This document shows, in pieces, positions 1 through 64,000 of a stretch of DNA of 64,000 bases. Numbering within the stretch: the first letter of the stretch is position 1; every line of letters starts with the position of its first letter. Location: positions 13,144,001-13,208,000 of the forward strand of contig CM075989.1 of NCBI GenBank assembly GCA_038087875.1, in the 5' to 3' direction. Both the position numbers and the translations under genes were made by a program. Under the pieces are notes generated by a model that was given only the letters and a program-made list of their open reading frames with translations, made no database searches and was not told the DNA's origin. The stretch comes from Malacoraja senta. Its lineage: Eukaryota.

Positions 1-215
1 AATGTGTCCACCACACAAGATCTTGTCTGTTTCATTTGAGTCCTTCCTTGCCTGACCAATCTCTAATAGATGTTATGGAATAGCATACCCTCTGCAACGT
101 CGAGTTATGTACTGATCTAGGGCACAGGACATGACTTGTGATCTGAATTGTCTGCATATTTTTTTTAAATTACTATTTACAAAAGCTGTAAGATTTAACT
201 CTGATGTCTGTGGCT

Positions 216-350
216 CTTCTTCTTCGTGTGGCGTGCACAGCCTAAAGTTGTTGGACAACTTGTTCTATTTGATCTTCCGTTTGTGCACGTCGAGTTGATT
301 GCATTAGTCGAAACAGGGCGGACCACGTGAAGGTTGCAATCTTCCACCCC
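216..350 (-). mobile_element. ~135-bp SINE-like retroposon with (GAA)n tail, copy 1
   Basis: Homologous to 8696-8833 and 59564-59700; TSD gtctgtggct at 206-215 and 351-360. Confidence 0.8.
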
Positions 351-512
351 GTCTGTGGCTCTGAAAATGAGCGGGTGATGTTTTTCAGGAGACTGGGAAT
401 GTATGCTTTGAGAATGAGGTCCTTCACCTACTAAAGGTCCTGCGTCCAAGATCGTTAGTACTCTCTTTGTTAAATGCGGAGTTGGTATTAAATTCACTGA
501 CTTGCATTTTAG

Positions 513-594
513 ATGGATTTGGATTCTACACGACTGTCTTGGAGTTGCTTTTTGCCTTAACTTCTTGAAGACCTTGAAGATGCCTCACTTTAAG
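513..594 (+). CDS. SPPL2A: SPPL2A internal coding exon (WIWILHDCLGVAFCLNFLKTLKMPHFK)
   Basis: ttttag|A...AAG|gtaatg splice sites; translation matches the SPPL2 TM segment WAWILQDILGIAFCLNLIKTLKLPNFK; upstream exons lie outside the window. Confidence 0.93.
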
Positions 595-1416
595 GTAATG
601 CGTGTGTTGTTCGGGAATATCCTGTTTTTTATTTAGATGGGCAAACTATATTTCTGTTGTAGAACTATCTGTTCATCATCTGATAATGCAAAATAAAGTG
701 GATTTGAATCCTTATGGGAAATTCTGAAAACAAAAGTGGATTTTGGGAAGTCACTGAGGTATAACTTACTATTTGGATGCTGAAAATCATGAGAGCCCGT
801 GCTGATTCTGAATAGTTGGTTGACTAGTCTCGTAAACAGGGACGAGCAGTGTGATGGCTTCAGGGGTCATGGACTTTGGAAAACCCTGTGAGGAAGTTGC
901 TTCCCCCCATTAGCTGATTAAGCTGAATAGAACATGTGGGGAAAGGGGAGCATTAAAAACAGACAAGTGAGGAAATGGAGCTTGTGGTAGGGGCAAGCTG
1001 AATGAATGTCAGTCATTCTGCGGGGTTTTTTTCTGGGACCATATGCGTAACCAATTTGGCTGATGGTCTAAAGAAAATGTTCACAAGATGGAAAACTAAA
1101 TTAATCGGGGGTGGGGGGAGATATTCTCTTGCAGTTCCTTAGTCTGAGGGAATTACAATATATTTCTTGCTGCAGGCATTTAATAACTTTTGGTGTATAC
1201 CTGCCAACTGGCTCCCTGAGGTGCAGCCATTAGAGCAGGGTGGAGTGGTGGGGGTAGAGTTGATGGGACTGTGGGGGAAATAGGCTGCGGCGGAAGTTAT
1301 TGGGATTGTGATTGCTTGGTATTGGTGGGCTGAAGTGGCTTCAGCGCATTTGGAAGCCTGTAGCACAAAGGAACGTGTTTTTTGCTGGGTGCTAATCTTC
1401 TTCACTTGATTTCCAG

Positions 1417-1491
1417 TCCTGTGTCATCTTGCTGGGTCTCCTCCTCATCTATGATGTCTTCTTTGTTTTCATCACGCCACTCTTCATGCCG
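1417..1491 (+). CDS. SPPL2A: SPPL2A exon with catalytic YD motif (SCVILLGLLLIYDVFFVFITPLFMP)
   Basis: ttccag|TCC...CCG|gtgagt; 75 nt, phase 0/0; YD aspartate of GxGD intramembrane proteases. Confidence 0.95.
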
Positions 1492-1688
1492 GTGAGTTTA
1501 CTGCTCTAGCTTCCCGCAGTGCAATGCAGCCCAGTATCTACAGAGGGTGTTGAGTAATTGCCTAGCTTTTACACCCTTACCACTGTTAATGAAGCCAAGG
1601 GTCTAATTTGTTTTAAGTCTCAATTTGTGCAATTTGAGAATGTGAGCACATTGGTACCGTCACTCCAACAAGTTTCTCCATGTTGCAG

Positions 1689-1748
1689 AATCACGAGAGC
1701 ATTATGGTTGAGGTCGCAACAGGATCTGGATCTGGCAGCGGTGAAAAG
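1689..1748 (+). CDS. SPPL2A: SPPL2A exon (NHESIMVEVATGSGSGSGEK)
   Basis: ttgcag|AAT...AAG|gtaaat; 60 nt; ESIMVE motif of the SPPL2 family. Confidence 0.93.
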
Positions 1749-1966
1749 GTAAATTATAAACTAATATTTCAGTGATGGGTTAAGGCTGGTGCTTTGCTAA
1801 CTAACCGTCAAGCTGGGATTGGGATTCCTTGTGCACTAAATATCGGGTTTGATTCTAGACTACTGGAACCAACTTAATGGAACTTGCTGTTGCACCAGCG
1901 CCTCATAATGAAAAAGTAAGAACTTGTTTATCAAAGCTTAAATGTTACAGGGTAATTACTTTTTAA

Positions 1967-3548
1967 TCTATCTATATATACATTACAAAAACTCTCATCT
2001 TGTTTGTAAGTTTGTTTGTAAATTGTGCATTGTACCTATATTTGTGCAAAAACGGTACACGATAGAGCTACAATTTTTGGCCCAACTTACCATTGCCCTG
2101 TGATGTAAATGAAACCAATTTAGTTCAGATTGATGGTATATTTTATCAGTTATTGACATTTTAAACTTTACAAAAAAACCACTGCCCATCAGCCGCGTTT
2201 GACGTCACAATGGGATCCCGAATTTCATTTACATTAAAAAAAAAGCGTAGTTATTTATATTCTAAAACCTCCCCGTGATTTTCATTGGGGGGGGTTCAAT
2301 TTTTTTTTAAATCGTGATTTTCATTGTTGGGTGGGGGGGGGGGGGGGATAGGATAGGGCGGAAGTTTCATTTAAAAAAAGACATCTCTATTTTCATTGTG
2401 GGGGGTAGGATAGAGGGGAGGTTTCATTTTTTAAAAGAAATTGCGATTTTCATTGTGGTGGGTGGGATAGGGGGGAGGGGAGGAGGATAGAGTGAGGGGA
2501 GGAGAGAGGGAGGGGAAGGTGGGGGAGGTGAGGAGGGAGAGGAGGAGGGAGAGGAGGAGGGGGAGGGAGAGGGGGATAGAGGGAGAGGTGGGGCGATATT
2601 GGGAGAGGAGGGGGATACTGGGAGAGGAGTGGGGATAGAGGAGGGAGAAGTGGGGGGTGGGATAGTTTGTAAGAGGTAGATTGTACCTATACTTGTGCAA
2701 AAATGGTACACCATAGCGCTACAATTTTGGCCCACCTTGCCATTGTCCTGTGATGTGCTGTAGCAAGTTTCGTTCAGATTGATGGTATATTTTACAAGCT
2801 GTTCACATTTTAAACTGCAAAAAACAATTTTACAAAAATCACTTTTCCACTTGCCCTGCCCGTTACCGTGTACGACGTTACAATGACGTCACAATGGGAT
2901 CCCGAATATCATTACAAAAAAACCTTGATTTTCATTGTGGGTGTGTGGGATAGGGGGAGGTGAGCAGGGGGGTAAAGGGAGAGGGCAGTGGGGGAGGTTA
3001 GGAGGGAGCGTGGGGTGGTTGGGATAGGGGGGAGGCGAGTAATGGGAGCAGGGGGATAGAGGGAGAGGAGAGGGAGGGGAGGGGGGGGGATAGAGGGATA
3101 GGAGTGGGGGAGGGGAGGAGGAGAGGGAAAAGAAGAGGGAGGGTGAAGAGGGGGAGGGAGTGCTGGGGATGAGGGGGAATGGAGGAGGATAGGGGTGGGC
3201 AGAGGGATGGCGAGGTAATGGAGATGGGAAGAGGGATGAGGGAAGGAAGCAGGAAGGTTGGTGGAGGGTGGGTAGAGAGGATAATGGAGGAGGGGAATAG
3301 GGGACTGAAGAGGGAGAGTGAGATGCGTTCAGATTGATTTTATATTTTACAGGTTATTGCCATTTTGAACATAAAAATATCGCAGTCGCTCTCCCACTTG
3401 CCGGCTGAGTCTGCGCAGTTGGGGGAGGGTTGCCGTGACTCGCGTCACAACGGATACCCGTCAGCCGCGCCTGCGCAGTTGGGGGCTATGGGTCAGTGGT
3501 GGAATATTGCCTTGGGGGACAGCCCCAATGGGTCCACACTTGGTCTAG
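1967..3548 (+). mobile_element. Non-autonomous Helitron-like element
   Basis: A|TCTATCTATATATA 5' end and ...GGTCTAG|T 3' end (inserted between A and T), degenerate subterminal hairpin (cccaatggg), no TSD, internally duplicated modules. Confidence 0.7.
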
Positions 3549-3828
3549 TTATTTTTAAAACTATCATTAGTTCTTGGCGAAACTGGCAGGCCAGTTCAAT
3601 TGGCTCTGCCAGCTGGTTGTCTCTGAATCACTGGGGGCATACTGTTCCTGGTTGAGGAGATGTGGAGGTTGCCCATTGTCAGAGTAGAACAAATTGTGAA
3701 CTGTTCAAATTTTCAGTGCTTTCGAAAAATAACAGATGATGTGAGGAAATATGACAGTTGCATCTTCTTCCAATTGTATCTTTGTTTGTGGTTCAGTTAA
3801 TGATCTTGACTGTGGCTGTTTTCTCTAG

Positions 3829-3928
3829 TTGCCTGTAGTTATCAGAGTGCCAAGATTGGTGCCGTCTGTTGCAACCTTGTGTGGAATTCCATTTTCTGTC
3901 CTGGGGTTTGGTGATATTATTGTACCAG
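3829..3928 (+). CDS. SPPL2A: SPPL2A exon with GxGD motif (LPVVIRVPRLVPSVATLCGIPFSVLGFGDIIVPG)
   Basis: ctctag|TTG...CCAG|gtgagt; LGFGD second catalytic aspartate. Confidence 0.95.
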
Positions 3929-4252
3929 GTGAGTAAATTCTGCACCCATGGAATGACTTTATGAGAACTGAGTGTTTGCAAATCTGTTGACTGCCATAGA
4001 ATTTATTCTCTAAAGATTGTTTCCTCTGTATAAATGAGGACATTTGAATGTTGATATTTGATTTTTTTTGACAGGTAACAAGGTAAATATTTTATGTCAT
4101 TTATGTGGGGGTTAAAAACAGAATGGCTGCTCCTGCACTGAAATTTCTGAAATCTGTAAATTCCCTCCCAATTTCCCTAAAAAAATCCCATTATCAACTT
4201 GAAAGATAAATTCTTATGTTGATAGAACAGCAATTGCTTGATTTGGTGATAG

Positions 4253-4560
4253 ATTTAGTTTAGTTTAGAGATACAGCGCGGAAACAGGCCCTTCGGCCCA
4301 CCGGGTCCGCTCCGAACAGCAATCCCCGCACATTGACACTATCCTACACACACTAGGGACAATTTTTACATTTACCATGCCAATTAACCTCCAAACCTGT
4401 ACGTCTTTGGAGTGTGGGAGGAAACTGAAGATCTCGGAGAAAACCCACGCAGGTCACGGGGAGAATGTACGAACTCCGTACAGACAGCACCCATAGGCGG
4501 GATCAAACCCGGGTCTCTGGCGCTGCATTTGCTGTAAAGCAGCAACTCTACAGCTGTGCG
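4253..4560 (-). mobile_element. tRNA-derived V-SINE (HE1-like)
   Basis: Minus strand: tRNA-like head, V-core TGCGTGGGTTTTCTCC...TTTCCTCCCAC, CR1-like tail GAAGGGCCTGTTTCC...(CTAAA)n. Confidence 0.85.
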
Positions 4561-4989
4561 GATGGGTTTTTTCCAAATCAAATGGAGGTGATTAAGCCAT
4601 AGTTGTGTAAAAAAGGAAATGTATTATGATTGTAGAATAAGAATCCAGTTGCTCTGAGGGGAGGTGCAGTGTGATTGTGCCAGGGTGGAGGTGGTGGGCA
4701 GGTGGATTTGGGAGTGCATCAAATTTATGGAACCCGGCAGGTAGCGCTGAATATGTTGGCAGTTCAGGGAAGATTTGGATCGTAGGTTTCAGGTGATGGA
4801 GTTGGAGACTTTCACAAATCCACTGAAATACTGCCCATTGAACTAAAGATTTGGCGTATGCCGTGCCTCAGTTCCACAGAGCTGAAAATAAGGAACAGTT
4901 CAAGCTACAAATGTGCAAGTTTAGCTGATTTCTGAATTGTGTATGTATTGTGCAGGATGGTGAATTTCACTGCCAGTCATATTTTGCAG

Positions 4990-5067
4990 GATTATTGGTT
5001 GCTTATTGTCGAAGATTTGATGTGGTGACAAACGGCTACAACATCTACTTCATTCTTTGTACAATAG
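4990..5067 (+). CDS. SPPL2A: SPPL2A exon (GLLVAYCRRFDVVTNGYNIYFILCTI)
   Basis: ttgcag|GA...ATAG|gtaatg; phase-compatible with neighbouring exons; AYCRRFD motif. Confidence 0.94.
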
Positions 5068-7257
5068 GTAATGGAATTTTAATGAAATTAGTAAATGAGA
5101 AAATATTTTTATAGCTAATAATTGTCAGAAAAAAACAATTACATCATGAATAAGTTTTGTAAAGGATCGTATGATAACATTCCAGTCTTGTCTGAAATGT
5201 ATATAAAATAGCACTCATCTCCTCAGGGAGAATTGAGGAATTGCATACTGTTGTATTGATCTGGATCTAAAGTATTTGCATGCAACGAAAGAGCCATTTA
5301 AAATCACCTACAGTAAAATCTGTAGAATCTTGTCTATTAAATGGCTGTTATACTATTCCAAGCTGTTCTACCTTTGATAATGAATTACAGAGAATTGAGA
5401 AGCTGCGGTGTCTATATTATATGCCAAACCAGCCTCTGTCAAACTTTTCACAAAATTGTAGACAACGTGCAAGCAGGGAGAAGGTCATTTGTCCACCGTT
5501 CCCTTGCCAGCCAACCAAATCCAACCTTGGCCCCGCAGGTCACTGCCCTTCAGACATACATCCAAGTACTGCTTAAAGGGGACAGCTCTGACTCCACCAT
5601 GTTTTCAGACCATCTGTTCCAAACCACTACCCTCTCTGACATTGTATTGCTCACAAGCTGATCCTTCTACCAAGTGAAAACCAAAAAACGCAGATGCTCG
5701 GAATCTGAAATACCTTGGTACATGTGACAAATATAGTTCCATACCATTCCATAAACAGAGTGCTGGAAATGTTCAGCGGGTCCATTAACCTTGGTAGGGA
5801 AAAAAACAATTTGTGTCGATTCTGAGACCTTTGGTTTAGTTCTGATGCTACCTGTCGTTCTACCAGTAACTAGTTCACTACTTCTGATAGTAGAAATAGA
5901 TTCTTCCTATTTCTACTGAATGGCCCCTCGTAATAGTACGCATCTCAATTATGCCTCGTGCCACCCCCCCCTTCTCCAAAGAATGTAGTCCTGCCTTATA
6001 ACTCGCAGTTCCTCATTGCTCCAATGTTCCATTCTTGGCATGTCCTTGGTTTCCTTTACAATCGCTACTTTGTAGTTGCATCTTTCCCACAAACAAGTGG
6101 CCAGAACAACAATTCTACCATAAACTTGGACAAGGTTAATAAATGACAACATCCTGCATGACTTTTCAACAACATTGCTCACCTGTTCTGGAATTTATTG
6201 CAGAGAAGTAGTTCATGCATTTGAGGAGTTGTAAAAGTTCAAACAAATAAACAGTTAAATGGGAGGGTATTGATTACTGGGCATACAGGGGGGGGGGGGT
6301 CTCTATGCTGTGGATGGCCACCAGTGTTTTTCCCCATAGTGTTGAAGGGGAGGGAGTTCTAAGATTTGCACAGGTGTTTGATGGCTTTGTGCTACATTTC
6401 CAAGTGAAGATGGTGCTGTTTGGGGGGGGGGGGGGGGGGGACCTGCAGATAATGTTTCCATTCACTTACTGCCCTTGTTCTTGGTAGAGGTTTGCGGGTT
6501 TATGAGGTGTTGAGCATGTAACTGCACATGGAATACAAATCCCTTCAGTGCTGGCCGTGTTACTGAACAGCATTGCATATGTCAGGAGTGGGTCCGACAT
6601 GTACACTCCATGCTACCAGTTGACTCCCAATTCCAACAGATTCTGAGACCGACTTAAAGGAATCTTTAACAATCTGCCATCTGTGTTCTCTGACTTGCGT
6701 GCCCAGTAATACAAAGCCTCATCTGTCTCACTGAGTAGATTGCTTAATGAAATGACTAAGATTTCTTCACTCTGGTCCTAATTTTTGGGTAGTAGCCGGT
6801 GAATATTGAACACCTGCCCATCAGATATTGCGACTGTGTATTAGGCCAAGGTCACCAGAGATCAGTACCAGGATGCAGGGATTGAAGTTCGGCAAAGAGC
6901 AATTTGATTCATCATATGCATTTAACTACTTTGAAAATGCAAAAATGTATCTATATTAATAAAATATCACTTGGTTTACCGCAAGACTCTGCATGTTAAT
7001 GGACAAAGGTGTTTCTTGAGGTCAGGTGGGGCGGGTTAGTTAACAACCAATGGCAGTGTGTGGTTGTTTAAGGGAAGCGCAGCACTTGCTAACTGGATGC
7101 TTTACATGAGTTTGGAATTTGGATCAAATCCCACTGACCTTTCACAGAGTGGATATGTTGGAAGTAATGAAGATCAGAGGAAGACAAACTGCTTTTCTGT
7201 CTATTCTGCAAGTTCTGAAATGGGAAGCAATATTTAATTATAATTTTTTTTTTCCAG

Positions 7258-7418
7258 CATATGCAGTAGGCATGATGTTGACATTTGTTGTTCTGATCGT
7301 TATGAAGATGGCACAGCCTGCTCTACTCTACCTTGTACCATGTACTCTCATCACTTGCACTATAACGGCCATCACGAGGAAGGAATTAAGAATATTTTGG
7401 ACGGGAAGTGATTATGAG
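7258..7418 (+). CDS. SPPL2A: SPPL2A exon with QPALLYLVP motif
   Basis: ttccag|CA...GAG|gttagc; AYAVGMMLTFVVLIVMKMAQPALLYLVPC...FWTGSDYE (within ORF 7119..7436). Confidence 0.96.
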
Positions 7419-8695
7419 GTTAGCAGAATTCATTAGCTCCTCTGTGTTTGAATAATTTATAATTAAACTTTTTAAAAGTGCTTGTCTGACTTTGTATGCC
7501 AATCTCAGTGTCTTCAAACATAAACGCAATAAGCACATAGTAAATAGTGCTGTATAATACTGCAATATGAATAGTAAAAATAGGCATATATTGGTAATAC
7601 ATTTGTGGCTAGTCATTAAAGTATATTTAGGACTGGCCACAAATGTATTGCCAATGTATGGCTATTTTTACTATTTATATTGCAGCATGTCTGATCGTTA
7701 TAAAAATGAACCGCAGATGCTGGTTTATACCAAAGATTGACACACGGTGCTGGAGTAACTTGGCAGGTCAGGCAGCATCTCTGGAGAAAATGGATAGATG
7801 ATGTTTTGAATCAGGACCCTTCTACATACGGAAGAACAATCCTGACCTGAAATGTTGCCTGTCCAATTTCATCAGATGTCTGATCGTTAGCTTGATAAAG
7901 AACTTTAGACACTGTGTATATACATTTTAAATTTTTCCATTATGCAAAGGACATTATGATAAGTGTCATTTTGATCATGTAGCCCTTTGTGAGCTATTTT
8001 TACATGTCACCAGCTAAAGATGGTAAAACTCTTCAGACTTGAAAAAAAGATGTTCTTCAAATCTCCACATTCCACAATGGTGACTAATTTAGTGGTGGCC
8101 AGTATTTATGTTTTTAAAGTGTAGTGGCAGATAATTTGATAAGCACAAGGGTCTATCTTTGAATGCCGGTCAAACTGATGGGTTTGTTAAGTTGCCGGGA
8201 TATGATTTTAATTAGAAGGCTTCAGTCCAAATAAATGTTATGTAGCTTGTGATTATATTATTGGACTGGGGATGTAGTCCAGTTCATCAAGATATGTGGA
8301 ATTAAAAATCTTGCATCGATATTGGCAATAAAAAAAAAAAAACACTAATATTCTATGGGGAATGTGCTGTGTGCATGCTGACCTTTGATATGGATCTGGA
8401 GTCACAACACGATTGATTCTTGAAGTAACAAGCCAGTCAAGTTCAGACAAATTTGGAGCAAGAATGGCAATGAGAATGCAGTTTTTTCACTTCCGATGTT
8501 GACACTTGTAAGGGTGGCTGTTTTTGTAATGTTATTGCTCTATTGGTGCTGAATAATTTAAATTATTTGTTCGGTCTGTAATCAACACAGGGTAGAACAA
8601 ACATTGCACTGGAAATGATGTGTCACAGATTTGAGTTCATAGCTTGGAGCTAAGGATGTAGCTTGTGTTTCTAAATGGGGAATGATGTATTAGAG

Positions 8696-8833
8696 GGTGT
8701 GGGAGATTGCAACCTTCACGTAGTCTGCCCTGTTTCGACGAATGCAATCAACCCGGCGTGCACAATCAAATAAGATCAAATAGAACAAGTTGTCCTACAA
8801 CTTTAGGTTGAGCACACCATATGCAAGAAGAAG
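8696..8833 (+). mobile_element. ~135-bp SINE-like retroposon with (GAA)n tail, copy 2
   Basis: 14-bp TSD atgatgtattagag at 8682-8695 and 8834-8847. Confidence 0.85.
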
Positions 8834-10567
8834 ATGATGTATTAGAGCACGATTGCCATGTTTAGTGACCACAAACTTAATGTAATCAGCCTCTCTAGGT
8901 CTTCGACATCACCAGGGAACCATTATTCCAAGGTAGGACACAAGGAAATGTTTTATTTGTCGGGGGCTTGTCTCTCATCAATTCCTTAATTCCAGTTGTG
9001 TCTTTCTGTTGTTACTTTCTCTTTTTCCTTCTGGTGCACTATTCCAAATTCCATTTTGCCTAAAAAAAAAACATGCTGCTGGTCATTTTGAACAGTGTGA
9101 CAAATATTTACATTTGGGGGAAATGAAAGCTGCTTGGAAATCAAATCTTTAAGCTTTAATGTTTGTTGTAACTGTGATTATTGACTTTGTTCTTATCAAA
9201 TTAATGATTTTTGTTGAGATGTCTGTCTTGAAACAGCAACTGGTGATCAAATGTAATCAACTAAAGCAACTCGGTCTCCCACAATTCCCATGTGCTGTCC
9301 AGAGCAATAAAAATAAGCCTTCCTTATGATGTGATGGACTTCAGTAGGCAAACAACATATGACTGGATGTCTTGCAAATTTCTGTGGGTGATGGATCTGG
9401 GACCATTTGTGATGGTGCAGCTTGCTGGGATTGGGGCTGTCATGGCTGGTCACACCTCAGGCAGGTGATCTTTGCATAGTTGTCAGTAGGGTGACAGTGT
9501 GGCGGTGCGCAGCCTTGCTCTGACAATGTGCTGCTTATCATCCAAGTGCTGAAAGGTTTGCTTTAGTTTATTCTGATCTGGTGATTTGTTTCAGTCCAGA
9601 AGAAAGCAAAGCTTATTTCACAATTATATTGGACAACAATTTCACATCCTTAGGTCTGACATTTAAATTTAAACCGCACTACTGTGGTTGGGCTACCCTT
9701 GGAGGAAGGGTCCTGGAGTGATCGCGTGGACAGTCGGTCTCAGTCTACCTCAATTCAAAGCAATCTAGGAATGTTTTTAATGGCCACTTTTCCTGAAGCC
9801 AGTCTTTCCACACATGTAACTTGCAGCTGTGAGACTGAAATGTGAAGTCACTACTTGCCTGCCAACCACACCTGCACATAGCAATCCTGCATCACTTTCA
9901 AGCAATTTGCCTTCAATACAGCTTCAGCTGTGCTCAAACAACCTCGTCCACTCGCCATTAATATTTGGTCACATTTATGAATGTTTGTGCTATACATAGG
10001 TTTTACAAGGCTTCAATCCCACTAGTACTCAGACTGACAAGTTTCCTCGAGCTCAGCAGGTGCTTTATGGTGAGGAATCTATTTATCCAATTTGCATTAC
10101 AAACACGCTGTTTGGGGAGGTCCAGTGCCAGAGAGTTTCAGGATTAAATTCCATCCGCCATTGCTCTGCCTATTCCTATCAAGTAATCATTATCATCCCC
10201 CAGTCCAGGACTATCTTCGCTATCAACACCGCCAACAATGATTGTCACATCTGTGAGCCTCCATCTGTCAGGGCCCCAGCAGTTTCCTCCCGTGCTTCCC
10301 ATAACAGTCGGATATATCTCATCAAGTCCTAGGGATTTATCCACTGTTAAACCTGCTAAGATATCTAATATCCCCTCTGTTTTAATTATATTGTGTTCAA
10401 TAATTTAATTGTTTTACTCTCACCCCTCCCTCAATCCGCCATGAACAGTGTTCTTGGTGACTGGAGGGGTAATAATTTAAGACTTCAAGTCCTCTGGCTC
10501 CATGCACAGCTTTCCCCTTTGGTCCCCAATGAACCCCATTCTTTCCCTGGTTATTCTGTTATCCTTA

Positions 10568-10874
10568 AGGGCCTGTCCCACGTAGGCGACTTTTTAGGCG
10601 AGTGCAGGAGACTCTGCGCTCGCCACATGGTCGGCACATGTTCGCTGGTGGTCTCTGGTGAACCTTCCTGTTCATCGCGATGTGTCTGTATCACCTTGGC
10701 TTTGCACCTTGTGAATTTCAGACAGCGCTCCCCCGCTTTCCCCGCCTTTGCGATGTGTTTGTGTGCGTGTTCCACTCTGACAGACGCCGTTCCAGTTCCC
10801 GGTTTTACAGGCGAGTGCCGCGAACTTGACAGTCGCCGGCAGTCCGCTGAAAAATCGCATGTGGGTCAGGCCCT
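10568..10874. mobile_element. PIF/Harbinger-type MITE
   Basis: TIRs AGGGCCTGTCCCAC...GTGGGTCAGGCCCT, TTA target duplication on both sides. Confidence 0.8.
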
Positions 10875-11195
10875 TTAATGATTTGGCATTTTCTTTAATC
10901 TGGTGTGCCATGATATTTTGTGCCTCCTATTTGACATAAATGTCTTTAAGTACCTCCCCCGTTCCCCCAAACTTTCTATACACCTGACGGGCATTCTTTA
11001 TTTCAATTTCTCATCACGTGACATCTGCTTCCCTTTTTTCCCCTTCATGCAAGTCATGTTTTCCCTTGACATCCAAGGTTCCTTGGACTTGCTGTCCTTA
11101 ACTTTCACCTTTATAGGAACACGTCCACCTGAAATCATTAACTCCCACTTGTGGGATGTCACTTTCCCTGCAGGCTCTTTTTACCGTCCGAGCTA

Positions 11196-12811
11196 CAGTG
11201 GCTTGCAAAAGTTTTCATACCCCTTGAACTTTTCCACATTTTGTCACGTTACAACCACAAACGTAAATGTATTTTATTGGGATTTTATGTGATAGACCAA
11301 CACAAAGTGGCACATAATTGTGAAGTGGAAGGAAAATGATATATGGTTTTCAAATTTTTTTACAAATAAAAAACTGAAAAGTGTGGCGTGCAAAAGTATT
11401 CAGCCCCCCTGAGTCAATACTTTGTAGAACCACCTTTCGCTGCAATTACAGCTGCAAGTCTTTTGGGGTATGTCTCTACCAGCTTTGCACATCTAGAGAC
11501 TGAAATTTTTGCCCATTCTTCTTTGCAAAATAGCTCAAGCTCAGTCAGATTGGATGGAGAGCGTCTGTGAACAGCAATTTTCAAGTCTTGCCAGAGATTC
11601 TCAATTGGATTTAGGTCTGGACTTTGACTGGGCCATTCTAACACATGAATATGCTTTGATCTAAACCATTCCATTGTAGCTCTGGCTGTATGTTTAGGGT
11701 CGTTGTCCTGCTGGAAGGTGAACCTCCGCCCCAGTCTCAAGTCTTTTGCAGACTCTAACAGGTTTTCTTCCAAGATTGCCCTGTATTTGGCTCCATCCAT
11801 CTTCCCATCAACTCTGACCAGCTTCCCTGTCCCTGCTGAAAAAAAGCATCCCCACAGCATGATGCTGCCACCACCATGTTTCACAGTGGGGATGGTGTGT
11901 TCAGGGTGATGTGCAGTGTTAGGTTTCCGCCACACATAGCGTTTTGCATTTAGGCCCAAAACTTCAATTTTGGTCTCATCTGACCAGAGCACCTTCCTCC
12001 ACATGTTTGCTGTGTCCCCCACATGGCTTGTGGCAAACTGCAAACGGGACTTCTTATGGCTTTTTTTCAACAATGGCTTTCTTCTTGCCACTCTTCCATA
12101 AAGGCCCGATTTGTGGAGTGCACGACTAATAGTTGTCCTGTGGACAGATTCTCCCACCTGAGCTGTGGATCTCTGCAGCTCCTCCAGAGTTACCATGGGC
12201 CTCTTGGCTGCTTCTCTGATCAATGCTCTCCTTGCCCGGCCTGTCAGTTTAGGTGGACGGCCATGTCTTGGTAGGTTTGCAGTTGTGCCATACTCTTTCC
12301 ATATTCGGATGATGGATTGAACAGTGCTCCGTGAGATGTTCAAAGCTTGGGATTTTTTTTATAACCTAACCCTGCTTTAAACTTCTCCACAACTTTATCC
12401 CTGACCTGTCTGGTGTGTTCCTTGGGCTTCATGGTGCTGTTTGTTCACTAATGTTCTCTAACAAACCTCTGAGGCCTTCACAGAACAGCTGTATTTATAC
12501 TGAGATTAGATTACACACAAGTGGACTCTATTTACTAATTAGGTGACTTCTGAAGGCAATTGGTTGCACTGGATTTTATTTAGGGGTATCAGAGTAAAGG
12601 GGGCTGAATACTTTTGCACGCCACACTTTTCAGTTTTTTATTTGTAAAAAAATTTGAAAACCATGTATCATTTTCCTTCCACTTCACAATTATGCACCAC
12701 TTTGTGTTGGTCTATCACATAAAATCCCAATAAAATACATTTACGTTTGTGGTTGTAACGTGACAAAATGTGGAAAAGTTCAAGGGGTAAGAATACTTTT
12801 GCAAGCCACTG
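11196..12811 (-). mobile_element. Tc1/mariner IR-DR transposon (Passport-like), full length
   Basis: TA TSD; ~213-bp TIRs (11196-11408 and 12599-12811) starting CAGTGGCTTGCAAAAGT, each with an inner direct repeat; encloses a DD34E transposase; in the last intron of SPPL2A. Confidence 0.96.
11414..12432 (-). pseudogene. Tc1 DD34E transposase, ~339 aa with a single 1-nt frameshift near the N terminus
   Basis: ATG at 12432 gives MKPKEHTRQVRDKVVEKFKAGLGYKK, frame shifts in an A8 run (12353-12360), then ORF 11414..12343 with GRPPK, WSDETK, QQDNDPKH and SPDLNPIE (34 residues between D and E). Confidence 0.92.
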
Positions 12812-13078
12812 TATATTCACACGTGACCCCACAGCACTGCTTTCTTGAGCAGGAGAGAGCAGTTTAGAATATTTTTCAATTATAAAGTAATGATTGTTTC
12901 CCAATCTTGAATTTCAGGTGTTCCATTAAGTGACTGCTATGGTAAGGTTTGTTGACACTTGAAATGTTTTTATATTGATTTTCAGGAAAGCAGTGTATCT
13001 TTGAAAACTTTCCCTTTTGAAGGATTAACTGAATGCAGATATTCACTGCCCTGAATAACTGGTTGTTTCTCCCCTCAG

Positions 13079-13162
13079 ATGATGACCCCAGTTGATGCAG
13101 CAAGTGAAGAATCTACTGCTGCTCTCATTGAGCCAGTGTCTGAAAATCCCTCCGAGATATAA
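13079..13162 (+). CDS. SPPL2A: SPPL2A terminal coding exon (MMTPVDAASEESTAALIEPVSENPSEI*)
   Basis: pyrimidine tract cccctcag|ATG, phase 0, TAA at 13160-13162; short acidic tail starting MM as in SPPL2A, unlike the long SPPL2B tail; TRPM7 downstream matches SPPL2A synteny. Confidence 0.85.
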   Translation: MMTPVDAASEESTAALIEPVSENPSEI

Positions 13163-13854
13163 TTTGCTGCTTTACTGCAACTCATTTTCTACATGTACTT
13201 TGTTACCAAATAATAAGGAAACTCTGGGTGTAACCCAGAATTTGTGATTACCTGAAACACTAATGTTTCTTGCCTCTAAGCACAAATTTCTACATTGAAA
13301 TATTTTTGTAATTACATAATTTCTTTCTGAATCTGAGAATCTATTATGTATTTTTACTACTTCATAAACTGTTGGATATAAATATCATAGATAAATATGT
13401 AATTACATTCAAGCTTTGGTTAATCTGGTCAAACCTTTCTGGTTGCTCTTGGACGAACATGCTTAGCTTTGAATGGCGGTTACTGCTCTCTAGAAGGTCA
13501 AGAACACATGCTAATTCAGAAATGTTTGAACAAAACCAAATTTTTTAAAATGAACCCCAATGTTGTTTTCAGTCATTTATTCAACTGTGCCTGTGCATCC
13601 TTCAATTTATGCCGAATAGGGTTCTGTTTCTATTCCAATTTAACACCAACCAGACAGGTTTGATCATGTGAAGGCCATTTGAATATCTTTGTACATAGGA
13701 AGTGAAGATTAACCTGCACTGCTGTGTGATACGATTTGCATCTAACTTTGATTATTGAAATACATTCTGTGAAAGGGTGTGCTAATGTTTGAAGATGAAT
13801 TGAAATCTTATTTGTTATGATTTAAATATGGGGATGTAACTGCAGAATTATTTT

Positions 13855-13860
13855 ATTAAA
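13855..13860 (+). promoter_or_regulatory. Candidate SPPL2A polyadenylation signal (ATTAAA)
   Basis: ATTAAA at the end of a ~700-nt AT-rich, repeat-free stretch after the stop; repeat fragments resume just downstream. Confidence 0.45.
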
Positions 13861-14379
13861 TACATTTGGAAATTCCTCTGGCTTGAAGAATTCTTCAATG
13901 ATGGATTTCACTGAGATGCAAAAGGTGGGCAGTTGAGTGAGTAGGTTAAGGGGAAATAAAGGGGGATGGGATTGATCTGAGAGTGGTCATAGATTGAAGT
14001 ACTCAAAGGCCTGGTATCTTATGGAATAGGAGTCTGTGCTGCCTGCCACAGGGAAAGTCATCCAAATAACTCCTTAGCGCTGAAGCGTTGCTCCCTTGTT
14101 GACAACTTCAAGAGAAATACAGGGAGTAGCACCAATCACTCATGCCTTTGACTTCCTTGCCCCAGAGGGATAGTGGACATCCTTCTCAAATTTAGTTGCC
14201 TGCAAAATAAAGTTCTGTTCTATTCCAGTTTGTGAGCAACATTCTACCGGGTAAGCCATGATCTTGCCCAACACATGCACACTAGACCTAACATCTGCCT
14301 TGCTTGATGTCAGCCTAAACAAAAATTGGATGTAGTGTAAATCTGTTGTGTTTCTCATATTTAAACTGTACCTCGGGTA

Positions 14380-14900
14380 AGTGGCATAGTTCTAAGGCAC
14401 GTGTGGGAATAGAGGGACCTGGGCACATAATTCCTTTCAATGCTGAGGCTTGTAGAGCAAGCAGTTTGTAAAAACACATGGGATATGGTTTTTAGAAATA
14501 GAGGAGCAGATTACAAGAGCAAGAAGTTGTGTTGAACTAATATAAATTATGGGAATATTGTATAATTTTGGTTGCCAGACTTAAGGATGTCAAAGGCTTG
14601 AAAGAGTGCAGAAAATGTTTGAATGTGGTCCCAGGAATGAGGGATTCCTGCTGCAAGGCTAGACTGGAGAAGCTGAGGTAATGTTAAAAATGGTGAGAGG
14701 AAATTTCATAAATATGTACAAACCATTTAATATGGCGAGAAGGAAGGTTCCCCTTAGTGTGTGATTCAGTGATCTGGGAGATAGATATAACATTTTGACC
14801 AAAACTGTAGGGGAGTTGTGAGGAAGAACTTGTTTAAATAAATGCCGCAAGTGGTTATGATCTGGAATTCATGGCCTTGTTGGGTGAGGAAAATGCAATC
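14380..14900 (+). mobile_element. Degenerate CR1 LINE 3' fragment
   Basis: Decayed similarity to the better-preserved CR1 copies at 22166 and 43088; boundaries approximate. Confidence 0.5.
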
Positions 14901-15139
14901 AAGGCCTTATCTTGGATGCAGTGTAGACTCAATGAGCCTCCTGTGCTGTAATAATTCAGTGATTTTTAGTGCAGTTTCATCTGCAGTACCAAAACTGATG
15001 GTAAAGAGGAGGAAGCCTTTGGGCTCTGTGAGCCTCCAGCATTCAATAGATCGAGTTTATTGGCATCTGCACAAGAACGGTGATTACAGGTACACTGAAC
15101 ATCTTGCTTGCAACGTAAATTGCAATTTCTGAAAGACAG

Positions 15140-15500
15140 CAGAAATATTTTTGCCAATAAAACTAATGGCGCAAATCACAGGCAGTGGAAAATAAGTCCA
15201 TGCTCGTGCAAGGATTAGATTGTACATGTTGGTTAAAGAACCTGATGGTAAATAGATGCTCCTGAACCTTTGGTGTTTGATGCCAGGCTTCTGCACATCC
15301 TGCTGGTGGCAGCAGCGAACAAAGGGCATAGCCCAGATTATGGGGATAGTTGATGATGAATGCTGCCCCTTAGAGGCGGCGCCTGGTATGGACACTTCCA
15401 ATAGTGGGGAGGGCTGTGCCTGCGATAGACAGGACTGAGTAAACCACTCTTTGCAGCCTCTTGCATTCCTGTGCGTTGGCATTACCTGGCCAAGTTGCAG
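15140..15500 (-). mobile_element. Rex1/Babar-like LINE 3' fragment
   Basis: Resembles 48220-49300 and 36362-36580 (aggttcaggagcatctat-type 3' region); boundaries approximate. Confidence 0.45.
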
Positions 15501-18173
15501 TCTGTGAAGATACTTTCTGCAGTGGAGACGTGTGGAACTACAGATGCTGGAATCTGGCATAGAACTCAAAGTGCTGGAAAAGCTCAACTGGTCAGGTAGC
15601 ATCTCTGGATGATATGGATAGGTGACATTTCCGGTCCGGACCCTTTTTCAGACTAAAGACAAAAGGTGTCAGATAAAGGAAGATGCTGACTGAAATGTAA
15701 AAGCAGATGGAGGGATTGGTGTGGAAGGGGATGGGAGGTAGGGCAAATATGGTATTCTGAGATGGGAGATGAGTGTACAGAGGCAAAAGAAGGTTGAAGA
15801 GGGTGGTGGGAGAAATGTGTTAGCACCAGCGTGGGCAAAGGAGGGTATTGGTTGTAATTGAAGACTTTAATGTTCATGCCATGAATTGTAGGCTACCCAA
15901 GCAGAATGCGATGCTGTTTTTCCACACCGATTCCCCTATGTCCAGATTGTTTCCTATTTCTTTGACTCGGCCAAGGCACCGTTCTCCCAACACCTATCAT
16001 GTTGATCTTTTGAAGGACTTTGTACCTTCCCACGAGGTAACCTCTCATTTTAAACTCTAAAAAGTATAATCTTCGCCTGCTCAATCTCTCCTGATTGAAA
16101 CAAACCGAATTGTTGAAAGGTTTGACGGGGTGGGTGCAGGGACAGCTGGCCTATGACTATCCTTTTTATCTTACTATGTTCTCTTTTGACAGACTCGCCA
16201 CTTCTGGAGCCAGTCTGTATTCTCACTACAAGTAAGTAGGCACTTTTGAGAGAATAATTTGCTTTCAATGTTCCACGTGGTTTTCAAAACACGCAGAGAA
16301 ACTAGTGCCCTGATCTGTGGGGTGTTCAGGTCACTGGCTTTGCATTGGTGAGAAAAGTCAGTCTTGGAGCTATACAGCAAGGAAACCCACTTATCCATGC
16401 AGATCGCTGGCTTTCTGCGATAATCCCATTTGCCTGCATTTGGCCCATATCCCTAAACCCTTCCTATCCATATACTTGTCCAAATGTCTTTTGAAATTTG
16501 TAGAGGAGTGTAAGCGCAGCCAGATATGTGGCTCAGAGTATAGTGTGTGGGCTTACATGAATGGGAATGAAGATTATACCAAAATTAATAGGATTATGAA
16601 GCAAAATCCTAAACTAGTCAGGAAACCCTGCGCTTGCCATTTTTTACAGCTTCTGGCAAAAGAGCCTGTTGGATTTCGCAGCATCTGCATGACATCAGTC
16701 ACAGACTTAAAAATTGAATTTTAAGTTCTGTTGCAGGCGTTACTAACAAAACTAACAGAAGTAAAAGGATAATATGAAGAATAGGAAAATGTTATAATTA
16801 ATTTTTTGGGGGCAATGGAATCGGGCAGCGTGCTAAATTAAGTAGACAGTTTGCCTGCTACAGGAGTCTCACCTCTGCAGTTTCACTGAACATTTTTGAC
16901 AAGATAATTTGTGATACATTGCAAGTGGGATCAGTAATTAAAAAAAACACCAATAACCTTGATAAAAAAGCTACTGTATCTGGCTGTTGCTGTCCTGTTT
17001 ATGTTCCGATGGGGGATGAACTCCCTAATGGGCAATGTGGAAATTATGCATGAATGCATAGTTCTTTTCATTTTCAATGCATCCATTTACAGAGAGTGAA
17101 GGATGATGCATGTCTTGTCTGATGTTTTTGAAAACCCGCAATTAACCAATTTTCCTGAATACTGAAAAGAGAAAATAAAATGACATGAATTAAAAACAGA
17201 AAAGTGTAAGAACTAATTATGTGAGGTAAATGTAAGGTTATTAACTAGGTAGAAAGAATAAAAATTAGAATAGTTTTGAGAAATGAAACTGAAATTGGGT
17301 ACAAAGATATCTCGACACTGGCAATCATGCAGTGAAGATCGACGTTGTGGTGGCCCTCTTTTGCAAGGGATTAGAATTTTTAAAAATAAAAAAATTGTGA
17401 GATTGTCTGTGGACTTCGGTGAGATTTCTGAGGAAATAATTTGGGGCTATGAGAAAAATAGCAAATAATGGAGCCGGTTCAAGCATCTACATTTTGAATG
17501 AAAAACAGAAAATTATGGAAATACTCAACAGAAGAGGCTGCATCTGTGGGGAGAGAAACAGTTTTCATCGGAACTGGGTAAATTAATGATAAACCGTGGA
17601 GAGAACAAAAGGTCTGTGTGGGGTGGTGGGCAGGAGAGAATTGATAACGAAGGGGTAATGGTGCTGGGTGAAAAAGATAGTAATGGATAAGAAATAAAAG
17701 ATGGTTGGCCAGAAGTTATCAATTACATTAGAAGAATCAGTGTTTAACATTGTTGAACATAATGTTGTCCGGAAGACTGGAATATGCCAAATCAGAAATG
17801 ATGTTCAATATGTAACGGGTTGTTGGTTAGGGGGGGGGAGGGGGGGGGGGGGATTTGATGAGTGGATTAGGCTGTCAATTTTTTCTCAGTCCTTCAGAAT
17901 GCTGGTGCAGACAAGAGGGTGAGGAAGAGGGAGAAGTGTTTGAAGGTAGTATTGGATAAAACAAAAGATGATCCATTGATGAGGGGCTATGGGATAGGAT
18001 CTCCTCCAGGATGGGGAGACCAAGTGCAGATTGGGTAACTGCTTGGCATGAGTTTACCTGTCACATTAATTCTCTCTCAATCCCACTCCATCCTCCGTCC
18101 TTGATCTACTATACCGTTTCAACAAAGCTTAAGCACAAGAAGCATCACTCTATCTGAAGAAGCATCACTGAGC

Positions 18174-18270
18174 CTGAAGAAGGGTCTCGACCCGAAACAT
18201 CGCCTATTCCTTCTCGCCATGGATGCTGCCTCACCCGCTGAGTTTCTCCAGCATTTTTGTCTACCTTCAC
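18174..18270 (+). mobile_element. Penelope-derived short repeat with hammerhead-ribozyme core
   Basis: CTGAAGA-AGGGTCTCGACCC-GAAAC followed by the gatgctgcc...ctccagcatttttgtctacct motif shared with the PLE at 41763-42935. Confidence 0.7.
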
Positions 18271-21200
18271 TCTATCTTCCAATAGGTTCCTTACAAACTC
18301 AATATTGAACTCAACATTTTCAGACAATTAACTAGCTTCTGCTTAGTCTCATCCAGACTAATTTATAACTTTTCAGTTCATTCCAAAAGACCCATCCAGT
18401 TCTGATAAAATAGTATCTAGTTAGCTCTCTTCCTTTTCAAAGATGTTGCCTGACCTGCTTTACAATTTCAGATTTGGTGCATTTTCAGGATTTTGCTTTT
18501 GATCTGTGTTGATTTGAGCCTCAGCAACAATAACAAAAATATCGTCAGTCGTAACAACCTAGATCAGGGAAGTTTCCTGATAAAGATGTGCTGAAATATC
18601 TGACGGTACTCTGTACAGACTTGGATACAAGCAATGGGAGGATATCTGACACAGGCAGCAATCAGCCTGTTAACAAACAGGCTCAAAGATGAAATTATTA
18701 ATGACCTAAGAGTAAGAGTTGCACATTTAGGTATGTGTGGCCCACCTCTGGGCACCAAATATGAGAGTGCAACTGCCTATTTTGGAAAAGAGGACGTGAC
18801 GGCACAAAGCAGCACAGAGCCTGGTTGGAACATAGACTGGAGAGGGATGTAATTGGCGCTGGCATAGGGCCATGTTATTATACAAACAAAATACAGAGAA
18901 ATTTCCTGATAAACCTACAGAATGCACTGGTGTGAACACCCTCGCATCAAGGACATGGAGTGCCCTTGCAGCAAGCCTGCCTCTGCCTCCTGCCATAATA
19001 ACATGCCCAAGGTAAAGGCTCCACTTCTCCCAACTCCAGATGGAATCAACGCAATCTACTTTGTGGCTCCCCCAATGGCACATCTGGTAAGTGCAACCCC
19101 CAAACTAGAATCTAACCCTGATGGTTTATCTGTAGAACAACAACAGTGAATATGGCTGTAATCTCACTAGGAATGACAGTGTTTGTAACAAGGCTATGGT
19201 CTCAGTGGAGTGATTTGTGGCAGGTTAGTGGTGTAAATCAAATGTAACTACGTATCTAAATATTGTGAATCTAACAGAACACATTGAAGTTAGAGTTTTT
19301 AAATAATTGTGGAATCAGAGTTTGCATATTTTCTAGCTAGTGACAGATTCCGTGAAAGGCACTTTTACTGTACATAATCTCTGGAAAAGTATTTAATCTC
19401 AAAATACAAAGCTGTATTTGGAAGAATATCAAATATGCAGATCTGAAGGGCATATGTGCTTCAGATGTTGGTGGGCATGAGCAGATGGTGGATTTCAGTT
19501 TGTGCATGTTGATGCGTGTGAAGATGGGGGAGTGAATTAACATTGGGTGTGCGTTGGTGTAAAATTCTGGTGCACGCTAGTTAATGGTGGGTGTGACCAA
19601 ACAATGGGTGGTGAGCTGCTGCAAATTGATAGTGGTGGGTGTTAATCAGAGTGAGTTGATTGTAGCGAGTGTTGATTGTGGCATGTATTGATAGGAGTTG
19701 TTTGTGGCGTGTGTTAGGAGTTAGCACTGGAAATGAATTGGTGAGCAAGGTCGGTGGGTGAGCTCAAAGTATATGCCAGTTGGCATACATTGATGTATGG
19801 TGGTTGAGAAGGTGTGAGTTGGCAATGGGTCGAGGTCATGATGTTTGTGAGATCGCATAAGTTGACGGTAGTTGTGAATTGGTCTGAATTGATATAATTG
19901 ACAATGAGTGTGGGTTGGTAGATTTGGATGATGGGTGTTCATTGTTGGGTGTGACCTCACGGTGGGAGTAAGATGATTGTAGTTGTAAGTTGGTGTGCAT
20001 TGATAGTGAAAAGGAAATGGTGGTTCCAGTATGGAGATGAGTTAGTTGGTGTATATTAATGGGCCCTATGGGTTAATGGTGTACATATATCAATGGTGGC
20101 TCTAATTTGGAGTTTACGATGAATGGGAGTTGATATAAAGTGTAGGTTGATGTTACTTGATGGTGTGTGAGTAGGAATTTTCAGTGGGAGTTAGTTTTTA
20201 CTGGCAAGTTGATTTCAGTCGATTGTAGATTGAACAGAAAATGGGTTGCTATTAATTTAAAATGACTGTAAACAAATAGTGGATCCGAGTCGCTTAAGAA
20301 TACACAAATTAGGAGTAGGATTAGGCCATTCTGGCTTTCATGCCTACTCCACTATTTAATAACACAATGGCTGCTCTGAATGCAACATACTCTTGCATTT
20401 TATCCAGATTAACTATCTCTCCCCCTCAGCCCAATGAACATTCAGACTGCTTCCACCACCTTCTGAACGAGCTCCAAAGACTCATAACCATCAGAGAAGA
20501 AAAGTTTATCTTGCCTGTCTTAAATAGGCAATCCCTTATTTTTAAACTGTGATCCCTAGTTCTTGATCTGGTCCATCAGAGGAAACATTTTTGTCTCAAA
20601 TACCTCTTGGAATTACAACAATGCAGCTCAGGATCAGGCCCTTAATATTTGCACCAACCATGAAGCCACCTAAATTAATCCCATCTGTCTGCACAAGGTC
20701 CATATGCCATGCATCCCCTGCCTGCTCGTGTCTGCCTAAATGGTTCTTAAATGTTGCTATTCATATATGCTTCTGCCACTTCTGGTAACATGTTCCGTGT
20801 ATCTACCACTCTCTGTTTATTAAAAAAAATCATCCCATAAAGCTCCTTTAATCTTTCCCCCCTTCACCTTAAACCTATGCTCTCCAGTATTTGACATTTC
20901 CATTCTGGAATGTTTAGGTCCTGGTGCCTTCAGAATTTTTGTGGATTCAAAACTAGCATGTCCAATCTTTCCTCAGAAGACATGTAACTCATTACAAGTA
21001 TTAGTCTAGTCTGACGATGGGGGTGATCTCATGGTGGGTCCAAGATGATGGTGGGTGTGACCTGTTAGGTATGAGCTGTGGGGGTTGATGAGTTGAATGT
21101 GCCTTGGCATTGACAGGGAGCAAGTTGACAGCATGATTTGATGGTAGTTTTGAGTTGATGGTTGTGTTAAAGGAGGTTATGGGTTAATGCACAAAATATG

Positions 21201-22165
21201 TAGAGTGCAGGCCTTATTGGTATGGGTTGATGAATTGTGGTTTGTGAAAGTTGTCATTTGGTATCAGTTGGAGATGGTGTGAGCTAACATAAGTTAGTGA
21301 ATGAATGCTTGGTATGAGCTGATAGGAGATCTGATTTGGTATGATTGGTATGAGGTTGTGCTCATGATGAGAGCTGATGCCAAGCAGTGTTTTGGGTTGA
21401 GGTCACAATACAGACATTGGAACAAATTGACTGGATATTAACAGTGAAAACAGAGGAAAAGGCTTCGGATCGATTGTCTTCCTCTAAGCACACCCTCTAT
21501 TTTCTACATGGTAGATTAACCTTTTTGATATCCTGGATTTCAACCCTTCATTGGCAGGCTAATAGAAAATAGGTGATTTCTAAAGAAAATGTCTTCAATA
21601 ATTAACACAAGAACTTAAAAATGAAAATATGCAGACCAGTTAATATGAGAATGAATCTTTATTCAGATTTCAACATATTTATCAATGTGTGACTTAACAA
21701 CTCTTTGTCATGGTTGCTAATCCAACATTTACATTTCCAAGATGTGTTTTCACTTTACTGGTGCCTAACAAGAATGTTTTGCAAAACAAAGGTCTAGGGG
21801 TTTGGAGAAGCAGCAGGGAAAGGAAAACAAACTGTTTTAATTATATATTATCAAAAGACATAATTGTGTGCAACATATTGAAGCACCAGTGCATGGAGGA
21901 TAGACAGCTCCTTGTTTATTTAATTGCTGTGATCAGACTTTGTCAGGGCGTTGTTCCAGACAGACTGCATTCATTCCTGACCGCTCTGCTGTGAGATCAA
22001 ATGCCCGAATAAGAACACAATCCAGAGTCCAAGGGACAGAAAATGGTGAACTCAAACTTGTGGCAAGTTTCTTTTTCTTTGGTGAGAAAATATTTATCAC
22101 TAACATTAACTTATGATGACTCTTCATCAAAGCCTGCCATGTCTCACTGCCTGTCATCAAAGCAG

Positions 22166-22990
22166 ATATTAACGATTTAGATGAAGGAATTAAATGTAAC
22201 ATCTCCAAATTTGTGGATGACACAAAGGTGGGTGGCACTGAGCTGCGAGGAGGATGCTATGAAGCTGCAGGGTGACGGCTAGGTTGGCTGAGTGGGCAGA
22301 TCCATGGCAGATGCAATATGATGTGGATAAATGTGAGGTTATCCGCTTTAGTGGCGAGAATAAGAAGGCAGATTATTATCTGAATGTTGTCAAATTTGGA
22401 AAAGGGGAGGTGCAATGAGACCTGGGTGTCCTTGTACATCAGTCACTGAAATTATGTATTCGGGTACAGCAGGCAGTGAAGAAAGCAAATGGCATGTTTG
22501 CCTTCATAGCGAGAGGATTTGAGTATAGGAGCAAGTAGGTCCTACAGTGGGTGTACTGGGCCCTGGTGAGACCACGCCTGGAGTATTGTGTACAGTTTTG
22601 GTATCCTAATTTGAGGATGGACATTCTTGCTATTGCGGGACTGCGGCGCAGGTTCACCAGGATGGCGGGACTGACATATGATGAAAGAATGGATCGACTG
22701 GTCTTATATTCACTGGAATTTAGAAGGGTGAGAGGGGATCTTATAGATACATATGAAATTATTAAGGGATTGGACAGGCTAGATGCAGGATTTTTTTTTC
22801 CAATGTTGGGGGAGGCCAGAACCAGGGGTCACAGTTTAAGAATAAGGGGTAGGTCATTTAGGATTGAGATGAGGAAAAATGTTTTCACACATAGAGTTAC
22901 GAATCTGTGGAATTCTCTGCCACAGAAGGCAGTGGAGGCCAATTCACTGTATAGGCCGAATGGCCTATTCCTGCACCTATTTTCTATGCC
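22166..22990 (+). mobile_element. CR1 (HER1-like) LINE, 5'-truncated RT 3' end
   Basis: INDL...KF(V)DDTK, LVRPRLEYCVQFW, SLEFRRVRGDLI, RTRGHSL, FFTHRV motifs; ggccgaatggcct tail. Confidence 0.9.
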
Positions 22991-23484
22991 TATATTTCTA
23001 TGTACAATTAGTAGGAATGTTACAACATTTTGAGATTTTAAAAATCAAGCCTGTAATTTATCCCATCAGATAAAGCATGAAAAGAACTTTAATTTGCTAC
23101 CTAATTCACTTTCATATATTCAGTATTAAAAAAGTTATGGTCATTTTCATACTCAGAAATTAGCATCTAGTTCCCTATTGCTTTTCCATTGACGTTCCCT
23201 ATTGCTTTTCCATTGACTTAACACAAAAGCTGTGATCGAGGATAGTCAAAAGCCCATAACTTTCTTAAAAATTAAGAGAACTGAATGAAATTTTCAGTTA
23301 TTATCGATTGAAGCATTCTGAAACAAATATGAAACATCTTACTTGGATGACCTGAAATTAAAGCATATAATTAGTTAGCTAATTACAAAATTGACCGTTG
23401 TGACGGAAATAGTAATAACACCGAGACTGCCTTGAAAATTCAAAAATGTGATGTTCTCAAGATCAGAACTTTAATATTATTGTA

Positions 23485-23859
23485 TTATATGCTGTAAGTC
23501 CATAACAGACAGGGAAAGAAATTACAATTTCTAGCAAAAGACCATAAGTCTTTATGGAGAAGATCAGTTGCTAGCTGGTACATTGGCATATCATAATCAG
23601 TAGCATCATCATGCTCTTCAGATTGTAACCAATAAGCAACTCTGTACACCTTGTTTTTCCTCAACTTTTCAATTTTGGCATTGTAAACCACAAGTTTTTG
23701 CTCTTCAAACTGCGCATGACATGCCTTTCTGCCCACTACTTTCTCATTAAGAATGTCCTGTAGATCATCACATTTGGAGTAGTCCAAATTCGGATAATCT
23801 CTGCGAATGCTGTCTAAATCAGTCTCTTTTGCTGGGCATTTGGATTGACAATTTTGCAT
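23485..23859 (-). pseudogene. Transposon-borne ORF remnant with Spindlin-like Tudor domain
   Basis: VVGRKACH...YRVAYW...MYQLATDLLHKDL resembles the recalled Spin/Ssty repeat pattern (IGKAVEH...FYITY...MYQLLDDYKEGDL). Confidence 0.5.
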
Positions 23860-24770
23860 TTCTTCTTCGGAGACATATGTTTAAAATGTAAAGCAAAAAA
23901 AAAAAACACTGAACAGCATTGACACAAACAAGTTATTATTTGCAGTTTTAGGAAAAAAAGGTAGAAATGCTAAAGTTAAACGCTAAAACAAATAGTAAAT
24001 ACCCAGCAAAAAAAATCATATTCATCAGTTTCATCAAATAAATTAAATTCATCTAATCTATTAAATTCATCTAAATTCAATTACTGGATCTAAACATCTA
24101 TTCATTTCTTAACAAAAGGCTAAATTTTTTAAATAGCCTAAGTATCCAAATAACAAACTGCTCCCATTCACACAATAATTCACTATATAACATGATTTTT
24201 AAATCTCACTTTGTCCTGAATTTATATGCCAAATTTCACTCAAGATAATCAAAGTAATTATTTTTTGCACAATACATCTGACTAAAACTGTACTGTGGAT
24301 ATTTAGTATGGAAATATTGATCATGGATAGACAATAACACAAAATATGGATGATTTAGATGTTCTTATGACATTGTGCATTGATTATCTTGAGAGTGGAT
24401 GTTTCTGGAATGTGATCGATTGGAATGTTGCTGTTGCCATAAATTTTAAGCCCATATTGGCAGGCAAGACACGGCCGATTCGTATGGGGCATAAATAACA
24501 TTTTTGCATCATAAGATTATAATGAAGCCACACCAAAAAGCAAGGTAATATGTTAAATAAACGATATACCTTTTGTTTTGTCCTGATATTGCGATCCGTG
24601 ATGTTGAAGGCGTTAGAAGTCGCATTTTACTTCAATCAAGCGATTAAATCGTCCAGCAATTTTTTTAAAAATAAACCGGGAACGGATGTGCGAACGATTT
24701 TTCTTCATCAGCTGGCAGCCCGAGGAAATCCCTCTCAGACAACCAATACAAACCTGCATTTTAATCCCGT

Positions 24771-24828
24771 CCACCCCTCCACCCCTCCACCCCTCCACCC
24801 CTCCACCCCTCCACCCCTCCACCCCTCC
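24771..24828. repeat. (CCACCCCT)7 tandem repeat
   Basis: Perfect 8-bp unit x7; GGGG tracts on the minus strand. Confidence 0.95.
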
Positions 24829-24829
24829 G

Positions 24830-25580
24830 GAGTCGCACGCACCGACAGTGACAGATCTACAGCGCCGCTAATGGTAGGTTTTGTAACGACGCCACAATTA
24901 GCATTCTACCTACGCTTGGACTGCCGGCCCCGCCCGCTTTACCGCCGCAGTCCAAGCACGTGCCACGGAGGGCGGAGACTGACTCACGCACGCAACGCTC
25001 CGCCCAGGGCAGCGGTCACGTGTGAACGCTGCCTCTCCGGCTCCACCCATCTCCACGCGACTGTCACATGACGGCTGTTGGCGGCCGCGGTGCTCGAGCG
25101 TCAGTCGGAGACTCTCCATTATGAAAGCGGTGGCTGCCGCGGGCCTGGCACTCTGCACCACCCGGGACTCTCCCGCGCTGTCTGCCCTCACACCACGTCG
25201 ATGGCTCAGTGCCACGTGGAGCCACTGCTGCAGCCTCCTCACCCGTGAAGAGAATGGTAGGTGGCTCGGGGTGCGTCAATTGCTGGGCCATTCGACCTGG
25301 CCGCGTGGTGAGGCCTGCTGTGCACCGGGCGTAGGCCCGTCGGCGGGGACACGCTGTGCGCTTGAGCTGTATCGGCCGCTGCAACTGCCGGTAACGGTGG
25401 CCGCGGTACCGTGGGGTAGGCCTGGCTTGGTGCCTGGTCTGGGCCTACACTGACTCGGAGGCCGCGGCTCGGGTGCCGAACCTGCCAGTGAATGTCGATC
25501 AGTAACCATGACGCCTGCTGATCTAGTCGCTCAATGCTGTTTGGAGTGCCTGTGGTTGACAGCGCTAGTGCGCCGAGGCC
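24830..25580 (+). promoter_or_regulatory. TRPM7: CpG island / TRPM7 promoter and exon 1
   Basis: High GC and CpG density with GC boxes (ccccgcccg, gggcgg) around the ATG|gt first exon. Confidence 0.8.
25254..25256 (+). CDS. TRPM7: TRPM7 exon 1 coding part (initiator ATG only)
   Basis: gaagagaATG|gtaggt in the CpG island; phase 0 joins exon 2 to give MSQKSWIE; mammalian TRPM7 exon 1 also contributes only the ATG. Confidence 0.75.
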
Positions 25581-26460
25581 CGTAATCTTAGAGCATTTTG
25601 AAATCAAAATAACACGAGGTCATAATCACTTTCATTTAATAAGACCGACATTTAATCGGTTATCCTGCATGGTTTCCCTTCAACGCTCAAAAAAAAGTAT
25701 TTCGTCACCTTATATAGCCCCCCCCCCCCCCTTTCGTTATTTTGCAGATAAGGAGGTTCTAAAACGTCTTTAAATTCCACTTCATCAGTCTGAAGTGTTT
25801 CTTCCCATATTCTGTGTCTGTGTCTCTGGCTTGATCTCCCACCGAAGGAAATATCCCCTTTGAATCTTCCCTTCTCAGTATCTTCTGTTTTAATGAGATG
25901 ACTTATCTGGGGGCACATGCATGAATTTATTCCTTTTCACCCCACCACCAAAGTGCTTTAGTTTAAATTGATACTGTTTACACTTGTGTAATTAATGTGT
26001 GTTTCTTGTCATTCCTTGTCCTACTCAGTGAGTGGTCCTGATCTGAAACTTCAGTCCATTACATGCTGAGTTCCTTCAACATTTTGTATTTTGTAGTGCA
26101 TGCTGCTACTTGTCATTCTTTTAAACTTAATAGTATTGCTCGTTAGGTTTAATATTTTCTTATGACAGACCCATTCTTTCGTGATTAGTCTTGTGAACCT
26201 TTGCTGCGCTATTAAAATAAGGTAACTATAGGGAGGTTGCACGCAGTTGAGGTCGTGACCCGTAAGAGCCTGTCCCATTGGGGGTCGCGCGTGTCATCAT
26301 GCGTGCGCACCGCCGTCTGGAGCGGGTGACGTCATTTGAAGATAGACACAAAATCCAGGAGTAACTCAGCGGGACCAGCTGCATCTCTGGAGAGAAGGAA
26401 TGGATGATCTTTCGGGTCAAGACGTCTCGACCCGAAACGTCATCCATTGCTTTCCAGAGA

Positions 26461-26560
26461 TTAATAATAATAATAATACATTTTATTTATGGGCGCCTTT
26501 CACAAAGTCTCAAGGACACCTTACAAAGTTTAACAAATAGTGTAGAAACATGTAAGCGGA
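26461..26560 (-). mobile_element. L2-type LINE/SINE 3' tail
   Basis: Minus strand gtgtccttgag...gaaaggcgcccataaataaaatg(tat)n. Confidence 0.5.
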
Positions 26561-26853
26561 ATGAAATAAATAGCAAAGACATCACCAGTACACAAATTAA
26601 AGATAGAATTAAATCCAAAAACAAAAATCAAAAACACAATATGGAAGAGATTACTCCAGAGAAACGTCATCCTTCTCTACAGAGATTACTCCAGCATTTT
26701 GTGTCTATCTCCAATCGTCTTGGCCCCGCTCTGGGAGTAGGAGTGGGGGCGGATCTGGATCCGCAACGGCCGTAAGCCCCAGGCCGAGCTCGGCGATCGT
26801 TTGCCTGCTTCAGCTGCTGTTGGAGGTGAGACGTTGCGCCGCGCCAGGGTCTT

Positions 26854-27020
26854 GGGCCTGTCCCACTTTGGCCGTCAGTTACGCGACAGGCCGGTGGAAG
26901 ATTTCGTGCAGGACGAAGTCCACGCCACTCCACACCACTCCATGCGCCCATCTCGCGCTACCCACACGCTAGCAGGTCGAGTAAATGGCACGCGAATGAC
27001 AGCCAAGTGGGACAGGCCCT
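26854..27020. mobile_element. Harbinger-type MITE nested in the ISL2EU-like element
   Basis: TIRs GGGCCTGTCCCACTT...AAGTGGGACAGGCCC. Confidence 0.75.
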
Positions 27021-27764
27021 GTACTGTTGCCTCGCAATGCCAACTGGAGTACACGCGATGAACTGCAGGTAAGCATTTACTATGGCTGCCAGCACAGCGG
27101 GCCCTTCTGGCCCAGCATCCGGACTGGTTGCACACTTGCAGACCCCGGGCCATCTATCCCTGCGGTCGGGGGGGGGGGGGGGGAAGAAGGAGTTCGGGGT
27201 GCCGGTGCAGCGTGATCAGTGACTCTGGGTGGGGTGGGCGGAGGGAGCAGACCATCCCTAACTCTGCTGCAGCTGACGTTGCCTGGAGCCGCGGCCCCGC
27301 TCCACTGGCCCCGTGTGTGGGCGCTGCCGACCCACAGCCAGTGACAGTGCGGCCCATAGGGGGAGACGGGACGGAGGGCGGCCATGGCCGGACAGCGCTG
27401 TCTCCGGGGGGGGGGGGGGGAGAGAGAGGGAGCTGTCCCGAGGGATGCGTTCCTTCTGCCGCTTACACCTCGGGTTCAGAGCAAAGGTACTAGAGCATTT
27501 GGTTCAGAGCGCTCAGTCACCCAAAAAAAGATAACCCCACGATATTGCAATCGAGTTACTCTGAGTTTGAGTTTGCTTTATATAGCGAAGGCTTATTGAA
27601 ATGGTGCTGTCTGAACACGACAATGAATGCGGCTATTAGTCGCGGATTGTAAAAGACGCTACACCATGAGATAACACATGTTTAAACCTTATCCCTTCCC
27701 GCTTTCATTGACAGCACCCACAATTATTTGCAGCACAGAAATTGACCATTTTGGCGTTTTTTAA

Positions 27765-28201
27765 ATTTTTTTTATGGATATTTTTAGTAGAAGCAAAAAC
27801 ATATTATGGTAAAAACATTTCATGTATATCAATCATACATTATTAATATTTGTATTGTGGATTGATTCTGCTTCTAGTTTTTTTTTATAGATAGAAAGTA
27901 AGAAAGAGAGAGAGAAAACCCCCCACAAATGTCAAGATTTAAAAAAAAGTGGAATGATTTACTAATAATACATCATTGGAGATAGGTTCGTAGGTTATAA
28001 AGTATAACTTTTCATCTAATCCTAAGTTCAAGCTTCAGTTAGGTTCCCGTGCCGAACCGATCTACCCCTTCAAATAGTCAGTGAATGGAGACCATATTCT
28101 AACAAAAAGTTCTTGTTTGTCCATTAAGACAAATCTGATTCTTTCGAGGTGTAGGGTCTCCGACATTTCCAAAATCCACATTTTAATTGTGGGGCTTATA
28201 G
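27765..28201 (-). mobile_element. 5'-truncated L1-clade LINE (ORF2 C terminus plus 3' UTR)
   Basis: PTIKMWILEMSETLHLERIRF...FVRIWSPFTDYL typical of fish L1 ORF2 ends; TSD ggcg(t/g)tttttaa at 27753-27764 and 28202-28213; the unduplicated site is seen in the 53-kb copy. Confidence 0.7.
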
Positions 28202-28539
28202 GGCGGTTTTTAACAGGTAAGAAAGTACGCGTTTCGTGTGTTAACTGTGTATGCCGAGGCAGCCATATCTTCCACATGGATTGAGCTGCTCCGTGCATCA
28301 CACCCTTTGACCCGATGACCTTACGTGCAACCCCCCCTATAGAGCTGTTTTCTCACTAAACCTCTACAGTTGGAGCAAGCGTTTTGTATTCCATCTCCCT
28401 TTCAATAAAAGTCATTGCTCATTTGTCTTCTATTTAGCTGCATGTGCATGGTAATTTTGTTTCTTGTACGTACACATGGCTCTCACTTTGAACACGGTCA
28501 TTTAGTAGTTTGAAAACATCTAAATTATCCTGAATTAGT

Positions 28540-28632
28540 CTGAAAAAGGGTTTCGGCCCGAAACGTTGCCTATTTCCTTCGCTCCATAGATGCTGCCGCA
28601 CCCGCTGAGTTTCTCCAGCACTTTTGTCTACA
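28540..28632 (+). mobile_element. Penelope-derived short repeat
   Basis: ctgaaaaagggtttcggcccgaaacgttgcc...ctccagcacttttgtctac. Confidence 0.65.
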
Positions 28633-28724
28633 TTAAATGATCCTCTTGCTCTTTCCTACCAAAATGATTGTTACATATTTCCCCTATATTATCAGCTTCA
28701 TCGGCTAAATCTTTAGACCGTTTA

Positions 28725-29640
28725 GAGCATGAAAAAACCCTCGGCCCAACTTGCCCACACCGACTAACATGTCACATCTACACTAGTCCCATCTGCTTGC
28801 GTTTGGCCCATATTTCTCTAAACCTCTCACTCTACCTGTCTAAATCTTTCTTAAACATTGAGATAATAATAAACTTGTGTACCTGAGATAATAATAATGT
28901 TGTGATAGTACCTGTATCAACTACCTCCTCCAACAGCCCGTGCCTTACAACCAACCACCCTTTATGTGAAAAAGTTACTCCTGAGGTTCCTATTAAATCT
29001 TTCCCCCTTCACCTTAAACCTATGTCCTCTGGTTCTCGATTCCTCTACTCTGGGCAAGAGAATGAGTGTGTCTACGAAAATCTATTCCTCTTATGATTTG
29101 TACACGTCCATAAGATCACCCCTCATTCTCCTGCACGCAACGAATAGAGTCCCAGCCTGCTCAACCTCTCCCTAAGCTCAGGCCCTTGAGTCCTGGCAAC
29201 ATCTGTGCAAATCTTTGCACCCTTTCCAGCTTGACAACATCTATCCTATAACATGGTGTCTGAAACATAACACAATAAATACCCTAGCGTCACTAGCGTT
29301 TTATATAATTGCAACATGATCTCCCAATTTCTACACTCAATACTCTGACTGATAAATACCAATGTGCCAATAGCCTTTTTGACCATCCTATCTAATTGTG
29401 ACGCCATCTTCAAGGAACTATGTATGTGCACTCCTAGATCCCTCTGTTCTATAACACTCCCCAGAGCTCTTGTCATTCACTGTGGAGGTCTTGCCCATGT
29501 TAGTCTTCCCAAAATGCAACTCCTTACATTTCTTTGTATTAAATTCCAACAGCCTTTTCTCTGCCCAACCGATCAAGATCCTCCTGCAATTTTGACAACC
29601 ACCTTCACTATCTACAATACCACTCACTTTAGTGTCAACA
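28725..29640 (-). mobile_element. CR1 LINE 3' fragment
   Basis: EFNTKKCKELHFGK, EQRDLGVHIHSSLK motifs; reverse complement of the 43088 copy. Confidence 0.85.
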
Positions 29641-32600
29641 TTTACTTGAACATAAATGAAAGTAGGCCATTTATAACTTTTGAGCCTGCTCTGCCATTCA
29701 TTAAGATTATGGGTGACCTTGTACCTCAGCAGCATTTTCCTGCACTCTCCCTCGATTCTCGTATTTAGATATCGACTGATTTTGGTTTTGAATGAACACA
29801 ATTGCTAAGCTTCTACAGCCCCTGGGTAGAAAATTGCAATGGTTCATCGCCTTCTGTGAAGAGATTTCTCTTCTCAGCCCTAACTGACCTTTAGTCTGTG
29901 TATGGGAACTCCGGTTCTTCATTGCTTAGATCTCAAACATCCTGTAAGAAATATGTTTCAATTTGATTACTTGTTATTATAAACTCCAGAGATTGCAGGC
30001 CTGGTTCATGTAATCTCATACTGCAAATCTTCAATTTTTTGGGAACAGTCTTGTGAATCTTTGCTGCATTCCCTTTGTGGCAGATATACTGTTTTGGGTA
30101 AGAAAACCTTGCTAAGACTACTCCAGGATGTGGTCTTAGCAAGGCCTTATGTAATTACAGTAATACACCTTCAATCAAATACTCGGGTAACATGCCATTT
30201 GGTTGTCGTGATCTTTGCATATGGACACTATAGACCCTTCGGGCATCTACCAACCCAGTTTCCATTTAAAAGAAATGGCACGTTTGTTTTAATTTGTGCA
30301 TCAAAGTAGATAGCTTCACATTTTTCCATGTTGCTTTTGCCTTATTTTTGCTCAGCTTTTATATATCCCCTAAAGCCTGTCTATATCTTCTTACTGGTCA
30401 CAATCCTAGCCAGTTTATTGTTATAAGCAAATTTAGAAACACAATATTTGTTTTCTTCAGATAAATTCTTGATACAGTTCATGAGTGGTTTTAGCCGAAC
30501 TACCTCCCTGCAGTACCACCCCAGTGACAAACTGCAAAACTGACAAAAAAGGATCTGTTTATTCATACTACTTCCTGATTGATCACCATATCTCAATCTT
30601 GTCAGGATATTACCCCCAGTTCTACTCCAAGCCCAGCAAGCAACCTCACATGGGACATTGTTGACAGCCTATCATTGTAGTGCTTTCAATACATTTTCCC
30701 AATAGATCATGGCCAACTCTTCTTTTAACTTTCCATAGTATAATTTGATTGCACTGAAGACCTTATCTTCAGATTCAATTACACTTTCAAACTCTATAAA
30801 ATTATATTGTTGTATGGTCACTCTCTTTCATGAAGGCTCCTTTAAAACAAGATTCTCAATTAACTCTTCCTTGTTGCACAAAATGACTATTCCCCTAATT
30901 GTTACTTTGACATATTGAAATACATTTTCTCTCCCTCATTTCTTGTGGTGTTATATTTACTTCTTTTGTAATCTGTTGATAGCTGCCCTGAATTAAGAGA
31001 ATCTTGATAGTGTAGTACTATAGCATCCACTACACTTATAATCATGTATTTTAGAACCCTGGGATAGAGACGGGTCTGGAGATTTATCAGGCCTTAATCC
31101 TGTTTTCTTAGAAGCTATCTCTTGAGCGGATAGCAGTTAGAAGCTTCTTATACTCTCTTGACCTGTGTCTTCTGTGTGCTTTTGGGCAGGTATAACATAT
31201 ATCATGTCAATACCATTTTTATTTGCATTCCATTGTAAATTCTAGTGCCTTGGTTTCCAAGGGATCAAAGATTAATTTTGATATGTACTTTTACTTGCGT
31301 GTAGAAGCTTTAATGCTCTGGGGCATGTGATCATCGTGCTTTGGGCATGTCATGATTTTTTATGTTTTCCATGCTTTTGAGATCTGAATTCATGTGGATT
31401 TTGCCTGTCATCTCACCTACTCTTGACGTCTTACTCCCACATCAGTTCCTTATCAATGTTTCATAAATTAACCTGATGTTCTAGAAAATTATGTCACAAT
31501 CTCTACACCAAACTGTCAGCACTCTGTCATCCTGAAGCAGTCAAATTCCCTAAATAATGTGAATGCAACTTTTCTCTTGGCATTCTCTGAAATGAGTGAA
31601 TCATTGCTTCCTTTTGAAGATTCCACTGAAAGTTTCACTCAGTCTGGTATGCCTTCAAGTTTAGAGGATTATTGGTGATTTAACTTGATGAAGGAATTCT
31701 GTCAGCTAAAGGGAAACTTTAATCTGGTCCACAACAAGATTAAATTGTTTTCTTAAAATTAGAATCAGATTATTTTGAATTAACTTATTCCAAAAACAAT
31801 ATGCTGAGTTTACTTGGAAGTTATGGACTGGCAGCTTTGCTGATGTATTCAGAGGGTATGGAAGAAACAAGTTAAATAAAACAGAGTTACATCTCATCTA
31901 TGATAATGTATGTTGTAATGGACTTTAATGGCTTGCTCCATTTCTTAATTTCTATTTTTCAATCTGACCTTCCTAATTATTGCACTTACTGGATTAATTT
32001 AAGATAACCTCTGCTGTCATCCGCGAGAATCTGATCATCAATTATACCTTTCACTATTTTCTCCCTCCAAAATATAGATTTCAATAGATTTGTATTAACA
32101 ATATGACTGACTGAAACCTGGCTAGAAAATGGCATCATCATCTGGATATTCTTTTCATGGGTTCTATTTAAACTATTGGTCTAGTGAGCTTGCCCTTATT
32201 AAATAATAATTTGATCTCTTTCCCAATGTTTCTGTAACTTCTTGAATGCTTGTTTGAACACTCCACCCCTCAAGAGTTTGTATTCACTTCTCTCCCACCA
32301 GGCCAATATTGCTCAAAGACTTTCTATCTCTATCACTTTACTGATGGAATTGATGTTATCATTTCAGTCTCCCAACTCGAGTAAGATTGCATTCTGTTAT
32401 AATTTGGTTGGCCTCGATTAAAGTTTATCTGCACAGGAAAAGTAAATACAGTATTAATCTGTTATTTGCGGACTTTGGTGCTGGATTATCAGGTTTTCCA
32501 TGCAGTTGATGTTACTTCTATTAACAGCCCAATATAAATTTAGTTTCACTTTTTAAACAAATGTTAGGTAGGAGTTCAAAATGTTTTCCAGTAAGCCAAA

Positions 32601-33684
32601 TGATTTTAAAGGGAGCATGAAGTAGAACCTGGTATGTCAAAATAAATTGAAACACATAAATGCTTGGACCCAGGTTCCAGATGCAAACCAACTCGTGCTC
32701 CTGTCCCCCAGTGTTCCAATTGCTGACCCTGGGCTGCACTCCAGATCTCCAACTCCCACTCTGGACTAATGAGTGAAACAATTGCCGAGCTTTGGGGATT
32801 TTCGAACCATCAGATATCGGATTATAAAGGTTTTACTGTTATGCTGAAAATGAGCAGGATATGTGGGAAGCATCTGCAGTTTATGATATCAGCAGTTTTC
32901 ACTGAATTATTGCCTTCAGGAACTGTCCCTCTTTTTAAAACAGCCATCATATCCCCCTCTTCAAAAATATTTGAGTTAACTTGCCAAACTACATCATAGT
33001 CTCAAGCCTTTGTTTCCTATTAAGTCATTGATTGCAGTTTGACTTTCTGAATCTATATTTATCTTTCCTTAACTGCCATATTTGGATCTTTAGTTGGTAT
33101 TGTGCCTTTGTCACAGCATTCTTGATAAGCTAATCAGTTACAACTGGCATACTTTGTAATAATATTAATATTATTTTATCCCTGTTATGTGTTTTGGACT
33201 CCACTAAAGACTTCAGTGCAGTTGCACTCCATTGCCCAATTCATCCAGACTGCCTTTGTTTAGTTCTGCTCTTGTCTATCTTGTTGTGGCCAAGAGTATC
33301 TTGAGCAATATCTTTTCAAACTCCTCTGCACGTTTATCTCTGAAGCCCATCAACGGACTTTCCTTGATGCCATTCTGTCTTTCATCTTCACACTGCTCCT
33401 TGGCATGTTGTCAGGCTGTTTGTGTGATAGCTTTATTGGAGATGCCGTAATTTCTTCCAGCTAAACTTTGAGAAGGTTACATCCAGACCTCAGTTTTTAT
33501 CTGTTCTCCTTTTCAACTGTTGTATTGGATTGAACCAGATGTTTTGCTGTTTATACACTGCTAACCTCTGATGTTTTTTGGCGTATCATTGACAAAACTT
33601 AGCAGTCAATAGAGATAATAGATCAGTACTGAAATTAAAGTGGCTACTGGCATCCTGCAAGTGACTGCAATTGTAAATTGTAAA

Positions 33685-34049
33685 CGAGTTATTCACGAAT
33701 TCTTCCGAGTTTTCCCCTTGATTCAAACTCGCAGAATGTTCGTAACGTGTCCGTAGGAGCTCGTAGATATATCGTAGCGGCAGTAGGTACTCGTGGCATC
33801 AGGTAAGTCGGGACGTTTTTTCCAGCCCGATAAAAAATGTCCACGAGTAAAAAAATGACCGAGATGAAAGAAATTGCAACTTTTTACTCGTAAGGAGGGC
33901 ATCGAAATAGTAGTGGGAATTCGTAGACATACTCGTAGGAGTTCGTGAACGTAGGAGTTCGTAGATTACCACGATCTTGATTTTTTTTTTTAAGGTCCTT
34001 TAAACTCGGCAGAGGTTTTGAATTAAGCCGTGAAAGTGGGACAGGCCCT
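33685..34049. mobile_element. Harbinger-type MITE, left end truncated
   Basis: Right TIR aaagtgggacaggccct+tta; interior similar to 62549-62917. Confidence 0.7.
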
Positions 34050-34396
34050 TTACTATTTGAAATGTTTTCAAATGAGTTTAGCAATGGGATAGAAATCCCA
34101 AGTTTCTATGTTTGTTGATGCCATGAAGATATGTGACACTGCAAGTTGTGTAATAAAAGTATCAAACTACAAAGATTGTATCAAATAGACAAAGCTGTAG
34201 CAATTGGATTAATTCTAGCACATATCAGATCATCTAATTTGGTCCTAAAGAGCATCGCGCTAGAGGACTTTTGGAATGTTGAAAAGCTGAAAGCATTTCC
34301 TAGGACTTTCACTGGCACCCTAAATTGTTATGCATAAATTCGATTCAGCTACCCCTCTGTGGATTTGCATTTTATTGCTCCATTTATTTAGTTTTG

Positions 34397-34690
34397 TTTA
34401 GAGATACAACACGGAAACAGGCCCTTCTGCCCACCGGGTCCACGCCGACCAGCGATCCCTGCACATTAACACTATCCTACACCCATTAGGGACAATTTTT
34501 ACATTTACCAAGCCAATTAACCTACAAACCTGTATGTCTTTGGAGTGGGAGGAAATCGAAGATCTTGGAGAAAACCTACGCAGGTCACGGGGAGAATGTA
34601 CAAACTCCGTAGAGACAGCACCGGTAGTCGGGATCAAACCCCGGTTTCCAGAGCTGCATTTGTTGTAGGCAGCAACTCTACCGCTGTGCT
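34397..34690 (-). mobile_element. V-SINE (HE1-like)
   Basis: Homologous to 4253-4560. Confidence 0.85.
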
Positions 34691-34769
34691 ACTGCAAAGC
34701 CTAAGATTCCATCTGCCCTCGCACTTTCAAAGATGTGCCTTGGCCCTTCTGTTATGTATTCTTTGGAAT

Positions 34770-35590
34770 GGTGCCCTGTCCGAGTGGTGGCGCCATCGAG
34801 TGGCAGCCTCGCCAGCAGCTGTCTGTCCTTTCTTCCTTTTTGTTATTTTTAGTCTGTCTAAAAGTTTTGTTTTGGTCTTTTAGTCTTTTTTTATGGGGGG
34901 GGGGGTGGGGATGGAGGTGGAAACCATCTTCTCAGTCACTACCTGGTCGAGGATGCGTCTTTTCTCCAAGCCACATCTTCACCCCCCCTCGCGACCTACC
35001 ATCTGGATTACCTGCCGGAAACTGACCAGAGCTTCAGCAGCGGCACAGCATTGGATTCCATCGCGGAGCGGGCGATACCTTACTGGGAACGCCGTGTAGG
35101 GCCTGCCAACTCTAACATCGTGGATCTGTGGTCTGCGAAGCTTCCAGCTACGGGCGGCGCTGATTTTAACATCGCGGAGGCCTGGGATCTTTCGCCGAGG
35201 ATCGCCAATGTTGGAGCTCCGCCCAGCTCGGCCTGTGGACTTCGGAAGCCGCTGTCTCCGGTAGGAAGCGGCCGATTCGGAAACTCCAAGCCGCTGAGAG
35301 TGTTCTTCCTTTCCGACGCCGGAGCTCCGATCATTCCGGTGAGAGGGCCTGAAACATCGGGCCGTCATTGCGGCGACTGCGGAGGCCTCAATAGACCACG
35401 ATGAACAAGAGGAAGATGACTGAACTTTGTTGCCTTCCCTCACAGTGGGAAACGTTTCCGCTGTGGGGGATGTTTTATGTTAAATTCTATAATATTTTGT
35501 TTGTCTTATTTGTGTGCTGCATGGTAACTCAAATTTCACTGCACCAATTGGTGTATGTGACAATAAATGTAACTTGACTTGAACTTAACT
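34770..35590 (+). mobile_element. GC-rich non-coding retroelement with Rex1-like tail, copy 1
   Basis: Colinear with 63015-63866; ends tgacaataaa plus short tandem tail. Confidence 0.65.
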
Positions 35591-36361
35591 TTAGATTATA
35601 TTATAACAGAGAACATAAGAACAGACCCTTTAACGATGTCTGTGCTGAACATATTGTCAAGACCGACCCTCATCTGCCTGCACATAATCGATATCTCTCC
35701 ATATCCAATATATCCATATGTTTATCCAAATGTTTCTTAAATGCCACTACTGTATCTGCCTCAACCACCACCATCAACACTGCCACCACCCCTGGCAGTG
35801 CATTTCAGGTGCTCATCATCCTCTGTGTAAAAAAAAAAATGTGCCTTGCACATCTCTAATATTTGCCCTTCTCATCATAAAGCTATCCACTCTGGTATTT
35901 GATTTTTTCCATCCTACGCAAAAGGTCTTTCTTCCCAATCTACGCCTCATAATTTTGTAATAATTTGCAAATCTCTAATCCTGTAGTCTGGGAAAATAGT
36001 AAGTTACCATCGCTCTGCTTTCTGCCCTTAAGGTAATTTTCTATCCAGTCTGCAATTTATTGGCCTCTCTGTGATAATATAACAGTCGGCCAGTTTATTC
36101 CACATGCCTCAAATTTGCTGGTATGTATTTATAACACTTTGGTTAGGTTCCATTTATGTGCGGTTCTGGTCACACATTCCCTGGGGCATGCAGACAGGAA
36201 TGGTGGTGGAAGCAGATAATGGCGTTTGGGAGACTTAGATTGTCACATGGAGATGCAGGGAATTTGAGGATATAGGCAGAAGAGATTCGTTTAGCAGCAT
36301 GTTCAACGCACATTGTAGGCTGCAGGGCCGGTTCCTGTGTTGTAATACTCTATGTTTTAAC

Positions 36362-36580
36362 ATGCCTCCAGATTCAGAGATAGTTTCTTCCCAGCTGTTA
36401 TCAGGCAACTAATACATCTTGTTACCAGCTGGAGTGCAATCCTGGCCTCTTTAACGGACTTTATCTTTCACTAAATGTTATGCCCTTTATCCTGTATCTG
36501 CACACTGGACGGCTTGATTGTGATCACGTATAGTCTTTTCATTGATGGATAGCAATCAACAAAAAGCTTTTCACTGCACA
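36362..36580 (+). mobile_element. Rex1/Babar-like 3' UTR fragment
   Basis: ccagattcagagatagtttcttcccagctgttatcagg...aaaagcttttcactg. Confidence 0.5.
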
Positions 36581-39168
36581 AATGTGTTGTATAGATTACC
36601 TTTTTTGCATTGTCTTCTTAAATTTATATTAGCAAAATAATCCAATCAGATTAATCAAACAAGATTTTAATTTAACAAATCCATGCTTGCTGATCTTATT
36701 TAACTTGCTTCCCCAAGTGCCTGATAACCTTTTCGTTATTTTTGTATCGATAAGCTTTCCCGCAACTGACTGACCAGCCAGTAATTGTTGAGTACGTACT
36801 CGTGCTTTTTACTTTCCTGGTCCCTGGTATTCAGTTGCATCTAGGGACTAATTGTTTTAACCTTTTCTGCAACCCATCTCCTCCTCAATGAAGTATGCAC
36901 TTCACCTGGGCCAGACTTGAAACATAGTTGCAATCATCCAATTTTGGAGAGCTTAAAATAAGAGAGATTGAAGAACAGATATGTAGACGTATTATGGAAA
37001 GATGTAAAAGCGACAGAGTTGTCATAGCAAGTGTCTAACTTCCACAACATAGACTGGAACTTCTTAATGCAAGAGGCTTAGACAGGGCAGAATTTGGGAT
37101 GTGCATCCAAAAGGGTTTCTTGAAACTATATGTGGACAGTTCAACAATGAGTCTGGCATTGAGCAGAGCCAAACTGGAGCCAGCGCCCCACCCCCCGCGC
37201 CGACTGCAAGTCCAGGGCCATCCTGGACACCTCCGGCCACCCCCAGTCAGGGACGGGACACCCGGGATGGGATGGGGCCGGCCCAGCAGCAACTCAACAG
37301 CACCCGCAGCGCCGGATATCCGGGCCCGACCCCAACCACGGATGAAACGCAAGCCTGCACACAATGCAGCACCACAGTGGCCGAGAATGTTTATAGCGAG
37401 TGACCTATGACATGGGCATGCGCAGTCGGAATACCGAACTCGATTTTTGCCATTACAGGTTGCCATTATCACATGTGAGCAGGAGCTTTGGAATGTTCTG
37501 AATATAACCAAATGGGGACCAACCAGGTCAGGAGAGTAGTGACGTAGCGACTGGAGGTAATAAAGATTAGGGTGAGGGAATCACTAGATTCTGGATGAAG
37601 ATAGAATATTAGTGGTAAAATGTCTTTGTGATGGAAAAGGTAATAATAACCTTTGGGTATTTGCTGGAGCCCCATTCAAAATGCTAACATTTTGTGTTGC
37701 TTCTTTGGTATTTTAAATTACAAATTTGTTTTTAATACTACTTTTCCCCTGAGTTTTTTCAGAGAGAAAGTCATGAGATATCTTCCCTTATTACTGCTTT
37801 CAATTTGCAAAGTCTACTTTTAGCAATGGTTGCAGAACTTGGTGTATGTAGCAGCTAACAAGTATAAAGACTTGTGACTTACTGTCCAATAACAACACAC
37901 ACTGAAGCATGACAACAACTGAGAAACTCTTCCTGTCGTCTGGTTTAGTGTCTTACCAAGGTCTACTTTATAATTACTCTCCATAGTCTGGTATTAAATT
38001 GGGCTGTAAAGCTTGCACATCAGTGTGAGTGAATTACTAATGTTGTGTGATCACACACGTGGAAAACCCTGTCACCAAAGATTTTTGCATACTTGTTCTA
38101 GATCACTTTGTCCTTTCTACCCAGTCAGATCTTTAATATGTTGGCTGTTTGTGTAATTTTACATTGCTGGCTATGGTTTGTAGCTCAACATTTCATCGCG
38201 CTACAAATGAATAAATTTCAAAGCTGTACTATATGAAAGGGTGTATGAATTTGCTCTTTTCCAAGTTCTTGCTAAAATAGCTAGGTTACGTATATATGTC
38301 CCTTTGTTGATGATAGGTTCCCTCACATTTTAAATTATTGTTTATAAAGTCTTTCTATGGGGCAGAGTTAACAATTTTGTTATTTTGATTTGTAATTGTA
38401 GAGCAGTTTGACATGATTGTGGCACATTAGGGATGATTATAATTTTCTCAGCCCAATGATTCATTTTTGGAGGCAGACTTGTATATTTTATTTTATTTAG
38501 GGAGATGGGCTATTGAGGATTTGTGTATCCCTGAGAGCTGATGCATCCTATTTCAGGATAGACATTAAGCGCATGACATCTGAAGAGCTGTGCATCATCC
38601 CTGCTTTTCTGCCGACTAGTCTAAGTTGATTATTCTTATGGCTATTCTTAATGAGAAAAATTGCAGATTTTGATCTTTAAAAAAAAAGTTTAATAATTCA
38701 GCTTTAATGAGAACTGACGACTTTTTCTGGAGGAATAAGTCAATGAAGACCCTGAACTGGAATAATTTAAGCTTTATTGCTATAATCAGATGACCATGAT
38801 TGTAAGTAAATACAATCTAAACTGATATATTTCATTTTATAAATAGTTTGAACTCTAAATTTATATTCCAGTTATGTATTTAATTTAGTTCTTAATGTAT
38901 CTGGTATTTAAACTTTGCTTGACTTGAGTCATTGACTGAAATGCTGTGATTTACTTAAAGTTAAACATATTTACAGTAGGTAGCTATTTGTGGAAATGTT
39001 TTATAAATTTTAAAATTCAAACTGCTTCAAAGTAACAAAGTTGGTAGGTACGTAATGTTTACATTGTTATTTTTAAATGTAATAATAATAATTGATTAAT
39101 TTGATTGTTCTTAACTGTTGTGCTTTATTTATTCCATTTATACTTATTTATTTTTTCCCTATCTGCAG

Positions 39169-39201
39169 TTCCAGTTCCCTTTGCAGACTGATCTCGAAGA
39201 G
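39169..39201 (+). other. Candidate 33-nt in-frame alternative exon of TRPM7 (FQFPLQTDLEE)
   Basis: Long pyrimidine tract + ctgcag acceptor, GAG|gtatgg donor, phase 0/0 matching intron 1; no transcript evidence available. Confidence 0.45.
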
Positions 39202-41178
39202 GTATGGTCAAACTGATGTCTCTACAATCTGATGTGTTCATATTCTTGAAGGCATCCCTGTTTCATTTTACAATCAGTTAGTTGTTACAACCAGTTGTAG
39301 AGCAGTTTTAGTAGTATGCAGTTTTTGTGGCTGATTCAAGGTGCTGCAGGAGATTTAACTGTTTTGATGCAAATTTGTTGCATCACATTGATGGTTATCT
39401 GCTGTCAAATCAAATGACCATTTTTGGATGGTGGTGCTTTTTTAAACTAAAATTTGACCGCTTTTAGTGCATTCTTCTGTTTTGGATATTTAATGTTGTT
39501 TTAAATTATTTTGCATTATGGTTTCGACAAATTAGTCTGGGTTCTATGTCTCCTTTTGCAGTAGTGACCATTAAAAAAAAGAAAAGAGTCTTGTGTTTGA
39601 GGTATTAGCATTAAATTGAAGAGATTTGCTGTTAACTATGAAACTTTTTGGGGAAACTGGAGGTAAAGATAAATTACTAGCACCATTTGTGGTATGGGGA
39701 AGATGCCTGCCTAGCTGATCGTCAGCAACTCCTGATGGTTATTGGTTAAATTTCTGCCAACAGGGAACGGAACCTGCATGTAGAATGAAGTGAAGCAGGA
39801 AATTAATTGAAACTGGTTTAAATAGTGTTAAACTCTGTTAATTACAGTTAAAATGAATACACCCTTTTATAATGAGAGGGTTTTAAATTCTTGTTGCCAC
39901 TAGTCATTCAGATGGCTCCACATGTTGGAAATGTCATCTTGTGAAACTGTATGGTTAGCTTTGAAGAGATTTTTTCATCTGTCTAATATAGGTGTGATTG
40001 TCCTTTGCATAAATAACATACATTAAAAGGGGAGACTTCCTCTTTGGATGGGATGCATATTTTAACAAATTAGAGGCTAAATATTTTAACATAATGTGCT
40101 TGTCCTTAGTTTGGCATTATTTGGCCAATCATTTGGGTACAGTTAACACTTGAGAGCTTGAAGGAGGTATATCTATTGCAAATTTAATTACAGAAAGAGA
40201 ATTCCTGAGAATTATTCATAATCTGAACAGCTTGTTATTTGGAAATATAGCTGTCCGGCAATATATTCAGACAAAAACATAGGTCAACCAAGGACAATGT
40301 GTATTTAAACCAGGGAGTTTAACACAACCATTCAGATATTGTCATGAACAGAATTTCCACAAAGTAGAAGATGTGTGCAACCCTGCAGCACCTGGCAATT
40401 CAAACCCGCAGGTCTCCCAAATGCTTATCCATATGTGCGGGTTGTATGTAAATTGAACATTTGTAACTGTACATTTACATTTGAATATTATTGCACTTGT
40501 ATAACCTGACTAGACTAATCTTTGAAACTGTCGTATTTTGACAGTCCCTTGATGTTTAAGAATGATCCTTTGCTCCCCCCACCTCCCTCAATCAGGATTA
40601 TTTTGTAGGTTCTGGGATGGCTGAAGAGGCTGAAGTTGCTGAGTTCAATAGAACTTAGAAATGTACGTGACCAAGTGGGACGGGCGGGCTTGGAATGTTG
40701 ATCTTGTGGAAATGCTACTTCCTCTCTACTATGTGCTTGCTTCACAGGCTTGTGGTTTGTTTAGGTCAGCCCTGGGCATGTCTCTCATGAATACATGTTA
40801 ATGTGTTCAGGTTTTTTTTTTGCTAACTCGGCCCTTAATTGAATTTGGACAGAATGGTGTGTTTTAAAAATAGGAAGCTAAAAAATAGAAGTGGGGGTAG
40901 ACCATACATTCCCTTGAGACAATTCTATTTTCATTAGGATTATAGCTGAGCTATTCCTCCTAAACCTTTAAATCAAAATTCCATATTTTTCCACATAAGC
41001 CAAAAAACAACTGTTGATCTTGATCTTGAATATACTGTCTGACAAACCACACTTTTGGGATAGAGAATTCCAAAGATTACAAAGTTCTTTGAGGAATCTT
41101 CCCCCTCACCTACCATGCCTTATTTTGAAACCAAGCCCTTGGGTTTTGATTCTTCAGCCAGGACAAACTCTGTGACTT

Positions 41179-41480
41179 GGGCAGCGCGGTGGTAGAGTTG
41201 CTGCCTTACAGTGCCAGAGACCCGTGTTCAATCCTGACTATGCATGCTGTCTGTGTGCAGTTTGTATGTTTTCCCTGTGACCATTTGGGTTTTCTCTGGA
41301 TGCTCAGTTTTCCTCCCACACTCCAAAGACGTACAGGTTAGTACGTTGCTTGGCTTCTGTTAATTCTGAATTCTCCCTAGTGTGTAAGATACTGCAAGTG
41401 TAAGGGGTGATCACTGGTAGGCAGGGACTCTGTGGTATGAAGGGCCTGTTTCCACGCTGTATCTCTAAAGTCTAAAGTAA
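41179..41480 (+). mobile_element. V-SINE (HE1-like)
   Basis: gggcagcgcggtggtagagttgctgcc head, V core, gaagggcctgtttcc...ctaaag tail. Confidence 0.85.
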
Positions 41481-41762
41481 AGTCTTCCTGTCAATCCATC
41501 TCAGAAACATCTGGTGAAGGATTTTCAACCAGAAACATTATTTTGGGCTTACTTTCGATTCATTTCTGCTTTCTTTCAGAACCCTGTATGCCTCTGAGTT
41601 TGAAGTTAGGCATCTGGTGACCTGGTGAAGTAATGTTGCGGTGTTTGCAGGATTAGCTCAAGGGACAAAGCTGATGTTGGTTTATCTGGTATCTATATGT
41701 GAAAATATCTGCAGGCAGGGTTAATAATTCTCCACTGCATTAAGGTATTCCCTGAATGCTAT

Positions 41763-42935
41763 AAGAAACTCAGCGAGTGAGGCAGCATCTATGGAGCGAA
41801 GGAAATAGGCAACATTTTGGGTCGAGACCCTTCTTCAGACAGATGTTTTGGGGGGGGGGGCGGCAGTGGGAAGAAGAAAGGAAGAAACGGAGACAGTGAG
41901 CTGAGGGAGAGATGAGAAGGGGAGGAGAAAGCAGGGACTACCTGAAATTAGAGAAGTCAATGTTCATACTGCTGGGGTGTAAACTGCCCAAGCAAAATAT
42001 GAGGTGCTGCTCCTCCAATTTACAGTGGTCCTCACTCTGGCCATGGAGGAGGCCCAGGACAGAAAGGCCAGATTCGGAATGGGAGGGGGGGTTGAAGTGC
42101 TGAGCCACCGGGAGATCAGGTAGGTTAATGCAAACCGATCGGAAGCGATCGCCAAGCCTACGCTCTTCTATACCCCGTAACTCTGCTCTCACTCCCCATC
42201 CCCCCCACTCGTAACAAGGGCAGTCCCCCGTGTCCTCACCTTCTATCCTACCAGCCGTCACATACAACAAATAATCCTCCGACATTTTCACCACCTCCAA
42301 CGGGATCCCACCACCGGCCATATCTTCCCATCTCCTCCCCTGTCTGCTTTCCGCAGAGACGGCTCCCTCCGTAACTCCCTGGTCAATTTGTCCCTTCCCA
42401 CCCAAACCGCCCCCCTCTCCTGGCACTTTCCCTTGCACCGCAGGAAATGCTACACTTGTCACTTTACCTCCCCCCCCCCCCCCCCCCCCGACTCCATTCA
42501 AGGACCCAAGCAGTCTTTCCAGGTGCAGCAGAGGTTCACCTGCACCTCCTCCAACCTCATCTATTGCATCCGTTGCTCTAGGTGTCAGCTGCTTTACATC
42601 GGTGAGACCAAGCGTAGGCTTGGCGATCGCTTCACCCAACACCTCTGCTCGGTTCGCATTAACCTACCTGATCTCCCGGTGGCTCAGCACTTCAACTCCC
42701 CCTCCCATTCTGAATCCGAACTTTCTGTCCTGGGCCTCCTCCATGGCCAGAGTGCGGACCACCGTGAATTGGAGGAGCAGCACCTCATATTTCACTTGGG
42801 CAGTTTACACCCCAGCGGTATGAACGTTGACCTCTAATTTCAGGTAGTCCCTGCTTTCTCCTCCCCTTCTCACCAGCTGAGTTTCTCCAGCATTTTTGTC
42901 TACCTTTGATTTTCCAGCATCTGCAGTTCCTTCAA
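41763..42935 (+). mobile_element. Penelope-like element 3' part (GIY-YIG endonuclease) with inverted 3' duplication
   Basis: ORF 42388..42837: CYTC...FTCTSSNLIYCIRCSRCQLLYIGETKRRLGDRFTQH (GIY-YIG); 41763-42160 is an inverted copy of the 3' end. Confidence 0.88.
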
Positions 42936-43087
42936 AACCCTGAATGCTATAGCTAAAATATCGGTATACATTTTGTTTCTTTGCTTTCCCTCTGTTATTC
43001 ATAATGCCAAGGCAAAATTATGCCTGGAAGCAGCTTTTTTCCCCTGTTTGATATTGTATTTATTAAAAGCAGATTTTTAACATTTTC

Positions 43088-43970
43088 AAGTTTGCAGATG
43101 ATACAAAAATGGGTGGTATTGCAGACAGTGAAGATGGTTGTGAAAAATTGCAGCAGGATCTTGATTGGTAGGCCAGTGGGCTGAGGAATGGTTGATGGAA
43201 TTTAATACAGAGAAATGTGAGGTGTTGCATTTTGAGAAGTCTAACATCGGCAGGACCAACACAGTGAATGGCAGAGCTCTGGGGAGTGTTGTAGAGCAGA
43301 TGGATTTAGGAGTGCAGGTACATAATTCCTTGAAGGTGGAGTCACAAGTAGATAGGGTGGCCAAAAAGTCTTTAGGCACATTTGTCCTTCATCAGCCAGA
43401 GTATTGAGTATAGAAGCTGGGAGGTCATGTTGCAGTTAATCAAGACACTGGTGAGACTGCATTTACAGTCTAGTGTTCAGTTCTGGATACCATGCTGTAG
43501 GAAAGATGTCAAACTGGAAAGGGTACAACGATTTGAAGATGTTGCCAGGACTCAAGCGTTTGAGCTGTAGGGAGAGGTTGAATCGGCTGGGGCTCTATTC
43601 TTTGGAGCGCAGGAGGATGAGGGATGATCTTTTAGAGGTGTATAAAATCATGAGATAAATAGATGCACAAAGTCTCTTGCCCAGAGTAGGGGAATCGAGG
43701 GTCAGTTGACATAGGTTTAAGGTGAAGAGGAAAAGATTTAATAGGAATCTGAGGGGTAACTTTTTCACACAAAGGATGGTGGGTGTATGGAACAAGCTGC
43801 CAGAGGAGGTAGTTGAGGCAGGGACTATCGTAAGGTTTAAGAAACAGTTAGACAGGTACATGAATAGGACAGTTTTGGAGGGATATGGGCCAAATGCAGC
43901 AAGTGAGATTAGTGTAGCTGGGACATGTTGGCCCATGTGGGCAGGTTAGGCTGAAGGGCATGTTTCCATG
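43088..43970 (+). mobile_element. CR1 LINE 3' fragment
   Basis: KFADDTK, WAEEWLMEFNTEKCEVLHF, RLGLYSLERRRMRDDL, FFTQRMVGVWNKLP. Confidence 0.9.
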
Positions 43971-44954
43971 CTCATACATGACTAAATTCATGCGCTGATG
44001 TGTTAATTATTGACATATATATATATAAACTCCAATATACTAAATAATATTCATAAGAAATGATTTTCTTATGAATTTCTTATAGCCCAATTTCAAATGA
44101 GAATGTAATGTTTTTTAAGTTCATATCAATTAATTCTTTCCCTCAAAGTATTGACTTTGCTCCTAATTGACACCTAGATTGTATTCAATTTGACATCGGT
44201 TTAGCTTTAAATAGCTTTTTGTGGACTACTTTTAAGTAATTATGACAATGGACCTGTTCTAAGCGATAGAACGCTAAATAAAGCTTCTATAAATATTTAG
44301 TTGGCTTTCTATCAGAACAATATTGTTGAGTTTAACATGCTATGCACTACTGTAATTTGGACAACTGAAGAATGGAATTGTCTAAATTTCTTGTTTCCAG
44401 ATTGAACATTGTTTATGGAAAACCCTTAAACTAATGCTAATAAATAAAGTATACTTAATTGTTTGCTCTCCTCCAAATTCAGCAGTGCAAGGCAACTAGA
44501 CGAAAATGGGTTGTTATGCAGTAAGAGAAAACCTAAGTACAAGAAGAAATTCTAGGCCAGTCGTTAATTTTGTTTCTTCTAGGTGGAGAAGTTTACCAAG
44601 CACATCATTCTGAACAAATAAACGGACCGTGGCTTATCTGGGCCATGAACGTATTGTGATACTACACTAAAGTTAGCTGTTAGTTTTGGTTAAATGTGTA
44701 GTCAAATGAATCTAAAGTTCCATTTAGAAATAACAAGGTTTATCTATCAATCAGAAGATAGCGCAGTGAGATTTGACACAAATTGAAAAAAGCTGAAAGC
44801 TTGCTGTAGTTTAACAAGCAGATGAAAGATAAAGGTAGATATTGCCATTATTTTTAGTTTGAGTCAGGCTGCTAATATTGTAGAATGTTACTTTATTCTT
44901 AATTTTTTTTTTTAAGGCATTCTGCCCCTCTCCCGGCTTTCTCTCCCCATCACA

Positions 44955-45085
44955 ATCAGTCAGAAGAAGGGTCTCGACCCGAAATGTCACCTATTCATAT
45001 TTTCAAGAGATGCTGCCAGACCCGCTGAGTTACTCCAGCACTTTGTCTTTTTTTTTGTAAACCAGCAGTTGCAGTTCCTTCTTTC
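44955..45085 (+). mobile_element. Penelope-derived short repeat
   Basis: gtcagaagaagggtctcgacccgaaatgtcacc...gatgctgcc...ctccagca. Confidence 0.65.
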
Positions 45086-46359
45086 TCCAGCCAACTATTT
45101 TAACCTATTCTTCCTGTATCTCCCTGTGCCTTGCCTGCACATCTGCTATTTTCTCTCCCGATTGTTAGGCCTGGCAGTGTGCTACAGACGCCTAACAATT
45201 TTAAGGTTTGCTGATCCATTTGGTTAATTATTTGCTTAGTGGGGAACCAGACTGCATGCAATGGAATTCGGCCTTTCATCCCAGTTTCCCAGGGATTTTT
45301 AATTTTAATTCAAAATATTATTAAACCATCTTTCAACGACCAAAAACCACCCACAGTTATTCAAAGTGACGGGTTTCTACAATCTTTGTACAAAATATTT
45401 GCATGCTGGGCAGTTTGTTGTAGGATTATGCTTAGAAAACACAGTTGGTGAGAAGGGGTCCAGGTCACTGAAGATAAGAGCAGACTATTTCCTTGATCAA
45501 CAATCTTCTTTTGCAGCATGTATATGTTTTGGGCTTTGCTGTTGATTAATTAGCATCTTTTTTATTGCCACAAAACCTAGTTTGTCACATGCTTGTCTTT
45601 ATTCAATGGAATGCAAGTGCTCATGGCTAATAGGTTTTTAATAAGTGTGTAAAAGCTACTCCAATTTGGACAACAATTCTACAAATTGGCTCGATTTACT
45701 CCAGCAGTAAGCTGTCTGGTTTCAAACTGTCCTACATGAAGATGCAAACTTGACTTTCGCAAAACTATTTTTAACTTTGTGGATCTGTCATGATCCTCTT
45801 TGGCAAGTCCGTGTGCTTTGGGTTTTGTCCATGTAAATAATGTTACATTTGAGGTTGGGTAATGATGGAAAGATGAAAAATTCTAGCCCACTGGTCTATC
45901 TGGCTGTCAAATCTAAGTAGAACTACTACTGCTGCAGAATTTTTTTTTAGAAATTCAAATTATTGAAAGAAGCATTTGCATTTAAACAAAATTACAACAT
46001 TTAATATTGAATCAAATAATCAAGTAAGTTTCAAATAATCAAAATTCAATTTAAGATTGTTTTGAATTGGGATAGGTCTGGTTGTTGGGGGAATGCACTT
46101 AATTGGGGCAAGGTTGATTACAATGTCATTAGGCATGAGGTAGGGTGGGTAGATTGGGAGCAGTTGTTATTGGGTAAGTCCACAGCTGACACGTGGGAGT
46201 CGTTTCAAGGCCATCTGATCAAAGTACAGGATCAGCATGTCCCAGTAAGGAGGGGTGGGGGGTGGAATAAGCATGGCAAGGTATAGGAACTGTGGATGAC
46301 CAAGAAGGTTGTAACTTAGGAAGAAAAAGGGAGCATATATCAGATTTAAGAAGTTGGAG

Positions 46360-46615
46360 GGGTAGAGACCCAGATTTGATCCTGACTACGGGTGCTGTCT
46401 GTACGCAGTTTGTACATCCTCCCTGTGACCATGTGGGTTTTCTCTGGGTACTCCGGTCTCCTCCCACATTCCAAAGTCGTGCAGGTATGTAGGTTAATTA
46501 GCTTCTGTAAAATCATCTCTGTATGTGTGGGATAGAACTATTGTGAACGGGTGATCACTGGTTGGCGTGAACTTGGTGATCCAAAGAACATGTTTCCACA
46601 CTGTATCTCTAAAAC
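46360..46615 (+). mobile_element. V-SINE, 5'-truncated
   Basis: agagacccagatttgatcctgactacgggtgctgtctgtacg...ctgtatctctaaa. Confidence 0.75.
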
Positions 46616-48219
46616 AAATGGCATCAATGTTTCTTCACTCGGGAGCGATGGTCTCTTTCATTTTCATGGCAACTTATAATATGGCCGTTGGGTAAGGACA
46701 GGCAGGCCATATTATATTGTGCTTTATTGTTGAATGAACTCTTGTCATTTTGAGTAACTTGAGCTAACTTGAGTTACTTGTGCTTGGCTGTGTTCTATTT
46801 ATCATTATATCCAAACTATAAATGTTGTTAACCACCAAATGGACTAGTCTAGGTAGACAATATGCAGTTGCTAGATTTGATATATATATTGCTGGTAGAT
46901 GGTTGATGTTCAAGGGCTATCCACAATTTTTCTGATTCACCTTGTAGCCAAATGAAATTTGCTTTATGTATGACCAAACTAAACCATTGTTGTGGTTTTA
47001 AATAAGGGACATATTTTGTACTGCTTCGAAATGTACGTTGTCTTGCATTGGTTGAGTACTTTTATACTTGACCGAGTATTAGATTAATACCCCTTTACAG
47101 AATGATAATTTTGATTGCATTCACTGCCCATTCCTTCTCGTGCAGAGAAGGTGGTGAGAGGGCAGATTGGAATGATTCCAAGCAATTATAAATAACAAAT
47201 ATAAATAATATTTGCAGTATTTACTTTTATACTAAAACATGGACTTTTAAAGTGTATTTCCTGGAAATTGTAAATTAGAACAAATGTTCAAAATCATTTT
47301 ATTCTTGACAAAAGGTTTCAAAGTCTAAGGATGTGGGGGTGAGGTGTAAATTTGCCAAATCCTCATCGGTTTGTTTAGGTAAAGTTTCTTTTTAAACCTC
47401 TGAACTGAAATATGCAAGTTCTGTGATATTTATATCACAGTTTACTTTGGCTCTGATTTGTTATATCTTTCTCTATTTCGCATATAGTTTCAATGGTTTT
47501 TCACAGCTGTTCTTCCACACAATTGACCCAGAGAATACATTTTATTTTTGGTAACATGTTTTTCAATATCTGTATAAAGCCCAATGTTGTTGAGAGAAAT
47601 TGACTCTGAAAAGTTCTAATAGAGAAATCACAGTGAAAATATTTGAACTCAAGGGTAATAATTTTGAATTGGTGGTCTTTGTATACTGGATATTGACTGC
47701 ATTTACATGTACCTTTTTGTCACTAATATATCAAATAATAAGAAATTGATCTTTCTAAAGAACATTTTGTCCAACTTTTGAAATAGGATTTGTTTCCGTT
47801 TTGCTTCATGGTGCACTTTTCTTTAATTAACACACAGTCATGTAACACCAAAATTGCTCTTTCAGCCTACATGTTCATTTTAACCATCAAGTACTTATTA
47901 CTCCCATTTACCAGCACTTGTCTTGAAGTCTATGTTGCTTTGGCAGTTTTGTCCGTTCAAATCTGTTGTCTTTGACTTCAGAAAAATATACTTATTAATG
48001 AAAATCAAAAAGCTGTATATGCTAGAAATGTGAAACAAAAACAGAAAATAAGGAAAATGCACAGGTGGAAATGAGAGTCATGATTTGGCTGTCATTGGAA
48101 TACCTGTCATTGGAATTGGGGGGGGGGGGGGGGGGATGGAAATGAGTGCTAAATATATTGTCATAAGTCATGTCTTTTTACCAATCCGATTGGGAATGGG
48201 AATTTGTTTCCATTCAGAT

Positions 48220-49300
48220 TGGGAGTGGTTTATTATTGTCACTTGAACCAAGATATAGTAAAAAAAACGTTGTTCTGCGTGCAATCCAGGCATATCATAC
48301 CAAATATAACTGCATCAAGGTAGTGAAAGAAGTAAAAGGAAACCAAATGCACAATATAGTGTTACAGCCACGTAAAAGTGCAGGTTTACAAAGTGCAAGG
48401 ACCACCACAAGGTAGATTAGGAGATCAGGAGTGCATTCTTGGTTTAAGAGAAGTCCGATCCAGAGTCTGTGAATCATGTGGTAAGTGCTTTCAGACTTTT
48501 GTATCTTCTGCCCAATGAGATAGGGATGAAGAGAGAATGACCTGGGTATGAGTGGCACTTGATTATGTTGGCTACTTTCTTGAGGCAGTGTGAGGTGTAG
48601 ATGGAATCGATGGGAGGAGGGGGAGGCTGCATTCACGACACTACAATTTCTTGCGGTTTTGGGAAGAGCACTTGCCATATCACTCTGTGATTAATTCAGA
48701 TCAGGTGCTTTCTATTGTGCATTGGTAGAAGTTGATAACAGCCATTAGAGGCATACTGAATTTCCTTAGTCTTCTCAGGAAGTAGAGGCTGTGCTTTCTT
48801 GGTGGTAGGATCAATGTGGTTGGATCAGGACAAAAACTGCTGCCGATATTTATACCTAGGATTTACATTCTCGACAACCTCCATTTGATAGCGACTGGAA
48901 CGTGTACATCATCCAGCTTTGTGAGGTTGCTTCCTGAATTTAAAACTCCTTCATTTTGCTGAATTTGAGGGAATGGTCATCTTGGAATTATGGTCCTAAG
49001 CACCCTATCTCTTTTCTGTATTCTGTTTCATTATTATTTGTGATCTGGTGCACAATTTCTTTGGGGGGGGGGGGTGGTTATGAGTCCTGGGTGCAGGAGA
49101 TTGGAAATGAGTTTGATTAGAATACTTGTGTTGAAGTAAGAGTTATAGTCAATAAACAAGACGTGGGTTAGCCAGATGTTCCAGCAATTAATGTAGGACA
49201 AAGGAAGTAGCATCTGCCGTGGACATGTTGATGCAGTAGATGAACTGCAGTGGATTAAGGCTGTCTAGAAGGCTGGAGTTGATGTGCGTCATAACCAGAT
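48220..49300 (-). mobile_element. Degenerate Rex1/Babar-like LINE fragment
   Basis: Decayed WYGxCSAQDRKKL-type RT C-terminal region and tgacaataa 3' end; boundaries approximate. Confidence 0.5.
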
Positions 49301-49569
49301 CAAGGTATGGCACCAGAAAAGGGGACCATGTTGCTTACAGTAAATGTGTTTGGAATTTCCTCTAACCTCAGTGGCATTGTCATTCGCTAGTGAACTGAGC
49401 TTTCTGTTCTATTGCAAGATTATTTGTGTACAGGTCGTGTGCAATTTTATTGAGATTAGATCCAAGAAATAACTGACCAGCGTTGTTTGCTTTTTCCAGC
49501 GGATTAAGAAATAATACTTGGGACGCCCATTATAGATGCCGTTTCAGATAATTATTCAGTTTAGTAAGG

Positions 49570-50375
49570 TTGATGATTAACTGTGTGGATGGTTGTCTGA
49601 GGCTATAGGATATCAATTTTGTACAAAATGGCAGATTAAATTTAATCCAGATGAATGTGAAGTGATGCATTTTGCAAGCACTAATTAGGTTAGGACATAC
49701 ACCATGAATGTAGGGTCCTAGGGAGTATTGAGGAACAGAAGAACAACGGTGCACAAGTCCAAAGGTCCTTGAAGGTGATGTCCAATTAGATAACTTGGTT
49801 AAAAAGGTTTATGTATATCAGTCAGGGGATTGAAAACAAGAACAGGAAGGTTATGTTCCAATTTTGTAAAATTATGGTCGAACACCAGCATGCAGTTCTA
49901 CTCACAATAGGGAAACGTGATGACATGGAGAGGTGCAGAAATGCTCCATCTCAGACGGAGAGATGGAGCATTTTAGTTGTGTGGAAAGTAGGAGAGGCTG
50001 GGGCTGTTTTTCCTGGAGTGGAAGAGGTTAAGATGGAACATGACAGGCATATAAAATTGAGGGGTAGAGATAGGGTACCCAGCAGGAGGCTTTACCCCAT
50101 AGCAGAGGTAGATAAAATTAAAGGCTCTATGTTTAGAGGGGATCTGAAGAGGACATTTTTTCATCAGAGTGGATAAGTACGTGGAATGCGCTGCCAGAAA
50201 TAGTGGTTGAACAGAGATAGTCGCTGACAGCATTTAAATGTTTTGATGAGCACTGAATCAGTAACCTGAACCTAGAAGGCTACAGGACAAGTGCAGAAGA
50301 ATTAGATTAATACAGATGGGTCAGCGTGGATGTGGTGGGTTGAATGACCTCTTTCCATGTCGTATGACTCCATGA
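49570..50375 (+). mobile_element. Degenerate CR1 LINE 3' fragment
   Basis: Decayed similarity to the 43088 copy (WQ.KFN..ECEVMHF; FFHQRV..WNALP). Confidence 0.7.
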
Positions 50376-51378
50376 CTATGACAAATATGGGTTATTTCCA
50401 GACACTGAAGAATAGTGATCTTGGGTTGGAAAGATTGAATAGATTTGGCCTTTAGTTTCCCATGTTCAAATGAGATGATTGCACTGAAATGTTTTAAAAA
50501 TTCTGACACTGCTTGACAGGGAGGATGCTTCCTTGGCTGAGAGTTTAGAATCAAAGGTCACATTCTATGTATGATGTAGATGATTTAAGACTGTATTGAG
50601 GAGAGATTTCTTCATACAGTTGAAGCATCTTAAGAATTCTCTATCCCGGAGCGCTGTGGAATTAAGTGATTGAGATTATTGAAAACAGATTTATAGAGCG
50701 AGCCTGAAGAAGGGCCCAAAATGTTTCCTCTCCGTGTTCTTCTGGGATGCTGCCATACATGGCGAACTTCAGTAACTAAGTTACTCCTGCATTTTGTGTC
50801 TTTCCTCGATAAACCAGCATCTGCAGTTCCTTGTATCTAGTTTTATAGTGATTATTAAAAGAATGAAGGGATCTAGGAGTAGTGAAGGAAAATGGAGCAA
50901 AGCAGCCAACAATGCTCAAATGCCTCTTTTATGTTATCAGTTAAATGTCAACTGATTTTTATGATTATTTGCTTGTTTTTTTCTTGCACACAACTGTACA
51001 TTCTACACCCAAAATTCTCAGTAATTTTCCAAATCCTTGGAACTCTTTGGAAAGGTACAATCATAGCTATTTGCTGGTGAAAAATGCATTTGCATTGAAT
51101 TTGTGCGGATTGATCTCTTCCGGGTAAATTTTCCAGAGTGTGAAAAAAGATAAGTGATCTGAAATAAACAGAAAAGTTGTGAAAGAGAATTTGCCAGTAA
51201 TTGAATTGCCTTTATGTGTTTATTGTTATTTTTCAAAAAGTATCCACCATATTTCTGTAAATTCACAGATTGGGAGCAGGACATATTGTGCAGTGTTGTC
51301 ACATTGCTAATTTAATGCTGAGACTTGGGAAGTATTTATCTTCTGAAGTATTTACCTTGGTTTGTTTTATTTTTATAG

Positions 51379-51458
51379 TCCCAAAAATCCTGGATAGAGA
51401 ATACCTTTACCAAGAGAGAATGTGTTTATATAATTCCAAGCTCAAAAGACCCACACAG
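51379..51458 (+). CDS. TRPM7: TRPM7 exon 2 ([27 protein letters not shown])
   Basis: tttatag|TCC...CACAG|gtaaag; 80 nt; near-identical to the TRPM7 N terminus [28 protein letters not shown] and closer to it than to TRPM6; follows SPPL2A in the same orientation as in mammals. Confidence 0.95.
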
Positions 51459-52425
51459 GTAAAGGAACGTAAATTTAATTTGTGATTCTGTTTTCAATGT
51501 ACTTTTTTTTAAATATAGGTGATATTTTTCTTATGTATATATTGCTTACGGGACTGTGGCCAAAACCAGTGATTTTGTGCAGATGAAGGTTCTTGGGTTA
51601 ATTTTAAATATGGTTATGGAATTACACTGATTTAAGCTTCGAGGGGGCTATTGTGATTTGTTATTCTTCTTTGTATCCATTGTCAGATGTTATTCATGAC
51701 CTTGTTCATCAAACTAAGGAACTTTATTATAGTGTTGCAGTTATATAGCACAAAAACAGGTCCAGCAGTTCACAATGCCCTGTGGGCCTTCTCAGCTCAA
51801 CTAATTTCCCAACACCTATTTAAAAGCCTTCTTTGCTAAGGTGTCACTTAGTCGTGAGAGAGTACCTGCTTCTTCAGCCTGTCAATTCTTGATTTCAACT
51901 ACCTTCCAAGTGGAAAAAACGTTGACTATCCTGGATTAATCTCTTCTAAGTGTAGTGTAATCCTGTGCATCAGAATTGTTTTTCAATAATTTCCCTACTC
52001 TTGATGTTTGGCTCACGGGCCTATAATTACGTGGCTGATTCCAACTGCCCCTCTTAAATAAAAGAGGCATCTCTTCTGTGGCCAGAAAGATTTGAAAATT
52101 TTCTTTGAACTCCCAACAAATTCCTTTCTTACCTCCCATTGCAGCCTAGATATTTATCCACCTTTTAAAATATAATTTTTGACCGCATGGATACAATAAA
52201 GACTCAATGAGCAATTGGACATCTCCTGCTGTCTCCATTTCAATGGTAATTTGTTCAAAGGTTCCACTGATCCACTCCTAGAATTCTCTCAAGCTCAAAG
52301 TTCTTCTGCATTGTGAATGGAGATGGCAAGCATTCAATTAAGTCCTTGTGCCCTCGTGAATCGTACTCTTTCTCCAGTTACTCTCATGCTTTAATATTCT
52401 TATAAGAACACATTGGAATTTTCAA

Positions 52426-52550
52426 GTCTGAAGAAGGGTCTCGACCTGAAACGTTGCCTTTTCCTTCGCTCCATAGATGCTGCCTTACCCGCTGAGTTTC
52501 TCCAGCATTTTTGTCTACCTTTGATTTTTCCAGCATCTGCAGTTCCTTCT
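52426..52550 (+). mobile_element. Penelope-derived short repeat with hammerhead core
   Basis: gtctgaagaagggtctcgacctgaaacgttgcc... Confidence 0.7.
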
Positions 52551-53085
52551 TAAACGTTGAGTTACTCCAGCACTTTATGTCTATCTTTGGAATTTTAATT
52601 AGTCTTGTCAGTTGATGTCATTTGATTTGCTTCTGCACTCTCCTAATTATTTTAAGTACCTCCTACACATTCCCTATCCAGTTGGGCTTTGTCGGATTTC
52701 CGTTCTCTAAAACTAACGTAAGCATTCATTTTTTTAGATCCTACCCCTTGTCACTTGACATCCAGGGTACCTTATACTTGTGCTGTTATCCTTCACCATT
52801 ATGGGAACAAGTTGGCCTTGAACTCTCTTTTTCTGGATCCTCACACTGGTCATCCCTAGAGTAAAGAAAGTAGTCACTCCCAGTGCAATTGTTTACCAGG
52901 TTCTATTTTATCAACTTGAAATCAGCCTTCTCACAATTCAGGATCCTAGTTTCTGGTCTATTCTTGTTCTTCATAACAACCATAAAACTTGCTGCTACAA
53001 TCACTATCTCCAAAATATTCTCCGACTGACACTCCCACCACTTGCCCACCAACACTTCCAAAGATTCTGTGTATCCCCCTTCTAT

Positions 53086-53980
53086 AGGGGGGTTGCACGT
53101 AAGGTCACCGGGTCATAGGGCTTGACGCACGGAGCCGCTCAATCCATCTGGAGGACATTCGTCACTTCCGGTATACATTATTAATGCTACAAACGCGTAC
53201 TTTCCTACCTGTTAAAAAACGCCAAAATGTTGACTTTTTTCGCTGTAAAAAATTGTGGAAGTCGGGGTAAGTGTGAGAGACATGCACCCAACTTCAGAAT
53301 ACCAAAAGTGAAGCGAAATGAAGGTAAAGAGAAGCGACAGCTGAAGGGACAACAACAGCTAAAGTGCTTGGCGAACATTGGCCGTGCAGATATCGGAATT
53401 GAAAATATTGGGATTTATCACGTTTGCTCACTGCATTTCATTAACGGTAAGGCATTATTTGTGGTTTTTCTTGATTCCTTTGGTATCTAAAAAGTCTCAG
53501 AAGTGATAAATCTGGTTGTAAATTTTGCTTCAGAGGCGTTTTCTTTTGTATGTAAAAACCCACTTAAACCATGGGCGATTTTAAAATTTTACAGACAGAT
53601 TTATCCCTTCTGAAATTTTTTAGATGCCAAAGGAATAAAGAAAAAACACAAATAATGCCTTGGTTGATGAAATGCAGTGAGCAAACGGCCAATGTTCGCC
53701 ATGCACTTTGGCTGTTGTCCCTTCAGCTCTCGCTTCAATCTAACGTCATTTTTCCTCACTTTTTGAATTTTGAAGTAGGCTAAATGTCTCCCACGCTTAT
53801 CCCGATTTTCCATAATTATTTACAGCGCAAAAATTGACAATTTCGGCGGGTTTTAACGGGCCCGCTACGCTGGAAACAATGGTAAGTACTTACCTGCAGT
53901 TCATCGCGTGTAATCCATTTGGCGTAGCGTAGCAACAGTATGGGTCATGGGTCGTGACCCGACTGCCGTGAAACCTCCCT
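53086..53980 (+). mobile_element. ISL2EU-like non-autonomous element with THAP remnants at both ends
   Basis: TIRs AGGGGGGTTGCACG / AGGGAGGTTTCACG, AT TSD; ORF 53227..53490 NCGSR...FRIPK...HVCSLHF (THAP); inverted diverged copy in ORF 53601..53813. Confidence 0.78.
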
Positions 53981-54871
53981 ATAGTAGGACTATCTATGTA
54001 TTGGCTCAAAAAGCTCTCCCAAGATGCATTTGAAAAAAATCCTGCTCCTTCTAAATCTTTCACACTAAAGTTTCCCAGTTAAATGGGGAAAACTTAGTTC
54101 TTCTATTGATAAAATATTATTTGTACACTTCACATTTAATTTGTCCACATATCTGTTCTATCTCCCACTAGCTGTTGTGTACCTGCAGCAAAGTGATTGC
54201 TCCTTTTGTTGCTAAGTTCCATACATTTAGTCGTATTTGAAGAACTTCCTATAATATGCCCCATCATTAGTACAGTAATAGCCCTTTTGATTTATATTGC
54301 ATTGCAGCTGATTCTTTTGATCGTCATTGTCCTGCCGAAGATTCTATACCTTGTCCTTTAGTATGCCCTTTCCTTGGTTTCAGAATTTCTTGGATAATGA
54401 ATTACTGCACCAAATAATGGAGTTAATTGCCTTTAGTGGGTGCTGATTTATATCATGTTTCCTTGACACTTTAAAAAAGCTGCTTCACATTCTGCTTTGC
54501 ACATCATTTGCAATCAACATTCATCTTTTCCAGAAAGTTCTATTGTAAATTTACTTTTTTCTATTTGACACATTTGTGAAAATGTTGACAATTTTTGAAA
54601 TAATTTGTGATATACTTTATCCAAGGATGTTTCACCAACATGGTGCCAAAATCTTGGAACTAGCCTTTAAGAGCTTAAACAGAATGCCATATATTCCCAA
54701 GCTTGTCTCTGTCAGTGAAGATCATGACTGCTTTATGACTTTATTCAAGACAGTTAGGTATTGTTCTGGGGTCCACAGGAATCAAGCAATATAGGCAGAG
54801 AATTGGAACAGGGTACTGAATTTGGGTGAAGATAGACAGAAATACTGGTATAACAGCAGGACAGACAAACT

Positions 54872-54990
54872 GTCTGAAGAAGGGGCTCGACCCAAAGCGT
54901 CATCCATTCCTTCTCTCCAGAGATGCTGCCTGTCCCACTGAGTCCCACAGCATTTTGTGCCTATTTTCGATGCAGTTCCTTCCGACACAC
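54872..54990 (+). mobile_element. Penelope-derived short repeat
   Basis: gtctgaagaaggggctcgacccaaagcgtcatcc...gatgctgcc. Confidence 0.6.
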
Positions 54991-55139
54991 TGAATTTGGG
55001 TGATAGCCATAATTATATTGAAAGGCAGAGTGGTCTAATAATTATATTGAAAGGACTGAATGGTCTAATTCTACTTCTATTATCTGGTTTTATTTCTACT
55101 CATCTATGTTGTACTAAATATCTTTATATCCTTCTCATA

Positions 55140-55965
55140 AAGTCATAGAGTCGTTACAGAGGGCAATCAGACCCTTCCATGCTAAACCCATCTGCCTGTG
55201 TTTGGCTCATATCCTTCTAAACCTTTCCTACCCTTGCACCTGTCCAAATGTCTTTTAAATGTTGTGATAGTACCTGCCTCCTCTATCAGCTCGTTCCATA
55301 TACCCACCACCCTTTGTGTGAAAAAGGTGCCCCTCAGGTTCCTATTAAATCTTTCCTCTCTCATCATAAACCTTTGTCCTCTGGTTCCTGATTCCCCAAC
55401 TTGGGATAAAAGGCTCTGCATTTACACTACCTATTCCCCTCATGATCTTATACATCTCTATACAAGCACTTCTCATCCTACTGTGCTCCAAGGAATAAAG
55501 TCCTGACATGCTCAACTTCTCCCTATAGCTCATGCCTTCGAGTCCTGGCAAAATCTTCATATACCTTCACTGTACCCTCTGCAGCTTAACAACATCTTTC
55601 CAATAACCATTTGTTGGCAGGAGAAAGTGGTGGTGACCAAAATTGAATACAATACGCCAAATGTGGCCTCACCAATGTCTTATACAACGGTAACATAACA
55701 TTCCAACTTCTATACTCAATATTCTGACTGATGAAGGTCAATGTGTCAAAAGCCTTCTTGACCACCCTTTCTACCTGTGACATCGCTTTCAAGAAACTAT
55801 GTGCTTGCACTCCTAGATTCCTCTGCTGTACAACACTCCCCAGAGCCCTACCATTCATTGTGAAGTTCCTGTCCTGGTTTGACTTCCCAAAATGCAAAAT
55901 ATCACACTTCCTTGTATGAAACTCCATTAACAATTCCACAGCCCACCTGTTCAACTGATCAAGAT
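55140..55965 (-). mobile_element. CR1 LINE 3' fragment
   Basis: ORFs 55586..55954, 55345..55560, 55182..55421: KCDILHFGK, LYKTLVRPHLAYCIQFWSP, FFTQRVVGIWNEL. Confidence 0.9.
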
Positions 55966-56145
55966 CTGCCGCTTAAATTCTTCTTCCCGTTCTTCACTCT
56001 GATCTTTGTCTTTGACATCTTGCACAGTTTCCACAGAGCCGAGTGAAAACTCGAGGAACATCAACTCATGTTCCATTTAGGCACGCTGCCGTACTTGAAA
56101 CTCAATATTGAAATCACCAGTTTTATAAAGGGTATATGTCCAATC

Positions 56146-56345
56146 NNNNNNNNNNNNNNNNNNNNNNNNNNNNNNNNNNNNNNNNNNNNNNNNNNNNNNN
56201 NNNNNNNNNNNNNNNNNNNNNNNNNNNNNNNNNNNNNNNNNNNNNNNNNNNNNNNNNNNNNNNNNNNNNNNNNNNNNNNNNNNNNNNNNNNNNNNNNNNN
56301 NNNNNNNNNNNNNNNNNNNNNNNNNNNNNNNNNNNNNNNNNNNNN
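56146..56345. other. Assembly gap (exactly 200 N)
   Basis: Round-number N run, typical of a scaffolding join of unknown size. Confidence 0.99.
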
Positions 56346-56520
56346 GTTCATTGGCTATATTTAAGAGGGAGTTAGATGTGGCCCTTGTGGCTAAAGGGAT
56401 CAGGGGGTATGGAGAGAAGGCAGGTACGGGATACTGAGTTGGATGATCAGCCATGATCATATTGAATGGCGGTGCAGGCTCGAAGGGCCGAATGGCCTAC
56501 TCCTGCACCTATTTCTATGT
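56346..56520 (+). mobile_element. CR1 LINE 3' tail abutting the gap
   Basis: gatcagccatgatcatattgaatggcggtgcaggctcgaagggccgaatggcctactcctgc. Confidence 0.8.
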
Positions 56521-57422
56521 ATCTATCCATGTAGGATAGGCCATTCAGCCCCTCAAGCCTGTTCCTCTTCAACATTTTGGCCAATCTTCTAATCAGCTCT
56601 ACCCTGATCTTCACTCTCACCCTCGGATGAGGAGAACCAAAGATTTACAAACTGTGGAGAAAGTTCTGATCTGAAAGTCACAGCAGTCTGTTTCTGGAAG
56701 GTGGAGGTGGGCTTTGCTGAGCTTTGCCATCTAAGGTTGGGATGGACATTGTGTGAGTTGCATAATGGAGGTGATTTTTCTGTTCCCATTGCACTAAAGG
56801 TCGCCATTGTTCATTCACTCTGTGCGCCCATCAGCTTCATTGTGATTTTACTTTCCTTGCATGGGCGACATCACAGTGCAGTATAATTCTACTTTCAGTA
56901 AACGTGGCCATTGCCACAGGGTTTGCTGGGACTGTGAGGAATCTAGAGTCCAATCCCACCCTCTACCCAGGATCTCGACCCCAATTATCCTGTCTGTCTG
57001 CTCCTGACTTAAACTGACCATCTGGCTTTGCTGGTCCGTGCAGCTCGTGAGCTGCCAGCCACTGTTGCATCTCTTGAACCGTCCCATCAATGCAAACTCG
57101 GCAGCGGCCCTGAGCTTTGCCCAGCCAGACGTTGCTCTTGCGGCTTTTTGCTCCGTGATGGGGACTGACTGATGGCTCATTGCAGCGATGAGGACAAAGT
57201 CCTGCCGGACTCTCTATTCTAATCCAAGGGTGCTCTGCATCGTCACATACTCGTCCTTCCCACATAATGCCAAACGCAGGCACTGCCTGCTCTCTCCCAG
57301 GTCAATGCCAGTGCTTCGTTCTCAAGGAGAACTATTCCTCTCATCCTGGTTAATATTTCACAAACTGAACATCTGTAAAGCAGACAATTTCTCACTTTGT
57401 ACATTTCAAACATGCGTCGTGA

Positions 57423-57689
<267 letters not shown>

Positions 57690-57869
57690 TAAGGGCCTTT
57701 CTCTTTGCTTCCTCTTTCACGTTGGCTTTGAGGGAGGAATGATGAGTGCAGTTGCATGTGCATCTGTCTGTAAGGTCCACCAGAAGGGAGGGAGGGAGTG
57801 TGTCCTCCAGCAGTGAAGACATGGAGCATTCTGCATTCAGTTAGCATGCACGCCTGTTACTGAGCAAAT

Positions 57870-58097
57870 CGGTTTTAGTTTTTTTCGTTTTAGAGATACA
57901 GCATGGAAACAGGCTCTTCAGCCCAGCAAGTCCGTGCCGACCAATGATCACCCGTATCCAAGTTCTATGTTGTCCCACTTGTACACCCTACACACTAGGA
58001 GCAATTTACAGAAGCAAATTAACCTACAAACCAGCACGTCCTTGGAGTGTGGGAGGAAATACCCGGAGAAAACCTACACGACCACGGGGAGAACATA
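57870..58097 (-). mobile_element. V-SINE, 5'-truncated
   Basis: ttagagatacagcatggaaacagg...ggagtgtgggagg. Confidence 0.75.
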
Positions 58098-58359
58098 CAA
58101 TGGGTTTGCTGTGTAGCTTGGTTGTTGGTTCGATGGGTGGGTGTTGCAGTGATCCCAAGTCCCAGCCTCGGGAGGGTCGCATGTTGGCGGAGGGGGGGGG
58201 GGGGGGGGTATGGGCTGGGAGCGTCCTGAGTGATCAGTACCAAAGCCTGAGATATGTTTAGGTATTAAAACTGAGCTCAGCCCTGGCACAGAGTGGGGTG
58301 TGGTAGGCAGGGAGAGTGATAATGATCCCCAGGATGAGGGGAACATCACTGCCTGGGCT

Positions 58360-58860
58360 GCGGTCACAGTTCCCCAGGGTCTGTGGGAAGAGTGTAGAGT
58401 TCTCACTCCCCCCTCTGAGGTCTGGGGTAGAGTTACGCCCCCCCCCTGGGTATCTGGGTTAGAGTTCCATATTCCCGGAAGTCTGGGTACTGTTCCTCTG
58501 GGTCTGCTGCAGGGTTTCCCCTGGGTCTGGTGAACATTACTGTCTGGGCTGTCGTCACAGATCCACTCTGTCTGGGTTCTGAGGGAGAGTTTCCTGGAGG
58601 TCTGATGCAGGGTTTCCCTGGGGTCTGGAACAATGTCCACCAGGGATCTGGGGTACGGTTCCCCTGGGTCTGGTGCAGAGTATCCCTTGGGTCTGGTGAA
58701 CGTCACTGTCTGTGCTATGGTCATAGTTACACTCGGTCTGAGGCCCTAGAGTCTGGGGAAGAGTCCGATAGAGGTCCGAAGCAGGGTCTCCCCGGGGGTC
58801 TGGTGCAGGCTTTCCCCTGGGTTTTGTGAACTGCACTGTCTCAGCCGTGGTCACAGGCCT
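58360..58860. repeat. Degenerate minisatellite (ccctggg-tctgg motif)
   Basis: Recurring tttcccctgggtctggtg(a/c) and ctgtctgggct...gtcacag units. Confidence 0.6.
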
Positions 58861-59563
58861 TGTGCTCTTGTCAGTGGCCGTGGTAGTGGAATGGAGTGGT
58901 CTGGGTATCGATTCCACATAGACTGTCTGCCTGGATCACAGCTGTATGTTCTAATTAAAGTCAGCAACAACTCACCAGGAAGCAGTCAGTGGAATTAGGT
59001 GTCTCTGAGTTATTGCAACGTAGATAGAAACCAAGTAATGAATTACAAGCTGTGGTTAAAGAATGTGAGAAATGTTCAGGCGATCCTGTGTCACGTAGGA
59101 AGTGTCCTTGGGGAGAGTTTAAACCAGTTTCAGGGTAGAATCAGAAGGGAGAAAGGCCAGACCTGGAGTAGGTGGGTTCCCATGGCGCGTGTCTTGAGGA
59201 AGGCAGAGAGGAAGCCTGTGATAGGAAAGGGCAGAGTGTACAAACAGAAGACCACAACAGCAAACAGACTCAGAGAAAGCAAACATGAAAAGATAAAATT
59301 GAAAGCACACAGTATTTCTATTTAGGTAGATGAGATGATGGCACAAATATAATTAAATGGGTTTTATGGCAGCTGTTGCAAGATGACCAAGGCTGGGAAC
59401 TGAATATTTAGGTTATTTGACATTTCGAGGTGGACTGGAAAAGGGTCTGATAACAAAAGGGTGACCTCGGGTAGTGCTGTGCAATGAAGCGGGCTCACAA
59501 GCTCAAGATGTGGGATCAGCCTGGATAAGAAGTCTTTGGTGGGAGTTTTATGCAGGACCACTC

Positions 59564-59700
59564 CTTCTTCTTCTTGCGTATGGCGTGCACAGCCTAAAGT
59601 TGTAGGTCAACTTGTTCTATTTGATCTTGTTTGTGCACGTCGGGCTGATTGCATTGGTCGAAACAGGGTGGACCACGTGACGGTTGCAATCTCCCACCCC
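59564..59700 (-). mobile_element. ~135-bp SINE-like retroposon with (GAA)n tail, copy 3
   Basis: TSD caggaccact at 59553-59562 and 59702-59711. Confidence 0.8.
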
Positions 59701-60057
59701 ACAGGACCACTAACAATAGCTGTACTGCAGGACTGAGTGAAAGTTGAGAAAAGTATGTCCTGCAATATCATGGGCGAGTGCTTAAGAGCAGGGGCAAACA
59801 TTTTACACATCTCGGGAAAGATATGTTCCATTGAGAAGGAGGAAGGTGGACCCCCTGTGGCTGACTGAGGAAGTTATGGTGGCATCGAAATAAAATCAAA
59901 GGCACACAATGTTGGGAAGATCAGAGGTGGGTCATAGGATGGGAGAATATTTAGTCACACACAAATGGTGACTAAAAATATATAAAGAGAGAAAAGAAAG
60001 ATAATGAAAATAATCCAGTGAATAATATAAATAAGGAGAGAAATGGAAGAGATTCTT

Positions 60058-60192
60058 GTGTTTAAGAAGGAACTGCAGATGCTGGAAAATCGAAGGTAGA
60101 CAAAAATGCTGGAGAAACTCAGCGGGTGCAGCAGCATCTATGGAGCGAAGGAAATAGGCAACGTTTCGGGCCGAAAACCCTTCCTCAGACTG
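60058..60192 (-). mobile_element. Penelope-derived short repeat
   Basis: Reverse complement gtctgaggaagggttttcggcccgaaacgttgcc... Confidence 0.7.
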
Positions 60193-60329
60193 AAGTCAAG
60201 GGATATGGGGAGAAGGCAGGAACGGGGTATTGATTGTGGATGATCAGCCATCTGACACGAAGGGCCGAATGGCCTACTCCTGCACCTATTGTCTATTGTT
60301 TATTGTCTATGACTGATTTTATACTAAAA

Positions 60330-61140
60330 ATATCCCAATAATTACCCACTTTGGGAGGAAGAATGAAAATACAAAATTAATATTTAAGTGCAGTGAGACT
60401 ATTTTAGTGCAAGGGGACCTGGAGTCCTGGTGTATGACATTCGGTAAGATGTAGCAAGTAATTAGGAAAGTTAATAAAATATTGGCCCTTATTGCAAGGG
60501 GCATTGAATGTAGGATTGGGATGTTTTGATGCAACATTACAAAGTGTTGGTGAGGCGACAGTTCTACTGTGTAGGGTTTTGGTCAGCATATTTAAAGAAC
60601 GATGTGCTGGAGGTGGGTAAGGAAGGTTCACAGGACTGTTTCCTGGGAGAAAGGGGTTGACACACCAAGAATATATGAAAAGGAAGAGAGAGAATAATAT
60701 AAATGTTGGTACTTTGGGTTGACACACAAAGGAAGGAAGAGCCGGCTGGGTCTGGACTCACTGGAGTGAGTTCAGGACGTTAAGAGGTGAGGTTCTGAAA
60801 GGTAACATTCAGAGGGCAATGACAGCGTGCACCCTCAGTGTTTTCTCTAGGAACTGTATCCAGTTCTAGGGACATAGTTTCAAAAATAAAAGTTGTCCAT
60901 TTAACAGTTGAAGAGGATTGTTTTTCCCTTTGATTGCCACGAATCTTTGAAGCCCTCTCCCCCAAAGAACTGTCAAAGCAGGGCCATTGAATAAATACAG
61001 GAAAAGACTGACACACATTTAAACTGCAAGGGAGATGGTTTGATAAAGTGGTGTTGAGCCCAAGATTGGATCAGCCATGATCTTCTGAATGATGGAACAG
61101 GCTTGAGAGAAGATGAACAACTCCTGTTCGTGTTTCTTAT
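60330..61140 (+). mobile_element. Degenerate CR1 LINE 3' fragment
   Basis: Decayed RDLGVLV, LAxIARGIE, LVR...YCVxFW motifs and gatcagccatgatc tail. Confidence 0.6.
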
Positions 61141-61263
61141 GTTCGAGATGTAGACCTAACGTGCATCATAAACCAAACTAGTGTTAAAGTACCTTTACGT
61201 GTTGGTGGAATATGTGTCACTGTATCACAATGAGAGTTCTAACTGTGTGGTTTCTGTTTGCAG

Positions 61264-61321
61264 GGGATTGTGGGGAGGTCCTGCCCCTTTGAGAAAGCTG
61301 ATGCACCTTGGCACCAAGTAG
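61264..61321 (+). CDS. SQOR: SQOR terminal coding exon (GLWGGPAPLRKLMHLGTK*)
   Basis: tttgcag|G, phase 2 matches the preceding exon; matches the SQOR C terminus GYWGGPAFLRKLFHLGMS; TAG at 61319-61321. Confidence 0.94.
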
Positions 61322-61459
61322 AAGATATATGGTGAATGGACTCACCCACTGATACTGGGGTTTTGCACCATTGACACCATCATTAACATCAGCATTTCAT
61401 ACTCAGTTTGTGAATAGCCGGATCTAATCTTACCCCTAGTCTGGTTCAGTAAAAGAAAC

Positions 61460-61691
61460 TGTGGAACACTGAAGTCCAAACCCTTCTTTATTTGTATACA
61501 CTGCAGGGACGGTCTCGGGTCCACTCGCGCAAGCCCACAATAGCCTCGTGCAAACAGAACAGAAGGAAGACAACCAACACACCCAAACGAATTACATACA
61601 CTTTTATACCCCTAAACGAAGGCGGGGACATCATAACTGGTTTCATCATTGGTTATGCATCATAACCAATCGCTCAAAACAATTTGTCACA
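61460..61691 (-). mobile_element. Probable solo LTR
   Basis: TGT...ACA ends; on the minus strand CCAAT, GC box, TATAAAA, then AATAAA ~27 nt from the end; TSD not clean. Confidence 0.45.
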
Positions 61692-62078
61692 ACAGACATA
61701 AGTGCCCCTGGTTAGTTGACATTGAGGCATGTAGCCTTGCTCTTCTAGGATACTAGTATGTGTAGGAAAGAATTGTGGATGCTGGTTTAAACTGAAGATA
61801 GACATAAAATGCTGGAGTAACTCAACGGGACAGGCAGTATCTCTAGAGAGAAGGAATGGGACAAAGGGAAAGGAGATCAAGAAAAATGTAGTACTCCCCC
61901 CTTCCCAGTTCTCCCACCAGTCCTACTTTCTCTGACTACAGTTTATCTGTTTCCTATGTTGTTACCTTCTTCCAGCTAACAATGATCTATTTTACATTTC
62001 CCTTGATCCCCATTCCCTTTCTCCTGTTTGCACACCTTACACTTCCTTATCTATGTATCTCCCTCTCCCGTGACTTCA

Positions 62079-62172
62079 GTCTGAAGAAGGGTCTCAACCC
62101 GAAAGGTCACCCATTCCTTCTCTCCAGAGATGCTGCCTCTCCTGCTGAGTTGCTCCAGCATTTTGTGTCTAT
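62079..62172 (+). mobile_element. Penelope-derived short repeat
   Basis: gtctgaagaagggtctcaacccgaaaggtcacc... Confidence 0.65.
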
Positions 62173-62548
62173 TTATGGATAGTATGGATATTCTTTTAAA
62201 GCAGATGGGGACTTCAGAGTTTAGTAATGAGAGGCTAAAGTCTGTGAAAACTTCAGCCTGCTATTCTGGGCATGTTTTGAGCATGTGGCCAGATACCCTC
62301 TAAGAGTCGGATACTTTCCAAGGGTACACCCTTGTGATGGATCTTCTGACATTGGTGACTGAGATCACATTGTCAACAGGGAATGTGGTGGGAAACGCTC
62401 AGGCAGGTAGGCAGTAGCCATGGAGAAATAGTTAATTTGTAGGTAATAGTCATGGTGTGCGTGGTACAGCTTAGAAACGGGCCCTTTGGCCCACCACATC
62501 CATGCCAACCTTTTTGCCCATCCACACTAATCCAATTCGCCTGCAGAA

Positions 62549-62917
62549 AGGGCCTGTCCCACTTTCCCGAGTTATTCACGAATTCTCCTGAGTTATTCAC
62601 GAATTCTCCCGAGTTTTCAAACTCGCAGAATGTTCGTAACGAGTCCGTAGGAGTCCGTGGATATATCGTAGCGGCTCGTTATGCCAGCCGTAGGTACTCG
62701 GGGCTATTTTTTTACTCATGGACATTTTTCATCATGCTGGAAAAAAAGTCCCGACTTACCGGATGCCCCGAGTACCTACGGCTGGCATAACGAGCCGCTA
62801 CGATATATCCACGGATTCCTACGGCCTCCTACGGATTCTGCGAGTTTGAAAACTCAGGAGAATTCGTGAATAACCTAGGATAATTCGTGAATAACTCGGG
62901 AAAGTTGGTCAGGCCCT
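62549..62917. mobile_element. Harbinger-type MITE, largely palindromic
   Basis: AGGGCCTGTCCCACTTTCCCGAGTTATTCACGAATT...AATTCGTGAATAACTCGGGAAAGTTGGTCAGGCCCT+tta. Confidence 0.8.
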
Positions 62918-63014
62918 TTAGGATGATATCCTTTTATGTCTTGCCTTTTTAAGGTGTTTATCTAAACATCTCTTAAACGTAGTGATTGTAGCTGATTCTG
63001 CATTTCCTCTTCCA

Positions 63015-63866
63015 AATCCAGTGGCGCTGGACATCCAGTGGCGCTGTTTACTGGCTGCCTCCGCCTTGAGTCTGGTATCTTTTTTATTTTTTGTTATGGT
63101 TAAAGTATGTTCTTTAGATTTTGTTTGTGTTTTATGTGGGGGGAAGAGGGTATGGTAAGGGGGAAACCGTCCTTCAGTCACTTCCTGGCGAGGATGCGTC
63201 TTTTATCCGAGTCGCGCCCTCGTCCCCCTCCTCGCGGCCTACCAACTGGATTGGCGCGGTCTTTCCTGCCGGGACCATCCGGAGCTTCAGCAACAGCGGC
63301 GCAGCGCTGGATACATCGCGGAGCGGACGATGCCTCACCTGGGATCGCCGTTTGAGGCTCTGGAGTATTGGGCCTGCTGCATCAACATCGCGGAGCTGTG
63401 GTTCGCGGAGCTCCCAACGCGGGCGGCGCTGACTAACATCGCGGAGTCCTGGGACCCTTTGCCGGGGGCCGCCAGCGTGAATCTGCTCCCAGCTCGGCCT
63501 GTGGACTTCGGGAGCCGTGGGAGGTGGCCGATTCAGAGGTCCAGGCAGCTGAGGATGTCTTACCTTTCGACGTCGGGGTTCCATCGTTCCCGGCGAGAGG
63601 GCCTGAACATCGGGCCGCCCGTAGCGGGGGGCTCGGGAGGCCCCGAACACGGGTGAACATTGGGGAACATCAGCGAGGAGGTTAACTGGACTTTGGTTCC
63701 TTCCCTCACAGTGGGGTACTTTGGTGCCGTTGTGGGGATGTTTGTGTTGTGGACTACTGTATTCTGTGTTTTGTGTTTTTTTTATTTGTATGACTGTAAG
63801 GAAAATAGTATTTCGTATCTCTTAATGGAAGACAATGACAATAAATTGAATCCATCCAAATCCAAA
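63015..63866 (+). mobile_element. GC-rich non-coding retroelement with Rex1-like tail, copy 2
   Basis: Colinear with 34770-35590; atgacaataaa + (atccaa)n tail. Confidence 0.65.
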
Positions 63867-64000
63867 TGAAGGGTCTCAAACCAAAATGTAGACTGTCCAT
63901 TTCTCTCCACAGACGAGGTTCGGTAGTTTGTTTTTCTTCCCATTTCCAACATCTGCAGGGTTTTGTGTCTCCCGATAAAATCGGCAGTCTGTGTACAAGA

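What the first reader, a model, noticed from the sequence alone, without database searches (positions are those of the whole stretch)
23011..24900. DNA transposon carrying a Spindlin (Spin/Ssty)-like reader domain, inserted against the TRPM7 promoter
Seen: a ~1.9-kb segment with imperfect TIRs (GTAGGAATGTTACAA / GTGGCGTCGTTACAA) and an AATTA direct repeat. It contains a 124-aa minus-strand ORF whose residues ~41-105 read VVGRKACHAQFEE...VVYNAKI...VYRVAYW...DYDMPMYQLATDLLHKDL. Known (recalled): the second SPIN1 Tudor-like repeat reads roughly IGKAVEHMFE...EWRGMV...FYITYE...LYMYQLLDDYKEGDL and binds H3K4me3 through an aromatic cage. Inference: this is a remnant of a transposase C-terminal Spin-like domain. 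The element ends where the TRPM7 CpG island begins, so the family may target H3K4me3-marked promoters, and such transposons could bear on the origin of vertebrate Spindlin genes. One insertion is only suggestive.
Basis: partly seen in the sequence, partly recalled or inferred. Interest (0 to 1): 0.78.

Follow-up and report, generated by a model that had tools for sequence, protein, structure and literature searches.

The report
Dead hAT-like transposon with Tudor tail
This stretch is a dead, internally deleted copy of a cut-and-paste jumping gene. Its enzyme, in intact relatives across animals, ends in a small domain shaped like a Spindlin histone-mark reader; whether that domain steers insertions to promoters such as TRPM7's is untested.

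Summary
Window 23012-24894 is a 1.88-kb non-autonomous DNA transposon on the minus strand.

- **Ends:** the 3' end carries a terminal motif (TAGGNATGTNNCAA) shared by relatives in chiton, limpet, priapulid and an unnamed sample. The 5' end is degenerate. The flanking direct repeat is 7-8 bp (ACAATTAG), not 5 bp.
- **Deletion:** the first 15 transposase codons (ATG at 23876) are joined out of frame to the last ~96 codons (23545-23832). The 124-aa ORF is therefore a chimera with a lost stop.
- **Intact relatives:** these are ~900-1000 aa and multi-copy, from sponges to fish. Their core folds like the Hermes/Ac hAT transposases.
- **C-terminal domain:** 52 of 56 near-full-length proteins end in this domain. 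Its model (pLDDT 91) is closest to the second Tudor-like repeat of Spindlin (Z 6.3-7.4). A family profile hits mainly Spindlins in the PDB, weakly. Pfam's Spin-Ssty model does not match.
- **This copy:** it has lost conserved residues, including W41 (now Q).

Promoter targeting rests on one insertion 360 bp upstream of the TRPM7 start codon, and a link to Spindlin's origin was not tested.

The scan noted this same family four times on other DNA of this genome.

The parts
23004..23011 (.). Left copy of the target-site duplication: ACAATTAG (7-bp CAATTAG if the element ends T...A).
   Evidence: Read directly from the sequence. The same 8-mer occurs at 24894-24901.
23012..23025 (-). 3' terminal inverted repeat of the element, TAGGAATGTTACAA.
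   Evidence: It matches the family terminal motif TAGG-N-ATGT-NN-CAA, found at both ends of chiton L003, chiton L002, Patella L007 and Priapulus L008, and at the 5' end of L005.
23026..23544 (-). 3' untranslated and subterminal region. It includes a perfect 24-bp tandem duplication at 23170-23217.
   Evidence: There are 522 bp between the stop-equivalent position and the terminus. Relatives have 469 bp (L002), 528 bp (L008) and 988 bp (L007). The tandem duplication was found.
23545..23832 (-). Decayed coding remnant of the C-terminal Spindlin-like Tudor domain. It corresponds to residues ~875-970 of a ~973-aa transposase.
   Evidence: tblastn gives 65-76% identity to P0001, P0002, P0004 and P0152, and nothing else of the transposase survives in the window. 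The AF2 model has pLDDT 91. The top 21 VIA-align entries are all Spindlins, Z 6.3-7.4. Near-invariant W41 is Q here and Y74 is H.
23832..23876 (-). First 15 codons of the transposase (MSPKKKCKIVNPNAQ, ATG at 23876-23874). The internal-deletion junction lies at about 23829-23831.
   Evidence: The translation matches N-termini of full-length relatives, for example MPPKKRRLVNPAAQPG in P0157 and MPGGKKRKLVNPAAEPG in P0195. Weak blastn matches fall on the ORF starts of L002, L004 and L006. These codons are out of frame with the Tudor remnant.
23485..23859 (-). It is a chimeric frame: an out-of-frame N-terminal piece, then the Tudor remnant, then read-through past the lost stop.
23877..24880 (-). 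5' non-coding region of the element. Its last ~300 bp are GC- and CpG-rich and contain a (CCCCTCCA) repeat at 24766-24828.
   Evidence: The first 300 bp from the 5' end have GC 0.52 and CpG o/e 1.06. Relatives show the same: L002 0.45/0.94, L003 0.48/0.93, L005 0.47/1.18. The repeat was found.
24881..24894 (-). Degenerate 5' terminal inverted repeat. Its reverse complement reads TGGCGTCGTTACAA.
   Evidence: It is a 9/14 in-register match to the 3' terminus and sits immediately beside the duplicated CAATTAG.
24894..24901 (.). Right copy of the target-site duplication, ACAATTAG. Base 24894 may instead be the last base of the element.

Best explanation
**What it is.** Window 23012-24894 (minus strand) is a dead, non-autonomous copy of a divergent hAT-superfamily cut-and-paste transposon. 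An internal deletion of about 2.6 kb removed codons ~16-874. Both ends survive, together with the 5' leader, the first 15 codons, the last ~96 codons and the 3' tail. The copy encodes nothing functional.

**Where it sits.** It lies head-to-head with TRPM7. Its 5' end is 360 bp upstream of the TRPM7 start codon, and a CR1-like LINE tail lies on its other side.

**The intact enzyme.** In relatives the transposase is ~900-1000 aa. It has a basic N-terminus, a coiled coil, a Hermes-like DDE/CxxH catalytic core, a basic linker and a C-terminal single Tudor-type barrel. That barrel is most like Spindlin's second repeat and carries conserved aromatic residues.

**Inferred, not shown (about 40%).** The tail may tether the transposase to methylated histone tails, with H3K4me3 the leading candidate by analogy with Spindlin. 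That would bias integration towards active promoters.
For: **Element anatomy**
- The terminal motif is conserved in six elements from five sources.
- The flanking duplication plus in-register inverted repeat has p of about 0.004.
- N-terminal codons at 23876 are joined out of frame to the tail.
- No other transposase remnant exists in the window.

**Family**
- 148 clusters at 50% identity.
- 118 long relatives, many per genome in Hydra, plus molluscs, priapulid, brachiopod, annelid, urchin, sponge and fish.

**Catalytic core**
- AF2 model pLDDT 92.
- The top 12 PDB hits are all Hermes transposase, E 3.6e-6 to 2.3e-4, followed by P element transposase.
- The top 30 Swiss-Prot models are all hAT transposases or hAT-derived genes.
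- Atlas structural matches to hAT families give TM 0.66-0.75.
- D35, D112, C137/H140 and E394 are conserved.

**Tail**
- 52 of 56 near-full-length proteins carry it at the extreme C-terminus, after a 24-30 aa linker in most.
- The family profile against the PDB returns 24 hits at E up to 10, most of them Spindlins including the top 15, best E 0.0065.
- The top 21 VIA-align entries are all Spindlins on residues ~123-190, Z 6.3-7.4, against 5.0 for the next fold.
- Mouse Ssty1 is the highest-probability Swiss-Prot match, 0.94, rmsd 2.7 A.
- Six of 74 members match Pfam PTM_DIR17_Tudor and others match Agenet or BAHCC1 Tudor.
- Aromatics at W41, Y50, Y67, W68 and Y80 are 90-100% conserved.
Against: - No Pfam hAT model matches the full-length proteins, and sequence profiles find no solved transposase.
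- Pfam Spin-Ssty does not match.
- Foldseek E-values for the small domain are all above 0.09. VIA Z-scores below 8 can reflect a common arrangement only.
- A flanking duplication was seen in only 2 of 5 complete elements, and it is 7 bp in L003 rather than the hAT-typical 8 bp.
- The 5' terminus in the window is poor: the outermost 7 bases mostly differ.
- Cage geometry and ligand were not examined.
- Only one insertion was seen, so nothing here measures target preference.
Confidence: 0.85

Rival explanations
1. The element is as described, but its place beside the TRPM7 promoter says nothing about the Tudor tail. The position reflects either the general preference of hAT-type transposases for open, nucleosome-poor gene 5' ends, or plain chance and tolerance of insertions just upstream of a promoter.
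For: Only one copy lies in the 64-kb window. A CR1-like LINE tail ends at the same spot, so this upstream zone accepts insertions of unrelated elements. Established knowledge, not tested here: Ac/Ds, Tol2, Hermes and P elements favour 5' regions or nucleosome-free DNA without any Tudor domain.
Against: The tail is kept in 52 of 56 near-full-length transposases across phyla, with conserved aromatics. That argues it does something for the transposon, and chromatin tethering is the commonest role of such barrels.
Confidence: 0.55
2. The Tudor-like tail does not read histone lysine methylation. It may bind something else, such as methyl-arginine proteins as SMN/TDRD Tudors do, a host repair or import factor, or DNA. 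Alternatively it may help assemble the transposase oligomer.
For: The fold lists include SMN, SPF30, TDRD3, SETDB1, PHF20, MSL3 and Agenet domains, which have varied ligands. The best Pfam matches are PTM_DIR17_Tudor, not Spin-Ssty. There is a single repeat, whereas Spindlin uses three packed repeats.
Against: The closest structures by a clear margin are Spindlin's second repeat, which holds H3K4me3 (per the titles of the matched entries). The profile-to-PDB hits are mainly Spindlins.
Confidence: 0.35
3. The 124-aa ORF is a host exon or a domesticated reader gene upstream of TRPM7, not transposon debris.
For: It is an uninterrupted 124-codon frame lying beside a CpG island.
Against: Its start is an out-of-frame reading of transposase N-terminal codons. 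The ancestral stop is lost and 19 unrelated residues follow. Near-invariant G30, W41, G52 and Y74 are replaced. It sits between the element's own termini.
Confidence: 0.03

Closest known systems
hAT superfamily transposons (Hermes, Ac, hobo, Tol2) and hAT-derived genes (ZBED, FAM200, ZMYM1, GTF2IRD2)
   Same: The catalytic core folds like these proteins: an RNase-H-like fold with a large helical insertion and a C-terminal helical region. D, D, E and CxxH are conserved. The terminal inverted repeats are short, about 14 bp, and begin TAGG. The window copy has an 8-bp flanking repeat. It is a non-autonomous deletion derivative.
   Different: No Pfam hAT, BED or DUF659 model matches by sequence. 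There is no BED finger. The N-terminal region and the long coiled coil are novel. A C-terminal Tudor-type barrel is added. The duplication is 7 bp in one relative and unseen in three.
Spindlin / Spin-Ssty family (SPIN1-4, Ssty1)
   Same: They are the best structural match, on SPIN1 residues ~123-190 (second repeat), including the helix after the barrel. They are the main profile hits in the PDB. The shared pattern is VG-x-x-I-x-H-x-W/F ... Y/W-x-G ... Y-x-[IV]-x-Y ... L-x-x-D-x-x-x-G-D-L.
   Different: There is one repeat, not three. The Pfam Spin-Ssty model does not match. Sequence identity is 16-21%. The domain is attached to a transposase. Ligand binding is untested.
RAG1/RAG2 recombinase (Transib/ProtoRAG-derived), in which the RAG2 PHD finger reads H3K4me3
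   Same: From established knowledge, this is a transposase-type DDE enzyme coupled to a reader of an active-promoter histone mark that directs where DNA is cut and joined. It is the working model proposed here.
   Different: Its function has been shown experimentally, whereas here it is only inferred.
Chromoviruses (Ty3/gypsy retrotransposons with a chromodomain at the integrase C-terminus)
   Same: From established knowledge, a Royal-family methyl-lysine reader is fused to the C-terminus of the integrating enzyme and biases target choice.
   Different: These are retroelement integrases, not cut-and-paste transposases.
Pfam PTM_DIR17_Tudor (PF21743) and Agenet or BAHCC1-like Tudor domains
   Same: These are the only Pfam models that match family members: 6, 4 and 2 of 74, with best E 5e-6.
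   Different: Only a minority of members match. The window copy matches none. In the structural ranking, Agenet and canonical Tudor domains score below Spindlins (Z 4.0-5.0 against 6.3-7.4).

Membership tests
hAT superfamily transposase | RNase-H-like DDE core with a helical insertion domain, folding like Hermes or Ac | tested here: met
   The AF2 model of P0152 residues 385-850 has pLDDT 92. The top 12 PDB hits are Hermes, E 3.6e-6 to 2.3e-4. The top 30 Swiss-Prot hits are all hAT or hAT-derived. Atlas gives TM 0.66-0.75 to hAT families.
hAT superfamily transposase | Conserved catalytic D, D, E with a C/DxxH motif after the second D | tested here: met
   In the 71-sequence core alignment, D35 and D112 are at least 90% conserved, and C137, H140 and E394 are invariant. 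Assigning these as the catalytic residues is an inference from motif order, not from superposition.
hAT superfamily transposase | 8-bp target-site duplication | tested here: inconclusive
   The window has an 8-bp ACAATTAG repeat, or 7 bp if the element ends in A. Chiton L003 has a 7-bp CATTGTC repeat. No flanking repeat was seen in L002, L007 or L008.
hAT superfamily transposase | Short terminal inverted repeats (hAT consensus YARNG at the tip) | tested here: met
   Termini of about 14 bp, TAGG-N-ATGT-NN-CAA, occur in six elements. TAGGN fits YARN but not always the fifth G.
hAT superfamily transposase | Match to Pfam hAT models (Dimer_Tnp_hAT, DUF659, DUF4371, zf-BED) | tested here: not met
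   Ten long members gave no Pfam family at E up to 0.01. Kinship is visible only by fold.
Spin/Ssty (Spindlin) family | Match to Pfam PF02513 Spin-Ssty | tested here: not met
   The ORF has no Pfam hit at E up to 10. Spin-Ssty is not among the 25 families most matched by the 74 members.
Spin/Ssty (Spindlin) family | Tudor-like beta-barrel plus following helix, superposable on a Spindlin repeat | tested here: met
   The top 21 VIA-align entries are all Spindlin-1/2B/3/4: Z 6.3-7.4, rmsd 1.9-4.1 A over 60-69 residues. The next fold scores Z 5.0. Ssty1 has probability 0.94.
Spin/Ssty (Spindlin) family | Significant sequence-profile similarity to Spindlins | tested here: inconclusive
   With the family HMM against the PDB, most hits (including the top 15) are Spindlins. 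The best whole-sequence E is 0.0065 and single-repeat E is about 1.
Spin/Ssty (Spindlin) family | Three tandem repeats packed together | tested here: not met
   There is a single repeat of about 70 residues at the C-terminus.
Spin/Ssty (Spindlin) family | Aromatic cage that binds methyl-lysine (H3K4me3) | not testable with these tools
   Aromatics at W41, Y50, Y67, W68 and Y80 are 90-100% conserved. The window copy has Q at position 41.
Non-autonomous (internally deleted) DNA transposon | Both termini retained, flanking duplication present, coding region interrupted by a deletion that joins distant parts of the transposase gene | tested here: met

The most novel reading that the evidence does not exclude
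A pan-metazoan clade of hAT-like DNA transposons carries its own Spindlin-type methyl-histone reader and uses it to land at H3K4me3-marked promoters. The single-repeat transposon domain and the three-repeat vertebrate Spindlins share a direct common origin, by capture in one direction or the other.
Probability: 0.15. Interest if true: 0.85.

Novelty: new variant of a known kind. Interest (0 to 1): 0.6.

Why it matters
Known cases where a mobile element reads chromatin marks to choose its target are few: chromodomain integrases, host tethers such as LEDGF for HIV, and the RAG2 PHD finger. In the full-text library searched I found no report of a cut-and-paste DNA transposase with a built-in Tudor or Spindlin-type reader.

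If the tail does read a promoter mark, three things follow:
- The family would be a natural model for chromatin-guided transposition.
- It could be a starting point for targeted integration tools.
- It would be a new data point on how reader domains move between hosts and transposons.

For this locus the practical message is smaller. The ~1.9 kb just upstream of the skate TRPM7 promoter is transposon debris, including ~300 bp of CpG-rich DNA and a G/C-rich microsatellite. The 124-aa ORF is not a gene.

Tried and rejected
- **Direct Pfam and PDB searches of the 124-aa ORF:** no Pfam family at E up to 10, and only one chance PDB hit.
- **Pfam on ten long relatives:** nothing.
- **Sequence profiles of the full-length protein and of the core against the PDB:** only coiled-coil noise, or nothing.
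- **The repeat finder on the region:** it did not pick up the terminal repeat pair because the right arm is too degenerate.
- **Fetching contigs of the closest relatives (P0002, P0156, P0161):** no DNA was available. The termini of the skate's nearest subfamily therefore could not be compared.
- **Scleropages locus L004 and JGI locus L006:** no recognisable termini.
- **Comparison of the two chiton copies:** no shared flanks or boundaries, because they are diverged subfamilies.
- **Non-coding similarity between the window element and relatives:** none beyond the ORF start and the tail.
- **Rejected readings:** chance ORF; host exon; 5-bp duplication; the element's CpG-rich end being a spill-over of the TRPM7 island. 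On the last point, relatives have the same CpG-rich 5' end.
- **A Mutator link:** PF20700 ORFs lie about 800 bp downstream of P0002 in its contig. I treated these as a neighbouring element, because the core folds as hAT.
Full report
**What is in the sequence**

The ORF on its own matches no Pfam family, even at E up to 10, and no relevant solved structure.

**The ORF is real transposase debris**

An exhaustive HMMER search found 148 protein clusters with E down to 3.5e-35. In nearly all of them the match ends within a few residues of the C-terminus.

Long members are 860-990 aa. They include annotated 'uncharacterized' proteins of a chiton, a crinoid and a whelk.

A second search found 118 long relatives:
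- many separate loci in Hydra
- limpets, periwinkle and Biomphalaria
- Priapulus, Lingula, Capitella and Lytechinus
- a sponge
- the fishes Misgurnus, Scleropages and Oryzias

Many of the full-length ORFs lie uninterrupted on contigs of about 3-7 kb. This is the profile of a transposable element, not of a host gene family.

**Only the tail survives here**

tblastn of twelve relatives against the whole window finds residues ~875-970 at 23545-23832, with 65-76% identity to the closest four, and nothing else.

Just upstream on the minus strand, an ATG at 23876 opens MSPKKKCKIVNPNAQ. This is the family's N-terminus; compare MPPKKRRLVNPAAQPG and MPGGKKRKLVNPAAEPG. Weak DNA matches also fall exactly on the ORF starts of three relatives.

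These 15 codons are joined, out of frame, to codon ~875 at about 23829-23831. The copy is therefore an internal-deletion derivative.
- an out-of-frame start within the N-terminal codons
- the tail
- 19 residues of read-through, because the ancestral stop after ...GDLxFC is gone

Near-invariant G30, W41, G52 and Y74 are replaced.

**Termini**

The motif TAGG-N-ATGT-NN-CAA then proved to flank the ORF, in inverted orientation, in two chiton copies, a Patella copy and a Priapulus copy. It also lies upstream of the ORF in a fifth contig.

The window's left end (23012-23025) is a good copy of this motif. It lies 522 bp beyond the stop-equivalent position, compared with 469-988 bp in relatives.

The right end (24881-24894) is degenerate: only 9 of 14 bases match. 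It is in register, however, and abuts the only CAATTAG within 10 kb. That combination arose in 0.37% of random sequences.

The duplication is ACAATTAG (8 bp), or 7 bp if the terminal A belongs to the element. Chiton L003 has a clean 7-bp duplication. Three other complete elements show none, and I cannot explain that.

**What kind of transposase**

No sequence model recognises the core. The fold is clear all the same:
- A 71-sequence alignment gave a pLDDT-92 model.
- Its top 12 PDB matches are Hermes transposase. P element transposase comes next.
- Its top 30 Swiss-Prot matches are Ac transposase and hAT-derived genes.
- The ESM Atlas independently gave TM 0.66-0.75 to DUF659, DUF4371 and Dimer_Tnp_hAT clusters.
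- Conserved D35, D112, C137-x-x-H140 and E394 fit the hAT catalytic signature. The residue assignment is inferred.

**The C-terminal domain**

In 52 of 56 near-full-length proteins the domain sits at the very C-terminus, after a 24-30 aa linker in most of them.

A 74-sequence alignment gave a pLDDT-91 model with two helices, four strands and a final helix.

| Test | Result |
|---|---|
| Family profile against the PDB | 24 hits at E up to 10, most of them Spindlins including the top 15; best E 0.0065 |
| Foldseek against the PDB | No E-value better than about 0.1. The list is dominated by Royal-family barrels; Spindlin-1 has the best TM-score and the highest probability among them |
| Foldseek against Swiss-Prot | Mouse Ssty1 has the highest probability, 0.94 |
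| VIA-align | Top 21 entries all Spindlin-1/2B/3/4 on residues ~123-190; Z 6.3-7.4, against 5.0 for SETDB1 and about 4 for SMN-type Tudors |
| Pfam on 74 members | PTM_DIR17_Tudor matches 6, Agenet 4, BAHCC1 Tudor 2; Spin-Ssty is not listed |
| Protein-language-model neighbours | Spin/Ssty, Agenet, SAWADEE and Tudor clusters, all at weak scores |

My reading is a Royal-family Tudor barrel whose nearest known shape is Spindlin's second repeat. Specific membership of Spin/Ssty is not shown.

Aromatics at W41, Y50, Y67, W68 and Y80 are 90-100% conserved. That is compatible with a methyl-lysine cage, but I could not check the geometry.

**Setting**

The window carries TRPM7:
- Exon 2 at about 51.4 kb translates to [27 protein letters not shown]. 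I recognise this from memory as the TRPM7 N-terminus.
- The start codon is at 25254-25256, so the element's 5' end lies 360 bp upstream of it.

CpG o/e is already about 1 from roughly 24400. The first 300 bp of the element's 5' end are the most GC- and CpG-rich part in the window copy and in three relatives. Part of the apparent island is therefore the element's own leader.

On the other side, the target site directly follows the 3' tail of a CR1-like LINE.

**What is shown and what is inferred**

Shown:
- the element, its ends and its internal deletion
- the family and its breadth
- the hAT-like fold of the core
- the Spindlin-like fold of the tail

Inferred:
- that the tail reads a histone mark
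- that the mark is H3K4me3
- that this steers insertion

One insertion near one promoter is what any hAT element might do, so it adds almost no weight.

**Prior notes and literature**

The scan had already noted the same family four times on other DNA of this genome, with the same reading. I reached the reading from my own searches before seeing those notes, and I tested it independently.

Five full-text literature searches found no description of a hAT or other DNA transposase with a Tudor or Spindlin domain. Repbase and subscription journals were not searchable.

Noticed in passing
window 22551-23003 (also 56486-56533 and 60263-60296): The 3' end of a CR1-like LINE: a reverse-transcriptase C-terminal ORF and a tail ending in TTCTATG-type repeats. 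It stops exactly at the transposon's target site. Two more copies of the tail lie elsewhere in the window.
   Followed up: partly
window 24766-24828: About eight tandem copies of CCCCTCCA (G-rich on the minus strand, so possible G-quadruplex or i-motif DNA). They lie inside the transposon's 5' leader, about 430-490 bp upstream of the TRPM7 start codon.
   Followed up: no
window 23170-23217: A perfect 24-bp tandem duplication (GTTCCCTATTGCTTTTCCATTGAC, two copies) in the element's 3' subterminal region. It could be a subterminal transposase-binding repeat or a slippage event.
   Followed up: no
L002 7918-10550 (chiton Liolophura, CM072726.1): The 973-aa transposase gene model is split at residue 639/640 by 2.6 kb that is annotated as an intron. 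This is probably a nested insertion. A pogo-like DDE_1 gene lies upstream of both chiton copies, L002 and L003.
   Followed up: no
P0190 (Scleropages), P0231 (Oryzias sinensis), P0216, P0241 (Hydra): Four of the 56 near-full-length family proteins lack the Tudor-like tail. Two of these are fish proteins. They may be truncated copies or candidates for domestication.
   Followed up: no
Atlas clusters: Clusters with the same ~970-1000-aa architecture are labelled mostly Basidiomycota or Porifera. A fungal presence would mean either a much wider range or contamination.
   Followed up: no
L002, L007, L008 element flanks: Three elements have clean terminal repeats, and two of them (L007, L008) have uninterrupted ORFs, yet none shows a flanking duplication. 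The window copy and L003 do show one.
   Followed up: partly
ENA contig of P0002: Two ORFs matching Pfam Mutator (PF20700) lie about 800 bp downstream of a tail-bearing ORF on the same strand. This is probably a neighbouring element. No DNA could be fetched.
   Followed up: no

What the first reader, a model, noticed from the sequence alone, without database searches (positions are those of the whole stretch)
25068..25256. Three-uORF leader of TRPM7, including a CDS-overlapping uORF and an ATGA stop/start junction
Seen: uORF-a 25068-25124 (MTAVGGRGARASVGDSPL*) ends with a TGA that overlaps the ATG of uORF-b (ATGA, 25121-25124). uORF-b (MKAVAAAGLAL...) is out of frame with the CDS, reads past the main ATG and, after splicing, stays open through all of exon 2 (V-PKILDREYLYQERMCLYNSKLKRPTQ). 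uORF-c 25201-25248 (MAQCHVEPLLQPPHP*) stops 5 nt before the main ATG. Known (recalled): mammalian TRPM7 translation is tuned by uORFs in a Mg2+-sensitive way. Inference: uORF control of this Mg2+ channel-kinase may date to the jawed-vertebrate ancestor, here with an added stop/start-coupled uORF.
Basis: partly seen in the sequence, partly recalled or inferred. Interest (0 to 1): 0.7.

Follow-up and report, generated by a model that had tools for sequence, protein, structure and literature searches.

The report
Known TRPM7 leader uORFs, skate copy
The three upstream start codons are really there, but two of them are the already published, vertebrate-wide pair of upstream reading frames that tune TRPM7 translation to magnesium. 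The third is an unproven extra whose "stop/start junction" is a by-product of the conserved sequence around the next start codon.

Summary

**The gene.** 25254 ATG|GTAGGT is the end of TRPM7 exon 1. It joins exon 2 (51379-51458) to give [27 protein letters not shown], which is 24/26 identical to solved mouse and human TRPM7.

**uORF-b and uORF-c are known.** They are the orthologues of uORF1 and uORF2 of Nikonorova et al. 2014 (PMC4227784):
- same start contexts (A-3/A+4 for uAUG1, U-3/G+4 for uAUG2);
- same three-frame layout;
- uORF2 stop exactly 5 nt before the main AUG;
- near-identical blocks (ATTATGAAAG; CCCGTGARGAGAATG), each unique in the 64 kb.

That paper already calls the pair conserved "among all vertebrates" and shows its Mg2+ dependence, so this part is a new instance of a known device.

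**uORF-a (25068-25124) is the only possible addition.**
- It has a weak context (C-3) and is absent from mouse.
- Its ATGA junction follows from the conserved A at +4 of uAUG1. About 20% of shuffled upstream segments give such a uORF.
- Three uATGs is not more than chance (P 0.3-0.45).
- Short blocks shared with the 5' end of the mouse mRNA (25015-25041) suggest, but do not prove, that 25068 is transcribed.
- No orthologous shark or ray DNA could be reached, so conservation of uORF-a is untested.

The parts
25015..25041 (+). Promoter-proximal or leader 5' block: E-box GTCACGTG (25015-25022), GCTGCC (25028-25033), TCTCCGGC (25034-25041). The order matches the first ~45 nt of the mouse TRPM7 mRNA leader. 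It marks the probable orthologous position of the TSS (~25005, inferred).
   Evidence: GTCACGTG and TCTCCGGC each occur once on the + strand of the 64 kb window. Mouse leader sequence: supplement 2 of PMC4227784.
25068..25124 (+). uORF-a: 18 codons in a weak start context (CAC AUG A). It is in frame with the main AUG but closed by the TGA that overlaps uAUG1. It has no counterpart in the mouse leader.
   Evidence: PMC4227784 states that the mouse leader has exactly two uAUGs.
25121..25256 (+). Exon-1 part of uORF-b, which is TRPM7 uORF1. Strong context AUU AUG A (A-3, A+4), frame +1. It overlaps the main AUG, stays open through exon 2 and ends beyond the window.
   Evidence: (ATTATGAAAG unique in the window, identical to mouse); paper.
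25201..25248 (+). uORF-c, which is TRPM7 uORF2 (the Mg2+-sensitive one). Weak context UCG AUG G (U-3, G+4), 15 codons, last sense codon CCG (Pro), stop UGA 5 nt before the main AUG.
   Evidence: CCGTGARGAGAATGGT unique, expected 0.02; paper.
25254..25256 (+). Main TRPM7 start codon and last three bases of exon 1, followed by the donor GTAGGT (25257-25262).
   Evidence: The paper states that the whole leader plus the start codon lie in exon 1.
51379..51458 (+). TRPM7 exon 2 (80 nt), codons 2-27 plus 2 nt: [26 protein letters not shown].
   Evidence: (24/26 identical to residues 2-27 of solved mouse and human TRPM7, E 4e-11; TRPM3 and TRPM1 score lower).

Best explanation
The region 25005-25256 is the CpG-island first exon of TRPM7 in what other notes call a skate. 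It carries the canonical vertebrate TRPM7 translational control leader.

Proposed mechanism, by analogy with the mouse experiments:
1. Scanning 40S subunits mostly start at uAUG1 (25121, strong A-3/A+4 context).
2. They then translate uORF1 out of frame across the main AUG into exons 2 and 3, which shuts off TRPM7 synthesis.
3. Subunits that leak past reach uAUG2 (25201, weak U-3/G+4 context). It is used more at high Mg2+ and less at low Mg2+.
4. uORF2 ends 5 nt before the main AUG, so some reinitiation is possible.
5. The net result is low TRPM7 synthesis that rises when Mg2+ falls.

The sequence homology is shown here. The Mg2+ response is inferred from mouse.

The extra uATG-a (25068) is most likely a lineage-specific, weak-context upstream AUG with little or no designed role. 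Its stop overlaps uAUG1 only because the conserved uAUG1 context is AUGA. If it is translated, terminating ribosomes would lack a ternary complex at uAUG1. They would tend to skip it and reinitiate further down, slightly relieving uORF1 repression.
For: - Gene identity: exon 2 peptide is 24/26 identical to residues 2-27 of TRPM7 structures.
- Exon 1 ends in ATG|GTAGGT, and the splice gives MSQKSW....
- Published architecture (PMC4227784): two uAUGs out of frame with each other and with the CDS; uAUG1 A-3/A+4 and overlapping the CDS; uAUG2 U-3/G+4; uORF2 stop 5 nt before the AUG, with a spacer 'almost identical in all vertebrates'; leader GC 67.5%.
- The window matches every item. Contexts are AUUAUGA and UCGAUGG. 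Frames are -133 (mod 3 = 1) and -53 (mod 3 = 2), against mouse -184 and -68 with the same residues. The spacer is AGAGA against mouse GGAGA. GC is 0.66.
- Blocks taken from the mouse construct sequence occur once each in 64 kb, in the right order and strand: ATTATGAAAG (expected 0.22) and CCGTGARGAGAATGGT (expected 0.02).
- uORF-a as a by-product: 19-20% of shuffled upstream segments give a uORF ending on the fixed AUGA, and it has C at -3.
Against: - There are no transcript data, so the TSS is only inferred from blocks shared with the mouse mRNA 5' end.
- No other cartilaginous-fish sequence could be fetched, so uATG-a could be conserved and functional.
- Mg2+ dependence has been measured only for the mouse leader.
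- The species shown in the paper's Figure 1B are not readable in the held text. Whether a chondrichthyan was included is unknown.
Confidence: 0.85

Rival explanations
1. Three-uORF variant. uORF-a is a selected addition in cartilaginous fishes. Its termination on the AUGA either feeds ribosomes directly into uAUG1 (stop/start coupling, more repression) or carries them past uAUG1 to reinitiate at uAUG2 or the main AUG (less repression). Either way it adds a further control layer. Because its context is weak, its use should rise with Mg2+.
For: - uATG-a lies 27 nt downstream of the block homologous to the 5' end of the mouse mRNA (25015-25041), so it is plausibly in the leader.
- It is short (18 codons), which favours resumed scanning (review PMC10275272).
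- The exact ATGA overlap is real.
Against: - The junction is expected in about 20% of random upstream segments, given the conserved AUGA.
- It has a pyrimidine at -3.
- Mouse and human have only two uAUGs.
- Read: no UGGGA (TURBS motif 1) lies in the 80 nt upstream.
- For uORF-type reinitiation the new start lies downstream of the stop and efficiency rises with distance, so direct coupling into uAUG1 is unlikely.
- The leader fold is no more stable than shuffles (z -0.13).
Confidence: 0.12
2. Alternative or longer first exon. Transcription starts upstream of 24871, where a second AATGGTAGGT (ATG 24871|GTAGGT) could splice to exon 2 and give the same protein with a uORF-free leader. If that donor is not used, the ATG opens a 66-codon uORF whose TGA (25069-25071) overlaps uATG-a.
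For:: ATG|GTAGGT at 24871 lies inside the CpG island, and the 10-mer is identical to the one at 25252-25261; the ORF from 24871 ends at 25071, overlapping 25068.
Against: - The GC boxes (24927-24935, 24961-24966, 25001-25006) and the E-box (25015) lie downstream of 24871, as a proximal promoter would (read).
- Homology with the mouse leader starts only at about 25015.
- Another first-reader note (unchecked) places 23011-24900 in a transposon.
- No conserved block surrounds 24871.
Confidence: 0.05
3. None of the uATGs matter. They are chance ATGs in a GC-rich island, and the transcripts start just before 25254.
For: The number of ATGs equals the chance expectation. There are no transcript data.
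Against: Position-, frame- and context-exact agreement with the experimentally characterised mouse leader. The two diagnostic blocks are unique in 64 kb. A stop exactly 5 nt before the AUG has P of about 0.005.
Confidence: 0.03

Closest known systems
TRPM7 5'-leader uORF1/uORF2 Mg2+-sensing module (Nikonorova, Kornakov, Dmitriev, Vassilenko, Ryazanov, Nucleic Acids Res 2014; PMC4227784)
   Same: - Same gene.
- Leader plus AUG lie in exon 1.
- uAUG1 has A-3/A+4 and its uORF overlaps the CDS out of frame.
- uAUG2 has U-3/G+4.
- The UGA of uORF2 lies 5 nt before the main AUG.
- The three AUGs occupy three frames with the same frame residues as mouse.
- The leader is GC-rich.
- Blocks ATTATGAAAG and CCCGTGA(A/G)GAGAATG are shared.
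- uORF peptides are not conserved, beyond the first residues set by the start contexts and the final Pro.
   Different: - Distances are shorter: uAUG1 to AUG is 133 nt against 184 nt, and uORF2 is 48 nt against 63 nt.
- The spacer is AGAGA against GGAGA.
- An extra uATG lies 53 nt upstream of uAUG1, which mouse and human lack.
- Function has not been measured in this species.
ATF4/GCN4-type delayed reinitiation (a short permissive 5' uORF followed by an inhibitory uORF that overlaps the CDS; established knowledge: Vattem & Wek 2004, Hinnebusch)
   Same: uORF-a plus uORF1 would formally give a short 5' uORF ahead of an inhibitory CDS-overlapping uORF.
   Different: In ATF4 the two uORFs are separated by tens of nucleotides, so ternary-complex level decides which AUG is used. 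Here the stop overlaps the next AUG and leaves no tunable interval. In addition, uAUG-a is weak, whereas ATF4 uORF1 is used efficiently.
Overlapping stop/start termination-reinitiation (AUGA, UAAUG) of caliciviruses and influenza B with a TURBS element (review PMC10275272)
   Same: The AUGA stop/start overlap itself.
   Different: The viral cases follow long ORFs and need an upstream structured element with a UGGGA motif pairing to 18S rRNA. Here the ORF has 18 codons, no UGGGA lies upstream, and the fold is no more stable than shuffles.

Membership tests
TRPM7 two-uORF Mg2+-sensitive leader (PMC4227784) | The downstream gene is TRPM7 | tested here: met
The exon 2 peptide is 24/26 identical to residues 2-27 of mouse and human TRPM7 chains (E 4e-11). 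TRPM3 and TRPM1 score lower.
TRPM7 two-uORF Mg2+-sensitive leader (PMC4227784) | The whole leader and the start codon lie in exon 1 | tested here: met
   ATG 25254 is followed at once by GTAGGT. Exon 2 begins with codon 2, and the spliced product is MSQKSW....
TRPM7 two-uORF Mg2+-sensitive leader (PMC4227784) | uAUG1 sits in a strong context (A-3, A+4) and its uORF overlaps the main CDS out of frame | tested here: met
   AUUAUGA at 25118-25124, frame +1. The frame is open through exon 1 and all of exon 2. ATTATGAAAG is identical to mouse and unique in the window.
TRPM7 two-uORF Mg2+-sensitive leader (PMC4227784) | uAUG2 sits in a weak context (U-3, G+4) and heads a short uORF | tested here: met
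   UCGAUGG at 25198-25204, 15 codons.
TRPM7 two-uORF Mg2+-sensitive leader (PMC4227784) | The uORF2 stop lies exactly 5 nt upstream of the main AUG, with a near-invariant spacer | tested here: met
   TGA 25246-25248, AGAGA, ATG 25254. The mouse spacer is GGAGA. CCGTGARGAGAATGGT is unique in the window, expected 0.02. Chance of such a stop position is about 0.005.
TRPM7 two-uORF Mg2+-sensitive leader (PMC4227784) | The uAUGs are transcribed (TSS upstream of uAUG1) | not testable with these tools
   There is only an inference. GTCACGTG, GCTGCC and TCTCCGGC at 25015-25041 match the first ~45 nt of the mouse mRNA leader.
TRPM7 two-uORF Mg2+-sensitive leader (PMC4227784) | Translation of the main ORF rises as Mg2+ falls, depending on uAUG2 | not testable with these tools
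   This needs in vitro translation or reporter assays.
TURBS-type stop/start termination-reinitiation | An upstream element with a UGGGA motif complementary to 18S rRNA, following a long ORF | tested here: not met
   No TGGGA in 25040-25120 (read). uORF-a has 18 codons. Leader fold z = -0.13.
ATF4/GCN4-type delayed reinitiation | A scanning interval between the stop of the first uORF and the inhibitory uAUG, so that ternary-complex availability can decide bypass | tested here: not met
   The stop (25122-25124) overlaps the uAUG (25121-25123), so there is no interval.

The most novel reading that the evidence does not exclude
uORF-a is a conserved chondrichthyan addition to the TRPM7 leader. 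It would be a weak-context, Mg2+-favoured uAUG whose 18-codon frame ends on the AUGA of uAUG1. Ribosomes that translate it would be carried past the strongly repressive uORF1 and reinitiate downstream. That would add a third, opposing input to the two-uORF magnesium sensor in marine cartilaginous fishes.
Probability: 0.1. Interest if true: 0.5.

Novelty: new member of a known kind. Interest (0 to 1): 0.2.

Why it matters
The finding shows at sequence level that the published TRPM7 two-uORF magnesium sensor is present, block for block, in a cartilaginous fish. The shared parts are the start contexts, the frames, the 5-nt stop-to-start spacer and even the final Pro codon of uORF2. This fits the 2014 claim of vertebrate-wide conservation and places the device at least at the origin of jawed vertebrates. 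It opens no new question. The only open point is whether the extra upstream AUG is used, and that is a small, easily testable issue.

Tried and rejected
**Fetching orthologous leaders from other vertebrates failed.**
It returned a single contig, L001, with no other TRPM7 leader block around the match; by eye it looks like a bacterial chance hit.
- Exact look-up of six ORFs spanning exon 1 found none in the protein collection.
- An exhaustive phmmer search with the 143-aa ORF 25022-25450 gave 0 hits.
- Exons 3 onward are not in the window, so no TRPM7 query of at least 30 aa could be made.

**I did not align the mouse leader as a whole.** It has no reference id. The PDF-derived text also seems to have lost a few bases: I count 112 nt between the uAUGs against 116 implied by the paper's figures. 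I compared only short blocks.

**Rejected readings.**
- RNA structure as a component: MFE -100.1 kcal/mol against shuffles at -99.5, z = -0.13.
- Known RNA families in 22000-30000: none.
- Second GC-rich island (26650-27550) as an alternative TRPM7 first exon: its donor-adjacent ATG (27058) would join exon 2 out of frame.
- Alternative donor ATGGTAG|GT at 25261: this also shifts the frame.
- A neighbouring gene that might give access to syntenic loci: Pfam found only a Tc1/mariner transposase among ten large ORFs.

Full report
**1. The observation**

- ATG 25068 opens 18 codons (MTAVGGRGARASVGDSPL). They are closed by TGA 25122-25124, which shares its TG with ATG 25121.
- ATG 25121 is 133 nt upstream of ATG 25254 (frame +1) and has no stop before it.
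- ATG 25201 opens 15 codons (MAQCHVEPLLQPPHP), closed by TGA 25246-25248. Five bases (AGAGA) follow, then ATG 25254, then GTAGGT.

Exon 2 is 51379-51458 (ag|TCCCAAAAATCC...CACAG|gtaaag, 80 nt). The first intron is therefore 26 kb.
- Spliced, the main frame reads [27 protein letters not shown].
- The uORF-b frame reads ...TREENVPKILDREYLYQERMCLYNSKLKRPTQ without a stop.
- No further TRPM7 exon is in the window.

**2. Gene identity**

The 26 residues of exon 2 are 24/26 identical to residues 2-27 of solved mouse and human TRPM7 (E 4e-11). TRPM3 and TRPM1 come next, at E of about 3e-8. The region 24700-25600 is a CpG island with GC 0.60-0.67 and CpG observed/expected of 0.83-1.1.

**3. What it is**

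Nikonorova et al. 2014 (PMC4227784) describe the mouse TRPM7 leader as follows.
- It lies wholly in exon 1 together with the AUG.
- Its GC content is 67.5%.
- It has two uAUGs, out of frame with each other and with the CDS.
- uAUG1 has A-3/A+4 and heads a 390-nt uORF1 that overlaps the CDS by 206 nt.
- uAUG2 has U-3/G+4 and heads a 63-nt uORF2 that ends 5 nt before the main AUG.

The window matches each point.

| Feature | Window | Mouse |
|---|---|---|
| uAUG1 context | CC AUU AUG AAAG | CA AUU AUG AAAG |
| uAUG2 context | G UCG AUG GCU | A UAG AUG GCU |
| End of uORF2 | CCCGUGA-AGAGA-AUG | CCCGUGA-GGAGA-AUG |
| uAUG1 to main AUG | -133 (mod 3 = 1) | -184 (390 minus 206; mod 3 = 1) |
| uAUG2 to main AUG | -53 (mod 3 = 2) | -68 (mod 3 = 2) |

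The mouse-derived blocks each occur exactly once in the 64 kb, in the right order and on the + strand:
- ATTATGAAAG (expected 0.22);
- CCGTGARGAGAATGGT (expected 0.02 even with two mismatches allowed).

uORF-b is therefore uORF1, and uORF-c is uORF2.

The paper shows for mouse that:
- uAUG1 loss relieves repression at least 2-fold;
- uAUG2 loss shifts the Mg2+ optimum upward;
- uORF2 is translated better at high Mg2+;
- its stop codon contributes about 2-fold to main-ORF initiation.

[quoted passage not shown] Which species their Figure 1B shows cannot be read in the held text.

**4. Chance**

In dinucleotide shuffles of the putative leader:
- three or more ATGs arise in 29-45%;
- a CDS-overlapping uORF arises in about 55%;
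- an ATGA junction arises in 5-8%;
- a stop exactly 5 nt before the AUG arises in 0.4-0.8%.

The conserved uAUG1 context always reads AUGA, so the fair null keeps it fixed. Under that null, 19-20% of shuffled upstream segments contain an ATG whose frame ends on that TGA. The junction is a by-product of the conserved A at +4, not a separate design feature.

The same thing happens once more upstream. An ORF from ATG 24871 ends on TGA 25069-25071, inside the ATGA of uATG-a.

**5. Is uATG-a in the mRNA?**

There are no transcript data. The first ~45 nt of the mouse mRNA used in the paper read ...GTCACGTG GCTGCC ... TCTCCGGC.... The window has the same blocks in the same order:
- GTCACGTG at 25015 (the only + strand copy);
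- GCTGCC at 25028;
- TCTCCGGC at 25034 (the only + strand copy).

GC boxes lie just upstream at 24927, 24961 and 25001 (read). If the TSS position is conserved, it is near 25005. uATG-a would then be at about +64 and uAUG1 at about +117, against +101 in mouse. This is an inference.

uATG-a has C at -3 and A at +4, a weak context. Mouse has only two uAUGs, and a supplementary figure legend says the same of human.

**6. Mechanism**

*Shown by homology and inferred for function.* Most scanning subunits start at uAUG1 and are lost to the out-of-frame uORF1. Leaky scanners meet uAUG2, which is used more at high Mg2+. uORF2 ends 5 nt before the AUG, which allows some reinitiation. TRPM7 synthesis is low overall and rises as Mg2+ falls.

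*uORF-a, speculative.* Most subunits would scan past it. Those that translate it terminate with the P site 2 nt short of uAUG1 and without a ternary complex. For uORF-type reinitiation the new start lies downstream of the stop, and efficiency grows with distance (review PMC10275272). These subunits should therefore skip uAUG1 and reinitiate at uAUG2 (+77 nt) or the main AUG (+130 nt), a mild relief of uORF1 repression.

Direct stop/start coupling is known from viral TURBS systems after long ORFs. Here there is no UGGGA motif upstream, and the fold is no more stable than shuffles (z -0.13).

**7. What could not be done**

No orthologous vertebrate DNA was reachable. Conservation of uATG-a in other cartilaginous fishes, the decisive test, remains open. 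The taxon (skate) comes only from other agents' notes.

**8. Verdict**

- The core is an orthologous instance of an already published, experimentally characterised device that has been claimed for all vertebrates.
- The added uORF and its junction are not more than chance would give, and they are untested.
- Interest is low.

Noticed in passing
window 25243-25248: Conservation between mouse and this genome runs upstream of the uORF2 stop. Both read CCCGTGA, so the last sense codon of uORF2 is CCG (Pro) followed by UGA in both species. The paper stresses only the 5-nt spacer. A terminal Pro-UGA might slow termination right next to the main AUG.
   Followed up: no
window 24869-24878 and 25252-25261: The 10-mer AATGGTAGGT occurs twice, 383 nt apart. 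The upstream copy gives a second ATG|GTAGGT (ATG 24871) that could in principle splice in frame to exon 2. If it is not spliced, its 66-codon ORF ends on TGA 25069-25071, overlapping uATG-a in a second ATGA junction.
   Followed up: partly
window 25015-25041: E-box GTCACGTG, then GCTGCC and TCTCCGGC, in the same order as at the 5' end of the mouse TRPM7 mRNA. This is a candidate conserved core-promoter or TSS-proximal block. An AP-1-like TGACTCA at 24971 and GC boxes at 24927, 24961 and 25001 lie just upstream.
   Followed up: partly
window 24766-24828: A perfect-looking microsatellite, (CCCCTCCA) x 7.9 with 98% matches, sits directly upstream of the TRPM7 promoter at the 5' edge of the CpG island.
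   Followed up: no
window 26650-27550: A second GC-rich, CpG-rich island lies 1.4 kb into intron 1. It has G16 and G15 runs (27168-27183, 27406-27420) and a consensus-like donor CAG|GTAAGC at 27067-27075. There is no Pfam or Rfam match, and its ATG 27058 would join exon 2 out of frame. Its nature is unknown: an intronic promoter, a non-coding first exon or a repeat.
   Followed up: partly
window 11417-12343 (-): An intact-looking 309-aa Tc1/mariner transposase ORF (HTH_Tnp_Tc3_2 6e-25, DDE_3 8e-14) lies upstream of TRPM7.
   Followed up: no
window 23485-23859 (-): A 124-aa ATG-initiated ORF lies 1.2 kb upstream of the TRPM7 CpG island, on the opposite strand, with no Pfam match at E<=0.01. Another first-reader note calls this region a transposon with a Spindlin-like domain. 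That was not checked here.
   Followed up: no
window 56146-56345: A 200-N assembly gap lies in TRPM7 intron 2. It was left untouched.
   Followed up: no
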